Shown here: positions 1 to 64,000 of the stretch, piece by piece | Numbering within the stretch: the first letter of the stretch is position 1 | Layout of the letters: each line of letters begins with the position of its first letter | IMG/VR virus record: IMGVR_UViG_3300023174_003073 | Coordinates: 32,001-96,000 of that record | Length of the DNA stretch: 64,000 bases | Strand: one strand, 5' to 3' | DNA from: a virus | Notes under the pieces: model-generated | Databases searched by the model: none | Told to the model about the DNA's origin: nothing | The model's input: the letters and a program-made list of their open reading frames with translations, nothing else | Translations under genes and position numbers: made by a program

Positions 1-272
1 ATTACAACTTCACCTGTTGTTCCGGATAATGTAATCCCGGTACCTGCTGTTAAACTTAAAACACCAGTATTGTTTACTCTCACAACACCGTTGCTATTAT
101 ATGATGATATTGATATACCATTTCCACTGGTGAATGTATTGTATGGACTAGCGCAAGCAAATAGTGTAGTGAAATTATTTGCAGTTTTATTAAAGGCAGC
201 AAAAATACTATCAGCACCGGATGCTTGATTTTCTACCCCTACGTTTATTGTTTCTTTTCCTGAAATTGCCAT
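1..272 (-). CDS. Virion structural protein (baseplate/tail-fibre-like N-terminus), runs off the window edge
   Basis: Manual translation MAISGKETINVGVENQASGADSIFAAFNKTANNFTTLF... resembles T4-like baseplate/fibre N-termini; Gly/Thr-rich repeats follow; TAAATA motif upstream. Confidence 0.6.
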   Translation of the reverse strand, partial: MAISGKETINVGVENQASGADSIFAAFNKTANNFTTLFACASPYNTFTSGNGISISSYNSNGVVRVNNTGVLSLTAGTGITLSGTTGEVV

Positions 273-296
273 GATAATCCTTATCTAGTATTTATC

Positions 297-620
297 TTAA
301 ACTGAGAAGGAACTTCCACAGCCGCATGTACTAGATGCTGTGGGGTTTTTAATCCTAAATTCCGACCCCATTAGTTCCTCAACATAGTCAACCTCTACTC
401 CCTGAAGATATTGAGCCGACATTACGTCAACCAGGACCCTTGAGGAACCTGCTGAAAATTCAAGGTCATCTTCACTTTTACTGTCATCTAACATGAATCC
501 ATAACTAAACCCCGAACATCCCCCACCCTGCACAAACATGCGTAATTTTAAGTCAGGATTGTTCTCTTCCGCAATAATATCTGCTATTTTGATACTTGCT
601 GATTCTGTAATTGTTATCAT
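297..620 (-). CDS. erpA: Fe-S cluster insertion protein ErpA (HesB/IscA family)
   Basis: [17 protein letters not shown] and C-terminal TCGCGSSF. Confidence 0.9.
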
Positions 621-940
621 ACTCTAAAACTTTCTCCGCATCCACAGCGGTCACGTTCATTGGGGTTTATAAACTCAAACCCCTCATTTAATCCTTTTTT
701 AACATAATCTATAGTCATTCCTTCTAAGTATACATTATGTTTTTTATCTACTATTACACAAAAGTTAGGTTGGGCATAATTGATAGTAGTAGAATCATCA
801 ATATATTCGTCAATATATTCTAATACATAGGCAAGACCGCTACAACCGGTTGTTTTTACCCCTAGTTTTATTCCTGCATAGCCTTTGAGTTCAGTTAATT
901 TTTGTATCTTATCTTTGGCCTGTGGAGTAACTGATATCAT
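617..940 (-). CDS. iscA: Fe-S cluster assembly protein IscA
   Basis: [31 protein letters not shown]. Confidence 0.9.
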
Positions 941-3051
941 AGTACGGCTAAATATTCTTTAAATTTTTTATGACGCTGTTTTACAACATTCGTTGGTTCA
1001 TTGGCATTGATAGCCTTTACAACTTCAGTAGTGTTATTGAAGTTACTAACATTAGGTCTTACTTGATTCTTCCAAAACCATAATGCAATCTTAGCACCAA
1101 CATCTAACCTACTTGCTAATTCAGGATTCTTTACTAATCTATCATCACCAAATATTTGCTGACTTGCTCTGGTATAGTTGTCACGTCCGGTCAACTGAAT
1201 AAAACCACGACCCTTAAATAGTTCCCCATCACCTTTGACTTTATTACCTAATCGTTTTGCTAGTCTAGATTTTTCGTATTTAGCAAATTGTTTTTTACTG
1301 CCCACTTCTTTCATCTTAGAGAAGTCCCAGCTTTCATGTCTAGTCTGTGCCATGAATTGTGCTAGTTCTGAGCCTTTGAGTCCTGCAGCCTTGGCAGCAG
1401 TTTGTAATGCCGCTTCTGCATCACTGTTGTTACTTAGTAATGTAACACCTTCATCTTCTTTGTCATGTGAGAACTTTGGTATCATTGATGAGATTTTATC
1501 TTTCAATGACGGCTCCGGCTTTGCAACTTTAGCAGGCTCTTGCTTAAGAGTAGGCTTTACAGTTGCAGGCATTTTACTAATAGGTTTAGAATAATCAGGT
1601 ACTAGAACTTTTTGTCCTATTTCTAACTTAGTGTTGCGATCCATCTTGTTTAGTTTGTATATCTCTTTTGGATCTGCACCCGTCTGTCTTGCTATACTAT
1701 AAATTGTATCACCTGGTTCAACTATTTGATGAACCATTTGAGGACCTTTAGCCTGAGCACCCATTGCCATAGCACCTGCCATAGCACCTGTTGCTAGTGC
1801 AGATCTCCAATCTTCTTCTAAATCATCTTCCATTATACCAGCAATGCCAGTACCAATACCTGCACTTGCTAGTGTATACTTAATTGTGTCACTCCAACTC
1901 TTTCCATTGATTCTAGACACTACAGTTGGAATCACGGTATTCAATATTGCTTGCAATGCCAAGTTAGTTTGTGCAGGAGTCAATCCCATTTTCTGTGCTG
2001 AACTTAATACACCACCGGCAAGTAATGCACCGATTGTTGTAACAACACCACCTTGAACATATGGGCTTTGTTTTGCTTGTTTAAAAATATCTAGTATCTT
2101 TGATTTGACGGTGGGGTCACTGACCTGACTTAACATCTCTTTTGCAGTACCAACATAGTTGTCAACTGGTTCTTTGCTGATATGTCCGGCATGTTGATAG
2201 AAATCTAATATTGCATTTGCTATTGGATCTTTTAATTTGTCATCACCTTCCGCCACACCTTGCTTTATCCTAGACAATTCGTATATAACTATGTCACCGT
2301 TGTCGGCACGGAAAGCCCTATATCCTAACGCTTTGGAATAACGTTGTACAAGTCTATCGTACAATTTAGCACGGCTTTCTGGATTTGGTTGAGGCTGGTC
2401 AGGCTCATAATATATTGTTGGATCAGTTGCTTTACTAGCTGAGAAACTTAGTTTTTGTGGTTTGTATTTTTTGATGTATTTTTGTATGGCATCCAACACC
2501 GTGGCAAAAATTCGTTGTGCATCGCCCTCGCCTGTGACTTCTTGGCTGTTGTTTCTATAAAACTCAACTTGTACAACTTCTTCACCTTCGTCACCTTGTT
2601 GATTGTTGAACATGATACTTAGATTAGTGCCATCTGGTAATTTTGTGTTTAGGTCAACGTCACCGTAATCGCTTTTCTCCCACTTACCCTTATAAGGATT
2701 GTCAAAGGCTTCCCAAATACGAACATCTTCTCCACGATGTTTATTCCAAAAGCCTGCACCTGCATCAGTTTGGTCATAGCTACGATGTATCTCGTAACCT
2801 TTGCTTTTTGCATAATCATACATTATTCTAGCAATACCTTGACCTTGGTATCTTTCATCAACTTTTAAGTCTTGTGGATCTAGTTCATTGTTGTCGCCAA
2901 TATTAAAGGCAACAGAACCCAATATATTATTACCCCAATCATCAAGTGCATTGATGACTAATACATGACCATTCTTAACCATCTCAATGGTCATGCCCTC
3001 AAAATCTTCTCGGGTTGTTTTGGCTTCTGTGATAAATTCATATGCTCTCAT
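937..3051 (-). CDS. Multi-domain putative virion-internal protein: GNAT acetyltransferase, unknown domains, LysM, GH19 lysozyme/chitinase
   Basis: N-term MRAYEFITE; YQGQGIA acetyl-CoA motif; VEPGDTIYSIA...LEIGQKVLVP LysM; HES...FKGRGFIQLTGRDNY GH19. Confidence 0.75.
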   Translation of the reverse strand: MRAYEFITEAKTTREDFEGMTIEMVKNGHVLVINALDDWGNNILGSVAFNIGDNNELDPQDLKVDERYQGQGIARIMYDYAKSKGYEIHRSYDQTDAGAGFWNKHRGEDVRIWEAFDNPYKGKWEKSDYGDVDLNTKLPDGTNLSIMFNNQQGDEGEEVVQVEFYRNNSQEVTGEGDAQRIFATVLDAIQKYIKKYKPQKLSFSASKATDPTIYYEPDQPQPNPESRAKLYDRLVQRYSKALGYRAFRADNGDIVIYELSRIKQGVAEGDDKLKDPIANAILDFYQHAGHISKEPVDNYVGTAKEMLSQVSDPTVKSKILDIFKQAKQSPYVQGGVVTTIGALLAGGVLSSAQKMGLTPAQTNLALQAILNTVIPTVVSRINGKSWSDTIKYTLASAGIGTGIAGIMEDDLEEDWRSALATGAMAGAMAMGAQAKGPQMVHQIVEPGDTIYSIARQTGADPKEIYKLNKMDRNTKLEIGQKVLVPDYSKPISKMPATVKPTLKQEPAKVAKPEPSLKDKISSMIPKFSHDKEDEGVTLLSNNSDAEAALQTAAKAAGLKGSELAQFMAQTRHESWDFSKMKEVGSKKQFAKYEKSRLAKRLGNKVKGDGELFKGRGFIQLTGRDNYTRASQQIFGDDRLVKNPELASRLDVGAKIALWFWKNQVRPNVSNFNNTTEVVKAINANEPTNVVKQRHKKFKEYLAVL

Positions 3052-3599
3052 AAATTCTTACCCCAGCGTGTATTGATATGACTCCAGTTCATTATCTTCC
3101 AAGTATTTTCTAAGTATTCTTTTTTATTAGGACCGTAGTCTAAAAAATATGCATGTTCCCACCAGTCAACTAATATAAGAATATCGTCACGAACCTCGTG
3201 GTTTGCAATAGTCTTTATCTCACCGTCATAACTCATGTAAATCCAACCACTACCTTGTATCTTCATGGCTTCTTGTTTGAATTGTTCTTTAAAATCTCTC
3301 CACCAAGTATACTTGCGTTTAATGATTCCTAACACAGGTCCGTTGGGTGTGTTATCTTCTTGTATCTTACGAAATTGACTGAAATAAATGTTGTGCAGGA
3401 AAGCCCCTGCATAGTTGAAATCTTTATCACCTTCACCCTTGTTGTATCGGGTAGCGTATCCATGGGCTAAATCCCCATAGTGATAATCCATTGTCTTTTT
3501 ACTAAGTACTGGATTTAGGCTGGAAAGGTCGTAGGATAGATTGTCTATCTCTAGCTTTTTTGTGCGGGATTCGTTGATTCTCTCTACAATGTCATACAT
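3048..3599 (-). CDS. Fe/Mn superoxide dismutase family protein
   Basis: GSGW and DWWEHAY motifs; metal-ligand His in MDYHY and FLHN; start moved to ATG 3599, just after a TAAATA motif. Confidence 0.85.
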   Translation of the reverse strand: MYDIVERINESRTKKLEIDNLSYDLSSLNPVLSKKTMDYHYGDLAHGYATRYNKGEGDKDFNYAGAFLHNIYFSQFRKIQEDNTPNGPVLGIIKRKYTWWRDFKEQFKQEAMKIQGSGWIYMSYDGEIKTIANHEVRDDILILVDWWEHAYFLDYGPNKKEYLENTWKIMNWSHINTRWGKNL

Positions 3600-3639
3600 A
3601 GTAGAGTATTTATCGCAACTTAGACTTGTGTTAGCCATT

Positions 3640-3665
3640 AAAAAAGAGCCCCGAAAGGCTCTTTT
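3640..3665 (-). terminator. Intrinsic terminator (bidirectional-looking)
   Basis: AAAAGAGCC-loop-GGCTCTTTT hairpin with U tract. Confidence 0.8.
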
Positions 3666-3667
3666 AC

Positions 3668-3715
3668 TTAGAAAAATCTATTAAACCAGCGTTTAATGCC
3701 GGAGATTAGTTTCCC
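3668..3715 (-). other. Candidate -1 programmed frameshift site GGGAAAC and 13-codon extension LISGIKRWFNRFF
   Basis: TTG GGA AAC TAA; hairpin begins 6 nt downstream; -1 frame open to TAA at 3668-3670, directly before the terminator. Confidence 0.65.
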
Positions 3716-4353
3716 AATAAGCTGTCTAATTTAGAATCAACTGCATTCAAACGTGCCTCAATTGCATCTAATGCTGGGTCAGCAGGTGTGGCTACTGCAT
3801 CAGCAATTTGTTGTTGTACTTCTGGAGTAACTGCATCAACACCTGTTGCTGTTGCAACTACTTCAGCTACTGCGGCAACTACTTCAGCTACTGCCTCTGG
3901 AGCCGGAGCTGGCATATCAGCAACTGCTTCTACGATAGCGGCTGTCATTGCTACTGGATCTAATACAATTTGTGGCTCTGCTGTAACAACTGCAACAACA
4001 GCGGCTGTAACCATATCAGCAACTTCAGGATTGATAATAGCATCTGCTTCATGTAGATCAGCAACCACATCTGTTACTATAGCGGCTGCTTCTGGGATAT
4101 CAGCACTTGGGGAAAATACGATTACATCTTCAACTGCTACTGGAGCTTCATCTGCTGGAGAATAAACAATAGCGTCAATATGACTTTCAGTTTTTGCAGT
4201 CATCATATGGTCGATGTGTGCTTCAACTACTGATAATCTTGCATCTAATTCTTCAATGCTTGTGGCATTGTCTGTGTTAACTGATGTTCCAGTTAGTGTT
4301 GCTAATTTGGCTTCAACAGCTACCAATCTTACTGCTAGGTCTTCTAATCTCAT
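3706..4353 (-). CDS. Acidic Ala/Val/Pro-rich protein with terminal coiled-coil heptads
   Basis: LEDLAVRLVAVEAKL, IEELDARLSVVEAHI and LDAIEARLNAVDSKLDSLL heptads; own TAAATA promoter, SD and terminator. Confidence 0.8.
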   Translation of the reverse strand: MRLEDLAVRLVAVEAKLATLTGTSVNTDNATSIEELDARLSVVEAHIDHMMTAKTESHIDAIVYSPADEAPVAVEDVIVFSPSADIPEAAAIVTDVVADLHEADAIINPEVADMVTAAVVAVVTAEPQIVLDPVAMTAAIVEAVADMPAPAPEAVAEVVAAVAEVVATATGVDAVTPEVQQQIADAVATPADPALDAIEARLNAVDSKLDSLLGN

Positions 4354-4446
4354 GGGAATTTCCTTTAAGGTTTTTATCTGTGTGTGTCACCATGACACAT
4401 AAGTATTTAATTACTATTCCATGAATATTGCGTGACAAGTAGAGTA

Positions 4447-5166
4447 TCAGCTCCAATACTTAGATGAGTCTAAACTATCCCAATATTGCTTATTATTGCG
4501 GTTTACAAAGTTCTTAACAAGATACGTAGCCATCCCAAAATATCCCATCTTTTTGAATCTACGACTATCTTGTCCAAAATAATGTTTAATTATTCTAAAT
4601 TTTCTCGGGCTGTATTTGCGAGATAAGAAATAGTCCTCTGAAGTTGACATCTTTTCAGGGAAACCGCCAAATTCTTCAAATCTGTCTCTGCGTGTTAGCA
4701 TGAAAGCACCAACCGCAAATGGACTAAAATGCTTTAAAATTTTATTGATACCATTGAACATAGCAAATCCAATAGTAGCACGTTTGTCACGGTCATAGCA
4801 TTTGATGTTTAATCCGATCAAATCTAAGTTCTTTGATTCCATTTCAGCTACTGCGTCACGGATAACAGTCTCTTTAAAGAAACGAACATCAGCATCAATG
4901 AACAATATGTAGGGTGTAGTTACTAGTTTGGCTCCGTTATTTTTAGCAACACTAACAGGTCCGCCGTCAATGATTTCAACATTTAAGTTACCCTTCATTA
5001 CCTGTATAACTTCTCTAGTGTTGTCTGTAGAACAATCTGCAATAATGACTCTGGTATCTTCTATATCTTGACCACGTAGATGCATCAATAGATGTACTAT
5101 ATAGTTTTCTTCATTCTTACAGGGAACAACAATTGTAATTTTATCACTTAGTTTTGTTTTTTGCAT
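4447..5166 (-). CDS. Glycosyltransferase family 2
   Basis: IVVPCKNE, DCSTD, FIDAD (DxD), SEDY. Confidence 0.9.
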   Translation of the reverse strand: MQKTKLSDKITIVVPCKNEENYIVHLLMHLRGQDIEDTRVIIADCSTDNTREVIQVMKGNLNVEIIDGGPVSVAKNNGAKLVTTPYILFIDADVRFFKETVIRDAVAEMESKNLDLIGLNIKCYDRDKRATIGFAMFNGINKILKHFSPFAVGAFMLTRRDRFEEFGGFPEKMSTSEDYFLSRKYSPRKFRIIKHYFGQDSRRFKKMGYFGMATYLVKNFVNRNNKQYWDSLDSSKYWS

Positions 5167-5321
5167 TCTGCTATCACCTTAAAACTTTTAAACTTCAAAT
5201 CGTATTTAACTGTTAATAATGCTTGCTCACAACTTTGTTGATTTGGAAACGTTAGTTCTATTCTTCCTGGTTGATCCTGCGGGTTGTTCGTGTGTACTGC
5301 TATCAATATCATTATCCACAT
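5148..5321 (-). CDS. Small 57-aa protein with hydrophobic N-terminus and two Cys, overlapping the 3' end of plcP
   Basis: SD AAGGAG then ATG; MWIMILIAVHTNNPQDQPGRIELTFPNQQSCEQ...AECKKQN. Confidence 0.55.
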   Translation of the reverse strand: MWIMILIAVHTNNPQDQPGRIELTFPNQQSCEQALLTVKYDLKFKSFKVIAECKKQN

Positions 5322-6072
5322 TGTCACTCTCCTTAATCCAAGTAACTATTTCCCAACGACCATCGTGGTGTTCGACCAATGCTGTGCAACTCTCTACCCA
5401 ATCACCATCATTCATGTAAGTAACACCATCAATTTCTTTTATCTCAGCGTGATGTATATGTCCACAAATCACACCGTCGAATCCACGCTTCTTACAATAT
5501 TTGGCTAAGTTTTCTTCAAACTTAAAAATAAAATCTACTGCTTTTTTGACCCTGTGCTTAAGGAAACGGCTAAGGCTAAAGTACCCAAAACCAAACCGAT
5601 GACGTATCCAATTAAACTTGCTATTGAGGCTAAGTATGAAATCATATGCTTTATCTCCTAAAAATGATAACCATGGAGCTAATCTTGTTATGCCATCAAA
5701 CATGTCTCCGTGTACAACTAGATAGTGTTTACCATCTGCGCCAATATGTTCTATTTGATTGTGTATTTCTATTAAGCCAAAGCTGAAACCATATGGTATC
5801 ATTGGTCTTAAGAATTCATCGTGATTGCCTGCAATGAATATTACTTTGGTGCCACGCTTGGCATGACCTAATACTCTGCGTACTACGTTGGTATGCGATT
5901 GTTTCCAACGCCATTTGTTTTGTTGTATCTTCCATGCATCTATGATATCGCCTACAAGATATAGTGTATCACATGAATTGTGTTTGAGGAAGTTATTTAA
6001 TTTCTCTGCTTGAGAATCTTTTGTACCTAAGTGTACATCACTTATAAAGATAGAGCGATAAGTCTTTAGCAT
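5227..6072 (-). CDS. plcP: PlcP-type metallophosphoesterase (phospholipase C; often annotated LpxH-like)
   Basis: SDVHLG, GDIID, GNHD (LpxH has GNRD), HGD, GHIH, NDGDWVES. Confidence 0.7.
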   Translation of the reverse strand: MLKTYRSIFISDVHLGTKDSQAEKLNNFLKHNSCDTLYLVGDIIDAWKIQQNKWRWKQSHTNVVRRVLGHAKRGTKVIFIAGNHDEFLRPMIPYGFSFGLIEIHNQIEHIGADGKHYLVVHGDMFDGITRLAPWLSFLGDKAYDFILSLNSKFNWIRHRFGFGYFSLSRFLKHRVKKAVDFIFKFEENLAKYCKKRGFDGVICGHIHHAEIKEIDGVTYMNDGDWVESCTALVEHHDGRWEIVTWIKESDNVDNDIDSSTHEQPAGSTRKNRTNVSKSTKL

Positions 6073-6096
6073 AAGCTAGTATTTATCGCCCCATCT

Positions 6097-6114
6097 ATTA
6101 CAGTATTGTTACAA
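6097..6114 (-). promoter_or_regulatory. Pho-box-like direct repeat
   Basis: TTGTAAC-AATA-CTGTAAT (7-4-7), 10-11 nt upstream of the ATAAAT/TAAATA element before plcP. Confidence 0.5.
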
Positions 6115-6116
6115 TA

Positions 6117-6275
6117 CTATATATTTACTACCGTCCATTTTGCATCAAATGGTTTGCCTTCGGCGCGGTGCTTTAGTATCTTACGAAATTCTTCTAGGCG
6201 AAGTTTCATAATTGCATCTTCATCGTGTCGGACGCAAGCCTGATACAACTTAGAAACTAATTTCTTTTGTTTCAT
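6117..6275 (-). CDS. Small hypothetical protein (52 aa)
   Basis: SD AAGGAGG; [35 protein letters not shown]... Confidence 0.6.
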
Positions 6276-6302
6276 GGCGAGTTCCTCCTTGACTAGTATT
6301 TA

Positions 6303-6518
6303 TTATCGGCGTCGTGTAATACGACCTTTAGTTAAGTCATAGGGGCTGAATTCAACTTCTACAGTGTCGCCCAACAATATTTTAATATCATGCTTACGCA
6401 TACGGCCGCTGATGTATCCCATGATAATGGATCCAGCTTCCATTTCTACTTTGAACATGGCATTGGGTAGTACATCTACTACCTTGCCGTCCATCTTAAT
6501 ACCCTCTTCTTTTGCCAT
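6303..6518 (-). CDS. infA: Translation initiation factor IF-1
   Basis: MAKEE...VLPNAMF...ISGRMR...[19 protein letters not shown]. Confidence 0.95.
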
Positions 6519-6830
6519 TTAAAATCGCAACTCCTTTGCTTTTAACTTGATCCACATAAACTCTTTCATAAACTTTTCGTTCTTGGTTACATATCCATAC
6601 ATACCAACTGGATAGGATATTCTATCTTTGACAATTTTGACACCACCGCGTGGTCCTTGCATCCATACCCTGTCACAGTTATGTGACAGTCTGGTTTGCC
6701 CGCCATAATAACCGCCCATCCGCCCCGGGGATGAATACACACCGGCTTTCCAGGAATCGATGTGATCCGTACGGTCTTGTTGTAGTTCAAAATAATAAGT
6801 GCAACGATTATTTTTAATAATTTTAACCAC
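6519..6830 (-). CDS. Hypothetical protein
   Basis: ORF; probable GTG start overlapping the stop of the upstream gene. Confidence 0.55.
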   Translation of the reverse strand: MVKIIKNNRCTYYFELQQDRTDHIDSWKAGVYSSPGRMGGYYGGQTRLSHNCDRVWMQGPRGGVKIVKDRISYPVGMYGYVTKNEKFMKEFMWIKLKAKELRF

Positions 6831-7212
6831 GGCGCATCCTTGAAATTTCAACTGCTTGTTCATCGCTAAACACAGGTACAGCATTTGACTTGTGCATTGT
6901 AGCAATACCAATGATTTTGTCACCTGTGTACACTTTATGTACAGCGGCAGTAGAACCGCCGGGTGTGCTTAGACTTTTGATTTTTTGTGTCTCACGACCG
7001 GGCGGCGCAGACAATGAATATGTAAGAGTAGGAGCCTTAAGTGCCTTAGCACGTTTTTTTTCTTCGGCTTCAATGCCTTGACGTTTCAACAAATCTTTCC
7101 AAGATTCTTCTAAGTCACGGGCACGTTTGGCTTCTTCGGCATTACGAAACTTTTTTTTGCCTTTGCGTTTGCCACCGAGGCTGAGCCAAGGGCCCTCAAG
7201 ATGCATAGTCAT
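6823..7212 (-). CDS. Basic hypothetical phage protein
   Basis: ORF with own TTGACA-17-TATAAT promoter at 7245-7273. Confidence 0.7.
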   Translation of the reverse strand: MTMHLEGPWLSLGGKRKGKKKFRNAEEAKRARDLEESWKDLLKRQGIEAEEKKRAKALKAPTLTYSLSAPPGRETQKIKSLSTPGGSTAAVHKVYTGDKIIGIATMHKSNAVPVFSDEQAVEISRMRRG

Positions 7213-7276
7213 AATACGTGGGTCATAGTGTTAAACATGTACATATTATAATCTAAAACGGAATTACTGTCAAGTA

Positions 7277-7657
7277 CTACTTTTTCAGTATAGCCCACAT
7301 CTTTTCTTTCTCAATGATTTCGGCTTCAAGTTCTATATATTGCTTGCGTAATTCTCGCAAGTTTTCCCATTTCTTTTCTAGTGCTTCATTTGGGTGTAAT
7401 ATAGCTAATCGTTCTTCAATGGCTAATAGTGATTCTTTGATTGACTTACCTTTAATAGCAATATCACCTTGAAAAGTAACATCACCTTCAAACTCAGCAT
7501 CACCTTTAACTTTTAATGATGTACCTTCAAGATTGGGATTGGTTGCAATTGAGTAAGTACCATTAGTCATAGTAGTACCCCAGTTAATCCCGTTAGTATT
7601 AGGTGTAGTAACTGTTAGTGGTACTGATGTTCCTGTACTAGTATAAACGTAATTCAT
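7277..7657 (-). CDS. Hypothetical protein with C-terminal coiled coil
   Basis: ORF track. Confidence 0.65.
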   Translation of the reverse strand: MNYVYTSTGTSVPLTVTTPNTNGINWGTTMTNGTYSIATNPNLEGTSLKVKGDAEFEGDVTFQGDIAIKGKSIKESLLAIEERLAILHPNEALEKKWENLRELRKQYIELEAEIIEKEKMWAILKK

Positions 7658-7842
7658 TCGTCTTTTCTTGTTAAAATGAACTGCCCCTTAGTATCAACAC
7701 CAAACTCAATGTTGTCACCTGGTTTCCAACCTAACTCTTTTAATAAAGATTTTGGTATAGGCATCAACATATCACCATTTTCATCTTTGTGAGAAATGAC
7801 TTCATAACTTTGTATTTTACCTTCAGGCAGTTTTTTGCTCAT
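7654..7842 (-). CDS. AbrB/MazE/SpoVT-like DNA-binding protein
   Basis: IPKSLLKELGWKPGDNIEF. Confidence 0.7.
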   Translation of the reverse strand: MSKKLPEGKIQSYEVISHKDENGDMLMPIPKSLLKELGWKPGDNIEFGVDTKGQFILTRKDE

Positions 7843-7849
7843 CTAATAT

Positions 7850-8377
7850 TTAGTGATTTAGATAAGGGGCATAGATTTTGTTCAACTGCATTATGGTATG
7901 TTCAGTTGAAGCATCACTATGTTTAATTGCAATACCACCTGCTTCTGCCCAACTATTAAGGTAATAATTGAAGTCATCTACTAATACATTGGGTTGATTG
8001 TCTGTAACAGCATATTGAAATTTACGCTGAGTAAAGATAGCAGTCTGACTAGTGCCCGGATTATATTGGTCTAGCCAATCACGTTTACCTCGTTTACTTG
8101 CTTCGGGTTCATTTCGTAACGGAGCACTTAATACAGTGAACGGAATTTTGTTATCGTGCAACCATTTAATGATAACTTGTCCACCGGGTAGTGGGTTTAA
8201 ATTACGAAACAATTTATATACACTTTCGGGACCTTTAAGGCTTAGTCGTGTTATTGCATCATTTTGGTCTGCAATGTCATCCCAATGAGGTACATTTTCT
8301 AGTTCTGCTACTCGTTGGAATAAATCTGCTTGGACACCGTCCATGTCTAGGTATAAATGTGGCATGTTTAATTTCAT
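7850..8377 (-). CDS. HAD-family 5'(3')-deoxyribonucleotidase (NT5C-like)
   Basis: YLDMDGV, LVDD, W..AGG.AI.H. Confidence 0.85.
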   Translation of the reverse strand: MKLNMPHLYLDMDGVQADLFQRVAELENVPHWDDIADQNDAITRLSLKGPESVYKLFRNLNPLPGGQVIIKWLHDNKIPFTVLSAPLRNEPEASKRGKRDWLDQYNPGTSQTAIFTQRKFQYAVTDNQPNVLVDDFNYYLNSWAEAGGIAIKHSDASTEHTIMQLNKIYAPYLNH

Positions 8378-8473
8378 AACATAATAGTATCATATTTTAC
8401 ATAAGACTGTCAAAGTTTTTGGGCATAAAAATAATAAATACTACTATAATAATTATAACTTAGGGAGACTAAA

Positions 8474-9025
8474 ATGGCAGAAGTAAAACAAGAAGCAAAA
8501 CCTCTATCTCGTTCAGAGCGTGAGGCATTAATCAAGGATAAAGCAGGATGGGTTATTGTCGTATTTGCGGCACTACTTGCTATCAATACCTACATGGGTG
8601 GTAGTAACAGTGGTAAAGTATTGAACAATACTATTGACGCTAACAACACTTGGAGCTTCTATCAAGCTAAGAGTATCAAAGGTACACTGGCAGAGATGGC
8701 ACGTGATGATGCCGTGGCAAGAGGTGATAAAGAAAAAGTTGCAAGACTACAATCTAAAATTGACCGCTATGAATCTGATCCAGAAACAGGTGAAGGTAAG
8801 AAAGAGTTAATGGCAAAAGCACGTGGTCTAGAAGCCGACCGTGCTGTAGCTAAACTACGCAGTCCGTGGTATACATTTGCAGGTAGCTTGTTCCAAATCG
8901 CTATTGTGTTGTTATCAGCAAGTATCTTAGCAGTTAACAATCGTTTATATACAGCAAGTTTGTATGTAGGTGGTGTAGCAATGATACTAATGAGCCAAGC
9001 ACTTTGGCTTTGGTTACCTATCTAA
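8474..9025 (+). CDS. Membrane protein, DUF4337-like
   Basis: WSFYQAKSIK motif; LFQIAIVL; three TM segments. Confidence 0.7.
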   Translation: MAEVKQEAKPLSRSEREALIKDKAGWVIVVFAALLAINTYMGGSNSGKVLNNTIDANNTWSFYQAKSIKGTLAEMARDDAVARGDKEKVARLQSKIDRYESDPETGEGKKELMAKARGLEADRAVAKLRSPWYTFAGSLFQIAIVLLSASILAVNNRLYTASLYVGGVAMILMSQALWLWLPI

Positions 9026-9062
9026 TTTAATGCGGCTATGCCGCATTACCTAAAGGACCATT

Positions 9063-9887
9063 GTGGATCCGTTTACCCTTTTTGCATTAGCCAACGGCGC
9101 AGTTCAAGCCGTTAAGAAGGGTTGCCAACTCTATAAAGACATAAAGAGTGCGGCAGGTGATGTAAAGGGCGTACTTAAAGATTTAGATGACCAGTTTCAT
9201 AAAAAATATGACGGCAAAGAAGTACCTCCGGAAGCTAAAAAACAATTAATTGAAGAAAAGGCGCGTGTTACTGAATTAAACAAACGCAGTGAAGATACTG
9301 CTAATATCTATACTGAAATCGGTGATTACTTGGGTCAGTATTATGACAACTATTTTAAATGTTTAGCCGTACTTGAAGAAGAGGAAAAGCGTAGCAAGAC
9401 TGAAGTCTACACCGGTGGAGATAGTCTAGCCAAACGTGCTTTAAAACGTGTCCTAATGAAAAAGCAATTAGAGCAAATGGGAACTGAATTACGTGAGTTA
9501 ATGATTTATCAATCACCACCTGAACTTGGTGCATTGTTTACTGACGTTGAGGCCATGACCAAAGAACTAGGAGTACAGCAAAAAGTTCTTATGGTTAAAG
9601 AAATGGAAAAAGCCAGATTACGCAAACAACGTCTGGCTCACTATCAATTTGAAATCTCAGTTGGCATTGCAGCAATCGTGTTGGTGTTTGTAATGATGGG
9701 TGTGTTTATGTACATTGCTTATGATGCACAACAACGCTGGGGAGGTGTTTCTAGCACACGATACAGAGATACACTAGAACAAGTAAGAAAACAAGAATGG
9801 TTTGAACATCAGAAGAAGCTACGAGAGTACGAACTTTTCCTACAGCAACAAAAAGCAGAGAAACAAGCAAGTGAATCCAGTAACTAA
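9063..9887 (+). CDS. Coiled-coil membrane protein
   Basis: Helical N-terminus MDPFTLFALA; single C-proximal TM. Confidence 0.7.
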   Translation: MDPFTLFALANGAVQAVKKGCQLYKDIKSAAGDVKGVLKDLDDQFHKKYDGKEVPPEAKKQLIEEKARVTELNKRSEDTANIYTEIGDYLGQYYDNYFKCLAVLEEEEKRSKTEVYTGGDSLAKRALKRVLMKKQLEQMGTELRELMIYQSPPELGALFTDVEAMTKELGVQQKVLMVKEMEKARLRKQRLAHYQFEISVGIAAIVLVFVMMGVFMYIAYDAQQRWGGVSSTRYRDTLEQVRKQEWFEHQKKLREYELFLQQQKAEKQASESSN

Positions 9888-10206
9888 AACACTGTTAATA
9901 GTATTAGGTTCTATTCTTGGTATATTTTTAGTTCCTGCAATACTGATTATATTCCATGAATACATCAATGCCTTTATTTTTATAATATCAGTGCTTGCTT
10001 GTTTTATTCTGTTTGGATACTATTCTTACCAAGAGTTTTACCCAGAGGTAATGCGGAAACAGATAGAGGAAGAATCAATCATACATGGGTTCAATGGTGA
10101 TCCAGAAAAGATACGATTCTATCGGGCATTCAAAAAACACTTTGATGGGGATTTAAATTTAGAACAGTTAAAGAAATGGTTGATTGACCACCCAAGAAAA
10201 CATTAA
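9871..10206 (+). CDS. Two-TM membrane protein
   Basis: ORF track; likely GTG start at 9871. Confidence 0.55.
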   Translation: MNPVTKTLLIVLGSILGIFLVPAILIIFHEYINAFIFIISVLACFILFGYYSYQEFYPEVMRKQIEEESIIHGFNGDPEKIRFYRAFKKHFDGDLNLEQLKKWLIDHPRKH

Positions 10207-10407
10207 TAACGGGTATACAAAAATACACCAAACAATGTTAATACTGATGCAAATAAAAAGAATAACATAATTATAGCCAATGCTAACCAATAGTTTTCTA
10301 CACCTTCAAGGTGTATACGTAGTTCATCCAATATTGATTCTTTTTTCATATAAATATTTAGAATAAATAAATAAGAGAAATAGTACTATACAATATAGGA
10401 GAACAGA

Positions 10408-10626
10408 ATGGCACAACCAGTAATGGAAATACTAAACAGAATCAAGAATTTACGTCAGTTTGAAATAGAAGTAGATTTACCAGACGGCTTTCATCTAAAT
10501 GGAGTTATTCCATTTGATATGACAATATCAGAAAGTAAGGGTAAGTTTAAGGTTTATGCTGACTCTCTAGCCGATGCAAAAACAAAAGTAGATAGTTTTA
10601 TTCAAAGAAACATTTCAGAAGAATAA
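10408..10626 (+). CDS. Hypothetical protein
   Basis: SD AGGAG; followed by hairpin GCCCC-GTAA-GGGGC-TTTTT. Confidence 0.6.
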   Translation: MAQPVMEILNRIKNLRQFEIEVDLPDGFHLNGVIPFDMTISESKGKFKVYADSLADAKTKVDSFIQRNISEE

Positions 10627-10655
10627 CAACATTGCCCCGTAAGGGGCTTTTTCAT

Positions 10656-10901
10656 ATGCGAAATATCATTATATTATCATTATTGTTACTTCCAATAGTC
10701 ACTACTAGCGACATGAATGACTGCGTTAGAATGACCAATCAAGACAAAAAGAATTTTTGTATGGCATCTTATAGTGGGAGTAGCACATTCTGTGATAAAA
10801 TTAAAAATTTTGGTGATAGAACTCAATGTATGAGAATGGTAGTAGCAAAACAAAGACAATCACAATATGGAATGACAAAACAAAAACAAGAAGGAGAATA
10901 A
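10656..10901 (+). CDS. Secreted Cys-containing small protein
   Basis: Signal-peptide-like N-terminus; four Cys. Confidence 0.55.
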   Translation: MRNIIILSLLLLPIVTTSDMNDCVRMTNQDKKNFCMASYSGSSTFCDKIKNFGDRTQCMRMVVAKQRQSQYGMTKQKQEGE

Positions 10902-11074
10902 TATGAGTTGGTTTAAACATACACCGCCAAAACACCCACCGTTACAAAAACATCACCTACACCCGTATCGTTCTAGCCCTGCAACTCAAAAATCAATGGA
11001 TGAGGCAAAGAAAACAAGACCACCGGATTCAGTACAACGCAAATCTAGCTAAATACTAGTTTACAGGAGCCACT

Positions 11075-11395
11075 ATGAAGAAGTTATTATCAGTGGCGTT
11101 CCTATTCTGCCTAACTAGCTCTATAGCAAACGCCCAGGAGATTATTGACCTAACTAAACCTATGAAATGTTCTGACGCACAATCAGTAATTAACTATTTC
11201 GTAGATACACACAAAGAAACACCAATCTGGGTTGGGAAATCAGTACATAACACTCATATAACATTGTTAATGAACAAAGAAACACGTTCATGGACTATGA
11301 TAGAATATGATGCTAGGTTAGCATGTGTATTGGGTGCCGGAGAAGAAAAGACGGGAAGCAGTCCTAACTTAGGTGTAAAACTCAACATACATTGA
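11075..11395 (+). CDS. Secreted/periplasmic hypothetical protein
   Basis: Signal peptide ending ANA; SD AGGAG. Confidence 0.7.
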   Translation: MKKLLSVAFLFCLTSSIANAQEIIDLTKPMKCSDAQSVINYFVDTHKETPIWVGKSVHNTHITLLMNKETRSWTMIEYDARLACVLGAGEEKTGSSPNLGVKLNIH

Positions 11396-11456
11396 GACCT
11401 AGTCCCTGTTAAATATTGTTATAGTACTCCTATAATAATAAAAAGAAGGGACTATA

Positions 11457-11756
11457 ATGAAGAAATTCAATAATTTACTGTTGGGTGTTGCTGCCGTAGT
11501 AACTGTAGTTGCGCCGCTAGTTCCAAAGAATTTATACATAAACATAAATTCAGAACCAACTCACACGACAAGCAAATCTAAATTGGTTAATAGTCAGTGT
11601 GATTTAGCCTATACCTCGGTTACCGATAATGGAATGCAAGTATGTGAGTACCACTGTAGAGAGGGCAACAAAGCAACAGTATATAAAACATTTCGTAGCA
11701 ATGCAGTTAGTTGCTCTGATACCACAACAGAAAAGGTGCAACAAAGCAAAAAATGA
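11457..11756 (+). CDS. Membrane-anchored Cys-containing hypothetical protein
   Basis: ORF track; hydrophobic N-terminus. Confidence 0.6.
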   Translation: MKKFNNLLLGVAAVVTVVAPLVPKNLYININSEPTHTTSKSKLVNSQCDLAYTSVTDNGMQVCEYHCREGNKATVYKTFRSNAVSCSDTTTEKVQQSKK

Positions 11757-11914
11757 AAGATATTTTTAAAGAAGTAAAACGTTTTCTACGTCACCCTACA
11801 TTACACAGTCTGATATTAGCACTAACAGCTATGTACTTATTGTTTGGTGTATTGAATGCCGGATTTATAATGATTAGTGTACTTGCTAATATTGCTGATT
11901 TCTTTTGGAATCAT

Positions 11915-12175
11915 CTACCGTTTGATTGGAGTGTAGTCTACGTTTGGAATAGGACTATAATCCTTAGTTAATCGGTTACGCATTTCATCACCATACTTAA
12001 GTGTAATGTAACTGAATGTCTTTTCGGCATCTTTCTTAAACTTGTTGATACCAATCATTAGATGATTTTCCCAACGCACTTTAGTGGTGATGAGTTTCTT
12101 AAGATTGATATCATTGAGTATATCATCAAAGTTGTTTGATTCACGGTAAAAAGTAAAGTACTTCATTTTTTCCAA
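11915..12175 (-). CDS. Hypothetical protein
   Basis: ORF track. Confidence 0.55.
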   Translation of the reverse strand: MEKMKYFTFYRESNNFDDILNDINLKKLITTKVRWENHLMIGINKFKKDAEKTFSYITLKYGDEMRNRLTKDYSPIPNVDYTPIKR

Positions 12176-12363
12176 AGTATAAAGTTAATGTAGTCTGTTT
12201 CAGATTTAAAGTAAAATTCATATTTACCCGGATGATATCCTGCCATACCTTTTATTTCATAGCACCAATCAGCGATGCATTGATTTTGACACCAGTGTAC
12301 GATTGGTGCAAGCTGTCCAAACTCAATGTCTATCTCAGTCTTGTACTGTGTGTCGGGTGACAT
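12163..12363 (-). CDS. Hypothetical phage protein (WC...F.F..E.D...F.L.W type)
   Basis: ORF track. Confidence 0.6.
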   Translation of the reverse strand: MSPDTQYKTEIDIEFGQLAPIVHWCQNQCIADWCYEIKGMAGYHPGKYEFYFKSETDYINFILWKK

Positions 12364-12778
12364 TTACTCCACTCTTGTTTAAGAAATTTATACCATCATC
12401 GCTACGATAAGTGTTACGGTATAAAACGTTGTTAATACCACTTTGGTAGATAAGTTTGGCACAGTCCAAACATGGAGCATGGGTAATAAACAAAGTAGAA
12501 CCCACACCAGATTCGTTAGATTTAGCCAACTTGGCCAAGCAATTTGATTCCGCATGTAATACCTCCGATCGTGTTACTAATTCTTCTATCTTCGTCTGAG
12601 GGTGTCTAAAGACATATTCGCAATTATTGTCCCAACCACTAGGCATACCGTTATAACCAATGCTAATGATTCTATCATCTTTCACAATGATAGCACCGAC
12701 TTTCAATCGTACTGCATGACTTAACTGACTTGTACGTTCAGCTACATCCATAAAGTAGTCAACAAATTTTTGTTTCAA
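12335..12778 (-). CDS. dCMP deaminase
   Basis: VGAIIV, GYNG, HAE, PCLDC. Confidence 0.92.
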   Translation of the reverse strand: MKQKFVDYFMDVAERTSQLSHAVRLKVGAIIVKDDRIISIGYNGMPSGWDNNCEYVFRHPQTKIEELVTRSEVLHAESNCLAKLAKSNESGVGSTLFITHAPCLDCAKLIYQSGINNVLYRNTYRSDDGINFLNKSGVNVTRHTVQD

Positions 12779-13000
12779 ACTACGAATCCCTGATTTTCAA
12801 TATAATCTCTTGCACTCTCATCAGATAATTGAGGAATGATAAAATTTCTTATATCAAATCTATCACAAAATGCTTTACCAAAACGTATACCTCTTAGTTT
12901 AAGAAATATGTATTCCTTACAGAATACTTGGTACTCTTCCCAACTAACACTATCACGTGTACTCTCAATTGTCAAGTTATGAACCATACTATCAAACATA

Positions 13001-13540
13001 TTAATCCCAAAGGTTACGAAAATATTTAGCAAACAAATCAAGACCCTCTTGAATTTTTTCTTGATGTTTCATGTGACCAACGTGGTCATACCAGTGTTCA
13101 TCCGGATTCTTATCAACCATTTGATATGTTGCTTCTACTTTGCCTGTAACAGGATTTGGATATGTTCTATCAGTTTTAACCCAATCATATTCAGGATTAC
13201 CATGATGATATAAGTCATCATAATCTTCATATGCAATTTGACCAAATGACCAAATCATTTTATCTAGTGTTTCATCCCAACGCTTACTTCCAATCTCCCA
13301 GGCTTCATCGTGTGACTCCTTGTAGAAATCAAAACTATCTTGGTCTGCATATTTTTCACCACCAATATCATTTACAAACTCACTAGGAAACCCATGTTTA
13401 GTAGCTTTTAATTGAATTAACATTGGATATATAACCTTAGCCAATGTTCCATCCATGTTCCATGTGTCCCATGGATCAATCTGGATATCAACTTTTTGCT
13501 CTCCCGGGCCTTTAGGCCACTTATTGATTTTAATTTTCAT
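13001..13540 (-). CDS. Hypothetical phage protein
   Basis: DTWNMD...W...LDKMIWSF...GLDLFAKYFRNLWD pattern familiar from T4-like phages. Confidence 0.7.
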   Translation of the reverse strand: MKIKINKWPKGPGEQKVDIQIDPWDTWNMDGTLAKVIYPMLIQLKATKHGFPSEFVNDIGGEKYADQDSFDFYKESHDEAWEIGSKRWDETLDKMIWSFGQIAYEDYDDLYHHGNPEYDWVKTDRTYPNPVTGKVEATYQMVDKNPDEHWYDHVGHMKHQEKIQEGLDLFAKYFRNLWD

Positions 13541-13902
13541 TCTTTTTTAGTCACGACACCGTTGATGAAAGTGAACACTTTATCATCGTGAATCACTGCG
13601 GCATATTTGATGTTTTTGTATTGTTGTGATAGTGTGGCTAATTCTTCAATAGTTTTGGCTTGACAAATGAAATCTTCTTCATCGGTATACAGATACAAAA
13701 TATCATTAATTTTTTGAATTCTTAATCTATATACTTCGGTTACTGCTTGCTTTGCTTTTTCAATCTTATCTAATTCGGCTTCAATGTTAATACCTTCTTT
13801 GGCAGCAACGTCCATTATGATGTGACGCATTCTATATAGGCAATAGAATTCGCCAATAAGATAACCAACAACAAGACCTACGATAAGAAGCAATATTTCC
13901 AT
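13537..13902 (-). CDS. Membrane-anchored hypothetical protein
   Basis: N-terminal TM. Confidence 0.65.
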   Translation of the reverse strand: MEILLLIVGLVVGYLIGEFYCLYRMRHIIMDVAAKEGINIEAELDKIEKAKQAVTEVYRLRIQKINDILYLYTDEEDFICQAKTIEELATLSQQYKNIKYAAVIHDDKVFTFINGVVTKKE

Positions 13903-13906
13903 AATA

Positions 13907-14188
13907 TTATTTATTGATTTTTAAGTCAGACCAAATCTTCAATTTTTCAAATTTCTTCATCTTGGCTTGTTGAATCCCTTCAACTGATACACCAACATCT
14001 AAGTCAGTGAGCAATTCAACCATAGCAAAGAGATCACCAATTTCTTCTTCAAGCATATTGATATTAGTACGTTCCTTACCCGGTTTCATTTGATCGGGAC
14101 CAAAACGAAAACACTTACTAATTGCTTGTGTAACTTCTGCACATTCTTCTTGTAGAATTAACATTACTTCTCTCAAATCATCATTCAT
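13907..14188 (-). CDS. MazG-like NTP pyrophosphohydrolase
   Basis: EECAEV...EEIGD. Confidence 0.75.
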   Translation of the reverse strand: MNDDLREVMLILQEECAEVTQAISKCFRFGPDQMKPGKERTNINMLEEEIGDLFAMVELLTDLDVGVSVEGIQQAKMKKFEKLKIWSDLKINK

Positions 14189-14457
14189 TTGTTATTCCAT
14201 TCATAATCGTTTAAAATTTTAACTACATCTTCAAGTGATTCTTCTACTTCCCATGTGCCATGAGGTGGACAAAATACATACGTGATGTTTTCAATTATAC
14301 CATCTTCCATCTTTGCTAAGTTTTGTGTTTGATATACTGTAGCAATTATATCAGTATTGATTGAAATTTTATTACCTTTGTGTGCTAAGGCAGCATTTGT
14401 TAGTGTGATATACATATTATAGTTTCTTTTTACTTGCCATTGAAATTTTTGGTTCAA
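14185..14457 (-). CDS. Hypothetical protein
   Basis: ORF track; true start probably at MYITL. Confidence 0.6.
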   Translation of the reverse strand: MNQKFQWQVKRNYNMYITLTNAALAHKGNKISINTDIIATVYQTQNLAKMEDGIIENITYVFCPPHGTWEVEESLEDVVKILNDYEWNNK

Positions 14458-14944
14458 CGTACTTTTTGTGATAGTCTTGGTAATTGTTCAAATAATTTTC
14501 GTGTTGAACCCATTGATTTTTTGTTTTAGTCCTATTGATTAGAAATCCCCAATCACGTACTTGTGGACCCATAAAGAATAATGTAGTTGCAGGACCTACT
14601 AACTCATCAAGTTCTAGCCAATGAAAATCTTTTGCTCGGCGAAAGATAATACTACCCGGGCCATGCCAACGTTGAAATTCAGCAATCTTTTTGCCTTCAG
14701 TATTAAAGACAGGTGTGTGTTCCCAATAACCACCACTAAGAACAATAGTCATAAAGGGCCAAGGATGGTCATGAAAGATTGGGTCATCACTCTTTACAAT
14801 CTTGTGTAATGTGACATTGAATGGAAACCATTTGCGGTCTTTGAGAAATAGATAGTAGCGGTGCATATAATCTTCACCTGTCCTACGATCCGGAATTAAA
14901 CGATAACGCCCTAGCTTGTCCATTATCTTGTGAAATAAACCCAT
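14417..14944 (-). CDS. Cupin-fold phage protein
   Basis: HDHPW, GGYWE, FHWLEL. Confidence 0.7.
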   Translation of the reverse strand: MGLFHKIMDKLGRYRLIPDRRTGEDYMHRYYLFLKDRKWFPFNVTLHKIVKSDDPIFHDHPWPFMTIVLSGGYWEHTPVFNTEGKKIAEFQRWHGPGSIIFRRAKDFHWLELDELVGPATTLFFMGPQVRDWGFLINRTKTKNQWVQHENYLNNYQDYHKKYVEPKISMASKKKL

Positions 14945-14994
14945 TGATTGCTCCTTTTGTGTATTATAACACAAAACTTAATTTCGTGCAAATG

Positions 14995-15022
14995 AAAAAA
15001 GGGTGATAAACACCCTTTTTCT
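14995..15022 (-). terminator. Intrinsic terminator
   Basis: AAAAAGGGTG-TTTAT-CACCCTTTTTT. Confidence 0.75.
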
Positions 15023-15039
15023 CTTAGTCTCGTTAGAGA

Positions 15040-15309
15040 TTAGACGCCGAGTGCCAATGCACGATAGCCAGCGGCTACGATTTCACGGCTAGGAGTACCT
15101 AAACGGTACTTGGTGCTAACACGACCTTTAGTGTCGGTGTGTTGATTTGCATAGATAGCAAAACCACCACGCAAACGCAAATCACTAACAGTTGCTGTTG
15201 GGTTAGCAATGCCAAAACGTGATTTGATTTGTGCCGCTGTCAGTTTCTCACCTGACTTGAATGCCTCGATAAGGCGTTCTTGTTTAGTTACAGTTACTTG
15301 CTTGTTCAT
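15040..15309 (-). CDS. Winged-HTH DNA-binding protein
   Basis: LTAAQI..RFGIANPTATVSDLR. Confidence 0.65.
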   Translation of the reverse strand: MNKQVTVTKQERLIEAFKSGEKLTAAQIKSRFGIANPTATVSDLRLRGGFAIYANQHTDTKGRVSTKYRLGTPSREIVAAGYRALALGV

Positions 15310-15418
15310 AATTTTCTTTCTTAAAAAAATCGTTGCTCTCACAACGTATAAAGATTATAATACAAATAGAGGAGTAATACAACAGTATTTGGTAAACTGT
15401 TTTATAATGTTTACCCGT

Positions 15419-16123
15419 TTAGTCTTTAACTAAAGTTCCGTTAGGACCCAACTTACCTTCTACCCCAATTGGTTGGATTTCTTGCACCAGTGAATCGGGT
15501 AGATATTGATACAACAAATGTTCAATGTCAATATACTTACCTTCACTTAGTTTCTTTTTCATTTCTTTAACTGCGGTTTCATAGAATACAATAACACGCT
15601 CGTTCATTGCAATTGGCCATGACCAAAGCCTACTCATGCGTTGAAATGGTACACCTATAACATCTAATGGAAATTGACTATTGTATTTTTTAGTGGATAC
15701 AATCTTCTTTGGGTCATAAGTTGATGTATCAAAATTTTCATTCAAGTAATATCTACCTGATAGTTTGAATATTCTATCGACTCCGGTAAACAAGTCATGT
15801 TCTCTTAGAACCTTTAACCCATTATGAAAGCACATCACTTCGCACAAATTCTTTACAATGTCCCAGCTATCTGTAGCATTGTAAACTTCATGTACGTAAG
15901 CCTCATTGGAAAAATTCAATACATAGTGTGAATTATCTTGAAGGACCTTTAAGGTTTCTTCATCTAAAGGAACGCCAGATGATTCAAAGATGACGATTTT
16001 TGAATCGGGAGCCCTTGCTTGGACACTCCCTATTGTAGCAAGGGTTTGTGACAATCTCACTTCTTTAGAAAATGCCCCAAACCTTGTATTGACTGCGCTA
16101 GTGATTATAAATAAATTTTGCAT
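15419..16123 (-). CDS. Putative GT-A-like glycosyltransferase
   Basis: FIITSAV, IFKLSGRY, DIEH. Confidence 0.45.
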   Translation of the reverse strand: MQNLFIITSAVNTRFGAFSKEVRLSQTLATIGSVQARAPDSKIVIFESSGVPLDEETLKVLQDNSHYVLNFSNEAYVHEVYNATDSWDIVKNLCEVMCFHNGLKVLREHDLFTGVDRIFKLSGRYYLNENFDTSTYDPKKIVSTKKYNSQFPLDVIGVPFQRMSRLWSWPIAMNERVIVFYETAVKEMKKKLSEGKYIDIEHLLYQYLPDSLVQEIQPIGVEGKLGPNGTLVKD

Positions 16124-16980
16124 TAAACTTCCAAATATTTTAACTGGAAGATATCAGCATGTTCATCCCAACCACCGTAACCTCGTGGGTTACATACGAT
16201 TCGTGTTTCACCAATCATATAGTCAAATGGGTCATGTGTATGACCATGAGTCCATAGTTTAATCTGAGGATGATCCAAAATGAATTCGCTCAAATCACTG
16301 TGATAACCACCGTTCATCAAATCTTGCCCATGATATTTTTCATGTATACTCATGTGACTAGGACTGTGATGACCGACAATAACTACCTTATCTTCCTTCA
16401 TATTACTTAGCATAAGTTTAAAGTAGCTTAAAGTTTGTTGGTGGCGATACATGCTATGTGCTGGACGCAATTTAGTGTATCCATGTTCATCATTACGAAT
16501 AACACGATAGTCATTCATCATGTCCTGCAATGCATGAAGTGTTAATGGATCACCCTTATTACAGTCTGTCCATAATGTAGCACCAATGAAAGTAATATCA
16601 TTGATTTTCTTAGTATCGTTTTCAAGGAAGTAGATGTTTGGGTATCTTGCACACTCGTCACGTAAGTGTTGGATACTAGCTTTCCAACGACCATGGTAGA
16701 ATTCGTGATTGCCTGCAATATAAATTACATGTGGGAATTGAAAACTACAACGACTTAGAAAATCACGGAATCGCAATGCAGTTTCTTGTCTACGACCTAA
16801 GTTAGGGATGTTAACTGGGTCATTGGGATGTACGGGTGGATGGTTGTGTAAATCTTCCGCAGTCATAATATCACCGCTTAGGATAAGGACCTCTGCATCT
16901 TCCTCATTCTTGAGGTTGATGTCCATGAATTCAAGGTGTAAATCACTGCATACTGCTATCTTCATTATCCAAACATCCAT
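16123..16980 (-). CDS. Calcineurin-like metallophosphoesterase
   Basis: SDLHLE, GD, GNHE, HHSP, HGHTH, NPRGY. Confidence 0.9.
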   Translation of the reverse strand: MDVWIMKIAVCSDLHLEFMDINLKNEEDAEVLILSGDIMTAEDLHNHPPVHPNDPVNIPNLGRRQETALRFRDFLSRCSFQFPHVIYIAGNHEFYHGRWKASIQHLRDECARYPNIYFLENDTKKINDITFIGATLWTDCNKGDPLTLHALQDMMNDYRVIRNDEHGYTKLRPAHSMYRHQQTLSYFKLMLSNMKEDKVVIVGHHSPSHMSIHEKYHGQDLMNGGYHSDLSEFILDHPQIKLWTHGHTHDPFDYMIGETRIVCNPRGYGGWDEHADIFQLKYLEV

Positions 16981-17094
16981 TCAGCAAGTTTCATACCTGC
17001 AGCCAAACAAAATATCATAAAAGGAAATCCTACTAGTGCAATGCATATTAGTAGTACCTCAAACTTTACCCAACTATTTTTTTGTAAATTAAAT

Positions 17095-17430
17095 TTACTC
17101 ATTCTTCAACTCCGAAATGTGTTTACAACTACCACGATACATATATCCAGGGCATGTACATGTCTTTTCTTCTGTATCAATACTATATATATTACCTTTG
17201 CTACCGGAGACTTTAATTATTGTTGACTTTTCTTTAATCTTTTTGAAAGGGCTAACCTTCAATGCTTGAAACTTGCGACCACGTTTGTCTATTGTGATCG
17301 GGTTCTTAAAATAAAAGGGAGCAGTGTCGCCTACTTTGATGTATGCAATCATTTTAGATCCATCTAGTAGATAGGTATGATTAGCGTTATTGCTATCGTT
17401 CCAGACTGTAGTCTCGACAACTGCTTCCAT
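17095..17430 (-). CDS. SWIM zinc-finger protein
   Basis: CTCPG.....CKH. Confidence 0.75.
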   Translation of the reverse strand: MEAVVETTVWNDSNNANHTYLLDGSKMIAYIKVGDTAPFYFKNPITIDKRGRKFQALKVSPFKKIKEKSTIIKVSGSKGNIYSIDTEEKTCTCPGYMYRGSCKHISELKNE

Positions 17431-17432
17431 GC

Positions 17433-17897
17433 TTATACTTCCTGTGATTCTTTATCTTTAGCCAATTCTTTTGACAACAAATGAAAATTCTCGTCACCTT
17501 GATACATAACATACCAAGTGTCATCTTTCATAATATATGCAAACTCACACCAACCATCATTGAAATGTTCAATCAATGATTCTTTGCTAGTATGTGTGAC
17601 AAACTCTTGACCTTCTTCATCACGGTCACGACCATAGAATGTAGTCATGTTGCCATACTTATCTTCCCATGCACTTGCAGACATGCCGGGAATGTCAAAC
17701 GCACTGAAGGGGTGTTTTCTACCAATGTTAGCTTTGAGACTAGAGATATTGCCCAACGCAACAAGGTTGTTTGCTTTAGGTGAATCGTAATGTTTTTGCA
17801 AAATACGACCATTGTGTGATAGATAGCCATCCCAATGACAATAAACTGTTTTGTAATTGTTACCATGAACAACTGCGATTAGTGAACGTGTACCCAT
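17433..17897 (-). CDS. Hypothetical early protein
   Basis: MGTRS.I...YCHWDGY; own promoter unit. Confidence 0.75.
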   Translation of the reverse strand: MGTRSLIAVVHGNNYKTVYCHWDGYLSHNGRILQKHYDSPKANNLVALGNISSLKANIGRKHPFSAFDIPGMSASAWEDKYGNMTTFYGRDRDEEGQEFVTHTSKESLIEHFNDGWCEFAYIMKDDTWYVMYQGDENFHLLSKELAKDKESQEV

Positions 17898-17914
17898 TGC
17901 AAACTCCTGTTGTT

Positions 17915-17960
17915 TACTGTTTAAGATTCTATTATATACCCAAAGTGATTTATTGTCAAG
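17915..17960 (-). promoter_or_regulatory. Repeated sigma70 early promoter unit, copy 1
   Basis: TTGACA(17954-59)-ATAAATCACTTTGGGTA-TATAAT(17931-36)-AGAATCTTAAACAGTAAA. Confidence 0.85.
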
Positions 17961-18392
17961 TCAATAACCTGTACACTCTACCCTACCGCCAAGTCGCTCA
18001 CGGCAATCGTAATTTCTGTAACCCTGGTCTTGTGAAGTTTGGGCATTGGTCTTTTGATGGAGATTATTCATAAATTGGTCATGACTTACTTGTGCAGCCG
18101 CCCGTTCAGTAGCCTGCTGATTTCGAGTACTAATTATTACATTTTGAACACACTGTGAATGAGGTACTGTTCCTGCTTGGAAGCCCATTGAGTTACATTG
18201 TGCCTTTGCAGATTTTAGCATTTTTTCATTACTCCATTGGATTACTTCATCTGAGCAAACTCCATAACCACATAATATTTTAGCACCAAATGACGGCTCT
18301 GTGGATCCAACTTTTGATCCAACATTCATATTACTACTAGCACACCCAGTAAACATAGAACTAACTAAAACCAAAAGGGCAATTCGTTTCAT
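17961..18392 (-). CDS. Lipoprotein
   Basis: Lipobox FTGC. Confidence 0.7.
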   Translation of the reverse strand: MKRIALLVLVSSMFTGCASSNMNVGSKVGSTEPSFGAKILCGYGVCSDEVIQWSNEKMLKSAKAQCNSMGFQAGTVPHSQCVQNVIISTRNQQATERAAAQVSHDQFMNNLHQKTNAQTSQDQGYRNYDCRERLGGRVECTGY

Positions 18393-18580
18393 TTTGTTTC
18401 CTTTTACGCAAATGTATTGGTAGTACTATCTTTCACCACCTTAAAGGCTTCTAATGTCTTTTTGGGTTGTGCTAGGGGATTCTTTGCAATAAATTGCATC
18501 ATTGCAAAAGAGGTCAAGCCCAAAAACTTAGCTTCCTTGTTAATCACATTGAGAGCGGTTTCTAATTTCATGTTAACTCC

Positions 18581-18853
18581 TTAAACCAAATCTAATTGAA
18601 TTTGCTTGTTGCGAATTGTAGTACCGAGACCTGTTGGGACAGGCTTGCGAGTTGCCTCTGCCATTCTACGCTCGTAAGACAACTGAATCAATGCTTCCCA
18701 AACCAGTGTACGTGCAAGAGTGGTAGCAAACATTTCAGTCATTTGGCTGATTGTCATATACAGACCGATTTCGTTTTCGGATCCGTCACCTTTGAAAATC
18801 ACACGAAATTTTTGTGAATTTTTGAAACCTTCAATCACTGTTTTTGTACGCAT
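18581..18853 (-). CDS. Hypothetical early protein
   Basis: Start reassigned to MRTKT, downstream of promoter unit and SD. Confidence 0.65.
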   Translation of the reverse strand: MRTKTVIEGFKNSQKFRVIFKGDGSENEIGLYMTISQMTEMFATTLARTLVWEALIQLSYERRMAEATRKPVPTGLGTTIRNKQIQLDLV

Positions 18854-18861
18854 TTGCAAGT

Positions 18862-18922
18862 CCTTTTCTTTACTGTTTAAGATTCTATTATATACCCAAA
18901 TCCAATTACTGTCAAGTTTTGG
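18862..18922 (-). promoter_or_regulatory. Repeated sigma70 early promoter unit, copy 2
   Basis: TTGACA(18910-15)-17-TATAAT(18887-92); about 60 bp nearly identical to 36632-36691. Confidence 0.85.
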
Positions 18923-19027
18923 CAAGAACTTCATCGATTTGTTGTAATACTTTTTTCTGAGCAAGTGAGCCCGGCACCAATGAGAATGCTTTTCTGTAAA
19001 GTTTCAGTAATTCAATATTCATTGTGT

Positions 19028-19081
19028 GCTCCTTTAATCAATCAATACAAGTATTATATACCCAAAGTGATTTATTGTCAA
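19028..19081 (-). promoter_or_regulatory. Repeated sigma70 early promoter unit, copy 3
   Basis: TTGACA(19076-81)-17-TATAAT(19053-58)-ACTTGTATTGATTGATTAAAGGAGC. Confidence 0.85.
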
Positions 19082-19308
19082 TTTTCCTGCATCATTTTCT
19101 GAAAGGATTGCATCATATTTAGGGCTTTTTTCATTGCCAAGTCAGGATCTTGTTGCTGTACGCAAATAGCTTTAACTTCCTGAGCCTTCAATTCTAATAC
19201 TTGAGTATTACAAGATTTCAAATCTGAATACGATCCTACTGTATTGAGAGCGGTGCCAAGAATGATTACTAAATTATACATTTTTAGTCCTTTAACACGG
19301 GAATACAA
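19078..19308 (-). CDS. Small protein with hydrophobic N-terminus and Cys pair
   Basis: ORF track. Confidence 0.6.
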   Translation of the reverse strand: MYSRVKGLKMYNLVIILGTALNTVGSYSDLKSCNTQVLELKAQEVKAICVQQQDPDLAMKKALNMMQSFQKMMQEN

Positions 19309-19502
19309 ATGTATTCTTTTTTATTTTGCATGATAGAGGTAATACTTTTCTCTACTTCTGGTAAAGTCTGACCTGGAGGATTCATACGGGCACTGTATAT
19401 TGCACGTATTGCATTTTGACAACTATTCATACCAGTGTAATTGCCTAAAAATGCAGGAGTTGAACCTGACATAATGAATACTAAAACATACATGCTGTTC
19501 AT
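19284..19502 (-). CDS. Small protein with hydrophobic N-terminus and Cys pair
   Basis: ORF track. Confidence 0.6.
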   Translation of the reverse strand: MNSMYVLVFIMSGSTPAFLGNYTGMNSCQNAIRAIYSARMNPPGQTLPEVEKSITSIMQNKKEYICIPVLKD

Positions 19503-19503
19503 A

Positions 19504-19704
19504 TCAACCCCTCAGTACATCAAAGATGGAATTTTGCAGAAGGGCGACCTCGTCACGGTCAACGTAAAAGTCGGTACGAGGATCGTAGTACTCACCTTCT
19601 TTAGGATCGTAATACAGAACCTGACCATTGGGGTAGTGAAACGGACCCTCGAGACCCTTGCGAGGACCGTATTCTTTATTATGCTTGAAAACAACGTAAG
19701 ACAT
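19504..19704 (-). CDS. Small hypothetical phage protein
   Basis: GLEGPF...LYYDPKEGEYYDP; promoter unit at 19734-19762. Confidence 0.7.
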   Translation of the reverse strand: MSYVVFKHNKEYGPRKGLEGPFHYPNGQVLYYDPKEGEYYDPRTDFYVDRDEVALLQNSIFDVLRG

Positions 19705-19758
19705 AGAGACTCCTTTTCACTACAGAAGCCTCTATTGTATACCCAAAGTGATTTACTG

Positions 19759-20346
19759 TCAACCGCGCTTTGTAACTATTTCGTCTACAAGACCATAGTC
19801 TAATGCTTGTTGGGCACTCATAAAATTGTCTCGTTCCATGTCAGCTTGTAGTACATCAAAAGTTTTACCTTTAGAATTATGCTTAACATAGATTTCAGTG
19901 AGGTTCTTTTTCATAGATATAATTTCATTGACTTGAATCAGCATATCAGTTGCTTGACCTCTTGCACCACCTGAGGGTTGGTGAATCATATGTCGTGCGT
20001 TTGGCAACATAAAACGTTTACCGGGTGATCCTGCTTGTGCAAGCAAACTGCCCATGCTACATGCTTGACCCATTACGATTGTATGAATATTAGGCTTGAC
20101 AAATTGCATAGCATCATAGATAGCCATACCTGCAGTTACACTACCGCCGGGTGAATTGATATACATTGAGATATCTTTTTCACCCTCTGATTCTAAGAAT
20201 AGTAATTGGGCAACGATAAGATTTGCCATTTGGTCGTGTACTTCACCCTCAAGCAAAATTACACGGTCACGCAATAAGCGACTGTAGATATCATAGCTAC
20301 GTTCACCTTTAGCTGTTTGTTCAATAACGATTGGGACTAAACTCAT
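19759..20346 (-). CDS. clpP: ATP-dependent Clp protease proteolytic subunit
   Basis: [15 protein letters not shown], catalytic Ser (CSMG), His (HQP), Asp (RDNF). Confidence 0.97.
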
Positions 20347-20403
20347 ATTGTTCCTTAAAAAACTCTATTATACAGAGTTTTAAATACAAGTCAACAACTT
20401 TGG

Positions 20404-21825
20404 TTACGTGTCAGTCACACTGAAACTTAGTTTTTGTGCATTTGGTGAAGCAGAACTTGATTTGCTATACATTTCAACATGCCCATTAACTGTGCCTGGC
20501 CATAATACATCAGCAAACAATTTACCTTGCCGCTCACGTGAAAAGATTTGGACAAAGTTGTAGCCCAAAACTTCTAGTACAGTTTTCCTAAATGCAGGAT
20601 ATACATTTTTTATATTGACTAGATCCATTACAATTTTGTTTAATTGATAATGTACCTTACCAAAATGACTCCCGCTCAATTCACCTCTAACAGCCTTGAT
20701 GTTTGTTAACTTAATAAACTTTCTAGGACAAGGTAATGTTGGATCTTCTAGTGTATCTAGCAGTCTATTGTATTCACCTTCAGTTACGGGGAAAATAGCC
20801 TTAATAAAATCAGGTACTTTATCAGGTACAGTATTAATTAGTAACTGCATTAATCTGAACGGTTGTTGTAACGCACTAGCCGCACGTGCTTCATCAAGTA
20901 ATTTTACAACATTTGCAATATTTTTATTTTTAGTGCTACGAATACTTTCTGGAACAATTAAGTTGTCCATACTAGGAGGTGCACCTTTGTCAGCACCTTT
21001 AGCACTTAGTTTCAAAACGTGACCTGTTGCACTGTTCTGTAATGCTAGACTGTCTGCAAGAGGTGTGTTTGTTGACTTAGGAAAATATAATATTAAATTA
21101 CTCATGGATGCTTGGTCAACATTCATAAATTCAAAAAAGGCATCACTATTGGGGAAGTTAGCAATACCTTGAACTAGTTGTTGAACACCCAAGTATTCTC
21201 CTGCATAGTCACGAATTGCCTTCAGTGCTGGTACAGGAAGATCCTTCTTACTTGGCATAGTTGGAACTTGCCCTGCAGAGATTTGCTTAGACATTCCAAT
21301 AACTGCATGACCTACTAATCCTGCACCCTGAAGAATCTTATCAGACTGAATCATTTGACCTAATACACCTGCTCTAAATGCGCCGGTTGACATAGCAATC
21401 TTCAATGCATTAGGATCATCAGGGTTGAACTTTTTCTCTGTTCCTGAGATAGATAAATTGGATGGTTTGATGGGTAATGCTTCCTTGCCCCCTGGGTTAT
21501 CAACTGCACTCACACCACCAAATTCTTTAGTTTTTTCTAGCATTGCTAGGGTTATTGGGCGGCCATCAGCCGCTATAAAGTTGTTAGGGAACTCACGGTA
21601 ACTATTTGTAGTAATAGTTTTAAGTAAAGCAAGGATATTTCTATCTTTTTTCAAGACTACTTGTCCCCCACCGCCAACTAAGTGAAAGGGTAAACCTGAA
21701 GCATACATTTTTACAAAGTTATCTATGCGACTTTGTTTGGCTGCTTGAGGTCCAAAATCACCTTTCTCTATTTTGCGTTCAGTCAAGATAGTTTTTGATT
21801 CAGTAATAAATTCAGTCGCTCTCAT
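20404..21825 (-). CDS. Putative virion-internal protein
   Basis: N-terminal MRATEFITE; TAAATA late promoter upstream. Confidence 0.6.
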   Translation of the reverse strand: MRATEFITESKTILTERKIEKGDFGPQAAKQSRIDNFVKMYASGLPFHLVGGGGQVVLKKDRNILALLKTITTNSYREFPNNFIAADGRPITLAMLEKTKEFGGVSAVDNPGGKEALPIKPSNLSISGTEKKFNPDDPNALKIAMSTGAFRAGVLGQMIQSDKILQGAGLVGHAVIGMSKQISAGQVPTMPSKKDLPVPALKAIRDYAGEYLGVQQLVQGIANFPNSDAFFEFMNVDQASMSNLILYFPKSTNTPLADSLALQNSATGHVLKLSAKGADKGAPPSMDNLIVPESIRSTKNKNIANVVKLLDEARAASALQQPFRLMQLLINTVPDKVPDFIKAIFPVTEGEYNRLLDTLEDPTLPCPRKFIKLTNIKAVRGELSGSHFGKVHYQLNKIVMDLVNIKNVYPAFRKTVLEVLGYNFVQIFSRERQGKLFADVLWPGTVNGHVEMYSKSSSASPNAQKLSFSVTDT

Positions 21826-21861
21826 TCTACAAATTCCTAAGTAATGTAGTATTTATCTTAA

Positions 21862-22335
21862 TTACGACTTAAATAAATCTTGTTTTTTGAACCATTGTCT
21901 GGTAGAATAGCAGGTTTTGATTGAAATATTATGCTCCCACATCTTCAACTGATATCTATAAAAGCTAGGACCGTGACTCATAACTCTATTCTTACGACCA
22001 TGACTGAATACATCCCATTGATATTGATGTGCCATTTCATGTGCTAACATTGTTACCATCCATTGTGTGCAGTACCATTTATCACTTAATTTGATCCTAC
22101 AGTAGGTTCCATTATAATACGGGTTGTCTTCCCCGTAACACATACCCCAATACTCACGGCAAGTGCCCAACTTAATGTTGGGCCTAATTAAAATATTATC
22201 AAAAACTTGCTCGTTTAGCAAATCATATACATGCTCCACGTCATCTAAGTCTGGTCTAAATAGTAGTCTTTTTTGCGCGGTGACTCCGGGCAAAGGTAAA
22301 TCCATCAATTCTCGCAATGACAAGGACTTGAACAT
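21862..22335 (-). CDS. SprT-like zinc metalloprotease
   Basis: LAHEMAH...SHGPSF. Confidence 0.8.
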   Translation of the reverse strand: MFKSLSLRELMDLPLPGVTAQKRLLFRPDLDDVEHVYDLLNEQVFDNILIRPNIKLGTCREYWGMCYGEDNPYYNGTYCRIKLSDKWYCTQWMVTMLAHEMAHQYQWDVFSHGRKNRVMSHGPSFYRYQLKMWEHNISIKTCYSTRQWFKKQDLFKS

Positions 22336-22401
22336 ATAGTATTTATGAAAAAATATGCTTTGGAACCAGCCATCATAAATATTAGTTCAAGGAGATTTAC
22401 T

Positions 22402-22701
22402 ATGGAAGTTATTATCATTATTGCTATTATCGTAGCAATTGGTTACGCATTATACAGTACATTCGGAAGCAAATCCCCAGCTGTACAACAAGAAGTTGCT
22501 AAGGTTGAGGAAGTTGCTAAAGAAGTAGTTACTGAAGTTAAAGCAGAAGTAGCCGCTGTTAAGGAAGTTGCTAAAAAGACTACAACCCGTGCTAAAAAAG
22601 CATTGGATGTTAATCAAGATGGCAAAGTTAATGCTCAAGATGCAGTTGCTGCCGTTAAAAAAGTAGCCGCTAAAACATCTAAAGCTAAACCAAAAGCGTA
22701 A
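22402..22701 (+). CDS. Membrane-anchored Lys/Ala-rich protein with EF-hand-like loop
   Basis: N-terminal TM; DVNQDGKVNAQD; SD AAGGAG. Confidence 0.7.
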   Translation: MEVIIIIAIIVAIGYALYSTFGSKSPAVQQEVAKVEEVAKEVVTEVKAEVAAVKEVAKKTTTRAKKALDVNQDGKVNAQDAVAAVKKVAAKTSKAKPKA

Positions 22702-22763
22702 TATATACTGCTTTATTGCGAAATAGGGCAACAGCCCTATTTCCATATAATTTATAAGAAAAT

Positions 22764-23471
22764 ATGATTCTTGGTTTTGATGTAATCAGTGATTTAAATT
22801 TATCAGAGAACGACACCTTTATATGGGAAGATAAACCCACAAGTTTATATTGTATTGTTGCAGGTAATATAAGTGATGATTTGGCAATGGTACAGACAGT
22901 ATTAGACATTCTAGGTAATTGCTATCAGGGTGTCTTTTTTATTGACGGTGCGTTAGAACATAGCACTGTTATCATTAGAGAAAAACGAAACAAAGAAATT
23001 GAAGATATTTGCAAACCGTTGAAAAATGTAATCTACCTACATGACAATGTAGTAGTGTTAAATGAAATTGCAATTGTGGGGGTCAACGGATGGCATGGTA
23101 ATTATAGCCCTAAGAATAAAATGGCTGAGATAGAATTGATATGTGCAGGCTATCAGGATGTTTCATATCTATGTAGTACTGTTCATAGACTTCAATTGCA
23201 CTCAGAAGTTAAACATATTGTTGTTGTTTCTAGTTGTGTTCCAACTGAAAAATTATACTATGGTGAACAACCAAATATGCATGAGACAGGTCCGATAACT
23301 GATGCATTAGAATATGATACTGAAAAGAAAATATCTCATTGGGTGTTTGGTACATATGGAAAAATAGTTGATACAGTCATGGACAATATCAACTATCTTA
23401 ATAACCCATGTAACGGGCGTAACCCTTATTACGCTAAACGTATAGAGTTTAAGACTCTTCCTCAATTTTAA
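22764..23471 (+). CDS. Degenerate metallophosphoesterase-like protein
   Basis: SDLN, AGNI, HWVFG; metal ligands substituted. Confidence 0.6.
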   Translation: MILGFDVISDLNLSENDTFIWEDKPTSLYCIVAGNISDDLAMVQTVLDILGNCYQGVFFIDGALEHSTVIIREKRNKEIEDICKPLKNVIYLHDNVVVLNEIAIVGVNGWHGNYSPKNKMAEIELICAGYQDVSYLCSTVHRLQLHSEVKHIVVVSSCVPTEKLYYGEQPNMHETGPITDALEYDTEKKISHWVFGTYGKIVDTVMDNINYLNNPCNGRNPYYAKRIEFKTLPQF

Positions 23472-23754
23472 CTTGTAACGGATAGCCCTCAGTTCTGGCT
23501 TCCATGGTTACTTCAATTCCCTTTTGCTCTGCAATTTCATAGGGCAATACTGCAACAACTGCACTTCCGGATTCATGTATTCCAGTAGTGATATTTAATG
23601 CAGTATCGTTATTGTAGTGAAAATGGTCAACTAAACTACGTATGACAAATTCCATACTAGTGAGTTCATCATTGATATAAATTACTCTAAACAAAGGAGG
23701 TTCTTTAATGTCAACGATAGGTCGTACTTTAATATTTGAATCAGTTTGTGCCAT
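23449..23754 (-). CDS. clpS: Clp protease adaptor ClpS
   Basis: VIYINDELTSMEFV...IHESGSAVV...EIAEQK...YPL. Confidence 0.9.
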   Translation of the reverse strand: MAQTDSNIKVRPIVDIKEPPLFRVIYINDELTSMEFVIRSLVDHFHYNNDTALNITTGIHESGSAVVAVLPYEIAEQKGIEVTMEARTEGYPLQVKIEEES

Positions 23755-23817
23755 TTTTTTTCTTTCAAAATAGTGTGCAGTTTCCTGCACACTTGTATTT
23801 ACAATAATGCTATTATA

Positions 23818-24264
23818 TTATTTATTATAGTTTATTGCAATCTTCTTGGGCTTATGCTCTTCTGGAACAATGCGTTCTAGTTCGATGGTCAAAACCCCGT
23901 TTTCATTTATAGCACTTTTAACTTCAACATGTTCTGCTAAAGTAAATTCACGCACAAAATTGCGGTTACTGATACCACGATGTAGATATTCTTTTGGGTT
24001 ATCTAAGTCATGGATTTTGTTACCGGTAATTGTAAGCACACGACTTTCTAATTCAATAGAAACTTCCCCTTCACTGAATCCAGCAACCGCTACTTCAATA
24101 GCGAAACGGTCCTCTGTTTCCTTTACTATGTTGTATGGTGGATAGTTCGTATTAGATTGTGTTGCATTCATACGCATCAACTCATCTATCATGGTATCAA
24201 ATCCGATTCCAAATCTATGAATGGTTGGTATATCTAACGCTCTTAGTGTTAATTCTCTTGACAT
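23818..24264 (-). CDS. ibpA: Small heat-shock protein (IbpA/Hsp20)
   Basis: YPPYNI, AVAGF, YLHRGI, ENGVLTI, C-terminal IAI. Confidence 0.93.
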   Translation of the reverse strand: MSRELTLRALDIPTIHRFGIGFDTMIDELMRMNATQSNTNYPPYNIVKETEDRFAIEVAVAGFSEGEVSIELESRVLTITGNKIHDLDNPKEYLHRGISNRNFVREFTLAEHVEVKSAINENGVLTIELERIVPEEHKPKKIAINYNK

Positions 24265-24270
24265 TTTATA

Positions 24271-24323
24271 TCTCCTTTAATAAGCAAGAATAATTGTTGG
24301 GCCCGCAACTTGCGGCACCCAAC
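24271..24323 (-). promoter_or_regulatory. ROSE-like RNA thermometer upstream of hsp20
   Basis: UCUU(G)CUU pairs with SD AAGGAGA; preceded by a GC-rich hairpin. Confidence 0.7.
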
Positions 24324-24331
24324 TTTGATAG

Positions 24332-26224
24332 TTAAACAGTCTCTGCTGACTCTTTAACTTCTGCATCAACCACATCTTCAGGTTGTGATTGTTTCTTTTC
24401 AGCTTCCTCAGCATCATGTTTAGCTTTAGTGATTGGACTAATCGCCTCATACAATTTAGGAATGCTTTCTTGGATGACTGTTGGATCATCACCTTTAATT
24501 GCTTCTTCAACTGCTTTGATTGCTTCCTCAGCCTTAGTTTTTTCTTCTAGTGTAACTTTGTCACTATACTTGTCAAAGTCTTGTTTGAATCCATTTAGTG
24601 TAGATTCTGCACCATTACGTGCTTCAATCAATTCACGGGCTTTCTTATCAGACTCAGCATTCAACTCAGCATCTTTAACCATTTGTTGAATCTCGGCTTC
24701 TGATAAACCGCTATTTGACTTAATAGTGATTTTGTTTTCCTTACCAGTGCCTTTGTCTTTAGCACCGATGTGCATAATACCATTAGCATCAATATCAAAT
24801 GTAACTTCAATTTGTGGCACGCCTTTTGGTGCTGGTGGAATTCCATCTAAGTTGAAATCACCTAGCAACTTGTTGTACTGTGCAATCTCACGCTCACCTT
24901 GGTATACTTTGATAGTAACTGCTTGTTGATTGTTTTCTGCTGTACTGAAAGTTTGACTTTGTTTAGTAGGAATAGTTGTATTCTTTTGAATCAACTTACT
25001 CATTACACCACCTAGTGTTTCGATACCAAGACTTAGTGGAGTAACATCAAGCAATAGAACGTCAGTACGTCCACCACCTAAAACATCACCTTGAATTGCG
25101 GCACCAGCAGCCACTGCTTCGTCTGGGTTAACATCCTTGCGAGGTGCTTTACCAAAGAACTTCTCAACAGCCTCTTGTACTTTAGGCATACGTGTCATAC
25201 CGCCAACAAGAATAACCTCGTCAATATCACTGTTACTTACTTTGGCATCTTGCATTGCAACTTTACAAGGTGCAATACTACGTTGAATCAATTCGTCAAC
25301 TAAACTTTCTAACTTAGCACGTGACAATTTGACATTCATATGCTTAGGACCACTAGCGTCTGCTGTTACGTATGGCAAGTTAACATCTGTTTGTGCTGAA
25401 CTTGATAATTCAATCTTAGCTTTTTCTGCGGCTTCTTTCAATCGTTGTAGTGCTAACACATCTTTACTTAAATCAACTCCTGAATCTTTCTTAAATTCAT
25501 CAATTAAGAAATCCATGATGCGTTGGTCAAAGTCTTCACCACCTAAGAATGTATCACCGTTTGTTGACAATACTTCAACTTGTGTGTCACCATCAACGTT
25601 GGCAATCTCAATGATTGATACGTCAAATGTACCACCACCTAAGTCATAGACAGCAACTTTACGGTCACGCTTTTCCTGTTTATCCACACCATACGCTAAT
25701 GCGGCTGCTGTGGGTTCGTTAATGATACGCAACACTTCCAAGCCTGCGATTTTACCTGCATCTTTGGTTGCTTGTCTTTGACTATCATTAAAATAAGCGG
25801 GAACAGTAATAACTGCTTGTGTAACTTCATGACCTAGATAATCTTCCGCAGTCTTTTTCATCTTGCGTAAGACTTCGGCTGAAATCTGTGGGGGTGCTAA
25901 CTTATTATCGTTTACTTGAACCCATGCATCACCGTTGTCATTTTCAACGATGGTATATGGCATCAAGTCTATATCTTTTTGTACAGCCTCTTCTTTGAAT
26001 TTACGGCCAATCAGTCGCTTTGCGGCATAGATTGTATTCTTTGGATTAGTAACTGCTTGACGTTTAGCACTTGCACCTACAAGAATCTCATCATTGGCAT
26101 AGGCAATGATTGAGGGTGTAGTTCTAGCACCTTCGCTGTTTTCAATTACTTTGGGGATTCCGTTTTCAATGACGGCTACACATGAATTTGTGGTACCTAG
26201 GTCGATACCGATTACTTTGCTCAT
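24332..26224 (-). CDS. dnaK: Chaperone DnaK (Hsp70)
   Basis: [46 protein letters not shown]. Confidence 0.98.
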
Positions 26225-26229
26225 AATTT

Positions 26230-26282
26230 TCTCCTTTGTTAAAGCAAGATAGATGTTATAGACCCGTTAGGCATCTATAACA
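26230..26282 (-). promoter_or_regulatory. ROSE-like RNA thermometer upstream of dnaK
   Basis: UCUU(G)CUUU-AAC-AAAGGAGA hairpin; upstream 9-bp stem TGTTATAGA/TCTATAACA. Confidence 0.65.
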
Positions 26283-26325
26283 GTATATATTTTACATGAT
26301 TGTGTAATATATACAACTATTTAGG

Positions 26326-26547
26326 TTAATATAGTTTTTTGGGTAATTGTTGGTCTCGTAGATGTTTCTTCCATCTACTTTTTGCTTTGCTCTTAGCAAC
26401 TTTGCGCTGGGCAGTGGGTTTAACGAACTCTTGACGGTCGCGGACTTCTTGCAGTAGACCTTGCTCTGCAATTTTCTTTTTGAATTTACGCAATGCTTTT
26501 TCAACATTGCCATCAGTTACTAGTACCCGTCTTCCGTTTCTTGCCAT
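26326..26547 (-). CDS. rpsU: Ribosomal protein bS21
   Basis: VEKALRKFKKK...EVRDRQEFVKPT. Confidence 0.9.
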   Translation of the reverse strand: MARNGRRVLVTDGNVEKALRKFKKKIAEQGLLQEVRDRQEFVKPTAQRKVAKSKAKSRWKKHLRDQQLPKKLY

Positions 26548-27736
26548 ATATTGGTGTGGGATTTAAAATTTGATCCACATCTATATTTAGCACAGTTACG
26601 TTATTTTCTTTGTATTGCTTGGTATAGAACATATGACACATTAACACACGCTCAATCTCAGTATGCAATCCACGTGCTCCAGTCTGTAGTGTTAGTGTAT
26701 TTTCAGCAATTTGCTCAAGGGCTTCTTTTGTAAAGGATAGATTGATATTATCTAAACTTAGCAAATACTTATATTGACTGATATAATTATTCTTTACATC
26801 GGTCAAGATATTGACTAATTGTTCTTTGGTCAATTCTTGGATACTGACTGTTGTAGTGAAACGACCGATAAATTCAGGAATCATACCAAATTTAGTTAAG
26901 TCATCAGGACTAACCTTTGTCAAGTCACCCTCAATCTTGCTGTCTGTGATAGTAGCATTAAATCCAATGCTGGTACCATTCATACGATTAGCAATGATAT
27001 CCTTTAATCCAACGAATGCACCACCTGCAATGAATAATATATCTTTAGTGTTGATTTCACTCATATCACCGCCGGGGTGTTTACGACCACCTTCTTTGGG
27101 AATACGAACAGTGCTACCTTCTACCATTTTAAGCAATGCTTGTTGCACACCTTCACCTGATACGTCACGTGTGATACTTGCACTTTCACCTTTGCGGGCA
27201 ATCTTGTCAATTTCATCAACAAAGATAATACCGCGCTCTGCAAGTTTTACATCACCACCTGCGGCATGAATCAGCATACTAATCATAGACTCAACATCAT
27301 CACCTACATAACCGGCTTCTGTTAAACTTGTAGCATCAGCAACGATAAAGGGCACTTTGAGATATTTTGCGGCTGTCTTAGCAAGTAACGTTTTACCACT
27401 ACCAGTAGGACCAACAATCAGTACATTACCTTTTTGTATCTCAATATCTTTTGGTGGATTGTTGATTCGTTTATAGTGATTGGCAATAGCTACACTTAGA
27501 ATCATCTTAGCATCTTCTTGACCAACTACGTGCATATCAAGATACTCTTTGATAGCCTCTGGGTCACGATTTGGTTCAATTGGATTTTCAGGTTCTACTT
27601 CATCATTGATTAGATTTTGACATAGTTCCACGCATTCGTTGCATATAGCAACCTTTTCACTAACAACAAGTTTCTTTACGATTTCTTTGCTGTTACCACA
27701 AAAGTGACAATAATTTATTTTAGATTCTTCGGACAT
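26513..27736 (-). CDS. clpX: Clp protease ATPase subunit ClpX
   Basis: Zn finger CHFC...CNEC; GPTGSGKT; RDVSGEGVQQALLK; RKHP; IGF. Confidence 0.97.
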   Translation of the reverse strand: MSEESKINYCHFCGNSKEIVKKLVVSEKVAICNECVELCQNLINDEVEPENPIEPNRDPEAIKEYLDMHVVGQEDAKMILSVAIANHYKRINNPPKDIEIQKGNVLIVGPTGSGKTLLAKTAAKYLKVPFIVADATSLTEAGYVGDDVESMISMLIHAAGGDVKLAERGIIFVDEIDKIARKGESASITRDVSGEGVQQALLKMVEGSTVRIPKEGGRKHPGGDMSEINTKDILFIAGGAFVGLKDIIANRMNGTSIGFNATITDSKIEGDLTKVSPDDLTKFGMIPEFIGRFTTTVSIQELTKEQLVNILTDVKNNYISQYKYLLSLDNINLSFTKEALEQIAENTLTLQTGARGLHTEIERVLMCHMFYTKQYKENNVTVLNIDVDQILNPTPIYGKKRKTGTSN

Positions 27737-27766
27737 GTTATTACTTATCACTTTGTGACATTTTAA

Positions 27767-28756
27767 TTAATTATTTAACTTCACGCATGTTTTGGTTACG
27801 CTTAGTTCAACACTGTCAGCACGTTCTAATGCAGCCTTGATTTTATAATTGATAGGTATCTGAACATTATTATCTAATACTTCGTTACCAAAGATAGTAT
27901 AACTACCTCTATCATTAGCACCTGCAAATGTTGCATCTGGGTTATAACATTCTGCAAAAATAAGGTCACCGTCACCATCTTTGATTTTTGCTTGAATAAA
28001 GAATTCACCACGAAATGCACTTTTCAATTGCTCTGGTTTTAAACTATCATTAAAATAATAAGTATCTGTTCTACCTAAAAACCAATCTTTGGGATTCTTA
28101 CTGACTACATGGATACGTTCAGGTGAACGCTTATCACCATGTTGTATTTTTGACAATGACTCATTCAATGCAACCAAGTACTTATAACTCCAACGCATTT
28201 CGAATGGTACAATCAAAACGGCTCTACGTTTAGTATCTACTACAAATTCATGCTTACCTTGTTTAATGTCAAATGCACGATTTGGGTAATCATTCAATAC
28301 AGCACCTAGAAAAGAATCACCTGATTTTTGTTCTTGCAAATAAGTATCGTATTGAGTTGATAGTCTATCACCTTCAATTTGCTTTTCACTACGACCAGTG
28401 TTTAATACTCGTTCATGTATTTTGCTACTCTTAACAATTACGTCAACAATAACAATTACATCATTTGGATTTTCAATTTTATTGATGATTTGATAACGGT
28501 CAACATAACCTGCACTGTAGTTTATGAGGTCGTCTTTGTTTAGATTGTCTTTGCGTGATTCTCGTTCACTCAATACAGCAGTGCCAACAATCATTGTAAT
28601 TGCATTTCTAAATGCATCATTCTTTGCATTCTCTAATGTTGTACCATTTCCCACTGACCTAACATAGCCGGGGTCTTTAGTATCTAACTTAGTGGTAGGC
28701 TGAGAATGTACTGACTCTGTACAAAACAGAGCCAGTACTATCAATAAGTATTTCAT
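27767..28756 (-). CDS. Exported protein (LPP20-like N-terminal region)
   Basis: Signal peptide; G.G.T...AK..AFR.A pattern. Confidence 0.6.
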   Translation of the reverse strand: MKYLLIVLALFCTESVHSQPTTKLDTKDPGYVRSVGNGTTLENAKNDAFRNAITMIVGTAVLSERESRKDNLNKDDLINYSAGYVDRYQIINKIENPNDVIVIVDVIVKSSKIHERVLNTGRSEKQIEGDRLSTQYDTYLQEQKSGDSFLGAVLNDYPNRAFDIKQGKHEFVVDTKRRAVLIVPFEMRWSYKYLVALNESLSKIQHGDKRSPERIHVVSKNPKDWFLGRTDTYYFNDSLKPEQLKSAFRGEFFIQAKIKDGDGDLIFAECYNPDATFAGANDRGSYTIFGNEVLDNNVQIPINYKIKAALERADSVELSVTKTCVKLNN

Positions 28757-29379
28757 TGCATTTTCTTAACGAATTGATTACGTGAGTTATCACTTTCGAT
28801 ATCCCAGCGAATAGTAACTGCAACTTCTTGCTCACCTACCACACGCTCATCAATTTTAACAAAACCTTTAAGGATAGCACCTGATGAGGTTCTAATAGTT
28901 TCAGTCAATTGAACTACAGTGTCATTCACATTTTCTCGGCTAGAGATAGCCTTTGCCTCTTTGTCAGTCATTTCAACAGCATTGTCATCAGCTTTACCTG
29001 AATTAACTTTGTCAGTTGCCTTTTCTAGGTTCTTTGCAATAGTAGTTTGCACACGATTAGTAGTAACTTCTTTTTGCAAGAATTCTGCTACATTAGCATT
29101 GGCTCGCATTTCAGCACGAACTAATGCATTTTTACGATTAGAAATAGTGTTACCGAATGCAGGTGCAGTACCAGTAGATTCAATAGCAACAACATCGCAA
29201 CTAGTACCAAACGATAACCAAGAACATTTGGTTTCAATCTTAACCTTCTCACTTACAAATGATGTAGAAAGTTTTTGATTGATAATTGGTGTATTAGAAT
29301 TAGTACCATTACCAGTTTTCATACTAGAACATGCGGTCAATGACAAGGCAATGACTAGTGCAGATAATTTAAGTTTCAT
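28753..29379 (-). CDS. Lipoprotein
   Basis: Lipobox LTAC. Confidence 0.75.
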   Translation of the reverse strand: MKLKLSALVIALSLTACSSMKTGNGTNSNTPIINQKLSTSFVSEKVKIETKCSWLSFGTSCDVVAIESTGTAPAFGNTISNRKNALVRAEMRANANVAEFLQKEVTTNRVQTTIAKNLEKATDKVNSGKADDNAVEMTDKEAKAISSRENVNDTVVQLTETIRTSSGAILKGFVKIDERVVGEQEVAVTIRWDIESDNSRNQFVKKMQ

Positions 29380-29461
29380 AAAGACCTCTGTGTGTAGTTA
29401 AACAATGAATATAGTTTAACAGTAAATGGATTTACTGTCAACGATTTTTAATGATTTTGGG

Positions 29462-31111
29462 TCAAGCCGATTTCAAGTGATTCGCAATGGCTTCTTGTTC
29501 TAATTCGGTTAATAATTCAGGATCGTATTCACCGGTGCTAATTTGGTCCATTAAGAATTGTAAGTACTTAGTATTACTTAAATAACTAGCAGTTGTATTT
29601 TTGTTAATGTCTATCCATTTTTCACCGTTACTCTTGTAAACACGATGTGGTATAGCATCAATGCGAATATGGGTGTCACCGATTTTTCCAATGTTGGCTA
29701 ATCCTTGACCAAAAGTAATTTTTACTTCTCTTGGATTATCTTCTTTGATAGCAAATAAGTCAGGACGCTTATCTTTTAGTACATGGGCACTCATTCTTTT
29801 ACCCTCGTACTCTACATAACCACCACCTAAATCTTTAAATCCTACAGTGGATCTTACATTTGGGTCAGCAAGTGCAGGACCGGTTTGTATCCATTTACCA
29901 GTTTTCAAATCCTTGATGCCCTCGTAGGGAGGAGTGTCATCAACAACTGTCTCTTCCTCTACTACATCAGTATTTTCTTTTAGTTCAGGAATAACTACCC
30001 AACTAGTTATCGGAGGCAAATCTTCTTCTACAACATCTTCAAGTATTTGATAGTCAATATACATATCAGGATATCCAGGAGAAGCTACAATATTCATAGA
30101 TTCTTCTGGTATGGTTACTTTGGTTACCAAATATCTAGGATCAGGATCAGTGAATTTGTTAGCTACATAATGTTCAGATGATTCAGGTTCTGGTTCAGAT
30201 GGGAAGGGCCATGTTGCTTTCGGTTCAGTTTCTGGGGCAGGGACTATATCAACTTTTTCTACTGGTTCATCCAATACTATGATTTCTTCTTTGGGAGGGA
30301 TGATAGCCATTGCATGTTTATCATCGCTAATTTTTTTATCCCAATCTTTACTTTGATTAGCCGCAATAACTAAAATAATAGCAAGAGGATCAAATACAAT
30401 AACAAGTAAAATAATTACCCAACGTACAGCACGTTCAAGTAAATTTGCATCAGGATTATCACCATAAATAAATGCCGCAATATATTTGATTGGACCTACT
30501 TCTGCTTCAACCTTACGAACTTCTGACGCAATAGGTGCTCGTTCTTCATTCAGTTTAGCAATTTTTGTTTGTTCGGCTGTAATCTCGTTTTGTAATCTAA
30601 CTCGTTCTTTTGCTTGTCCCCTACGAATAGACACTGCTTTGTCTGCACCTTTTTCTGAATCTGACCTTGCCATGACCTGATCCACAGCCTCATCCATTTG
30701 TTTAAGTGCCTTACGATTAGCCTCAATATTTTCTTTTGCTGTTTTAATCTTCTCATCTAGTATTTGTACTTTGGCAATACTATTTCCACCTGCAACACTT
30801 TGGTCCAAGTGTGCTTTAGATAAGAAACCAAAGATACCCATACTTGTTAGTAATGCGAGTGCTATAACAGCAGGTACAAGATATACCTTCATTATCCATG
30901 TACAACGATACCAATACTTACGCAACCACACTGTTGTAGTGATTTTTGCAAGTTCAAGTGCTGAACCCATAATGATAATAGGTACAACCGCACCAGCAAA
31001 GATAGCGGTTAGACCGACAATACTATACCAAGCGGCGATAGTACTAAGTGATAATGCCACTAACAATGTGGCATTACTGAATGAAAAAATTGATAAAAAT
31101 CGTGTGAACAT
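29462..31111 (-). CDS. Multi-TM coiled-coil membrane protein with acidic Pro-rich linker
   Basis: TSMGIFGFLSKAH, EVGPIKY, IVFDPLA motifs. Confidence 0.75.
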   Translation of the reverse strand: MFTRFLSIFSFSNATLLVALSLSTIAAWYSIVGLTAIFAGAVVPIIIMGSALELAKITTTVWLRKYWYRCTWIMKVYLVPAVIALALLTSMGIFGFLSKAHLDQSVAGGNSIAKVQILDEKIKTAKENIEANRKALKQMDEAVDQVMARSDSEKGADKAVSIRRGQAKERVRLQNEITAEQTKIAKLNEERAPIASEVRKVEAEVGPIKYIAAFIYGDNPDANLLERAVRWVIILLVIVFDPLAIILVIAANQSKDWDKKISDDKHAMAIIPPKEEIIVLDEPVEKVDIVPAPETEPKATWPFPSEPEPESSEHYVANKFTDPDPRYLVTKVTIPEESMNIVASPGYPDMYIDYQILEDVVEEDLPPITSWVVIPELKENTDVVEEETVVDDTPPYEGIKDLKTGKWIQTGPALADPNVRSTVGFKDLGGGYVEYEGKRMSAHVLKDKRPDLFAIKEDNPREVKITFGQGLANIGKIGDTHIRIDAIPHRVYKSNGEKWIDINKNTTASYLSNTKYLQFLMDQISTGEYDPELLTELEQEAIANHLKSA

Positions 31112-31144
31112 TTGAGTATTTATTCGGGTTTATATGTCATAGTA

Positions 31145-31378
31145 TTATAACACTTTGCCCAAGCAATTCCAAATCAATTGGTCTAGTTCAGCTTGATAAT
31201 CTTTACCAAGTCTACGTTTTTCATATATGGCTTCAAGCATTTCTTTACCATCACCATAATCGGCACCAGCACCACGATTTTCTAATTCTTCAATTAGGTC
31301 ATCTGTTTCAAAATCACTGAGGTCAACATCAACTTCAACCTCAGTGTAAATGGTCTTATATGTCATTATCTTCTCCAA
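31145..31378 (-). CDS. Hypothetical protein
   Basis: ORF track. Confidence 0.6.
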   Translation of the reverse strand: MEKIMTYKTIYTEVEVDVDLSDFETDDLIEELENRGAGADYGDGKEMLEAIYEKRRLGKDYQAELDQLIWNCLGKVL

Positions 31379-31556
31379 ATAAATGTTTGTAATTGCTCAT
31401 AAATTCTTTGTGTTGCATAACCAATTTTCTAGGTAGACTAGAGTTCATTGAAATTAAATAATGCACCCATAATCCATCTTCTCTTGGCTTAACTTGAATC
31501 ACTTCAATTCTACCACCATCTTCAAATGTATATGATTTTCCTACTAGATTACTCAT
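31356..31556 (-). CDS. Hypothetical protein
   Basis: ORF track. Confidence 0.6.
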   Translation of the reverse strand: MSNLVGKSYTFEDGGRIEVIQVKPREDGLWVHYLISMNSSLPRKLVMQHKEFMSNYKHLFGEDNDI

Positions 31557-32412
31557 CGGCTCTATCTATTGATTCTGTATGTGCGGCACATTCTGGGCAG
31601 ATACCTTCTTTGTAACAATCGTTTTCTACACCACTCCAACCACATTCAGTACATTGGATAGTATGTGTCATTAGTTCATCAAACTCACGTTTGAGTTCTT
31701 CTAATGCCTCTTCTAGGTCTGCTTGTGATACAGTATCATCTTCTTCACGACTATCAAACATTACCCAACCATCTTGACATGTAGGGCAAAAGAGTTGTCC
31801 ATTCAATTCAGGAAGTTCGCTTTCTTTGTGCATTGCCTCACAACTGAAACAAGGAACTTCTTCTTCATTGTCTTTGGCTTCTTGTGCCCAACGTGCCTCA
31901 CGTTCTTTATTTTCTAGTTCTTCTTTAATACCAACTTCTGTTAGTTCAGTATCACTATCACACATTGGACAAATATCTTTATCACTATGTGATTCTTCTT
32001 CTGAATTGAAATAATCTTCAATTACAGTACCATCTTCACGTAGATATGCTGTGCGAGTTTCATAACTACGACCAGTCCAACGACACTTGGTGCATTTATG
32101 CGATGGTTCAGGTTCCTTATGTGGGGTGTGCCAACTATCTTCATCACCTAATTCATAAGTAACTTCATAGCCACCTTTACGGTCAGTCCACCAATCATCA
32201 TATTGGCGATCCCATTCTAGTTCAACATCATTTTCCCAGGCATCATTGACAATTTCTTCAACGTCAATTTCACCTTCTTCAATTTGTTTAAGTTTTTCAA
32301 CAATTTCATCTTCATCCAAATCAGGATAGATTTCGCTTAGAGTACTTTCATCAAGTTCAAGTGCAAATTGACTATCAACTGAATGCCATTCGTGTTTAAC
32401 TAAAGTTACCAT
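31549..32412 (-). CDS. Acidic protein with three zinc-ribbon (CxxC pair) modules
   Basis: CTKC/CPMC, CFSC/CPTC, CTEC/CPEC. Confidence 0.7.
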   Translation of the reverse strand: MVTLVKHEWHSVDSQFALELDESTLSEIYPDLDEDEIVEKLKQIEEGEIDVEEIVNDAWENDVELEWDRQYDDWWTDRKGGYEVTYELGDEDSWHTPHKEPEPSHKCTKCRWTGRSYETRTAYLREDGTVIEDYFNSEEESHSDKDICPMCDSDTELTEVGIKEELENKEREARWAQEAKDNEEEVPCFSCEAMHKESELPELNGQLFCPTCQDGWVMFDSREEDDTVSQADLEEALEELKREFDELMTHTIQCTECGWSGVENDCYKEGICPECAAHTESIDRADE

Positions 32413-32421
32413 TTTTATTCC

Positions 32422-32712
32422 TTACTTTTTAATAAAATAATCTGACCATTTGCCATTTGCAAACAACATAAACTTCTTGTACATTACCCCATCAACCTCA
32501 ACTAATGTATATGTGTTGACATAGGTTTCATTAAGTAAATAAATGTTATCTGAATGTCTATATCCAAAATTATGTTCTTTAAGAACAGTCGCAACAGGTT
32601 GTGGATTTACTTCAGCTGGACAATCAATAGGTGTAATTAACTTAGGATCAATCATATCCTCAGCATGTGCTATACCTACAAACAATGTTAGTAAAAGTAA
32701 ATTACGTAGCAT
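32422..32712 (-). CDS. Secreted hypothetical protein
   Basis: Signal peptide ending AHA. Confidence 0.6.
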   Translation of the reverse strand: MLRNLLLLTLFVGIAHAEDMIDPKLITPIDCPAEVNPQPVATVLKEHNFGYRHSDNIYLLNETYVNTYTLVEVDGVMYKKFMLFANGKWSDYFIKK

Positions 32713-32899
32713 AATTTGGTTCTTCCTTTATTTTAATGCACTTTGCTTTAATTTTTAAATTAAAGAATTCGGGACTTTGTAATAGTTCATTTTTTCTATC
32801 AATGCACAGTTGCTTTGAATTCATAGGACCCACATTGGTTTTTGAAATAAAATCCCCACCGGGACTAAACAGTGATACCATTAACATCCATTGAATCAT
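32702..32899 (-). CDS. Small protein with hydrophobic N-terminus and Cys pair
   Basis: ORF track. Confidence 0.55.
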   Translation of the reverse strand: MIQWMLMVSLFSPGGDFISKTNVGPMNSKQLCIDRKNELLQSPEFFNLKIKAKCIKIKEEPNYAT

Positions 32900-33156
32900 T
32901 CTTCAACTCCGAAATGTTCTTGTAAATCTCGTCTAATGAACTTCACAGCATTGTCCCAAATATCATTACTACCACCTCGTTCAGCATCGTCCACAATGCT
33001 GATACATTCCCGAACAATCAACTCGGCGAACTTTTCTAACTGTAATTCACGTTGTTGCTTTGATACAGGATTATCTAAGAAGTCAACCGCATCTTTAGTT
33101 TCAACCAGTGCATCAAGTGTAGCCTGATTTAAAAGTTCTTTAATTCGTTCATTCAT
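32896..33156 (-). CDS. Hypothetical phage protein (MNERIKEL...FAELIVREC...HFGVEE type)
   Basis: Paralog of 50455..50691. Confidence 0.7.
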   Translation of the reverse strand: MNERIKELLNQATLDALVETKDAVDFLDNPVSKQQRELQLEKFAELIVRECISIVDDAERGGSNDIWDNAVKFIRRDLQEHFGVEE

Positions 33157-34490
33157 TTATCATCCCTAAATCTAACAAATCGTGGGAAACGCAAACTATA
33201 CGTACCATCACGATTTTGAGTAATTACATCGCACATTATTTCAGCAGTTCTACCAATGATATGACTACTATTAGTCCAATACTCATCTCTATCACTATCG
33301 CTAAACCCACTACCAACATTGACGGTAATATCTTTCCCGTCATCTTGTCCGGCGCAAACCAGTGCGCCAAGTCGTCCTTGATTTCTTCCAGTACCTTCTT
33401 CAACACCTACAACCTCCAAGTCTACTGTAATCGTGGGCTTCCACTTCATCCAATCTGTACTGCGTTTGCAGACATATGGGGCATCTAAATTTTTAATCAT
33501 AATGCCTTCGAATCCTGCATTAACTTGATCCTTAGCATATCGCTCTAACTGATCCTTACCTGCGGCTGTGTCTAAGTCAACCATCAAGTGTGGTAACAAC
33601 TCAACATTGGGCATACTGTCAATGATTGGACGCATATCCTCTAAAATATTAATGCGTTTACTAAGTTGTGCGTTCCAATGACCTTCACGGAAAGCCGCTA
33701 ATGGTAGAATGTCAAAGACATTGAATACACTATCCTCTGCTTGTACATCAGTCTTACGGCGTGCTTGACGCATAAGTTCTTGGAATGTATTACCAATCAC
33801 TTCACCATCCATTACAAAGCCCAAACTTAAATTACTTGTTGCGGCCTGGCGTGTAAGTTTGTGAAAGTTCTCACGTATTTGATTTTCAATATGACCAAAA
33901 TTGTCAAACTGTTTACCATTGCGACTGAAACAAATAGTAACAACATTACCTTCTTCGTCAGGGATAGCCATCAACAACACACGAACACCATCCAACTTAG
34001 GTTCAAGGCGTTTGATGCCCTTCATCTCGGGACGACCTTCGCTGTTAGTTGCTAGTTGACAACCAAAGATTGGAATTTCGTAGTCAGTGCCTTTACAAAT
34101 TTTGTTGATGGTTTTATCACTGATACCTGCACGTAAGTCTCTACGCAACACAGGTGCACAAAATGTATTCCATTCTATACTATCAAAACGTTCAGCCATA
34201 TTTTGTACTGCATCCCGTGCCGCATGACCTGTCAACTTACGCTGACTAAGTTCTACCATCAACTCGTTAAAATCATCCCAGGGATTCTCAGCATCAACAA
34301 TACCCACAGTATCGGGCACTTGACGAATACCAAATGTAACATAGGGATTGTAACAGGCTTTGGTAAAGCCCAAGAAAATCTGACTATTGCGACTGCCTAG
34401 GACACTTGCCTCAAGCGCCTGCAAAATTACATCTTCTTTATGAAGGCGACTATCGCTCTCGTTTAATTTATTAATCCATGACGCACTCAT
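33153..34490 (-). CDS. ATP-dependent DNA ligase
   Basis: EPKLDGVR, DGE, EGIMIK, SLRFPRF..FRDDK. Confidence 0.95.
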   Translation of the reverse strand: MSASWINKLNESDSRLHKEDVILQALEASVLGSRNSQIFLGFTKACYNPYVTFGIRQVPDTVGIVDAENPWDDFNELMVELSQRKLTGHAARDAVQNMAERFDSIEWNTFCAPVLRRDLRAGISDKTINKICKGTDYEIPIFGCQLATNSEGRPEMKGIKRLEPKLDGVRVLLMAIPDEEGNVVTICFSRNGKQFDNFGHIENQIRENFHKLTRQAATSNLSLGFVMDGEVIGNTFQELMRQARRKTDVQAEDSVFNVFDILPLAAFREGHWNAQLSKRINILEDMRPIIDSMPNVELLPHLMVDLDTAAGKDQLERYAKDQVNAGFEGIMIKNLDAPYVCKRSTDWMKWKPTITVDLEVVGVEEGTGRNQGRLGALVCAGQDDGKDITVNVGSGFSDSDRDEYWTNSSHIIGRTAEIMCDVITQNRDGTYSLRFPRFVRFRDDK

Positions 34491-34732
34491 TTGTCTTCCT
34501 CTTTCTCTAATTGTCTAGCAAATAACTCAAGTTGCTCAATCAAATTGTGGGCACCTTGTTGGTTCATAGTAAGTGTAGTATAACCTATTCTTAAAGTGAT
34601 ACGATTATCATCAGTTACACCAATGCTATAGTGCTCTTGTTCTTTTTTAGGTGGTTCAACATATGGTACCTTAGTTTCTGGAAATTGAAGTACATTGCTA
34701 TATTCACGTTTTTTAAAAAAATCAAATATCAT
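34487..34732 (-). CDS. Hypothetical protein
   Basis: ORF track. Confidence 0.6.
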   Translation of the reverse strand: MIFDFFKKREYSNVLQFPETKVPYVEPPKKEQEHYSIGVTDDNRITLRIGYTTLTMNQQGAHNLIEQLELFARQLEKEEDK

Positions 34733-35152
34733 TGTTTATCCCCAAATACTGTGATATATTGCATAGAAAAATACAAACATGGTCATAAAGAAAAGCAAAG
34801 GTTGCAGTATGATAAACCATAAGAACATTATGATAAAATCCGGGTTTAAATATTTTAAATATTTTTTCATTATTACTCCAATATCAAAATAAGGAATGCC
34901 AAAAGCAATCCTAGCAAGGGTTCACCTACGAACACTAACAGTAGTACAGCGAGCCAAGCCATTACTGTTCCTTGACTTGTTCTTGTACAATTGCTTTGGT
35001 TTTGTTTACACCGCTGTCAAGCAGTTTAGCAACACCACTGAATCCTACAGTAGCAATAACAATACCGAACAATGTACCAAAAAGAAACTCTCGCATAAAA
35101 ACTCCTGTGTGTGAAAATAATGATTGTAGTATACTATATAACGGATATATTG

Positions 35153-35911
35153 TCAAATGACCTTTACCCGATTCAGTTTCGTACTGTTGTCACGGTGTGC
35201 TTTAACAGTACCCTGAATTGTATAAGTATCTCCTATTTCCAATCTGTCAATATGATTGTAAGCAAAAAATACTACTTGGTCTTCACTTGTGATACCTGTG
35301 AAATAACTTGTATTCCACTTTTGGCTGTAAACAGTTTTTAATACTTCAATACTAACTGTAATTTTGTCACCACTTGTACCAATGTATCCGCCGGTAGCAA
35401 ACTTAATGCGCTGGTCAACATTGCCTCGCTTAACACCACGCTCGTAGCTTGATGGTAAACTTGCAATTACTGCAATGTCATAATTACTATTAATTATATC
35501 ACGGTTGCTAATCAGCATAGCATTATTATCAAAATCATTTAGTTTAGTACCTTTAAGAATTTTGAATGTATATGCTTGAAAGTATTGACGAACCTTTTTA
35601 GCCTGCTCAATATCTTCTTCTAAGAGAAGTGCAGGGTCATGTAAAAATTGCAACATGATATCACGGTTGCGTAGTTTGGTACTAAGTACTTCACCAAACT
35701 CACCGATTTGATTTTGACCGTCTTTAATGTACTCACCATTGATACGTTGAGCCGCACAAGCCGCACCCCATACAGTATCGGCAATAAAATTCAATGCAGG
35801 CTGTTTAGGTTTGTTGCGATAGGTTCTTGTAGTCGGTGTATCATCATCCTCATGACCAAGACGTTGAATGTCACGACTAGACCAACCTGTAACATCTCTA
35901 AATCCACTCAT
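35153..35911 (-). CDS. Hypothetical protein with C-terminal OB-fold-like region
   Basis: IQGTVKAH...TKLNRVK. Confidence 0.65.
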   Translation of the reverse strand: MSGFRDVTGWSSRDIQRLGHEDDDTPTTRTYRNKPKQPALNFIADTVWGAACAAQRINGEYIKDGQNQIGEFGEVLSTKLRNRDIMLQFLHDPALLLEEDIEQAKKVRQYFQAYTFKILKGTKLNDFDNNAMLISNRDIINSNYDIAVIASLPSSYERGVKRGNVDQRIKFATGGYIGTSGDKITVSIEVLKTVYSQKWNTSYFTGITSEDQVVFFAYNHIDRLEIGDTYTIQGTVKAHRDNSTKLNRVKVI

Positions 35912-35912
35912 A

Positions 35913-36185
35913 TTACATGCTCCAAAAAGATTCGCTAGAAGGAGAACAGAAATAAGGGGTATCGTAACGCTCCTGGTATGTCTTACCAGTCATCATGTTG
36001 CGTTTAGTAACCCAAGTTTCACGTGCCTCAACAATGAAACCCAACTTAGTTTTAGATTCAATCACCGCCTTGATGTAGGCTCTAGTAACCGGGGCAAATT
36101 CTTCTTTAGTAACCAGACGCTTACCGCCCTTAACACGTTTGTCAGATTTGTACAATTCCAATGTGTATTCAACTAGTGCAGACAT
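35913..36185 (-). CDS. Hypothetical early protein
   Basis: DTPYFCSPSSESFWSM C-terminus; promoter unit and SD upstream. Confidence 0.7.
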   Translation of the reverse strand: MSALVEYTLELYKSDKRVKGGKRLVTKEEFAPVTRAYIKAVIESKTKLGFIVEARETWVTKRNMMTGKTYQERYDTPYFCSPSSESFWSM

Positions 36186-36189
36186 TTCA

Positions 36190-36243
36190 GCTCCTTTAAT
36201 CAATCAATACAAGTATTATATACCCAAATCCATTTATTGTCAA
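36190..36243 (-). promoter_or_regulatory. Repeated sigma70 early promoter unit
   Basis: TTGACA(36238-43)-17-TATAAT(36215-20); leader identical to 19028-19058. Confidence 0.85.
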
Positions 36244-36245
36244 CC

Positions 36246-36623
36246 TCAGGCCACTTGCTTGAAATAGCTATAGGGCAAGCCAAGTTCATGGCATAGATAT
36301 TCCCAGTCGCCATTGGCGTTGCTAGCATCCATGATCCACTTAAGCGCGGTCTCACGATTGCGAGCACCCATACATATAGTGTTGGTCACGTGCTGTTCAA
36401 ACTTAACAATAGCCTCTGCTTCGGAGGCTTTGCGATGGGCTTCCTCTTGTTCAATAATTCCACCCAGGTAATCAAACTCTGCTTGGAACTCAGCAAGAGT
36501 CCAGCCCGAGGTATCTACATGTCGGGGACGAAAACCATGAGCATCCTTGTACATATCCCAGAAGGTCTCACGGGCTTGTTCCAGCTCAGACATTTCTTCC
36601 CAAGATTTGAATTCGTTTGACAT
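36246..36623 (-). CDS. Hypothetical early protein
   Basis: D.YKDAHGFRPR motif. Confidence 0.75.
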   Translation of the reverse strand: MSNEFKSWEEMSELEQARETFWDMYKDAHGFRPRHVDTSGWTLAEFQAEFDYLGGIIEQEEAHRKASEAEAIVKFEQHVTNTICMGARNRETALKWIMDASNANGDWEYLCHELGLPYSYFKQVA

Positions 36624-36631
36624 TTTGTTTC

Positions 36632-36691
36632 CTTTTCTTTACTGTCTAAGATTCTATTATATACCCAAATCCATTTACTGTCAAGTTTTGG
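36632..36691 (-). promoter_or_regulatory. Repeated sigma70 early promoter unit
   Basis: TTGACA(36679-84)-17-TATAAT(36656-61). Confidence 0.85.
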
Positions 36692-36917
36692 ATTTCTCAG
36701 CACCGACGATTTCCCAGTGACTTCCGTCACATTTGACAAAAATCTTACGACCAAAAACTGTCACAAAACCATACTCACCGTCTTGATAGACGTTAACCGG
36801 ATCAGGGATAATGGTCACAGTACGGGGTGTCTCACAGTAATCCCAACGCCTAGTAGGAAGTTTGTTTTTGAAATACATGTAATTCTGACTACCTGTAACA
36901 AAAAGTTTTACCTTCAT
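36681..36917 (-). CDS. Hypothetical early protein
   Basis: ORF between two promoter units; its TGA lies inside the next TTGACA. Confidence 0.65.
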   Translation of the reverse strand: MKVKLFVTGSQNYMYFKNKLPTRRWDYCETPRTVTIIPDPVNVYQDGEYGFVTVFGRKIFVKCDGSHWEIVGAEKSKT

Positions 36918-36926
36918 AACTATCTC

Positions 36927-36985
36927 CCTTTAATCAATCAATACAAGTATTATATACCCAAACCGATTTATTGTCAAGTTTTGGG
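36927..36985 (-). promoter_or_regulatory. Repeated sigma70 early promoter unit
   Basis: TTGACA(36972-77)-17-TATAAT(36949-54). Confidence 0.85.
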
Positions 36986-37001
36986 TATGTAACATTAAGT
37001 A

Positions 37002-37274
37002 TTACTTTTGGTCACAGTATTCAAAGAGGATCCACTTAGCACGATTCAGTGCTTGGCGAACATCTTCGATAACCATGAAATCATAAGAACCACCGTTATC
37101 ATGGGCAATCATTTCCTGACAATCGGACATGATGCTAGCTGCCATCATAGCAGGACCGCTGTGACGAAAAGTAATACTTTGTTCTACAGCCTCACGCATT
37201 TCAATTTCGGTGACACCATACATACGAATTTCACGTTTTTGTTGTTCTGTCAGTTGGTCATAAATTGCAGTCAT
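37002..37274 (-). CDS. Hypothetical early protein
   Basis: ORF downstream of promoter unit 37304-37332. Confidence 0.7.
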   Translation of the reverse strand: MTAIYDQLTEQQKREIRMYGVTEIEMREAVEQSITFRHSGPAMMAASIMSDCQEMIAHDNGGSYDFMVIEDVRQALNRAKWILFEYCDQK

Positions 37275-37341
37275 ACAAGCTCCTTTAATTAATCAATACA
37301 TGTAGTATAGCACCAAACCCATTTATTGTCAAATTTTGGGC

Positions 37342-37373
37342 AAAAAAAAGCCCCGACTAGCGGAGCTTCTTTT
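37342..37373 (-). terminator. Probable intrinsic terminator upstream of the early cassette array
   Basis: GCTCCG-CTAGT-CGGGGC followed by T8. Confidence 0.7.
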
Positions 37374-37386
37374 GAAACTAAAAGTA

Positions 37387-37659
37387 TTACTTTTTAGTAG
37401 TGCCTTGATTTACAAAACTGTACATCTTTTCAGCAGTTTCCAAAATCTTGTCTAGACCTGGATGCTCGGGCATCTTAACTGTGCTAACAATTTGATTAGT
37501 CTTTGGATCACGTTCTGCTGTCATTTCCCAACCTGAAAATTTGACATGGAAGTCATCACTAATTAGATCCTTGGCCATTCCTAGAATGTCTGTGCGAATC
37601 TCGTAGCCGTTTTTATTGAATTTAACTTCTGGCATCTTTGGTGTTTCAAAATTTGACAT
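37387..37659 (-). CDS. Hypothetical protein
   Basis: NGYEIRTDILGMAK...AEKMYSFV; SD AAGGAG. Confidence 0.7.
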   Translation of the reverse strand: MSNFETPKMPEVKFNKNGYEIRTDILGMAKDLISDDFHVKFSGWEMTAERDPKTNQIVSTVKMPEHPGLDKILETAEKMYSFVNQGTTKK

Positions 37660-37738
37660 ATTTTTCTCCTTTAATGTGTGTATGTCTGTTGTGTTCCCTA
37701 TGAACACGATTGAAGTATATCACTGTTGCAATATACTA

Positions 37739-38320
37739 TCAATGCTTTTGGGTATTCTTAATACGGTCTTTGATTATATCAATGACTTTTTCACTAAGAA
37801 CTACCTCATAATGGTTGTAATCTATCTCAACTAACTCCATATCATCATGGTGTTTTTGACTTGCAATAGTTACTACTCCATCATTGGGTTCAACCATAAA
37901 AGGACTTTGTCCCTTTACAGTTACTATATTAGTCCATGGATGCTGTATCTTAATACGATTTGCCTGTTTCATTGCCCAACTACTAGGACCAATGTCTTTC
38001 ATCAATCTACTGAACGGTAGAAAGTACTTAGCATAGTCAGCAACCTCAGCACCACCATACGGGGTACTAAGTGTTACTGCGCCCAGTGTCTGTTTGGGTA
38101 ATGTGTTAGCCAAATGAATAGCATATATTCCACCTAAACTATGTCCGATGAAAAACATATCATTGACTGACGCTAATTGTTCAGTCATAGTTTTTAGGTT
38201 GTTTTCAAAACCATTTCTACTATCGTAGTTAACTACAATATCGTTACCACCTATATGTTCACGAATATGATTAAAACTTTCGCCGGTAGCACTGGCTCCA
38301 TGGATGTATACTAGTGTCAT
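37739..38320 (-). CDS. Alpha/beta hydrolase (lipase/esterase-like)
   Basis: IHG oxyanion, GHSLGG nucleophile, NDGVV, NHYE. Confidence 0.85.
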   Translation of the reverse strand: MTLVYIHGASATGESFNHIREHIGGNDIVVNYDSRNGFENNLKTMTEQLASVNDMFFIGHSLGGIYAIHLANTLPKQTLGAVTLSTPYGGAEVADYAKYFLPFSRLMKDIGPSSWAMKQANRIKIQHPWTNIVTVKGQSPFMVEPNDGVVTIASQKHHDDMELVEIDYNHYEVVLSEKVIDIIKDRIKNTQKH

Positions 38321-38340
38321 AACTTTTATTTATTTGGATG

Positions 38341-38496
38341 TTAATAGTAGGACATTCTTCTGTGAAATTCAGCAGTAAGACGTTCAACGTCAGCCTCGCT
38401 CTGTGGATTGCGACTGACAATGTATTCTTCTAATCTGCTTGCATAACTTTCACTGAATTTACTAAAGCATCTCTCAATTTGCTTGAGGATCCACAT
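38341..38496 (-). CDS. Small DUF3563-like protein (51 aa)
   Basis: Manual translation ...RLEEYIVSRNPQSEADVERLTAEF. Confidence 0.5.
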   Translation of the reverse strand: MWILKQIERCFSKFSESYASRLEEYIVSRNPQSEADVERLTAEFHRRMSYY

Positions 38497-38499
38497 AAA

Positions 38500-38763
38500 T
38501 TACTTAGTTTTCTTACTTGCAGCTTTTGTAGTGGTAAAAGAAGGTGTGAATGTTTCTGCAACTTCTTTAGCAAAATCTTTATTTGTCAACAAAGAATAGA
38601 ACCCAGTCATATTATCAAATAGTGCTTTGGTATATGCTGTCTCTGCGTCTACGAATTTGTTGATTGTGTCAGCAAGTGTTTCGTGTTTTACGAATGTGCT
38701 AACGATTTGCTTTTTGCCTGTTTGAACTGTGTCAATAGCGGTGTTGGTGATTGTATTAAACAT
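38500..38763 (-). CDS. Phasin-like amphipathic protein
   Basis: All-helical amphipathic 87 aa with basic C-terminal tail. Confidence 0.45.
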   Translation of the reverse strand: MFNTITNTAIDTVQTGKKQIVSTFVKHETLADTINKFVDAETAYTKALFDNMTGFYSLLTNKDFAKEVAETFTPSFTTTKAASKKTK

Positions 38764-38829
38764 TATATTCTCCTATGTGTATGTGTTTAAAGTTGGGTTT
38801 TTATACAGAACCCATAACTGCATTAATAT

Positions 38830-39051
38830 TTATGCCTGACTCTGTTTCTCTCTAAACTTCTTCATTGCTAGTTGTCTAGCAAGAAACAATCTAAATTTAG
38901 CATGGTCTGATATATCATCGGTGTCAGACTCATGGTGTATAATCTTTGGACGACTATATCCACGATGTGCCACTATATCCGGACTAGATGAATCGTCATC
39001 ATCTTCGTCCTCTAAATCACTTGGATTTTTTACTGGGACTTTTGGTGGCGT
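38830..39051 (-). CDS. Uncalled ORF with no canonical start (ACG start or +1 frameshift product)
   Basis: Frame open 38830-39099; (M)PPKVPVKNPSDLEDEDDDD...RLFLARQLAMKKFREKQSQA. Confidence 0.5.
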   Translation of the reverse strand, partial: TPPKVPVKNPSDLEDEDDDDSSSPDIVAHRGYSRPKIIHHESDTDDISDHAKFRLFLARQLAMKKFREKQSQA

Positions 39052-39220
39052 CTTTCTTGACCTTTTTATCTTTGCTATGGTCTTTCTTTTTAGCCAATTT
39101 CATTTTACTGTCTTTTTTAGCAGGCGCTTGTGTAGTAGTACCTGATGGAGTAGTTGATTGTTCTGCGGCAAATGCTGTTAATGCAAATGCGGTTATGATG
39201 ATTGCGATGAGTTGTTTCAT
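39017..39220 (-). CDS. Exported Lys-rich small protein
   Basis: Signal peptide ending AFA; highly basic mature part. Confidence 0.7.
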   Translation of the reverse strand: MKQLIAIIITAFALTAFAAEQSTTPSGTTTQAPAKKDSKMKLAKKKDHSKDKKVKKDATKSPSKKSK

Positions 39221-39279
39221 TTTAGTTTCCTTTGTTAAATGATTTATATATAACGCCTTAGGCATTAATTCCGTTGACA

Positions 39280-39456
39280 TTAGCCCCCACGACCTGCACG
39301 TCTTACTACACTAGCACCACCAAAACCTTTTGTATTAGCTTTGGGTCCTTGTTTCTTTGGTGCTTTTCCTAGTCCAGGATGAAGTTCGTTATTATTCTTT
39401 TTGGCTTCGTTAGCCATATTAATAAATGGGTTCTTGCTTTTCTTTTCTTCTGTCAT
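39280..39456 (-). CDS. Small basic protein (58 aa)
   Basis: MTEEKKSKNPF...VRRAGRGG. Confidence 0.55.
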   Translation of the reverse strand: MTEEKKSKNPFINMANEAKKNNNELHPGLGKAPKKQGPKANTKGFGGASVVRRAGRGG

Positions 39457-39851
39457 TTTCTTACCTTTATGGATTTTAAGTAACTGTCCAAGTTCCCATA
39501 TAAGCTAACCATCATAGCAATTTTGCTATCATATAATCTTATATACGGTTTACTTTTCTTGCCTTCAACTTTATTTACACCTAGAAAGTAGGGGCAACGC
39601 ATTTTCTTCCCCAGGTCAATCATATAACCATGATATGTATCTTCAGTTTTGGGTGTGAACTCATACTGATAAAATTCTATTTGTGCTATACGAAAAGCAG
39701 TATCACCTACTGGATTTAATCTTAGTACATCACTACTAGTACTAGTAAACCACCAAGTTTTCATAGCATCTTCTTTTGATATCTCAAATCCTGTTGGCAA
39801 TTGATTTACAACTGCTTCGGTGACTATTTCTTTATATGAGGGTTTAGTCAT
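39453..39851 (-). CDS. Hypothetical protein
   Basis: ORF track. Confidence 0.65.
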   Translation of the reverse strand: MTKPSYKEIVTEAVVNQLPTGFEISKEDAMKTWWFTSTSSDVLRLNPVGDTAFRIAQIEFYQYEFTPKTEDTYHGYMIDLGKKMRCPYFLGVNKVEGKKSKPYIRLYDSKIAMMVSLYGNLDSYLKSIKVRK

Positions 39852-40137
39852 CAGGATAAACTTTAGTACCGTTGTTCATAAACACGACACTGAATTTATC
39901 CGATTTAAATTGTGCGTTTAGTTTACGACACAGGTTTCTTGCATGACCAGGATTACTGAAACTGGTCTTTTTATATTTAGGAACACTTTCATTATCGTAG
40001 GCATGTTGTGCTTTTAGATTGATTGGTTGCCCGTCATAAAACACTGCCCATATACCAGCGGCTTCCACAATTTGGTCGCATTTATAAGTCGTTTTATCTA
40101 CGATTTCTAGTATAACTTTGGGTTGTGTTCTGCTCAT
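39844..40137 (-). CDS. Hypothetical phage protein
   Basis: PKYKKTSFSNPGHA.NL motif. Confidence 0.7.
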   Translation of the reverse strand: MSRTQPKVILEIVDKTTYKCDQIVEAAGIWAVFYDGQPINLKAQHAYDNESVPKYKKTSFSNPGHARNLCRKLNAQFKSDKFSVVFMNNGTKVYPDD

Positions 40138-40326
40138 TAATTTACCATTTACCGCCCTGCATAACTACCTTAATAGTTTCGGGTTCTTTGTTATACTCAC
40201 GATTATCCAATAGAATTTTCATAATTTCATCACGCAATTCCTTGGCATCATTCAGTGTAAGTATAACTTCCCGTGCCTGACGTCCTTCTATGACCGTTAT
40301 TTTATCAATAAATTTTTTAATTTGGT

Positions 40327-40788
40327 TCATAGTGTATTTATGCTACTATTTGCTTCGGCTTCTGTAGCAAACGGTCCTAGATAGTCATATCGCTGAACAA
40401 ATATGTATTTAGGGCAGAAAGTAGTGATATATTCAGCACCTGTCTTGATAGCAAACCATCCTGCAACAAAATAACACTTGCTCTTAGGGGCAGTGGTATA
40501 TAGGTGTAATTTACGCTTAACATCTAGTACACTGTTGTAGATTTTAGGTCTACTAGTTGGGAAAACTGCAAAGGGCGGGTTAGTGTCCTTGGGTTTGACC
40601 TTTGCGAGTTTCTCAAATTCTATATGCTTAAGTTTTTCAATAGCCTTGGTGCTATCATAGAGTTCAGTTTTGTTGTTGAGTTTAACTTTATATTCGCTAC
40701 CCTCTTGAATAACATTACCTACTTTTTTGTCACCATCAGTGACTACCCAATATTCACCTTTGATAATTGGTTTAGCTATTAGATTCAT
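40327..40788 (-). CDS. Hypothetical protein
   Basis: ORF track. Confidence 0.7.
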   Translation of the reverse strand: MNLIAKPIIKGEYWVVTDGDKKVGNVIQEGSEYKVKLNNKTELYDSTKAIEKLKHIEFEKLAKVKPKDTNPPFAVFPTSRPKIYNSVLDVKRKLHLYTTAPKSKCYFVAGWFAIKTGAEYITTFCPKYIFVQRYDYLGPFATEAEANSSINTL

Positions 40789-41254
40789 TTTTAGTATCCT
40801 TGGTTAATTCTGCTACAAACAAAAAATGTTCATAGGCTTTTCTAACTGATGGTACAGTTAATAATTTTTCTGCTTCTATTTGCATTGCCTTAACTGCTTC
40901 CTCACATGCTTCTCTAGCACTGGGCCATTGAAGTGCATGGGTTTCTTTACCGAATGCTTTACTCAATGCTTTCCAACAACGTATTTGTTCTGCTGTTAAT
41001 TTTATTTCTTTATTAGCAGGCCGCATATCAGTGGCTTTTCTAATTACCTCACTAATTGCATCTTCTGCTACACGTCCTGCCGCAATCATTGGGGCATATG
41101 CAGGGTTTACATTGTATCGTGTGCTTTGTCCACCTGGATAAACCTGTATTAGATGAGAACCCTTAGGTAAACTATTGGTAAATTTTTGGTCGTACTCGTA
41201 CACGGGTACGTATCTACGACCTACTTTCTTATAGAAAATTTCCTTTTCGCTCAT
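40772..41254 (-). CDS. Hypothetical protein
   Basis: ORF track. Confidence 0.7.
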   Translation of the reverse strand: MSEKEIFYKKVGRRYVPVYEYDQKFTNSLPKGSHLIQVYPGGQSTRYNVNPAYAPMIAAGRVAEDAISEVIRKATDMRPANKEIKLTAEQIRCWKALSKAFGKETHALQWPSAREACEEAVKAMQIEAEKLLTVPSVRKAYEHFLFVAELTKDTKNESNS

Positions 41255-41446
41255 TGTAATCTAAATTTTTTCAAGTAATCTTTTGCAAAGTCCACATTCT
41301 CTGCATCATACACGGGTTTCTCTGGTTCGTCAAGTAAAATATCTAACCCATATTTTTCTTGATACAGTTCAACAAGACCGTCAATCAACATACCCAATGT
41401 TTGTTCATCAAGTTCATCAATGCCGGCTAAATTAATTCTAATTTTC

Positions 41447-42448
41447 TTATCCATTGAGTACTCCTGTATAGGGATTGTTAAGCCAACGTGCGTAGGTGTC
41501 CGCTTGCTCTGAAATTTTTGTAAGCTCATACTTGCCACAGAATTTCATAAAGTGAATACCAACTTGCGGTATGGTAGTTGTACGAACACCATTACGAATA
41601 GATTCATCAACTAATTGTTTAATCTCATCAGGCTGTGCTGTTAAGTCAATTAACATTCTATTACGCTGATAACAATCACGTACAACCTGTTCTTCATTAT
41701 TATGGTCGGTCCAACGTTGCAACATGAAATTATTCCATTTAAAGCCCTGCTTGTCCCGATCCTCGTATGCCTCACGAATACCTACACGATTAGCAGAACC
41801 TTTCTCAGGGGCACGGGGATAGGCAGTGAACACATTGTCTCCTGCGTCACCCCGAATAATCTTCTTAAAAAGCAAGTACTGTGGATCCTCTAACAGTTTG
41901 GGCTGTTTAGTTTTCTTATCTAATATCGGCTTACCTGTGTCTTTAAGATATCCGTTGAGTGTGATAAGTTCATTTGCGACTCCATTGTACTGGAACACTT
42001 TATCAGTAATAAGCTGAACATAATCGGAATCAGTGCTAATAATATAATGCGTGTCATTTGGATGTAAGTGAATGAAACGGGCAATCAAGTCATCAGCCTC
42101 AGCCCGTTCGTGCCTGAGTACGCTAACGTTTGTTTTCTCTCTAATGTATGTGGTAAACTTTTCATAAGTATCCCAAAACATTTCTGATTCGGCTTTTTCT
42201 TCTTCTGTGACTGACATTGCATCAACCACACGATTCTTCTTATAAGGACCATACACGTCCTTACGCCAAGAGCGGCCCTCTAAGCAAAACACTACATGGT
42301 CAATTCCATAGCGTCTTACTGCTTGATTGACACTAGCAAGTGTCAAGTGAAGGGCCATGCCGATTTTTTCTTCTAGTGTAGTGTTGCGACTAGCCACATG
42401 CCTAGCACGAAAAAATGTATTTGCAGTATCGATGAGTGCGTATTTCAT
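41447..42448 (-). CDS. rnh: 5'-3' exonuclease / T4 RNase H-like (FEN family)
   Basis: LIDTAN, EADD, STDSD, RGDAGDNV, RN..LIDL. Confidence 0.88.
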   Translation of the reverse strand: MKYALIDTANTFFRARHVASRNTTLEEKIGMALHLTLASVNQAVRRYGIDHVVFCLEGRSWRKDVYGPYKKNRVVDAMSVTEEEKAESEMFWDTYEKFTTYIREKTNVSVLRHERAEADDLIARFIHLHPNDTHYIISTDSDYVQLITDKVFQYNGVANELITLNGYLKDTGKPILDKKTKQPKLLEDPQYLLFKKIIRGDAGDNVFTAYPRAPEKGSANRVGIREAYEDRDKQGFKWNNFMLQRWTDHNNEEQVVRDCYQRNRMLIDLTAQPDEIKQLVDESIRNGVRTTTIPQVGIHFMKFCGKYELTKISEQADTYARWLNNPYTGVLNG

Positions 42449-42511
42449 AGAATCCAGTGTGTAAGTTGAGTAACATGTGTTATTATACACATGTTACTCT
42501 TTTCTGTCAAG

Positions 42512-42934
42512 TTAAACGTCTTCCAAATACTTATCAGGGAAATTTAATATTCCTTCCATTACCGATTTAACATTGTATCGTGTAATGGGTAAGAACTTTT
42601 GTTTTAACCTTTTCATTTGAAGTGGGTGACTTTTAATTCTATCCTCTATGATATTTTTCACATATTCAAAATCTACATGTGTATATTTTGGATCAACATA
42701 CTCACTTGGTTTATGACTTCTGTTTGGGTTTTCTAAGAATTCAAATAATTGACGATTAAGATGATTCTCGCAATTTTTTGTATGCTCATCGTATCCTTCC
42801 ACTGAACGGTAGTAACAATGAATCATTGCCTCATTATTACCTTTAGTGTAGGATGTAATACGTGATGTAAGATTATTAGATATACCTGGTTTAACCTTAC
42901 CGTAAACTTCAGCAACATAAAGACCTAAACTCAT
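42512..42934 (-). CDS. Putative GIY-YIG/T5orf172-like nuclease
   Basis: LYV....KVKPGISNN...R...Y..GN pattern. Confidence 0.4.
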   Translation of the reverse strand: MSLGLYVAEVYGKVKPGISNNLTSRITSYTKGNNEAMIHCYYRSVEGYDEHTKNCENHLNRQLFEFLENPNRSHKPSEYVDPKYTHVDFEYVKNIIEDRIKSHPLQMKRLKQKFLPITRYNVKSVMEGILNFPDKYLEDV

Positions 42935-44127
42935 TTGAACAGCTCCTTTTTAGCAGGATCTAAATGATTGAACATTTGAGTTTTATTTTCACTATAGCGT
43001 GTAAGTAAATTATTTGGTACATATTGATATGTTCCACCTGCTTTTTTGTACAGTTGCATTAACAATACCAATGATGCATCTTTAGGAATACCTTCTGATG
43101 CCTCTCCTTTAACTTTTTTGTAGTATTTAGGATACACATGTTGGGTAAGATTCTTGAACTCGGGCCAACCACCGGCAACCTCTTTAACTAGTGCATTCAA
43201 ATCACGCATAAACTCTTTGAACTCAGGTGAGCTAAAATCGGCACCTTCTTTAAGAAGTCTCTTACGTAAGTCTTGAAACGGAAGCATTTCAATAGAATCA
43301 AGTGGTTCTTGAGGCCAGTAAGTCTGATGATTCTCACCAAAGAATTTAATATCTTCTACATCTAACTTATTAATTAAGTTAGCGTGAACAATCGAACCAG
43401 GCTTGAATCTATCTACACTTTCTGGATGAACAGGAGTCAAATCAAAAGACTTAAAAGCATCATGCTTTCTATGTGCCATTACGTACTTCTCTTGCTTGCT
43501 ACCATCTAACAGACTACCAAATACATGAATCTTGTATTTGTCAAAAGGAAGAATAGGAAGTTTATCTTCACCGTTAATACCCAAAAAATGTTCACGTGCA
43601 AAACTGAAATCATTAGTTTCAACAACTTGACAGTTGACTAATACGTTTTGCCAATCACTTGCATCAACATCATCAAACAATCCTAACATGGCACGAACAG
43701 CAATAGCTAATACAGTATGTTGACCGTCAGTGATATAATAAGTATTTGTTCCGGGCAAACGAATCACATTAATTGTTGCAGGGCGGCGAGAATCCCATGT
43801 AGTTACAATTCTAAACAAGTGTTCCCAATCAATTTTTCTCTGCACAGCAAGGGCAGTGAAAAGGTATATAATAGGAATTTGTTCAAGTGTGGGCATTTGT
43901 TTATATTTCTGAGGCTTGCCCTTGCACCCTTTTTGATACTCCTCTGTTTTTAAGAAATCCTTGAGTTCTTTGAAAAACTCACTTTTCTTAAAAGTAGTTA
44001 CTAGATTAGTAATACTGTTTTGCTCAATATAACCTGGTTTCTGATCCAATTCATTTTTTGGAAGATCCTGTTTGGTTACTTTTTTTGAGTTAGGTACCCA
44101 TGTAAATTTAAAACTAGACTTTGACAT
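42931..44127 (-). CDS. ParB/Srx-like domain protein
   Basis: VQR...YYITDGQHT. Confidence 0.6.
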   Translation of the reverse strand: MSKSSFKFTWVPNSKKVTKQDLPKNELDQKPGYIEQNSITNLVTTFKKSEFFKELKDFLKTEEYQKGCKGKPQKYKQMPTLEQIPIIYLFTALAVQRKIDWEHLFRIVTTWDSRRPATINVIRLPGTNTYYITDGQHTVLAIAVRAMLGLFDDVDASDWQNVLVNCQVVETNDFSFAREHFLGINGEDKLPILPFDKYKIHVFGSLLDGSKQEKYVMAHRKHDAFKSFDLTPVHPESVDRFKPGSIVHANLINKLDVEDIKFFGENHQTYWPQEPLDSIEMLPFQDLRKRLLKEGADFSSPEFKEFMRDLNALVKEVAGGWPEFKNLTQHVYPKYYKKVKGEASEGIPKDASLVLLMQLYKKAGGTYQYVPNNLLTRYSENKTQMFNHLDPAKKELFK

Positions 44128-44208
44128 TTTTTTCTCCTTTAAGTTAATGTCTGTGCAACGAATATTATTCAGCGCACAAGTGAATTATACTATAAGAATT
44201 GTTAAATG

Positions 44209-44631
44209 TCAACTAACTTCTGTACGCCCGTTACCCAAATCACGTGTTTTTATTTCCCGCAAGTCTCTATTTGTAGGATCTGCTTGTGCTTGTTCATACA
44301 CTTCCAAAGCAATATTGCGACAAACTGTCTGAAACCACCTATCGATTATCATATTGTCTGTATCATCGTCACGCATTTTATAACCTGCACGAATCAAATT
44401 GAGAATGAATTTGTCATTCCAATCTAATTCAAATGCACCTGCGTTAATGTTGTCAGGATCAATCTCCATGCTGAGAATGTTAACATAGGGCTCGCCTGCC
44501 TGAGTTGCTTTTTCTTTAGCAGATAATTCTATTGAAGGTTTTTCTACTTTAGGCTTGCGAGGTTTCTTTTCCTTAACGGGTTCTGCAACCTTTTCTACTG
44601 GCTTCTTTTTAAATCTGTCAAATAATCCCAT
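44209..44631 (-). CDS. Hypothetical phage protein
   Basis: GAFELDWND.F...L...GY...IIDRWF..VC. Confidence 0.7.
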   Translation of the reverse strand: MGLFDRFKKKPVEKVAEPVKEKKPRKPKVEKPSIELSAKEKATQAGEPYVNILSMEIDPDNINAGAFELDWNDKFILNLIRAGYKMRDDDTDNMIIDRWFQTVCRNIALEVYEQAQADPTNRDLREIKTRDLGNGRTEVS

Positions 44632-45637
44632 TTTGTTTTGCTCTTTCGTATAATTTAAAGCTGGCAAGATTCTTTGCCTTTGACTCGCACATTATATCAA
44701 AGTTATTACAGAATGTCAATGCCCAGTCGTTGACTGCCTCGTTCCAATAGTATTCACTATGGGCACGTAGTTTTTGTTTGTTATGTCCGGCAGCTATCAA
44801 CGCACCATGATCGGGTGCGATGTGTCTGTCATGGTCGATAAGTATATCTTCCCGAGATACGGAATAGTGCATAGTAGGACGCACGCCATTCCAACTATCA
44901 ATAACCTTTTTAACCATGTCGTTATCGTGTTCAATATATTCTCCAGTTTTAATCCAATGATGATGAATGTCCATAACAATTGGCAATAAGTCAGCCAATT
45001 CTAAACAGTCATCTAAACCCCAACTAATTTCTTCGTTTTCGATAGTAATACAATTACGTGCTTCTGGCGAGAGTTTGGTATAGGCTTTACGAATACCTTC
45101 AGGACCTTGTCGTCCACTGATATGTACATTGATTTTGAAATCTTGAAATGTTTTGCCATAGCCCATAAATCTTGCCATATCTGCATGATACTCAAACTCC
45201 CTAATACTGTTAGCTACTACTTCTTCCCTGTCACTTGCTAGAACAACGAATTGGTCTGGGTGAAAACTAAGACGAACATTATTCTGTCGTGCAGTCTCAC
45301 CTAAAGGCGCAAACTGTTCGCTTAGAAATTTCTGATTGTCATACGAATGCCAGAAGTCAAGAAATTCGGGGTGAGTATAAAAACTAAGCATATCGCTAGT
45401 TAGTCGTAACATACGCAAACTTGGGTCAAGTGTGCTAACTCGTTTGATGAGATTATGGGTATTAGTGATATTGCGTTTAGCAACCTCTAATATCTTATCT
45501 TCTGCAACACTCCGAGTTTGGCGCTTTGCCCATGCAAGTGTAGTACCACCTGTATTTAGCCCTTCGACACTTGCAATCTCACCCTTCTTGTTAATCTCGG
45601 CAAATTTGCAAGCAAAACCAATGCGTTTAATAGTCAT
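44618..45637 (-). CDS. uvsE: UV damage endonuclease UvsE/UVDE
   Basis: RIGFAC, RLSFHPDQF, TIENEE, DIHHH, HYS, RAHS, ESKAK. Confidence 0.92.
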   Translation of the reverse strand: MTIKRIGFACKFAEINKKGEIASVEGLNTGGTTLAWAKRQTRSVAEDKILEVAKRNITNTHNLIKRVSTLDPSLRMLRLTSDMLSFYTHPEFLDFWHSYDNQKFLSEQFAPLGETARQNNVRLSFHPDQFVVLASDREEVVANSIREFEYHADMARFMGYGKTFQDFKINVHISGRQGPEGIRKAYTKLSPEARNCITIENEEISWGLDDCLELADLLPIVMDIHHHWIKTGEYIEHDNDMVKKVIDSWNGVRPTMHYSVSREDILIDHDRHIAPDHGALIAAGHNKQKLRAHSEYYWNEAVNDWALTFCNNFDIMCESKAKNLASFKLYERAKQNGII

Positions 45638-45675
45638 ATATATTGTGTAAAGTGTATAAAGTCTTAAGTATATCA

Positions 45676-46509
45676 CTACACATATTTAGTGTCAACCGTC
45701 AATAATTCCTCTATTGTATAGAGTTTTTTCATGTATTTTGAAGGATTTGCTAAAACTGATACTTCTATATCACCTTTACGCCTAGGACCGTATAAAGTGA
45801 AGAATTTCACTTTATTTACGGTTTCAAAGATATGGGTCATTTCTTTGACACTATACCCGATACCATGACCCAAATTCTCTAAGTTGTTACTGGGTTCTTT
45901 AATAGCCAATTTAATTGCATGACAAATCTCATTCACGTGAACATAGTCACGAATACAAGTTCCGTCTAATGTGTTATAATCTGTACCAAAAATAGTGAAG
46001 TCACCTTTAACATGGGCTTGCATTAGATTATACATCAATCCATCAGGGTTGGTTGGGTTGAATCCATCACTACCGATAACGTTGTAGAATCTAAAGGTTG
46101 TAAATGGAACTTTGTTAACTTCACAAAATTCACGCACACAATCTTCTGTTGCCCGTTTACTGACACCGTAAGCACTTTCACACTTTTCGGCTGCACCTGT
46201 GCTAGCAAAGATAAAGTTCTTTGTCTTAATATTTTGTAGAATATTCAATGTACCAAACAGATTGGTCATGTAATAGTCTGTGGGTTCACGCTCACTTTCG
46301 CCTACATTAACTAATGCGGCTAAGTGAATGATGGCATCAAACTCTTCCTTGATTTTAAGTTGGCTTTTTATATCAAGTTTATATTGTTTCTTTACAATAA
46401 ATTGCGGGTCTACAATATCTAGCCCATAGACTTCGTATTCATCATTAAGCAATTTACTAAGATGACTACCAATATAGCCCGAGTTACCTGTGATTAAAAC
46501 TTTTTTCAT
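45676..46509 (-). CDS. NAD-dependent sugar epimerase/dehydratase (GalE-like)
   Basis: GNSGYIGSH, HLAA, YGVSK, RFYNV, RDYVHV. Confidence 0.9.
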   Translation of the reverse strand: MKKVLITGNSGYIGSHLSKLLNDEYEVYGLDIVDPQFIVKKQYKLDIKSQLKIKEEFDAIIHLAALVNVGESEREPTDYYMTNLFGTLNILQNIKTKNFIFASTGAAEKCESAYGVSKRATEDCVREFCEVNKVPFTTFRFYNVIGSDGFNPTNPDGLMYNLMQAHVKGDFTIFGTDYNTLDGTCIRDYVHVNEICHAIKLAIKEPSNNLENLGHGIGYSVKEMTHIFETVNKVKFFTLYGPRRKGDIEVSVLANPSKYMKKLYTIEELLTVDTKYV

Positions 46510-47882
46510 TCAAAACTAAACAGATTTGCACCTGTTTCTTCCTCTGTTGGTTCGTAACTAGGATCCTTAGTTAAGTAAGTTTCCGTGTCTGTGTAGATTG
46601 TACGATATTTGTGTTTATTAGTCAATACACTACGTGCATCATCAATACAAATTGCTGGTTTTCTATTCAAGCCTTCTATATATTTGCTGTATTTAATTGT
46701 TGTATTCTCTAATATTTTAGCTGTGTTACTGTTAGATTGTTTTGGTTTGAATTCATTGAAACAACTATTCCATTTATGAAACACTCCTTCTTCTAAGTTT
46801 CTTACATCTTGTAATGCACTTTTGTCATACCAAGATTTAGCAGTTGGATATGCATGATACGCATCCTTAACATCTTCTGCCATTTCTTTTTTATTAGTTA
46901 CAAAGAAAAACTTACCTTTAAAGTTATTAGTCCAACGTTGATTTTCTAAACAGAATGTAGGTAATTGTGTAATCTGTTCATAGAATGCCATACCATAGCT
47001 CTCAACTGTACTTGGATTAAATGCAACTCTAGCACTAGTTATAAAGTCAACTTTCTCTTGACCAATAATACCTACACGAATTTCATAGGGAACACCGATA
47101 GTTTTTAATCGTTCTTCAAACTTCTTAGCGCCGTTTGTACTAGTCATTACCTTAGCAGGCAGTTTAGTTTGTTCAATTAGTTCTAAGAATAATTCAGGAT
47201 TCTTACCTTCTTCCCAACGCCCAACAAACAATATACCTTCACGTGGTTTATGATGTTCTTCTAATAACGCCTGTTCTGTAATTGGAATAGGAAGATGATA
47301 CGCGGTACCATTGACATTCATTAGATTAAAAAGACTTTGTGTACCAACGAAAACATTGTCTGTTTCTAATTGTTGACGCATCAATACATTAGTATTGTGT
47401 AGAAATGGATTCTTTGTATCCTTAAAAAGTTGACTTTCTAAATGTGTGTACGCAATGATTTGGATACAGTCTTCTAAACCCATCGTGCTTGCTACTTGTA
47501 CCGTCTCGTATGTGTTACAAACGAATGCATCATATAAGTTATGTTCAAGTGCTTCAATAATGGCATTACGAAAGTTAGCCATACGCTCGTAACAAAACGT
47601 ATCACCATACATAAAGATATTACTATGTGTTGTGTATGATAGAGGATTATTAGGAGTAATGACTGTAGGTGGTTGAAACTTACCTAGACCTAGCTCGTTG
47701 ATAAAGTCTTGATTCTCTGGATTTAATTTTTTGTCAGTAATAATATCAACTTTGATATTATGTTGATCCATTAGTTCAATAAAACTCTTTGCAAATTGTC
47801 CTATGCCACCGTGGGGTATAAGTGTTTGATAACTAACTAAAAAGCCAATTCGTTTATCATATGTCCGCATTCCATACCTCAT
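46506..47882 (-). CDS. Glycosyltransferase family 4 (GT-B)
   Basis: HGGIG, FVGRWEEGKNP, ESYGMAFYE. Confidence 0.85.
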   Translation of the reverse strand: MRYGMRTYDKRIGFLVSYQTLIPHGGIGQFAKSFIELMDQHNIKVDIITDKKLNPENQDFINELGLGKFQPPTVITPNNPLSYTTHSNIFMYGDTFCYERMANFRNAIIEALEHNLYDAFVCNTYETVQVASTMGLEDCIQIIAYTHLESQLFKDTKNPFLHNTNVLMRQQLETDNVFVGTQSLFNLMNVNGTAYHLPIPITEQALLEEHHKPREGILFVGRWEEGKNPELFLELIEQTKLPAKVMTSTNGAKKFEERLKTIGVPYEIRVGIIGQEKVDFITSARVAFNPSTVESYGMAFYEQITQLPTFCLENQRWTNNFKGKFFFVTNKKEMAEDVKDAYHAYPTAKSWYDKSALQDVRNLEEGVFHKWNSCFNEFKPKQSNSNTAKILENTTIKYSKYIEGLNRKPAICIDDARSVLTNKHKYRTIYTDTETYLTKDPSYEPTEEETGANLFSFE

Positions 47883-48041
47883 CTATTTCGGGTACTGTAA
47901 CCCAATCTGTCATCTCAGTAGTCTTAAGAAAAGTACCATTACTATCTTTTCTACTATAGTCTATTATATCAAGTTTCTGTCTATATTGCAATACTTTTTC
48001 GGGCCCGTCCCACCCAGCTTGTATCAACCAACGTAGTTCAA

Positions 48042-48323
48042 TCATCTTTGTAGTTCCCAAATAATATGTTCATGTTTATCATGCCATCCATATTCAGTTG
48101 TAGTAACATTATCATAAAACCCATATATTGCTGTTCCCTTATATGCATTCTTTAACCAAATAATTTTTTTAGTAAGCATACAACGGTGTGGCAACCATGC
48201 AAAATCTTTTGTCCATGTTGCTGTTTTGTGAAACATCCAATCAGCTTCAGTTGATGATTTAGGTTTATATCCTAACTTCATTCTATAGTCATTGTAATTA
48301 TTACCGAACACTACGTACCCCAT
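48042..48323 (-). CDS. Hypothetical protein
   Basis: FAWLP.RC...K.IWL pattern. Confidence 0.55.
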   Translation of the reverse strand: MGYVVFGNNYNDYRMKLGYKPKSSTEADWMFHKTATWTKDFAWLPHRCMLTKKIIWLKNAYKGTAIYGFYDNVTTTEYGWHDKHEHIIWELQR

Positions 48324-49153
48324 TCGTTCTTAAAAAGAGGTACTTGAAGTCTGTCACTATAACGCCAACCTTTTTGCATTGCCAATTCTGCTACGTTTCT
48401 GTTGTTAAGATTATAAAGTTCAGGAACACCACCGCAAGGCATAAGATACACAGGACCTTTAAAGCCTTTCTTACGATATTCATTTACTGCTTGCTCCGCT
48501 TCTTCTGCATCTTCTTTTGTTGCTATTACAAATTTCAAGTAAGTATAACCTACATTGTAGTATTGTGTAATAACATCGGGCTTGATAGCATCTTCCCAAC
48601 TCTCACCGCTGATACTTAGTTTAGGACTTACGCTGAATGTAAGACAATGCAAGAAACGATGCTTCTTCCAATCAGCTAAGAAGTTAACTAACTCTGATTC
48701 TAACAATTGTGTACCATTAGTTTCAAAAGTCAGTTCTTGTAATCCACGCATATTATCATGTGATAACAATTCGGGATAACTACGTTGCCAACCTAGTAGC
48801 GGCTCACCACCCGTGATAACCAAATGCTCATCTTTCCAACGCTTCGCAGGAAGTAAATCGGTAATAGTATCAACAATAGTATTGGTGTCGAGAACAGGAC
48901 TAAGATGTTTGAAGCGTGGATCCCAACTCGCATAGCTATCGCATCCAGTAGATACAAGTGGTAATAGTTTATAAGATTTAAACTTCTCTCCGTCAACTGC
49001 AAAACGTTCAACACTTTTATCTCCTTTAGGCATTCCAAAGCCATCACATTTAAAATTACAACCGAATGTGCGTAAGAACACGGATGGCACACCTAAGTAA
49101 CGACCTTCGCCTTGAATACTATAAAATAATTCTGATATTTTTAATTTACTCAT
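48311..49153 (-). CDS. queE: 7-carboxy-7-deazaguanine synthase (radical SAM)
   Basis: ELFYSIQGEG, RTFGCNFKC...GCDS, ITGGEP, ETNGT, SPKL. Confidence 0.93.
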   Translation of the reverse strand: MSKLKISELFYSIQGEGRYLGVPSVFLRTFGCNFKCDGFGMPKGDKSVERFAVDGEKFKSYKLLPLVSTGCDSYASWDPRFKHLSPVLDTNTIVDTITDLLPAKRWKDEHLVITGGEPLLGWQRSYPELLSHDNMRGLQELTFETNGTQLLESELVNFLADWKKHRFLHCLTFSVSPKLSISGESWEDAIKPDVITQYYNVGYTYLKFVIATKEDAEEAEQAVNEYRKKGFKGPVYLMPCGGVPELYNLNNRNVAELAMQKGWRYSDRLQVPLFKNEWGT

Positions 49154-49347
49154 TCTTTAACTTTCTGTGGATAATAATATGTACAATCACTACGGCGTAT
49201 GTCCCAACTGCTACCTAGACCGCCTAGATGATGTAACGTCCATCTAGCACGGTCATGTGCTTCTGGTACAGCCATTGGCCAGGGAGTATTGTTGCGGCAC
49301 TGAATGTACTGCTTGAGATAAACATAACTTTGTTCACGTGCCCACAT
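49150..49347 (-). CDS. Small hypothetical protein between queD and queE
   Basis: ORF track. Confidence 0.55.
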   Translation of the reverse strand: MWAREQSYVYLKQYIQCRNNTPWPMAVPEAHDRARWTLHHLGGLGSSWDIRRSDCTYYYPQKVKE

Positions 49348-49355
49348 TATAGACC

Positions 49356-49919
49356 TTATGCAAATAAATCTTCATTCCATTCACGATGACCTTCACGGAA
49401 TGCCATGTTTGCTTGTGTCTCACGTACTTCAACACGATAGCACCATAGACGTTCTGCTTCACCGTTACCCCACATATCTGGAATATACACTCCATTGACA
49501 TATTTGTAAAGCATATCGGCTAAACTCTCACAACCAATTCTTGGGAGAATAGTTAACTTAGCTAATTTCTTTTCTTGCAACATTTTGAATGTTTCAAGTT
49601 CTGGGTCATCTTGTGCTACCAATAGTGTATGGTCAAATTGATCCTCAAGAATCTTCTTTAACTCTTTTAGTCCACCATAGTCAGCCGCCCAGTTACGAAC
49701 ATCTAAATCGTCAGTACCAAAATAAAATTTCATACTGAAACTATAACCATGAATCATATTGCAATGACTGTCTGCACGCCATTGACGATATGCACACGGG
49801 AATGCATCGTGATATTCCTTAGTACTTGTGAATTTATATTGTCTTGCTGAATTCCAACGATGTGTTGTAAAGTTTTCTTCTAAGTGACGAATTAAGTCAC
49901 CGGTTGATGAGTTTGCCAT
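49356..49919 (-). CDS. queD: 6-carboxytetrahydropterin synthase QueD
   Basis: HCNMIHGY, DYGGLK, FDHT, GCESLA, VRET. Confidence 0.88.
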   Translation of the reverse strand: MANSSTGDLIRHLEENFTTHRWNSARQYKFTSTKEYHDAFPCAYRQWRADSHCNMIHGYSFSMKFYFGTDDLDVRNWAADYGGLKELKKILEDQFDHTLLVAQDDPELETFKMLQEKKLAKLTILPRIGCESLADMLYKYVNGVYIPDMWGNGEAERLWCYRVEVRETQANMAFREGHREWNEDLFA

Positions 49920-49924
49920 TATTT

Positions 49925-49990
49925 TCTCCTATGTTAATTATAGCATAGGCAGCAGAATTTGTAAAGCGGGATGATGTCCAGAGACCGCTA
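49925..49990 (-). ncRNA. preQ1-I-like structured RNA plus SD-sequestering hairpin (candidate riboswitch)
   Basis: AGCGG-UCUCUGGACAUCAUC-CCGCU-UUACAAAUUCUGCUG, then CCUAUG/CAUAGG stem over the SD. Confidence 0.4.
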
Positions 49991-49993
49991 TCT

Positions 49994-50458
49994 TTATTTA
50001 CCTTTTTTCTGTTCCGCTTCCATAATTCTTTTTCGCAAGCTACTGCTACTAAAACTATGGTCACGCCCGTTATAGATAATCTTAATATTTCTTCTTTCAC
50101 AGATTTCTTTACCACTGAAATCTTTGTCTGCATATTCAATACCTAGTATACGCACATCAATAGGTAGTGTTAATAGAATGTCAGATAAATCCTTCTCTGT
50201 ATTATAGATAACAATCTCGTCAACGGTGCGTACTGCACTTAAACTGATTTGTCGTTCTACAATACTTTGAATTGGTTCATTCTTTTCTGGTCTATCCCAT
50301 TGAGCATTGTTTTGCAATCCAGCAATCAAATAATCACAGTGATTTTTAGCCTCACTGAGCATTGCAATATGACCTGCATGTAATAAGTCAAATTGACTAA
50401 AGGTAATACCAATAATCAATCCACGTTCTTTAAGTTCTTTAATCTTATTGAATATCAT
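49994..50458 (-). CDS. Cytidylyltransferase (TagD/glycerol-3-phosphate CT-like)
   Basis: FDLLHAGH, R.H.FSSSSLR. Confidence 0.88.
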   Translation of the reverse strand: MIFNKIKELKERGLIIGITFSQFDLLHAGHIAMLSEAKNHCDYLIAGLQNNAQWDRPEKNEPIQSIVERQISLSAVRTVDEIVIYNTEKDLSDILLTLPIDVRILGIEYADKDFSGKEICERRNIKIIYNGRDHSFSSSSLRKRIMEAEQKKGK

Positions 50459-50691
50459 TCTTCAACTCCGAAATGTTTTTTAATAGCAGTAGCATAAAGA
50501 TTACTTGAATGCTCTCCTGCTGATTTTATTTCGTAAGTTTTCCCTTCGTTGATGCAGGCTCGCACACATTCCTGAACAGTCAAATGAAATAATCGTTCAA
50601 TGGCTTCTTGTGTGTAAGTATCTAACTCTTCCCAACAACCATCTGCTATCAACCCCGATTGATATATCAAGTCATCTAATGCTTTGTTCAT
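50455..50691 (-). CDS. Hypothetical phage protein (HFGVEE type)
   Basis: Paralog of 32896..33156. Confidence 0.65.
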   Translation of the reverse strand: MNKALDDLIYQSGLIADGCWEELDTYTQEAIERLFHLTVQECVRACINEGKTYEIKSAGEHSSNLYATAIKKHFGVEE

Positions 50692-51362
50692 TTCTGTCTC
50701 GCAATTTGATAGAACTCTGCACGTGCCGCTGGGTCAGTTTTGAAACCACCGCCTAAGCGTGTAGTCACTGTTGAACTACCAGTATCTTCTACACCACGAC
50801 TCTTAACACAATAGTGTTGTGCATCAATCATAACTGCAACATCTTCTGTGTCCAGAATAAATTGTAGTGTGTGAAAGATTTGTTCAGTTAATCGTTCTTG
50901 GATTTGTGGTCGCTTACTAAAGTATTCTACAATGCGATTAATTTTGCTTAAGCCAAGTACTCTGTCTTTGGGAACATATGCTACAGTAGCAAGCCCATCA
51001 ATAACAACAAAGTGATGTTCACAATTGCTTTGTACATTAACATTTCGTTCACATACCATTTCATTGTATTTCATTTTGTTGTCAACAGTAGTACATTTAG
51101 GGAATGCTTCGTAATCAAGTCCCCAAAAGATTTCATTGACATACATTCGGGCGACACGCTTTGGAGTATCACATAAGCTATCATCGTCTAGGTCTAATCC
51201 TAATACCTGCATGATATGTGCAAAGTCTTTTTCAATAAGGTCAATCTTATTCTTGCGGTCTAGTGCTGTTTGAAATGTTGGCGTTTCAACACCCATTTTG
51301 ACTAAGTGTTCGTGTACTTTTAATCCTAATTCAGGATCAGTTTTTGTCTTATTATAACTCAT
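50688..51362 (-). CDS. folE: GTP cyclohydrolase I
   Basis: TPKRVA, CEHH, GLSK, QIQERLT, HYCV..RG. Confidence 0.96.
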   Translation of the reverse strand: MSYNKTKTDPELGLKVHEHLVKMGVETPTFQTALDRKNKIDLIEKDFAHIMQVLGLDLDDDSLCDTPKRVARMYVNEIFWGLDYEAFPKCTTVDNKMKYNEMVCERNVNVQSNCEHHFVVIDGLATVAYVPKDRVLGLSKINRIVEYFSKRPQIQERLTEQIFHTLQFILDTEDVAVMIDAQHYCVKSRGVEDTGSSTVTTRLGGGFKTDPAARAEFYQIARQK

Positions 51363-51435
51363 AGATAACCCTCCGTTGTGAGTGTTTTATTTTGACGTTG
51401 TGCAACCTTTGTGTTGCACAAGTATTTATCACAGA

Positions 51436-51624
51436 TTAAGCCTTAGCTTCTTTTCTTGCGGCTTTTTCAGCAGTAATTTCGTTACGGCGTGCTTTAATAG
51501 CTTTAGCCATTTCTGCTAGTGCTTTGCGGGCACGTGTGCCTGCTGATGCATTACCTTTTTCGAATTTTTCGTTCTCCATTAAGTAGTCATCAAAGTGTGT
51601 TTTAATATCGTTATGTGCGTTCAT
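51436..51624 (-). CDS. Histone H1-like (Hc1-family) basic protein
   Basis: EKGNASAGTRARKAL. Confidence 0.7.
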   Translation of the reverse strand: MNAHNDIKTHFDDYLMENEKFEKGNASAGTRARKALAEMAKAIKARRNEITAEKAARKEAKA

Positions 51625-51644
51625 TTTATTTCCTTTATGTTAAA

Positions 51645-51833
51645 TTATTCGTGTATATCCTGTACACTCTCTACGGCATTTTCATACCCACGCTCGTAGT
51701 CCTCAGCGTCTGCCTCTGCATTTTCTACATTAGCATATGGGTTAAAAAATTCTTCATTTGCTAATCCTGATGCATAACCCTGCATATAGGGTGCTTCTGC
51801 ATATAGTTCTATTTTTACTTTTTTCTTAGCCAT
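51645..51833 (-). CDS. Hypothetical protein
   Basis: ORF track. Confidence 0.55.
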   Translation of the reverse strand: MAKKKVKIELYAEAPYMQGYASGLANEEFFNPYANVENAEADAEDYERGYENAVESVQDIHE

Positions 51834-52435
51834 TATTCTTCTTCCTTTTTAGGTCCTTCGTATGGTCTATCAAAAGGCCATTTAGCAGTTTCTACTGTGT
51901 TAGCTACCGGATCACCGAACGGCCAAGCTGCTGTGGAATTTAGCGGCCATGTACCTATAGGATGTGGTGTTTTAGATTCTACTGGTTCTTTATCTGCCAT
52001 AGTTTCTTTAATTTTTTCACCATTAACTTCTTCGCCAGTATCTTCATTAACAAGTAACAACGGACCATGAAACCAGAATTCAGTGTCATCGTTAGTCCAA
52101 CCTAATTCTTCTACGCCCTCGTAGTAATTTTCGTCCCAGGCTTCGTTGAATGCTTCTAAATCTTCTTCAGTACAATTTCTGCCTGCTTCGGTGTCAGCCC
52201 AGCAACCATCCATCATTTCTTCCATTTCCCAGCATACATCATCATCAATGTAGCCAAGTTCATAGCCATCTTCATTTACTAATTCTTCATCAGTTAATGG
52301 ACGTTCATCACATTCAACATAGAATGTTCCCCAACGAAAACCTTCTTCACGGATAATTACTTTATCACCGTTAGTCCAAATTTGTCGTTCAATCGCACTT
52401 TTCTTGTAGTAGTTTGATAATTTCCAAGTTGCCAT
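51833..52435 (-). CDS. Acidic Trp-rich hypothetical protein
   Basis: ORF track; repeated WPF motifs at C-terminus. Confidence 0.7.
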   Translation of the reverse strand: MATWKLSNYYKKSAIERQIWTNGDKVIIREEGFRWGTFYVECDERPLTDEELVNEDGYELGYIDDDVCWEMEEMMDGCWADTEAGRNCTEEDLEAFNEAWDENYYEGVEELGWTNDDTEFWFHGPLLLVNEDTGEEVNGEKIKETMADKEPVESKTPHPIGTWPLNSTAAWPFGDPVANTVETAKWPFDRPYEGPKKEEE

Positions 52436-52444
52436 GTTTACTCC

Positions 52445-53620
52445 TTAATATTTACTTTCTCTTGTGTGTTTACGATAATCAGTTGACATACGCAACCACT
52501 GTTCACCATTGCCTTCCATGATATCACAGATACGGTCAATAGTCTTATCATTCCAATCGCTAATTGCACCTTGATTTTTACTTGGTGCATGTAGCATATT
52601 GAATAATTTAATAGTTGCATCTTCTACACTCCATGGAGTATACAGCCTTGTGTGGTCATTAGCAAATGTTTCGGGGAAACTACGATATGCTGGATAGCAT
52701 ACGTTACAACCCAATGCATCTGCTTCACTTACAGTATTACTAACCCAGTCTTGCAATGCACAATTGAATACAATGCGTGTATCATTCAACAATGCATAGT
52801 AGTCATTCTTTTCTAGGTCTTCGTAAACTTTGAGTTTACCGTCTTTACGCATTTGTTGTGTGCGTTCCATATAGCTACTGTTGTTACTCTTTATTTTGCT
52901 GCCACTGAATACACAAAACTCTGCTACATTTTCAAAACGCTTATGAAATTCTTCAATCACATCCATATAGAAGTCAGGTTGTTTCTCCTGATCCCAACGT
53001 GCAGAAAATGCAATGCGCTTTTTACGTTTGTCAAATGGCTTTAGTTCGCCAACACGACCACGCACCTCATCTTTACCGAATGCAAGACCTGATATATTAT
53101 AAATTGGGGCTTCCCAGCCTGCAATCTTCATAAGCATTACCATTTCTTCATTCGTAGCAAGTACACCATCGACAAACGAATCCACCATCTTTTCATAATG
53201 ACCCATAAATTTAGACATGCCCCACACATGAACAAAATCATCAGGATCAATGGACTGAGCAAGGCAGCGCACAAAAATGCGAGGCCTACTAGAATCGGGA
53301 ATCTGGTTAAGAATATAAGGTAGGCTTTCGATGCCAGGCTGGAACATGTCCTCAAAGTAAATAACGTCCTCATTATTCAGTTCTCCTGCCTTCATCATAC
53401 GAATCAAATTCATTAGTTGCGACATACCAAAGTATGTGCGACCATGTGCATCTAATACTTGACCAGTAACAATCGCTTGGTCGTTACTTAGTGTTTCACC
53501 GGGTACAATGACGTAATCAATGCCCCGTTTCTCAAAGACAGCACGATTCCACTCTTGTAGTTGTAGAGTGTATCGTGCTTTATAAGGCTCAAGGCCCATA
53601 TAATATAGTCTACGCATCAT
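52445..53620 (-). CDS. Glycosyltransferase (GT-B/GT4-like)
   Basis: FSARWDQEKQP, DWVSNTVSEADALG, SFPE. Confidence 0.8.
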   Translation of the reverse strand: MMRRLYYMGLEPYKARYTLQLQEWNRAVFEKRGIDYVIVPGETLSNDQAIVTGQVLDAHGRTYFGMSQLMNLIRMMKAGELNNEDVIYFEDMFQPGIESLPYILNQIPDSSRPRIFVRCLAQSIDPDDFVHVWGMSKFMGHYEKMVDSFVDGVLATNEEMVMLMKIAGWEAPIYNISGLAFGKDEVRGRVGELKPFDKRKKRIAFSARWDQEKQPDFYMDVIEEFHKRFENVAEFCVFSGSKIKSNNSSYMERTQQMRKDGKLKVYEDLEKNDYYALLNDTRIVFNCALQDWVSNTVSEADALGCNVCYPAYRSFPETFANDHTRLYTPWSVEDATIKLFNMLHAPSKNQGAISDWNDKTIDRICDIMEGNGEQWLRMSTDYRKHTRESKY

Positions 53621-53823
53621 ACTCTTGCGTCAGCATCCCAAGAATTTTTAGGCCACTTGCCTGTCAATTGTTTTTGATGTTGGCGATATACATAACTACG
53701 CATATCGTACAAACTTGCCTCATCAAACTTGTATCCAAAGTCAACACAGAACTCCTTGTATTTTTCAAGGTCTTCAAAGATTTGATGAACTTTAGGATTA
53801 GGTTGAAAAGTTGGTTTTGCCAT
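53617..53823 (-). CDS. Hypothetical protein
   Basis: ORF track. Confidence 0.65.
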   Translation of the reverse strand: MAKPTFQPNPKVHQIFEDLEKYKEFCVDFGYKFDEASLYDMRSYVYRQHQKQLTGKWPKNSWDADARV

Positions 53824-53834
53824 TGTATTACCTC

Positions 53835-54284
53835 TTAGATTGTGACCGTTAAGTTTGGTCGTTTAGTGTTATAGTAAATTGAACATCCGTTCTCTCCATC
53901 TTCTGAGACTTCGATTTGAATGTCACGGTCTGGATAACGACTTGCAATAACCTCATAAAGGTCATCACTAATCATTTCACAGCTTTTGTTATTCAACTCA
54001 AGTATACCTCGAAATAAACTTTCAAGCCAACGCTTGAATTGAATGAACTCTATATCCCGATCATTATGCGTTACTTGAATGCCAACTCGGAAATGAAATA
54101 TATGACGATGCGGTGTGCTTAAAAAGCTAACATCATATTCGTCACCTGTTGCTAATGCAGGATCGTGACCTGCTTGTGGATAGCAATGAATACCTTCTTT
54201 TTGAAAAGTAACCCAGATAAATCTGTTTGCTACTGTACGAATACGTTCACGCTGTTCTGCTAATGCTTGTTCTCTTTGTTCCAT
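53835..54284 (-). CDS. QueD-paralog T-fold protein, DpdL-like (putative CDG decarboxylase)
   Basis: EGIH, LSTPHRHIF in place of QueD CxxxHG(H/Y), SCEMI, SEDGENG. Confidence 0.65.
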   Translation of the reverse strand: MEQREQALAEQRERIRTVANRFIWVTFQKEGIHCYPQAGHDPALATGDEYDVSFLSTPHRHIFHFRVGIQVTHNDRDIEFIQFKRWLESLFRGILELNNKSCEMISDDLYEVIASRYPDRDIQIEVSEDGENGCSIYYNTKRPNLTVTI

Positions 54285-54285
54285 T

Positions 54286-54510
54286 TTAAAAAGTCCTGTT
54301 TAATGTTGCCCATGTGAGCCATTGATGAAATGTTTTATATACCATTTCTGCCTCATATTCATCTTGTGGTATCTTCACACCACGAATATAAAAACCATCG
54401 GGAGAAATCCTCAACATTTCACTATTAGTAGATGACCTAAATGTAATTGTATTTTTCATTTCCATATGTGTGATAGGTGCCGCTTGTGTTTCTTGTATCA
54501 TAAAAGTCAT
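54286..54510 (-). CDS. Hypothetical protein
   Basis: ORF track. Confidence 0.55.
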   Translation of the reverse strand: MTFMIQETQAAPITHMEMKNTITFRSSTNSEMLRISPDGFYIRGVKIPQDEYEAEMVYKTFHQWLTWATLNRTF

Positions 54511-55988
54511 ACAAACTCAAACAATTCGTTAAACTTAGTCAATGAGTTAACAGTTTTCTTGCCACTCATACCTTGACTACCACTTTGCATTTGCTTCCAT
54601 AGATTACTATGTGCATCAATAACATCATGGCTAGCTTGTCTAGTCTTTTGTGCAAATACATCATCAATAACTTGTTTGAATGTTAGTCCAGACAAATCAT
54701 GTTTAAGCATTGCAGGTATAACACCTGTTTCATACTTACGATTAGCTTCTTGAACCGCAGTCATATGCTGATAGACATTATGACTTTGTAACAATGTATA
54801 ACTCAAAGTATCCCAACTCGTTTTAGTTTCTTTACCATGTTGACCAATGAAGCCTTGCCCTCGATAGCACAAGTCCTTCATTAGTAGTTTATCAGTTACT
54901 GGACTATCTGTAAAGACTTTATGGATGCCGTCAGCCAAAACTCCGTCTCTAAACTTACGGGTATCTGTAGCATAGTCTTTATTCTCAGCAGTTTTCTCCA
55001 TACTGTATGACCATTTCTTCTCATGTTCAATACTGTTATTGAAATATGCCAAACCTTTAGCCGCACTAAAGAATGGGCTAGCACAGTCAAATGTAATTTG
55101 TAGTTTTGGGTTGTGGTTTTTACGAATAGCTTTTTGAATATCAGTGAACAATACGGCATACTCAAGTATTGACACACCCAAACAGTGAATCAAGTCATGT
55201 TTACCTTCTTGTAGTAAACCATCATATATGATATCAACCATTCTACGCAACATCAAATGTACATCAATCTTTGTTTGTCCACCGAATGCCCAACCATTGA
55301 AATGATTATCTGGATAGATGTTTGGGTCGCAGTATTTCTTCATTTCATCATACCATTTATCACTATCAGTATGAGTACGACCTTGCAATACGTTTAGAAA
55401 CTTACACTTACCATTACGATTCTTAATAAAGTATTCGTTGTTGATATGGGTAGCACTGATTGCTTGTTCAATAGTACTGATACCGTGCAATGAAACACCG
55501 TTCTTGTCCTTCATGTCAAAAGTAGTTGTAGATTGTGAAGGGATATCTAAACACATACCATAGTCCATGTATGTGTCCATCCAGTTCAATACTGCTTTAC
55601 GCTTGACCATAGCACGGGGACAATTAGGATCCTTCCAATCAGCTGGCCATTGACCTTTAAGAATCTGAAATCCACCTGAATCACCTAAAATGAATGTACC
55701 TTCTTCACGTTTACGAATGATACTTTCATTATGGTCAACTTTGTTTGTATCTAAGTTAGCATGACCAGCAGAATACAAGCCCCATTTGTATGTGTATAGA
55801 CCTTCTTTACTGTTTAAGAAGTTTAGTTTCTCTACATCACCATTGAAACTTGCAGGTATACGTGCTAAGTCAAAGTAAGGTTCACCCTCACGTTGCTTAC
55901 CCAAGCCAGAAATATAGAAACTACTGACTGCGGGTAAGAACAATGCCCATTCAGGGTCATGTTGATTAGACAGGTTGATGTTGGACAT
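54507..55988 (-). CDS. TGT-fold guanine transglycosylase, DpdA-like
   Basis: DSGGFQ, LDIP, VLQG, WAFGG, HCLG, FDCASP, HN. Confidence 0.8.
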   Translation of the reverse strand: MSNINLSNQHDPEWALFLPAVSSFYISGLGKQREGEPYFDLARIPASFNGDVEKLNFLNSKEGLYTYKWGLYSAGHANLDTNKVDHNESIIRKREEGTFILGDSGGFQILKGQWPADWKDPNCPRAMVKRKAVLNWMDTYMDYGMCLDIPSQSTTTFDMKDKNGVSLHGISTIEQAISATHINNEYFIKNRNGKCKFLNVLQGRTHTDSDKWYDEMKKYCDPNIYPDNHFNGWAFGGQTKIDVHLMLRRMVDIIYDGLLQEGKHDLIHCLGVSILEYAVLFTDIQKAIRKNHNPKLQITFDCASPFFSAAKGLAYFNNSIEHEKKWSYSMEKTAENKDYATDTRKFRDGVLADGIHKVFTDSPVTDKLLMKDLCYRGQGFIGQHGKETKTSWDTLSYTLLQSHNVYQHMTAVQEANRKYETGVIPAMLKHDLSGLTFKQVIDDVFAQKTRQASHDVIDAHSNLWKQMQSGSQGMSGKKTVNSLTKFNELFEFV

Positions 55989-56346
55989 GAGTCTCTTTTC
56001 TAATTAGTGTTTGAACCATTTTGATTTGATGTTGCTTGTCTTTAACTTGTTGTAGTAAATCATTGATGGCAACATTATCTTTTGCTAGTTGTTCTATTTC
56101 ACGTTCTTCACGTATTTTGTCACGTGCCCAGTCTAAGATTTGTTCAGCCTCAGGATTTAATCCAACATAGTAAGTACCCAAGTTAAGATGTTGCCAGCTA
56201 TTGCCATTGTATACTTCTAAACGTTGAAGGTTAATGTTATACTGTAATTGCCCAACACTCATGTAATTACTGTTGTTGATATAGTTACTAGCAGGACCGC
56301 CAGTAACTGCAATATACTTACCAGTTTGACTGATATTACCTATCAT
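55966..56346 (-). CDS. Hypothetical protein
   Basis: G.LQYN....LEVYNG.SW plus coiled coil. Confidence 0.65.
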   Translation of the reverse strand: MIGNISQTGKYIAVTGGPASNYINNSNYMSVGQLQYNINLQRLEVYNGNSWQHLNLGTYYVGLNPEAEQILDWARDKIREEREIEQLAKDNVAINDLLQQVKDKQHQIKMVQTLIRKETHVQHQPV

Positions 56347-57071
56347 TTTGTTTTTGCTGGTAATAGATATTGATAAACTGCAAGACCACTATCAACAATG
56401 ATTTCACTTGCACCTTTATCACTGATACGATATTTTTTGTCGCCAGGTAAACTAAGAATGCTGATAACGGCTTGTACTGGCCAGTTCCACTTGCTTGCCA
56501 ATGAACCACCTACATTGCTTTGAAATACAAAGTTGCCACTGTGAGTAGAGGGATCACCAAAGTAAATTTTCAAATCAGTACCATCAACTTTAGTCATAAA
56601 GGTTGCTTCTTCACTGTTAGCACTTGCTTGTTTCTTCAAACGCAGAATGTTTGCAACAGTTGGTTCAAAGTCTACGTTCCAAGTTGCGCCTTTAAAAGCA
56701 ACATTGCCAACTTTATCTTCTACAATTGTTCTTGGCATCAAACGATAGTCATTAATAAATGATTTGTCTAATGTTTCAAAGTGAATGCTATCCGGAGTAT
56801 CAACACCATCACGATTAACCTTTGTCATTGAGATTTTTGATGTGTTATCATACTCGTCAAAACTCAAAATAGTTTTAAGTTTGCCCAAGTTAGGCATACC
56901 AAACACACCAATGAATTCTGGGTGCGGGTTTTTAAATGTACCAGTAACGATAACGCTTTTATCTTCTGCAATTGCATTGATAACAGTTTCGGTATCTGTG
57001 CCAGTGACCTTGATTAGGTCTACACCTAATGCTGAGGTATGTTGAATAATGTCTAGTAATGTATCTTTCAT
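56343..57071 (-). CDS. Probable DNA polymerase sliding clamp (gp45-like)
   Basis: Size, position after the polymerase, two-domain beta-rich pattern ending YQYLLPA. Confidence 0.6.
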   Translation of the reverse strand: MKDTLLDIIQHTSALGVDLIKVTGTDTETVINAIAEDKSVIVTGTFKNPHPEFIGVFGMPNLGKLKTILSFDEYDNTSKISMTKVNRDGVDTPDSIHFETLDKSFINDYRLMPRTIVEDKVGNVAFKGATWNVDFEPTVANILRLKKQASANSEEATFMTKVDGTDLKIYFGDPSTHSGNFVFQSNVGGSLASKWNWPVQAVISILSLPGDKKYRISDKGASEIIVDSGLAVYQYLLPAKTK

Positions 57072-57146
57072 TTTGTGTCCTTTAAGTTATTTAGGAAGAT
57101 TATCTGTGTATTATAATGGAATATTTTGCGAATGTCAAACATTAGT

Positions 57147-59855
57147 TTAACCAAACGTAAATAAATCACTAAATGTTGAATTAGTATCAATATTGGTTTT
57201 GATATCCCAACTTAATACTCCGAGTAAGTTGTCAATTTTTTCATCGACAAGTGTTTGTTCCATTGCTTCATCATCGAAGGGCAAATCTGTAAACCATTTA
57301 GGTAGTCGCAGTTCATCTGTCGGGTAAGCAATGCTAGTCATCTTTAATGCATTAGGTTTTAGTTTGCATACAATAATTTTCATACCATCAATAACCTTCA
57401 TTGAATAGTTGTCACCATATAATTTTCTTAGATAGTTCCAATTAATTGCTGCCATTGCGTGACCAACGCCACACTTACCAGTTTGTTCAAATGCAAGTGT
57501 ATGCTTGGTTAAGTTGTTGACTGACTTAGGAGAACCTTTTGTCCAACTATCTTGTTCGGATAGATTTCGTTTGAATTCTTTGATAACCTCAATGACTTCA
57601 TCACGACCTTTACCTTGTTGAATGACCATGCTCAATACATTCATTAAGAATTCTTGTACATATTTAGGAGTATCAGCACGTTTCAAATCAAGACCCATAG
57701 CCTTGATATCACCTAGCTTACCATCTTTATCTTTACGCTTGCCTTCTTTATCAAAGATATTGATAGCATAGCGTTTCTTAGTGATAAAAATACTACGGTC
57801 GCCGATCAGTTCACGACCAGCTTTAATGATTTCACCATTCTTGCGCGGTGAGTGAAATGCTTTCTCCATAAAGCTGGGAAACGAATCATTTGCTTCGTCT
57901 GCAATAGCATCATACAATCCAATACATACCTCTTTGTTCCATTCTAATTCGCCTGCGTCAATTTGAGGCTTCATAGTTGGATATGCTGAGAAGTAACATG
58001 AGTCAGTGTCACCATAAACAATCGCATCACCTTCGTGTGTATATTCACCGGTAACAGTTTGATTGATTTGGCTCATCATGTGACGAACAATTTGACGACC
58101 AGATAGCGTAACACTTTGACCAATACGTTTGTCATAGAAACGACAATGTTCATTCAATAGTGCGCCATAAGCAGAATTCAATAAAATCTTACGCACTAAC
58201 TGACGCTTATCCCAATACTCACGGTCTTCATCAGTAGTTGATTCACGTAATTTCTTCTGCATTGTTTTACGATCCGAGTACCAACGAGATAATAGTCCTG
58301 GAACTACACCCTCTTTCTCGTATGTAAAGATTGTACCATTTGCACTAAGCATCCAGGGACGATGACTATCAAACACCAATTTCCATATTTCAGCCGCAGA
58401 CATTTCTTCACTGCGCCCATCTTCATAGTCAACAATAAGCATTGTACCACGTTCTTGGTTCATAATTGCAGTATACTCTAATGCACCAAACAGTCCTTCC
58501 CATAGAATAGCACCACCTACATCATCGTCACCTTCTTTGTAACGTTTCTTTTCTTGTGCTAATCTAAGACCTTTGTCTTTCATGTACTGGTCTGTGATTG
58601 TTTGTCTGACTTGGGCAACAATAGTCTCGCCCGCCATGTTGAGTGCCCTGATAACTGAGGGGTAGAGTGAGTTAATGTCAACTGCTCCGACATATTCGTG
58701 CATGCCTCTTTTCGGCGTAGCAACATAGGCACCTGCCGCTTGTTGTGTTTCATCTGCATTTTCAGTTCTCCGTTTTTTATCTGGTACAACTAATCCACGC
58801 TCATGCGCTTCATTAAAGATAGCCATTTCAATCATTGCCACTGAACCCATAACTGTTGGAAGCAGTACTGTGTTCTCATGCGCCAATTGATTAGCCAATT
58901 CTAAGAATTTTAATTTGTTGTGAATCTTAACTAACAACATAGTATCTTGCCTGTTGTACTCTAAGAACTTTTCCCAGTCCTTGTTATACAATTGGTCAAG
59001 AGTACCTTCGTATTGTGTTTTGTTTTCACCAACTTCCATTTCACCAATAGCATCTAGTTTATAGCTATGGCGACTTTCGTAGTTGTACTTCTTATAGAGT
59101 TGCAAATAGTCCATGTGAATACGACCTACTAAATCATAAGTCTGTTCTGACTTACCAAATCGTTCATATTCTCTAGGCTTGGGTAATTGACCCATTAAAC
59201 AGAATTTGCGTGTATCATCTTTACTCATCACACGTGTAACACGATTAACCATATATGGTATATCGTATCCCTCTGAGTTCCAACCAGTCATTACATCAGC
59301 ATCTTCAATCAATTCAAAGAATGTATCAAACATTTCTTTTTCACTTTTGAAAAGTAAACAGTTCTCATATTTTCTTGTGATTTCCCATGCTGTTTCTTCA
59401 CTCATATGCTTTGGCGCAATGCAAAGTGTAATGAGTAAATCTTGCCAATCCAAATACAATGAAATAGCAGTTACTGGATTGAATGGATCACTAGTAGGAC
59501 TGAAACCTTTTTCCGGGTCAAAGTCTACTTCAATGTCAAAGAAACAAGTATGTAGTTTAGGTGCATCAACACCCAAATAGTTTTCACTTAAACAACGAAA
59601 TACCGGATTGATATCACTTTCAAATAGTTCTTTACCATTATGTATTCTTCGTTCCTTTTCAAATTCTGTACGCTTACGTGTACTAAATCTGCTTACAGGA
59701 TTTCCGTAAATGCTACGATGCTTACCCTTGTTATCTGGGTAATAGAAAACATAATTGGCAGGAAACTCTTTGTAATGACGCTTGCCGTCAGTACCTCGCT
59801 CTACTACATAAATTCTATCTTCATCCCTTGCGTGGATGGCATCTACATAACTCAA
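57147..59855 (-). CDS. Family B DNA polymerase with 3'-5' exonuclease
   Basis: DIEV, GWNSEGYD, DINSLYPS, KILLNSAYG, YGDTDS, KKRY. Confidence 0.97.
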   Translation of the reverse strand: MSYVDAIHARDEDRIYVVERGTDGKRHYKEFPANYVFYYPDNKGKHRSIYGNPVSRFSTRKRTEFEKERRIHNGKELFESDINPVFRCLSENYLGVDAPKLHTCFFDIEVDFDPEKGFSPTSDPFNPVTAISLYLDWQDLLITLCIAPKHMSEETAWEITRKYENCLLFKSEKEMFDTFFELIEDADVMTGWNSEGYDIPYMVNRVTRVMSKDDTRKFCLMGQLPKPREYERFGKSEQTYDLVGRIHMDYLQLYKKYNYESRHSYKLDAIGEMEVGENKTQYEGTLDQLYNKDWEKFLEYNRQDTMLLVKIHNKLKFLELANQLAHENTVLLPTVMGSVAMIEMAIFNEAHERGLVVPDKKRRTENADETQQAAGAYVATPKRGMHEYVGAVDINSLYPSVIRALNMAGETIVAQVRQTITDQYMKDKGLRLAQEKKRYKEGDDDVGGAILWEGLFGALEYTAIMNQERGTMLIVDYEDGRSEEMSAAEIWKLVFDSHRPWMLSANGTIFTYEKEGVVPGLLSRWYSDRKTMQKKLRESTTDEDREYWDKRQLVRKILLNSAYGALLNEHCRFYDKRIGQSVTLSGRQIVRHMMSQINQTVTGEYTHEGDAIVYGDTDSCYFSAYPTMKPQIDAGELEWNKEVCIGLYDAIADEANDSFPSFMEKAFHSPRKNGEIIKAGRELIGDRSIFITKKRYAINIFDKEGKRKDKDGKLGDIKAMGLDLKRADTPKYVQEFLMNVLSMVIQQGKGRDEVIEVIKEFKRNLSEQDSWTKGSPKSVNNLTKHTLAFEQTGKCGVGHAMAAINWNYLRKLYGDNYSMKVIDGMKIIVCKLKPNALKMTSIAYPTDELRLPKWFTDLPFDDEAMEQTLVDEKIDNLLGVLSWDIKTNIDTNSTFSDLFTFG

Positions 59856-60115
59856 AGTGTCTTGCCCACAGTTTCCAAAATAGTGTTGAGTTGTTCGTGT
59901 TCTTGATTTGATTGTGTTAAACTTGCTTTATGGGCAATGCGTATTGCCTTTTTAAGTACACTAGGTTTAACTTCTAGTTCTTCTGCAATTGCTTTTACGG
60001 TATCGGTTAATCCGCCTTGCAGTGTGTCAATCTCATGCATCACTGCCATACCTTCATTAATCAATTGGGTCAATTTGATTTTTTGATCACCATTGAATGT
60101 TTTCACATCGTTCAT
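59852..60115 (-). CDS. dsDNA-binding protein (T4 DsbA-like)
   Basis: Helical 87 aa, IAEELEVKPSVLKKAIRIAHK. Confidence 0.55.
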   Translation of the reverse strand: MNDVKTFNGDQKIKLTQLINEGMAVMHEIDTLQGGLTDTVKAIAEELEVKPSVLKKAIRIAHKASLTQSNQEHEQLNTILETVGKTL

Positions 60116-60221
60116 AGATACTCCTTAGTAAAGTAGTTATTATACACTACTTCACTAAGAAGTCAATGATTTTGCGTGATTACGGTTAAATTACCCGATT
60201 AACAAGTGTAACCTAATTTAA

Positions 60222-60971
60222 TTATAAACTAAATGCTGATTTAGCTTCATTATAATTTGTAGTTACAGCGGTCTGGTCTAATACACTATCATATACTCTT
60301 ACCATAAAATATTTGCCATGTGCAGCATCATTTATTGTGTTTACTGTGCCAGCGTTGGGGTGTCTAGCACCAATTTGTAAACTGTTTGTTGATATGCCAC
60401 CTGAAGGTTGTGCAAATGTGCCTCCGGTTTTTGTTTTTAATGTACCGTTTAAATAGAAGTTCAATGTTGATCCGGTGACAGTAATTAAATAGTGATTTCT
60501 ATTTGCCTTAGCACCGGACGACAAAGCATAATTTTGTAAACCGGATGATGATCCAATCGCTAGTGTTGTGTCACTGCCAAAATATGCAAGAAATCCTTTA
60601 TTAAAGCTATATGCCTCATTACCAAACAATGATGCCCAATAACCTGTAGCACTAATACTTGCTACTATTTCAATAGTAAATGTTGATGGTAAATTATACG
60701 GGATATCAATCATTGCACCATTAAGACTTGTACTACCGGTTGTGACTATGCCACCGCCATTAGCTGAATTGTAAGCATAATTACCTGTACCTGACTTGCG
60801 TAAAGTAGCGTTGTAACCATTGCCCGAAGTGTCTGTCCATGTTGTTCCACTTGAAGGAGCTGATTGTAAGTACACTTTTAGTCCTCCGCCTCCGCCACCC
60901 CCAGAACCATCAGATATAACTGACCCGCCGTCAAATTGAATTCCACCTAATAATTGTATTCCTGTTGTCAT
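60222..60971 (-). CDS. LamG/concanavalin A-like virion protein
   Basis: WTDTSGNGYNA, FYLNG, LQIG, VRVYD..L. Confidence 0.8.
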   Translation of the reverse strand: MTTGIQLLGGIQFDGGSVISDGSGGGGGGGLKVYLQSAPSSGTTWTDTSGNGYNATLRKSGTGNYAYNSANGGGIVTTGSTSLNGAMIDIPYNLPSTFTIEIVASISATGYWASLFGNEAYSFNKGFLAYFGSDTTLAIGSSSGLQNYALSSGAKANRNHYLITVTGSTLNFYLNGTLKTKTGGTFAQPSGGISTNSLQIGARHPNAGTVNTINDAAHGKYFMVRVYDSVLDQTAVTTNYNEAKSAFSL

Positions 60972-60994
60972 GATATTTTTCCTTTTTGTTTATT

Positions 60995-61519
60995 TTAATA
61001 CCAATTATAGCCCATTTGCTTAGTTGGTATATATGGTGTCAATGTAACCGGTAAAGTATATGTACCTGGTTTGGCTAAAGTTGTAAATGGATCAGATGTT
61101 TCCCAACCAGGTATTGTAGTATCAATTGGTATAATTTTCATTAAATTAGGGTCACCGGTATAAGTACCGTTACTACCTATTGCCATTCTTACTACTGTTG
61201 AACCACCTGTTGCCCAAGTTGCATTCCATGCATATGCAAAATCTGGATCAAATCCTGCATTAGAAAATTTTGCATACCAATCTGCTAATGTACCGGCGTT
61301 GGTTGCTTCAAAATATATTGACGATGCAATTACTGTTCCGGGATCAACAGTCCAACTGTCCAACGTTGGGGGATTACCTACATAAGTGACTCCGCTTCCA
61401 CTAGAACCCCTATTTGTAATATCCCAGGGAGCAATAGAAATATTTGGTGATGCATCATCTCCTAATATTGTTGAGCCACCGCTAAATTGTATTCCACCTA
61501 ATAAATGTATTCCTGGCAT
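60995..61519 (-). CDS. Putative virion protein sharing an N-terminal peptide with the LamG protein
   Basis: GIHLLGGIQFSGGS vs GIQLLGGIQFDGGS. Confidence 0.65.
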   Translation of the reverse strand: MPGIHLLGGIQFSGGSTILGDDASPNISIAPWDITNRGSSGSGVTYVGNPPTLDSWTVDPGTVIASSIYFEATNAGTLADWYAKFSNAGFDPDFAYAWNATWATGGSTVVRMAIGSNGTYTGDPNLMKIIPIDTTIPGWETSDPFTTLAKPGTYTLPVTLTPYIPTKQMGYNWY

Positions 61520-61534
61520 ATTTTTTCCTTTATG

Positions 61535-63004
61535 TTATTGAAATATTTCTGGATGATTCTTGCCGTAAATCTTAATGTATTTACCTGCAAGCATATCAGC
61601 CATTGCTTCGACTGGGCTACCCGGGTAGCTGTCATCAGGCCCAATCATATTTAATTGATCCTGTCTGTGATGTACTAATTCATGGAAGATTGTACGGAAG
61701 ATATCAACCATATTTCTATTCTCAATGTACACCCAAATCTTACCATCACTAGTATGTAATCCTGTGTGATGACCTTTTTGTGCTTGTTCGCTATCAGTAC
61801 TTAAGGTAATCATTGGATATGGTTCTTTGATATGTAAACGCTTAATACACCATTTTATAAAATCATTAACTTGTTGTATTTCTTCATCAGTGTTAATACC
61901 TTCAGCAATTTGACCTCCCCATTGCTTTACCGGTGTGCGTACTCTTTGTTTTTCTTCTTCACGTTCTTTATCAAGTTTAGCTTGTTTTTGTTGTGCTAAT
62001 TCATACTCACCAAAACCATGATATACTTTTTGTTTAAGTGTATTGTTGTTCTTATCCATTTTAGCAAGCTCATGTCTCATTTGAGTAAGAGTTACTTCTT
62101 CTAATTCATCTTCACCTAATCTATCTTTAAGTTTCTTTACCCATGTATCCGGTGTATGCCCGTATTTTTTAACAAACATATCATGTAACTCATCACCTGT
62201 GATATTATAACGACCGCTAATGCGTTGCATTAGATTGTCAATGGTGCTGTAATCATATTTTTTCAATGCAGGTAACTTATCGGCTAAATCACTTACTGCT
62301 GATTCAGCCACTGCTGTTTTCTTTTTCAATGACTTTACGGGAGACTTACGTACTTTAGGTGCATGTGCTACATTCAATCGTTGTTGTGCGGTACTCATTA
62401 ATGAGAATACTTCTTCATCACTTAATGCATCAGGCATATCTCTACGCCATACTGCAAACTTCAGTTCTTCGTTAGGCATGTTAGCATACTTTGGATTGCT
62501 TGCTTTGAATTTTTCTGGATCAAGTAATACTTCACGCATTGGTGTTGCTCTTGGACCTTCAATCTTTTGCGCTGGATCATTGACTTGTTGTCTTGCTATA
62601 ATTTTTAAACTATTCAATCCATAGTTCTTATAAGGAACATTGCCAGCTTTATCTTGGTTTAATAACCATTGAAATGATTGTACTTCTTTTTCACCTACTA
62701 TCAAAATAACATTTTTATATTGTTTACCTACATCACTTAATACTTGTCCAAGTGTTTGTCCAAAATGAAATATACCTGCTTGTTTAGGAAATACTTTTTT
62801 GTATGTTGATAATTTTTCTTCTGGTGTTAATGGATCTTCTTTGCCCATTGTTTTTGATACAAAGAAAAATGGTGTTGCATTCATTTGTTCTGCGTGTACA
62901 ATAACTGCTCTTGCTAACAACATATGACCTTTGTGGCCCATACCACGACCCCAACCAACTACGGCTGTGCTTTGTGTTGCTTCATTAAATTCTGTGTATC
63001 TCAT
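61535..63004 (-). CDS. Multi-domain protein: cytidylyltransferase-like N-terminus and C-terminal HExxH domain
   Basis: MRYTEFNE; GR..GHKGH, DPL..EEK, RATPMR; FHELVH. Confidence 0.7.
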   Translation of the reverse strand: MRYTEFNEATQSTAVVGWGRGMGHKGHMLLARAVIVHAEQMNATPFFFVSKTMGKEDPLTPEEKLSTYKKVFPKQAGIFHFGQTLGQVLSDVGKQYKNVILIVGEKEVQSFQWLLNQDKAGNVPYKNYGLNSLKIIARQQVNDPAQKIEGPRATPMREVLLDPEKFKASNPKYANMPNEELKFAVWRRDMPDALSDEEVFSLMSTAQQRLNVAHAPKVRKSPVKSLKKKTAVAESAVSDLADKLPALKKYDYSTIDNLMQRISGRYNITGDELHDMFVKKYGHTPDTWVKKLKDRLGEDELEEVTLTQMRHELAKMDKNNNTLKQKVYHGFGEYELAQQKQAKLDKEREEEKQRVRTPVKQWGGQIAEGINTDEEIQQVNDFIKWCIKRLHIKEPYPMITLSTDSEQAQKGHHTGLHTSDGKIWVYIENRNMVDIFRTIFHELVHHRQDQLNMIGPDDSYPGSPVEAMADMLAGKYIKIYGKNHPEIFQ

Positions 63005-63993
63005 AATTTCTTTGGTGCCCAATTTTCTTGGTCAATTAATTTTAAGAATTGACCGGGTAATGGATATTTAAAGTTAATCTCAGGATGTGCTTGTACATAT
63101 CCTTCTGGATTAGTTTGCATTATACCACCATGTAATCCTAAACTTAATGACTTAATTAATTGCATTTTAGCTCTAGTAAGTCCTTCAACTGCACCAAGTA
63201 CAGTCTGATAACCTTTTTTATCTGCTAACATACCGTGTGCTTGACCTTCACTTAGATTAGCTTGTGCCCATTGTGGGAAGTCTCTTACTAATCCATCTTT
63301 TCTTAAATGACTATTTAGATATGTGTAAAGTATACCACTTGGTCTAGACAAACCTTTCTTAGGTGATAGATACGTATCAATAATTTGTGCATTACCACTA
63401 ATAAATTGTTCCATCTTATCAATATAACTTGTATCAACACCTGGCATTTCTTCAACGTAAGTTGTGCCCTGTACTAAAACATCATTCGTAGATAAACTTT
63501 CTGCATTAGGAAATCTTTGTTCATCGCTACTACCTAAGGTAGCATAGTAACCAGTTGCGGCGACCATTAACTTTGCACCGCTTGCTATTTTTTTACCTAA
63601 ATTACTACCAACTGGAATATGAAAACCAGTGATGTTAGGTTTGAAGTCGTATGTGTTTGTGTTCTTATTAAGAATTGGCATTGCACTTTCACCTGTTGGT
63701 TTAGTACCTGGATAGAACAATAAGCCACCTTCTAAGAATCCTTTTTGTGGACTAATCTTCTCAAAGTATTGCCACATACCTGAAAATTGTTTTGCAAACT
63801 GTACTCTACTTTTATCATTAGGATCAGCATTGCCTGTACCCATTACAAAAGCATAAACATCTTTTGCACTATTCATTACTGTTGGTGCACCACTGCTTGT
63901 TTGTGTCTTACCTGATTTCAAATATGCCCATGCATTCTTTGGTATCATTCTAAAAGTGCCATTCTCATCACGACCCCAGTATACAACTGGCAT
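63001..63993 (-). CDS. Hypothetical phage protein adjacent to the cytidylyltransferase-like gene; begins beyond the window edge
   Basis: DGMP.VYWG, FKPN, PEGYV, KLID. Confidence 0.65.
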   Translation of the reverse strand: MPVVYWGRDENGTFRMIPKNAWAYLKSGKTQTSSGAPTVMNSAKDVYAFVMGTGNADPNDKSRVQFAKQFSGMWQYFEKISPQKGFLEGGLLFYPGTKPTGESAMPILNKNTNTYDFKPNITGFHIPVGSNLGKKIASGAKLMVAATGYYATLGSSDEQRFPNAESLSTNDVLVQGTTYVEEMPGVDTSYIDKMEQFISGNAQIIDTYLSPKKGLSRPSGILYTYLNSHLRKDGLVRDFPQWAQANLSEGQAHGMLADKKGYQTVLGAVEGLTRAKMQLIKSLSLGLHGGIMQTNPEGYVQAHPEINFKYPLPGQFLKLIDQENWAPKKL

Positions 63994-64000
63994 GCCGTCC

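Follow-up and report, generated by a model that had tools for sequence, protein, structure and literature searches.

Evidence for a conserved -1 programmed frameshift that would append a basic amphipathic helix to an acidic late protein of large freshwater T4-like phages

Comparison of related sequences makes it very probable that large freshwater T4-like phages possess, in one of their late genes, a genuine and conserved -1 programmed frameshift site, placed directly at the stop codon. The gene was studied in a 64,000-nucleotide stretch of viral DNA (positions 32,001 to 96,000 of IMG/VR record IMGVR_UViG_3300023174_003073; the whole stretch is referred to below as the window) and in a sample of 149 related loci, which contain 93 distinct 3' ends. 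The reading that best accounts for the evidence as a whole, and which is considered probable on the strength of the sequence comparisons, is a two-way decoding that would yield a short acidic form and a helix-tailed form of one protein.

Under this two-way decoding, most ribosomes would terminate at the TAA codon and release a 215-aa acidic helical protein, and a fraction of ribosomes would slip back by one base and translate 13 more codons (11-20 in relatives). The slipped product would then consist of the 215-aa protein followed by a C-terminal basic aromatic amphipathic helix, with the junction ...SLLGN-LISGIK.... The slip is probably a tandem slippage, in which the P-site tRNA-Gly would move from GGA to GGG and the A-site tRNA-Asn or tRNA-Lys from AAC or AAG to AAA; alternatively, the ribosome could slip one codon further on, when AAN occupies the P site and the A site holds the stop codon, which is read slowly. 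The rate of slipping would probably be raised by a hairpin located 4-9 nt downstream and by the adjacent stop codon. The features involved are listed in Table 1.

Table 1. Positions in the window of the sequence features associated with the candidate frameshift
Feature	Position	Strand	Remarks
Degenerate Pho-box-like direct repeat TGTCAC-N5-ATTCAT	4421-4437	(-)	11 nt upstream of TAAATA
TAAATA late-promoter-like core	4404-4409	(-)	conserved upstream of the gene in relatives
5'-UTR hairpin UGUGUCA-UGG-UGACACA	4383-4399	(-)	
Zero-frame ORF	3706-4353	(-)	215 aa, pI ~4.05, product of normal termination
Slippery heptamer G GGA AAC	3709-3715	(-)	TAA stop at 3706-3708 directly after
-1-frame extension, 13 codons (LISGIKRWFNRFF)	3668-3709	(-)	TAA stop at 3668-3670
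Candidate stimulatory hairpin CCGGC/GCUGG	3686-3702	(-)	5 bp, 6-nt spacer after heptamer
Intrinsic terminator past the extension	3640-3665	(-)	10-bp stem, -12.7 kcal/mol, then U run

The slip site and the frame beyond the stop codon

The 3' end of the 215-aa ORF reads AGC TTA TTG GGA AAC TAA, and the -1 frame passes through it as (G K/N) L I S G I K R W F N R F F. An earlier reading made from the letters of the window alone (the sequence-only reading) had described the end of the ORF, the heptamer, the -1 frame, the hairpin and the terminator, and each of these statements is correct at the positions in Table 1. The window copy by itself is not beyond chance and is weak evidence for a frameshift: in the long ORFs of the window 0.44% of codons carry an in-frame X XXY YYZ heptamer, and 58% of these ORFs have at least 13 open -1 codons past the stop. 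A heptamer right at the stop is found in 1 of the 73 long ORFs, namely the 215-aa ORF, and a scan of the whole 171-kb record produced no further terminal heptamer with a comparable extension. The case for a frameshift goes beyond chance because relatives conserve both the slip motif and the extension. The 3' end of the window copy is not an assembly error, since an independent contig (L071) carries the same end.

The slip motif stands directly before the stop in 84 of the 93 distinct ends, as G GGA AAN in 68 and as G GGG AAG in 16, and every one of these 84 ends continues into a -1 extension of 11-20 codons, with 80 of the extensions fitting a single amphipathic pattern. The check that the sequence-only reading had set for homologs, conservation of GGGAAAN together with an open amphipathic -1 extension, thus came out positive. 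When the sample is clustered at 80% protein identity, the motif is present in 17 of the 21 clusters, including members that are ~45-55% identical to the window protein (L052, L055, L063; L067). The 16 G GGG AAG ends are imperfect X XXY YYZ motifs in which re-pairing of the A-site tRNA would need a first-position G-U pair. The site G_GGA_AAG is highly shift-prone in E. coli; G_GGA_AAC is a known -1 site, and AAC (Asn) is less shift-prone than AAG in E. coli, which need not be the host of the phage (PMC5009743, in which the Bacillus subtilis cdd frameshift, CGA AAG, is listed as reference B18).

The slip site is kept at synonymous sites beyond the requirements of the protein. Of 42 distinct ends, 38 use GGA (32) or GGG (6) as their last Gly codon, although at other positions of these genes the two codons make up 22% (20% and 2%), and the Leu codon that precedes it ends in G in 38 of the 42, again compared to 22% elsewhere. 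Natural losses of the site are also present in the sample. The ends TTA GGC AAG, TTA GGT AAG and TTA GGG AAG keep LLGK and have lost the slippery codons, and behind non-slippery ends the extension is lost or truncated in L033, L133 and L021/L138 and decayed in L050 and L051, an association between loss of the slip site and loss of the extension for which Fisher p = 4e-5. Most of the relatives that lack the site no longer have the extension. Two loci, L142 and L146, retain the extension behind A GGG AAR, which is expected to slip poorly.

The conserved hydrophobic positions of the extension are 1, 2, 5, 8, 9, 12 and 13, and at these sites the second codon position is a nearly invariant T, with variation at the first and third. 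Conservation beyond the stop codon tracks the codon positions of the -1 frame, which is a coding signature in that frame. It is extremely improbable, given this signature, that no recoding takes place, with the LLG(K/N) end being a requirement of the protein and the downstream conservation being that of 3' UTR hairpins or terminators. The downstream hairpins are indeed real and conserved, LLGK is present also in copies that have no slip site, and a single sequence is compatible with chance; but an account built on these points must also accommodate a -1 frame that is stop-free in 84 of 84 ends, which is unexpected for a 3' UTR, and a +1 frame that is mostly closed within 2-9 codons. It must further accommodate NTN codons that persist at the hydrophobic helix positions while the hairpin changes its register and sequence, and it does not explain why the last three codons are biased in their synonymous choice.

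A hairpin of -5 kcal/mol or lower starts 0-10 nt downstream of the heptamer in 78 of the 84 slip-site ends, and these hairpins occur in at least two registers and differ in sequence. The real 3' sequences fold with -10.1 kcal/mol, compared to -5.4 kcal/mol for recodings that are synonymous for the same peptide, and the difference reaches p <= 0.05 in 17 of 32 ends. The window hairpin is a weak example (-6.4 kcal/mol, z = -1.5; p = 0.19 against recodings), whereas the hairpins of L008 and L026, both with G GGA AAG, are strong; L002 represents the G GGG AAG type. Covariation is modest within one hairpin register, with double changes at two pairs and equally high scores in 42 of 500 shuffles. A search of Rfam matched neither the 3' region nor the conserved hairpin downstream to any family.

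An open -1 frame could in principle be translated without any frameshift if it were made separately, as an amphipathic micropeptide of 13-20 aa, by re-initiation at an overlapping near-cognate codon. This is regarded as highly unlikely. Such an account could use the ATG or GTG with which the -1 frame begins in 3 of the 84 ends, where it overlaps the stop in the way classic for coupling (ATGA or GTGA), and the almost constant presence of an Ile or Val codon as the second -1 codon; but the first codon is GTA, ATA, CTA or CTG in the other 81 ends, where no canonical start lies in or before the extension. In the window copy a stop closes the -1 frame 5 codons upstream, with no start codon in that interval, and in most loci it is closed 2-3 codons upstream, with no ATG, GTG or TTG. 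Re-initiation also leaves unexplained both the synonymous retention of GGA/GGG and of the G-ending Leu codon and the relaxation of these codons exactly where the extension is lost.

Two other routes into or past the stop were rejected: transcriptional slippage, because the runs consist of 3 G and 3 A only, and stop-codon readthrough, because further zero-frame stops follow immediately after the first.

The amphipathic extension and the protein that would carry it

The sequence-only reading had described the -1 extension as basic, aromatic and amphipathic and had likened it to membrane-targeting helices, and this chemistry is borne out by muH, by charge and by comparison with shuffles. The extension in the window has a muH of 0.82, a net charge of +3 and a HeliQuest-type discriminant of 1.76. 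Across the extensions of 23 lineages, mean muH is 0.64 (range 0.5-0.8), mean hydrophobicity is 0.74 and mean charge is +2.2 (range +1 to +4), and in 18 of the 23 the amphipathicity exceeds that of 95% of shuffles. The discriminant exceeds 1.34 in 11 of the 23 and lies at 0.68-1.34 in 10.

On the basis of these properties, the balance leans slightly toward the extension being a lipid-binding anchor with chemistry of the MinD/FtsA type. Such a helix would most likely lie in the plane of the inner membrane at its cytoplasmic face, as judged from physical chemistry only, and would tether the acidic protein to the membrane in a fixed proportion of its copies, with the remainder soluble. If the frameshift is real, the helix could instead be a protein-docking element, and it might dock onto the surface of a capsid or prohead, onto the enzymes encoded next to it, or onto the acidic body of the protein itself, to which the helix might bind as an autoinhibitory or oligomerising clasp. 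A helix with a charge of +2 to +4 could fold back on a body with a net charge of -31; known C-terminal frameshift extensions of phages, for example in T7 10B and the head proteins of Lactobacillus phage A2, end up in virions; and a virion-related role is possible because in L016 and L025 the gene is flanked on one side by gp23, the gene for the major capsid protein, and on the other by a tail-tube-like gene. Docking is nevertheless considered unlikely. The conserved alternation of Trp/Phe with Lys/Arg on a 13-residue helix is a typical pattern of in-plane membrane anchors, in most loci the companions of the gene are not head or tail genes but encode enzymes that have lipid-acting proteins as their nearest named relatives, and fold and family searches show no link to virion proteins.

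The 215-aa protein is acidic (38 D+E, 7 K+R) and rich in Ala, Val and Pro. It has more than 440 homologs, but the cultured-phage databases contain neither a DNA nor a protein match to the gene, and Pfam, PHROGs and NCBIfam return nothing significant for the protein. The names "YqiC" and "MtrG", which JGI attaches to some homologs, are probably coiled-coil noise. Homologs of 224-230 aa were considered as candidates for natural in-frame C-terminal fusions and were rejected as such, since their extra length is due to N-terminal start miscalls.

AlphaFold2, run with a 19-sequence alignment, predicts a folded, all-helical protein of no recognisable fold, with a pLDDT of 81-91 over residues ~85-190 and a pTM of 0.73 (the five models ranged from 58 to 84). 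A Foldseek search of the model against the PDB and BFVD gave no match at E <= 0.001, the structures of the ESM Atlas gave nothing convincing (TM <= 0.42), an ESM Atlas feature search matched only the protein's own viral clusters, and the best hit of a wide VIA-align search, a DUF3571 protein at Z 6.9, falls in the range of helical-bundle noise. A 312-aa form of the protein, which carries an insertion in the central region, gave a moderate model (pLDDT 70) in which the insert is beta-rich; the similarity of the insert to phage baseplate/tail beta-domains and others is weak (Z 5-6.3) and is regarded as not interpretable. Homodimer predictions for the 215-aa protein, made without controls, gave ipSAE values of 0.37, 0.00 and 0.00.

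These predictions bear on the role that the sequence-only reading had proposed for the protein, namely that of a scaffold reminiscent of PopZ, with coiled-coil ends and an acidic Pro/Ala-rich middle, which could form a membrane-tethered polymer or condensate. In a scaffold of the PopZ type the acidic middle would be a disordered linker. The composition of the protein agrees with such a scaffold, as do its two ends, which are similar coiled-coil-like helices, and the tolerance of the central region to insertion (the 312-aa forms), duplication (L063) and deletion (P0157). The acidic middle, rich in Ala, Val and Pro, is, however, modelled as packed helices at the pLDDT and pTM values given above; the central region is well conserved in sequence across the family, with many invariant columns, unlike a disordered linker; no match to PopZ or to any other family was obtained; and none of the analyses gave a sign of polymer or condensate behaviour. 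A scaffold of this kind is accordingly judged very unlikely.

Promoter and gene neighbourhood

The sequence-only reading had called the gene late, and a TAAATA late-type promoter is indeed found upstream of it. In the genome of the window 53 of 192 ORFs have TAAATA in the 90 nt before them, compared to ~9 expected, and it is absent from the DNA polymerase, ligase and DnaK genes. The Pho-box-like repeat of the window has 2 mismatches to TGTMAY-N5-TGTMAY and the same geometry as in relatives. A repeat with at most one mismatch is present in 23 of 35 related loci, against a background rate of 0.007 per 130 nt, and its gap to TAAATA is exactly 11 nt in 23 of 23. Relatives have a 5'-UTR hairpin at the same place with other stems (GTGCCA/TGGCAC, GTACCA/GGTAC).

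The gene is adjoined in the window by genes for a glycosyltransferase, a phosphoesterase and a superoxide dismutase. Its usual neighbours in relatives are a PlcP/LpxH-like metallophosphoesterase and GT2/GT4 glycosyltransferases, the linkage to the phosphoesterase and the glycosyltransferases persists through changes of gene order, and a PstS gene is present in one related locus. In bacteria, PlcP and Agt glycosyltransferases convert phospholipids to glycolipids under low phosphate (PMC9804370). The phage neighbours resemble this pathway in combining an LpxH-like metallophosphoesterase with GT2 or GT4 glycosyltransferases, but they are only PlcP-like and Agt-like, with LpxH model scores of the phosphoesterase below the cut-off, and no accessory protein of this kind has been described in the bacterial pathway. 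A literature search found no paper on a phage plcP.

A role at the membrane in phosphate-stress lipid remodelling is the preferred guess for the protein because of the Pho-box-like repeat, the TAAATA core and the phosphoesterase and glycosyltransferase neighbours. That the protein works with the lipid module is a tentative possibility. The fuller picture is more speculative and must be held with rather low confidence: a late protein of giant freshwater phages would be controlled by phosphate stress, its subcellular distribution would be set by frameshifting, and its anchored isoform would stand beside lipid-stripping PlcP-like and glycosyltransferase enzymes. If this were true, the slipped isoform would keep an acidic helical domain, which evolves fast, at the inner membrane, the place where the enzymes encoded alongside would strip phosphorus from host phospholipids, and the protein would be a new accessory component of virus-driven lipid renovation. 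Since the gene is part of a putative phosphate-stress/lipid-remodelling island of abundant lake phages, a membrane-tethered partner would provide a handle on viral action at the host membrane.

Relation to known systems

To our knowledge, few phage frameshifts have been documented outside tail-chaperone and capsid genes, and a literature search turned up no paper in which a phage frameshift is connected with an amphipathic tail that targets the membrane. The present cassette is conserved over ~90 distinct sequences, with natural loss controls included, and its payload is unusual in being a single helix with membrane-anchor chemistry instead of an extra domain, so that the slip rate could determine how much of one protein is soluble and how much is bound to the membrane. 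All members of the family are cut off at the stop codon by gene callers, and the predicted long isoform is therefore missing from all databases. Because the cassette is small (~50 nt), it can easily be tested in reporters.

The closest parallel in heptamer class is the lambda G/GT tail-assembly-chaperone frameshift (G GGA AAG), and the likeness would extend to the production of two products at a fixed ratio from one late phage mRNA. The present gene differs in that it does not lie between the tail tube and tape measure genes, belongs to another gene family, with no PHROG or Pfam match to the chaperone families, has a slip site that abuts the stop codon, and has as its extension a single helix of 13-20 aa rather than a whole domain. 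Slips of the -1 type near the stop, which add short C-terminal tails, are known from T7 gene 10A/10B and from the head proteins of Lactobacillus phage A2, and the Bacillus subtilis cdd -1 frameshift adds 13 extra residues. These cases are alike in placing the slip within a few codons of the stop and in the shortness of the tail; they are unlike the present one in that their tails do not form basic amphipathic helices of membrane-anchor character, and in that the proteins concerned are capsid proteins or a deaminase.

The tail itself is best compared with the short C-terminal helices of MinD and FtsA, in which a Lys/Arg face lies opposite a face of Phe, Trp, Leu or Ile. The -1 extension likewise has a basic face and an aromatic/aliphatic face, a likeness that implies no homology; the MinD and FtsA helices are encoded in the main frame and are present on every molecule, whereas here the helix would be present on frameshifted molecules only. 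In alphavirus 6K/TF and arterivirus nsp2TF, recoding provides some copies of a protein with another tail, one that associates with the membrane, and this use of recoding is shared with the arrangement proposed here. The viruses concerned are RNA viruses of eukaryotes, the segments involved are transmembrane or palmitoylated, and the stimulators differ.

The slip site and the -1 reading frame

The family gene, a minus-strand ORF of the window, encodes a product of 215 residues with 38 Asp and Glu against 7 Lys and Arg (pI about 4.05), and its 3' end reads TTG GGA AAC TAA, with the heptamer G GGA AAC abutting the stop codon. Reading in the -1 frame after a slip there would proceed through CTA ATC TCC ... 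TTC TAA and add the residues LISGIKRWFNRFF. The sequence-only reading had described this ORF, heptamer, -1 reading, hairpin and terminator, and all of its sequence statements were correct on rechecking. Across the long ORFs of the window, 0.44% of codons bear an in-frame X XXY YYZ heptamer and at least 13 open -1 codons follow the stop in 58% of these ORFs, while a heptamer lies exactly at the stop in one ORF of 73, the family gene itself. The combination of slip site and extension in the window copy alone is not beyond chance, and the question of frameshifting must therefore be settled by the relatives.

The 149 related loci that were fetched yield 93 distinct 3' ends. The slip site is G GGA AAN in 68 of these and the near-canonical G GGG AAG in 16, and all 84 have a -1 extension of at least 11 codons; among the nine other ends the extension is shorter than this in four, and the motif fits only one of the remaining five (Fisher p = 4e-5 for the association of slip motif with extension across the 93). 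One tail pattern fits 80 of the 84 slip-site ends, with hydrophobic residues at positions 1, 2, 5, 8, 9, 12 and 13 (usually V/L/I, I, I/V/F, W, F, L/F and F) and Lys, Arg or Gln in between. When the set is reduced to 21 clusters at 80% protein identity the motif is present in 17, and some of its carriers share only 45-55% identity with the window protein (L052, L055, L063, L067). The expectation that homologs would conserve a GGGAAAN-type slip site together with an amphipathic -1 extension is thus borne out.

In most loci the -1 frame is shut 2-3 codons upstream, ATG, GTG and TTG are absent there, and the initial -1 codon is GTA, ATA, CTA or CTG in 81 of 84 slip-site ends, so that the extension can be reached only by a shift within a few codons. 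The +1 frame past the stop is mostly shut within 2-9 codons. The final Gly is encoded by GGA or GGG in 38 of 42 ends, and the Leu codon before it ends in G in the same proportion (38/42), compared in each case with 22% elsewhere in the same genes. At the hydrophobic sites of the extension the second codon position is almost invariantly T while the first and third vary, which is, on the aligned sequences, a coding signature in the -1 frame.

The ends that do not carry the slip motif serve as natural controls. LLGK is still terminal in seven of the nine, and in four of these seven the extension is lost or truncated (L033, L133, L021/L138; see table). Two exceptions, L142 and L146, keep the extension behind A GGG AAR, and the cassette is absent from L068, L069 and L070, the family members that have diverged furthest. 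No copy in which the two frames are fused was found among the family homologs and the 93 distinct ends, which would fit a need for both isoforms. Taken at the level of sequence, a real -1 frameshift cassette, conserved across the relatives, is very probable.

Coordinates of features in the window and in related sequences, and 3' ends that depart from the slip site
Feature	Location	Strand	Remarks
Family gene	window 3706-4353	-	
Heptamer G GGA AAC	window 3709-3715	-	
Stop of -1 frame	window 3668-3670	-	
Candidate hairpin 3' of heptamer	window 3686-3702	-	5-bp stem, 6-nt spacer; weak, -6.4 kcal/mol, z = -1.5
Intrinsic terminator, good	window 3640-3665	-	3' of extension
TAAATA motif of family gene	window 4404-4409	-	
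5'-UTR hairpin	window 4383-4399		between TAAATA and ribosome-binding site; conserved in related loci
Perfect repeat TGTAAC-AATAC-TGTAAT	window 6097-6113		before phosphoesterase gene, 11 nt upstream of TAAATA
Two IscA/HesB-like genes	window 297-940		
Fe/Mn superoxide dismutase gene	window 3048-3638		
Cluster of 21 tRNA genes	G000:C1:113-12165		source viral record
Second hairpin	L004:3686-3745		same place in L002, L005, L006, L011, L012, L020, L035-L037, L043-L048
Second hairpin, variant form	L007, L008, L014, L015		
PstS-like gene	L003:3773-4792		
GT4 gene	L003:1930-2934		
gp23 genes	L016:2-1348; L025:9-1043		
End TTA GGC AAG	L033		extension lost or truncated
End TTA GGT AAG	L133		extension lost or truncated
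End TTA GGG AAG	L021/L138		TGA within former extension
End residues LFTN	L060		extension lost
End TTG GGC AAG	L050, L051		decayed remnant of extension

RNA hairpins and the probable slip step

A predicted hairpin begins 0-10 nt 3' of the heptamer in 78 of the 84 slip-site ends. The stems vary in sequence and register (CCAGCG/CGCUGG, CCAACGC/GCGUUGG, AAUCCAA/UUGGAUU), and stems of 9-12 bp also occur further 3'; the window hairpin is among the weakest of the set. Folding energies are -10.1 kcal/mol for the real sequences and -5.4 kcal/mol for synonymous recodings of the same peptide, with p <= 0.05 against these recodings in 17 of 32 sequences. In one register 90.6% of cells pair, compared with 26-40% in slid controls; double changes occur at only two pairs there, and classical covariation is therefore modest. 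Loci with an 18-residue extension also have a second conserved hairpin (CGGRCAC - AARATAGNG - GUGYCG, then CUGGA...) whose loop holds the -1-frame stop (TAG), and which the L007/L008 group carries in a covarying GGGCCC/GGGAUC version; a search of Rfam gave no match to it.

In E. coli, ribosomes shift very readily on G_GGA_AAG, and -1 shifting is also known at G_GGA_AAC (PMC5009743). A stop codon directly 3' of the heptamer would provide a second opportunity to slip: AAN would then occupy the P site and the slowly decoded stop the A site, and a slip at this step would give an identical product. The last codon of the slip site is AAC in the window copy and AAG in most relatives. The phage tRNAs include Gly(UCC), Lys(UUU) and Lys(CUU), and no tRNA-Asn gene was found in the 171-kb record, which is an estimated 43% complete. 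Fe-S assembly genes lie just downstream of the family gene, and host Fe-S and tRNA-Lys thiolation pathways have reportedly been tied to frameshifting at lambda's G GGA AAG (Maynard et al. 2012); the proximity is probably a coincidence.

The tail and the body of the protein

Over 23 lineages the 13-residue core of the tail has a mean hydrophobic moment of 0.64, a mean hydrophobicity of 0.74 and a mean net charge of +2.2, and in 18 of them its amphipathicity exceeds that of 95% of shuffles. A HeliQuest-type lipid-binding discriminant exceeds 1.34 in 11 of the 23, and another 10 fall in its "possible" band; the window tail has a moment of 0.82, a charge of +3 and a discriminant of 1.76. A second natural sample (L072) has an identical zero-frame protein and a single change in the extension (LIFGIK... 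for LISGIK...), conservative-to-hydrophobic and on the apolar side of the helix. MinD and FtsA have C-terminal membrane-targeting helices of like chemistry, and membrane anchoring, somewhat favoured by these sequence properties, is the best reading of the tail.

The sequence-only reading had also likened the layout of the protein, with coiled-coil ends and an acidic Pro/Ala-rich middle, to PopZ-like scaffolds. A disordered linker of the PopZ kind is contradicted by the AlphaFold2 model (19-sequence alignment), which is all-helical with a mean pLDDT of 84 (58 to 84 across five models) and a pTM of 0.73 and has blocks at pLDDT 81-91 over residues about 85-190. The proposed scaffold or condensate is not supported. 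Fold libraries searched with the body model gave no convincing match. Conservation is highest in the two terminal helices, which resemble each other. The centre admits duplication (L063), deletion (P0157, 107 residues) and a conserved beta-rich insertion of ~95 residues. This insertion lies in the loop after the MPAP/DAPLP motif and contains a single invariant Cys together with several Trp and Tyr. Forms of 312 residues carry the insert (L038, L050, L051; P0053, P0091, P0123), and the ends of three of them (L050, L051, P0123) are non-slippery (GGC AAG, or LLGQ).

Genomic setting and possible role

The 171-kb viral record from which the window is taken encodes a T4-type DNA polymerase, ligase, DnaK and 21 tRNA genes; contigs of relatives reach 330-350 kb, some with a gp23-type major capsid gene, and these genomes are large T4-like phages. 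Their contig sets are presumably lake metagenomes. The family protein has more than 440 close homologs and, in a search of 1.84 billion representatives, forms only 36 clusters at 50% identity. It has no match in cultured phages, and its divergence (54-68% identity) outpaces that of the neighbouring enzymes (about 80-90%). In one database protein, P0135 (247 residues), the C-terminal two-thirds of the family protein follow an N-terminal region of EF-Ts; this may not be a genuine fusion but the outcome of chimeric assembly or of a gene-calling artefact.

The family gene has its own TAAATA, 5'-UTR hairpin, ribosome-binding site and terminator. TAAATA lies upstream of 53 of the record's 192 ORFs (about 9 expected) and is absent from replication genes, a distribution that fits a T4-type late promoter. 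The 5'-UTR hairpin, whose stems differ among relatives (GUGUCA/UGACAC, GUGCCA/UGGCAC, GUACCA/GGUAC), may be an mRNA-stabilising or regulatory element. Upstream lies a TGTAAY-N5-TGTAAY repeat, degenerate in the window copy (2 mismatches); as TGTMAY-N5-TGTMAY with at most one mismatch it is present in 23 of 35 loci, always exactly 11 nt upstream of TAAATA (background rate, 0.007 per 130 nt).

An LpxH-like metallophosphoesterase and a glycosyltransferase of type GT2 or GT4 accompany the family gene in most loci, in an order that varies. In L002, L003 and L059 it is GT4 instead of GT2 that stands between phosphoesterase and family gene; L021 has a GT4-like gene upstream, and in L003 a PstS-like phosphate-binding protein gene directly follows the family gene. 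In L016 and L025 gp23 precedes the family gene, and a tail-tube-like gene and then genes for UvsY and ferredoxin come after it, a cyanophage-like order; the linkage to the phosphoesterase and glycosyltransferase is therefore frequent, not universal. For the acidic body, a membrane-proximal role tied to a phosphate-stress lipid module is the preferred guess, and a tentative one. Paired in this way, phosphoesterase and glycosyltransferase are reminiscent of the PlcP-Agt pathway of lipid renovation in bacteria (PMC9804370). The cassette would be a new example of a known recoding mechanism, with an unusual payload.
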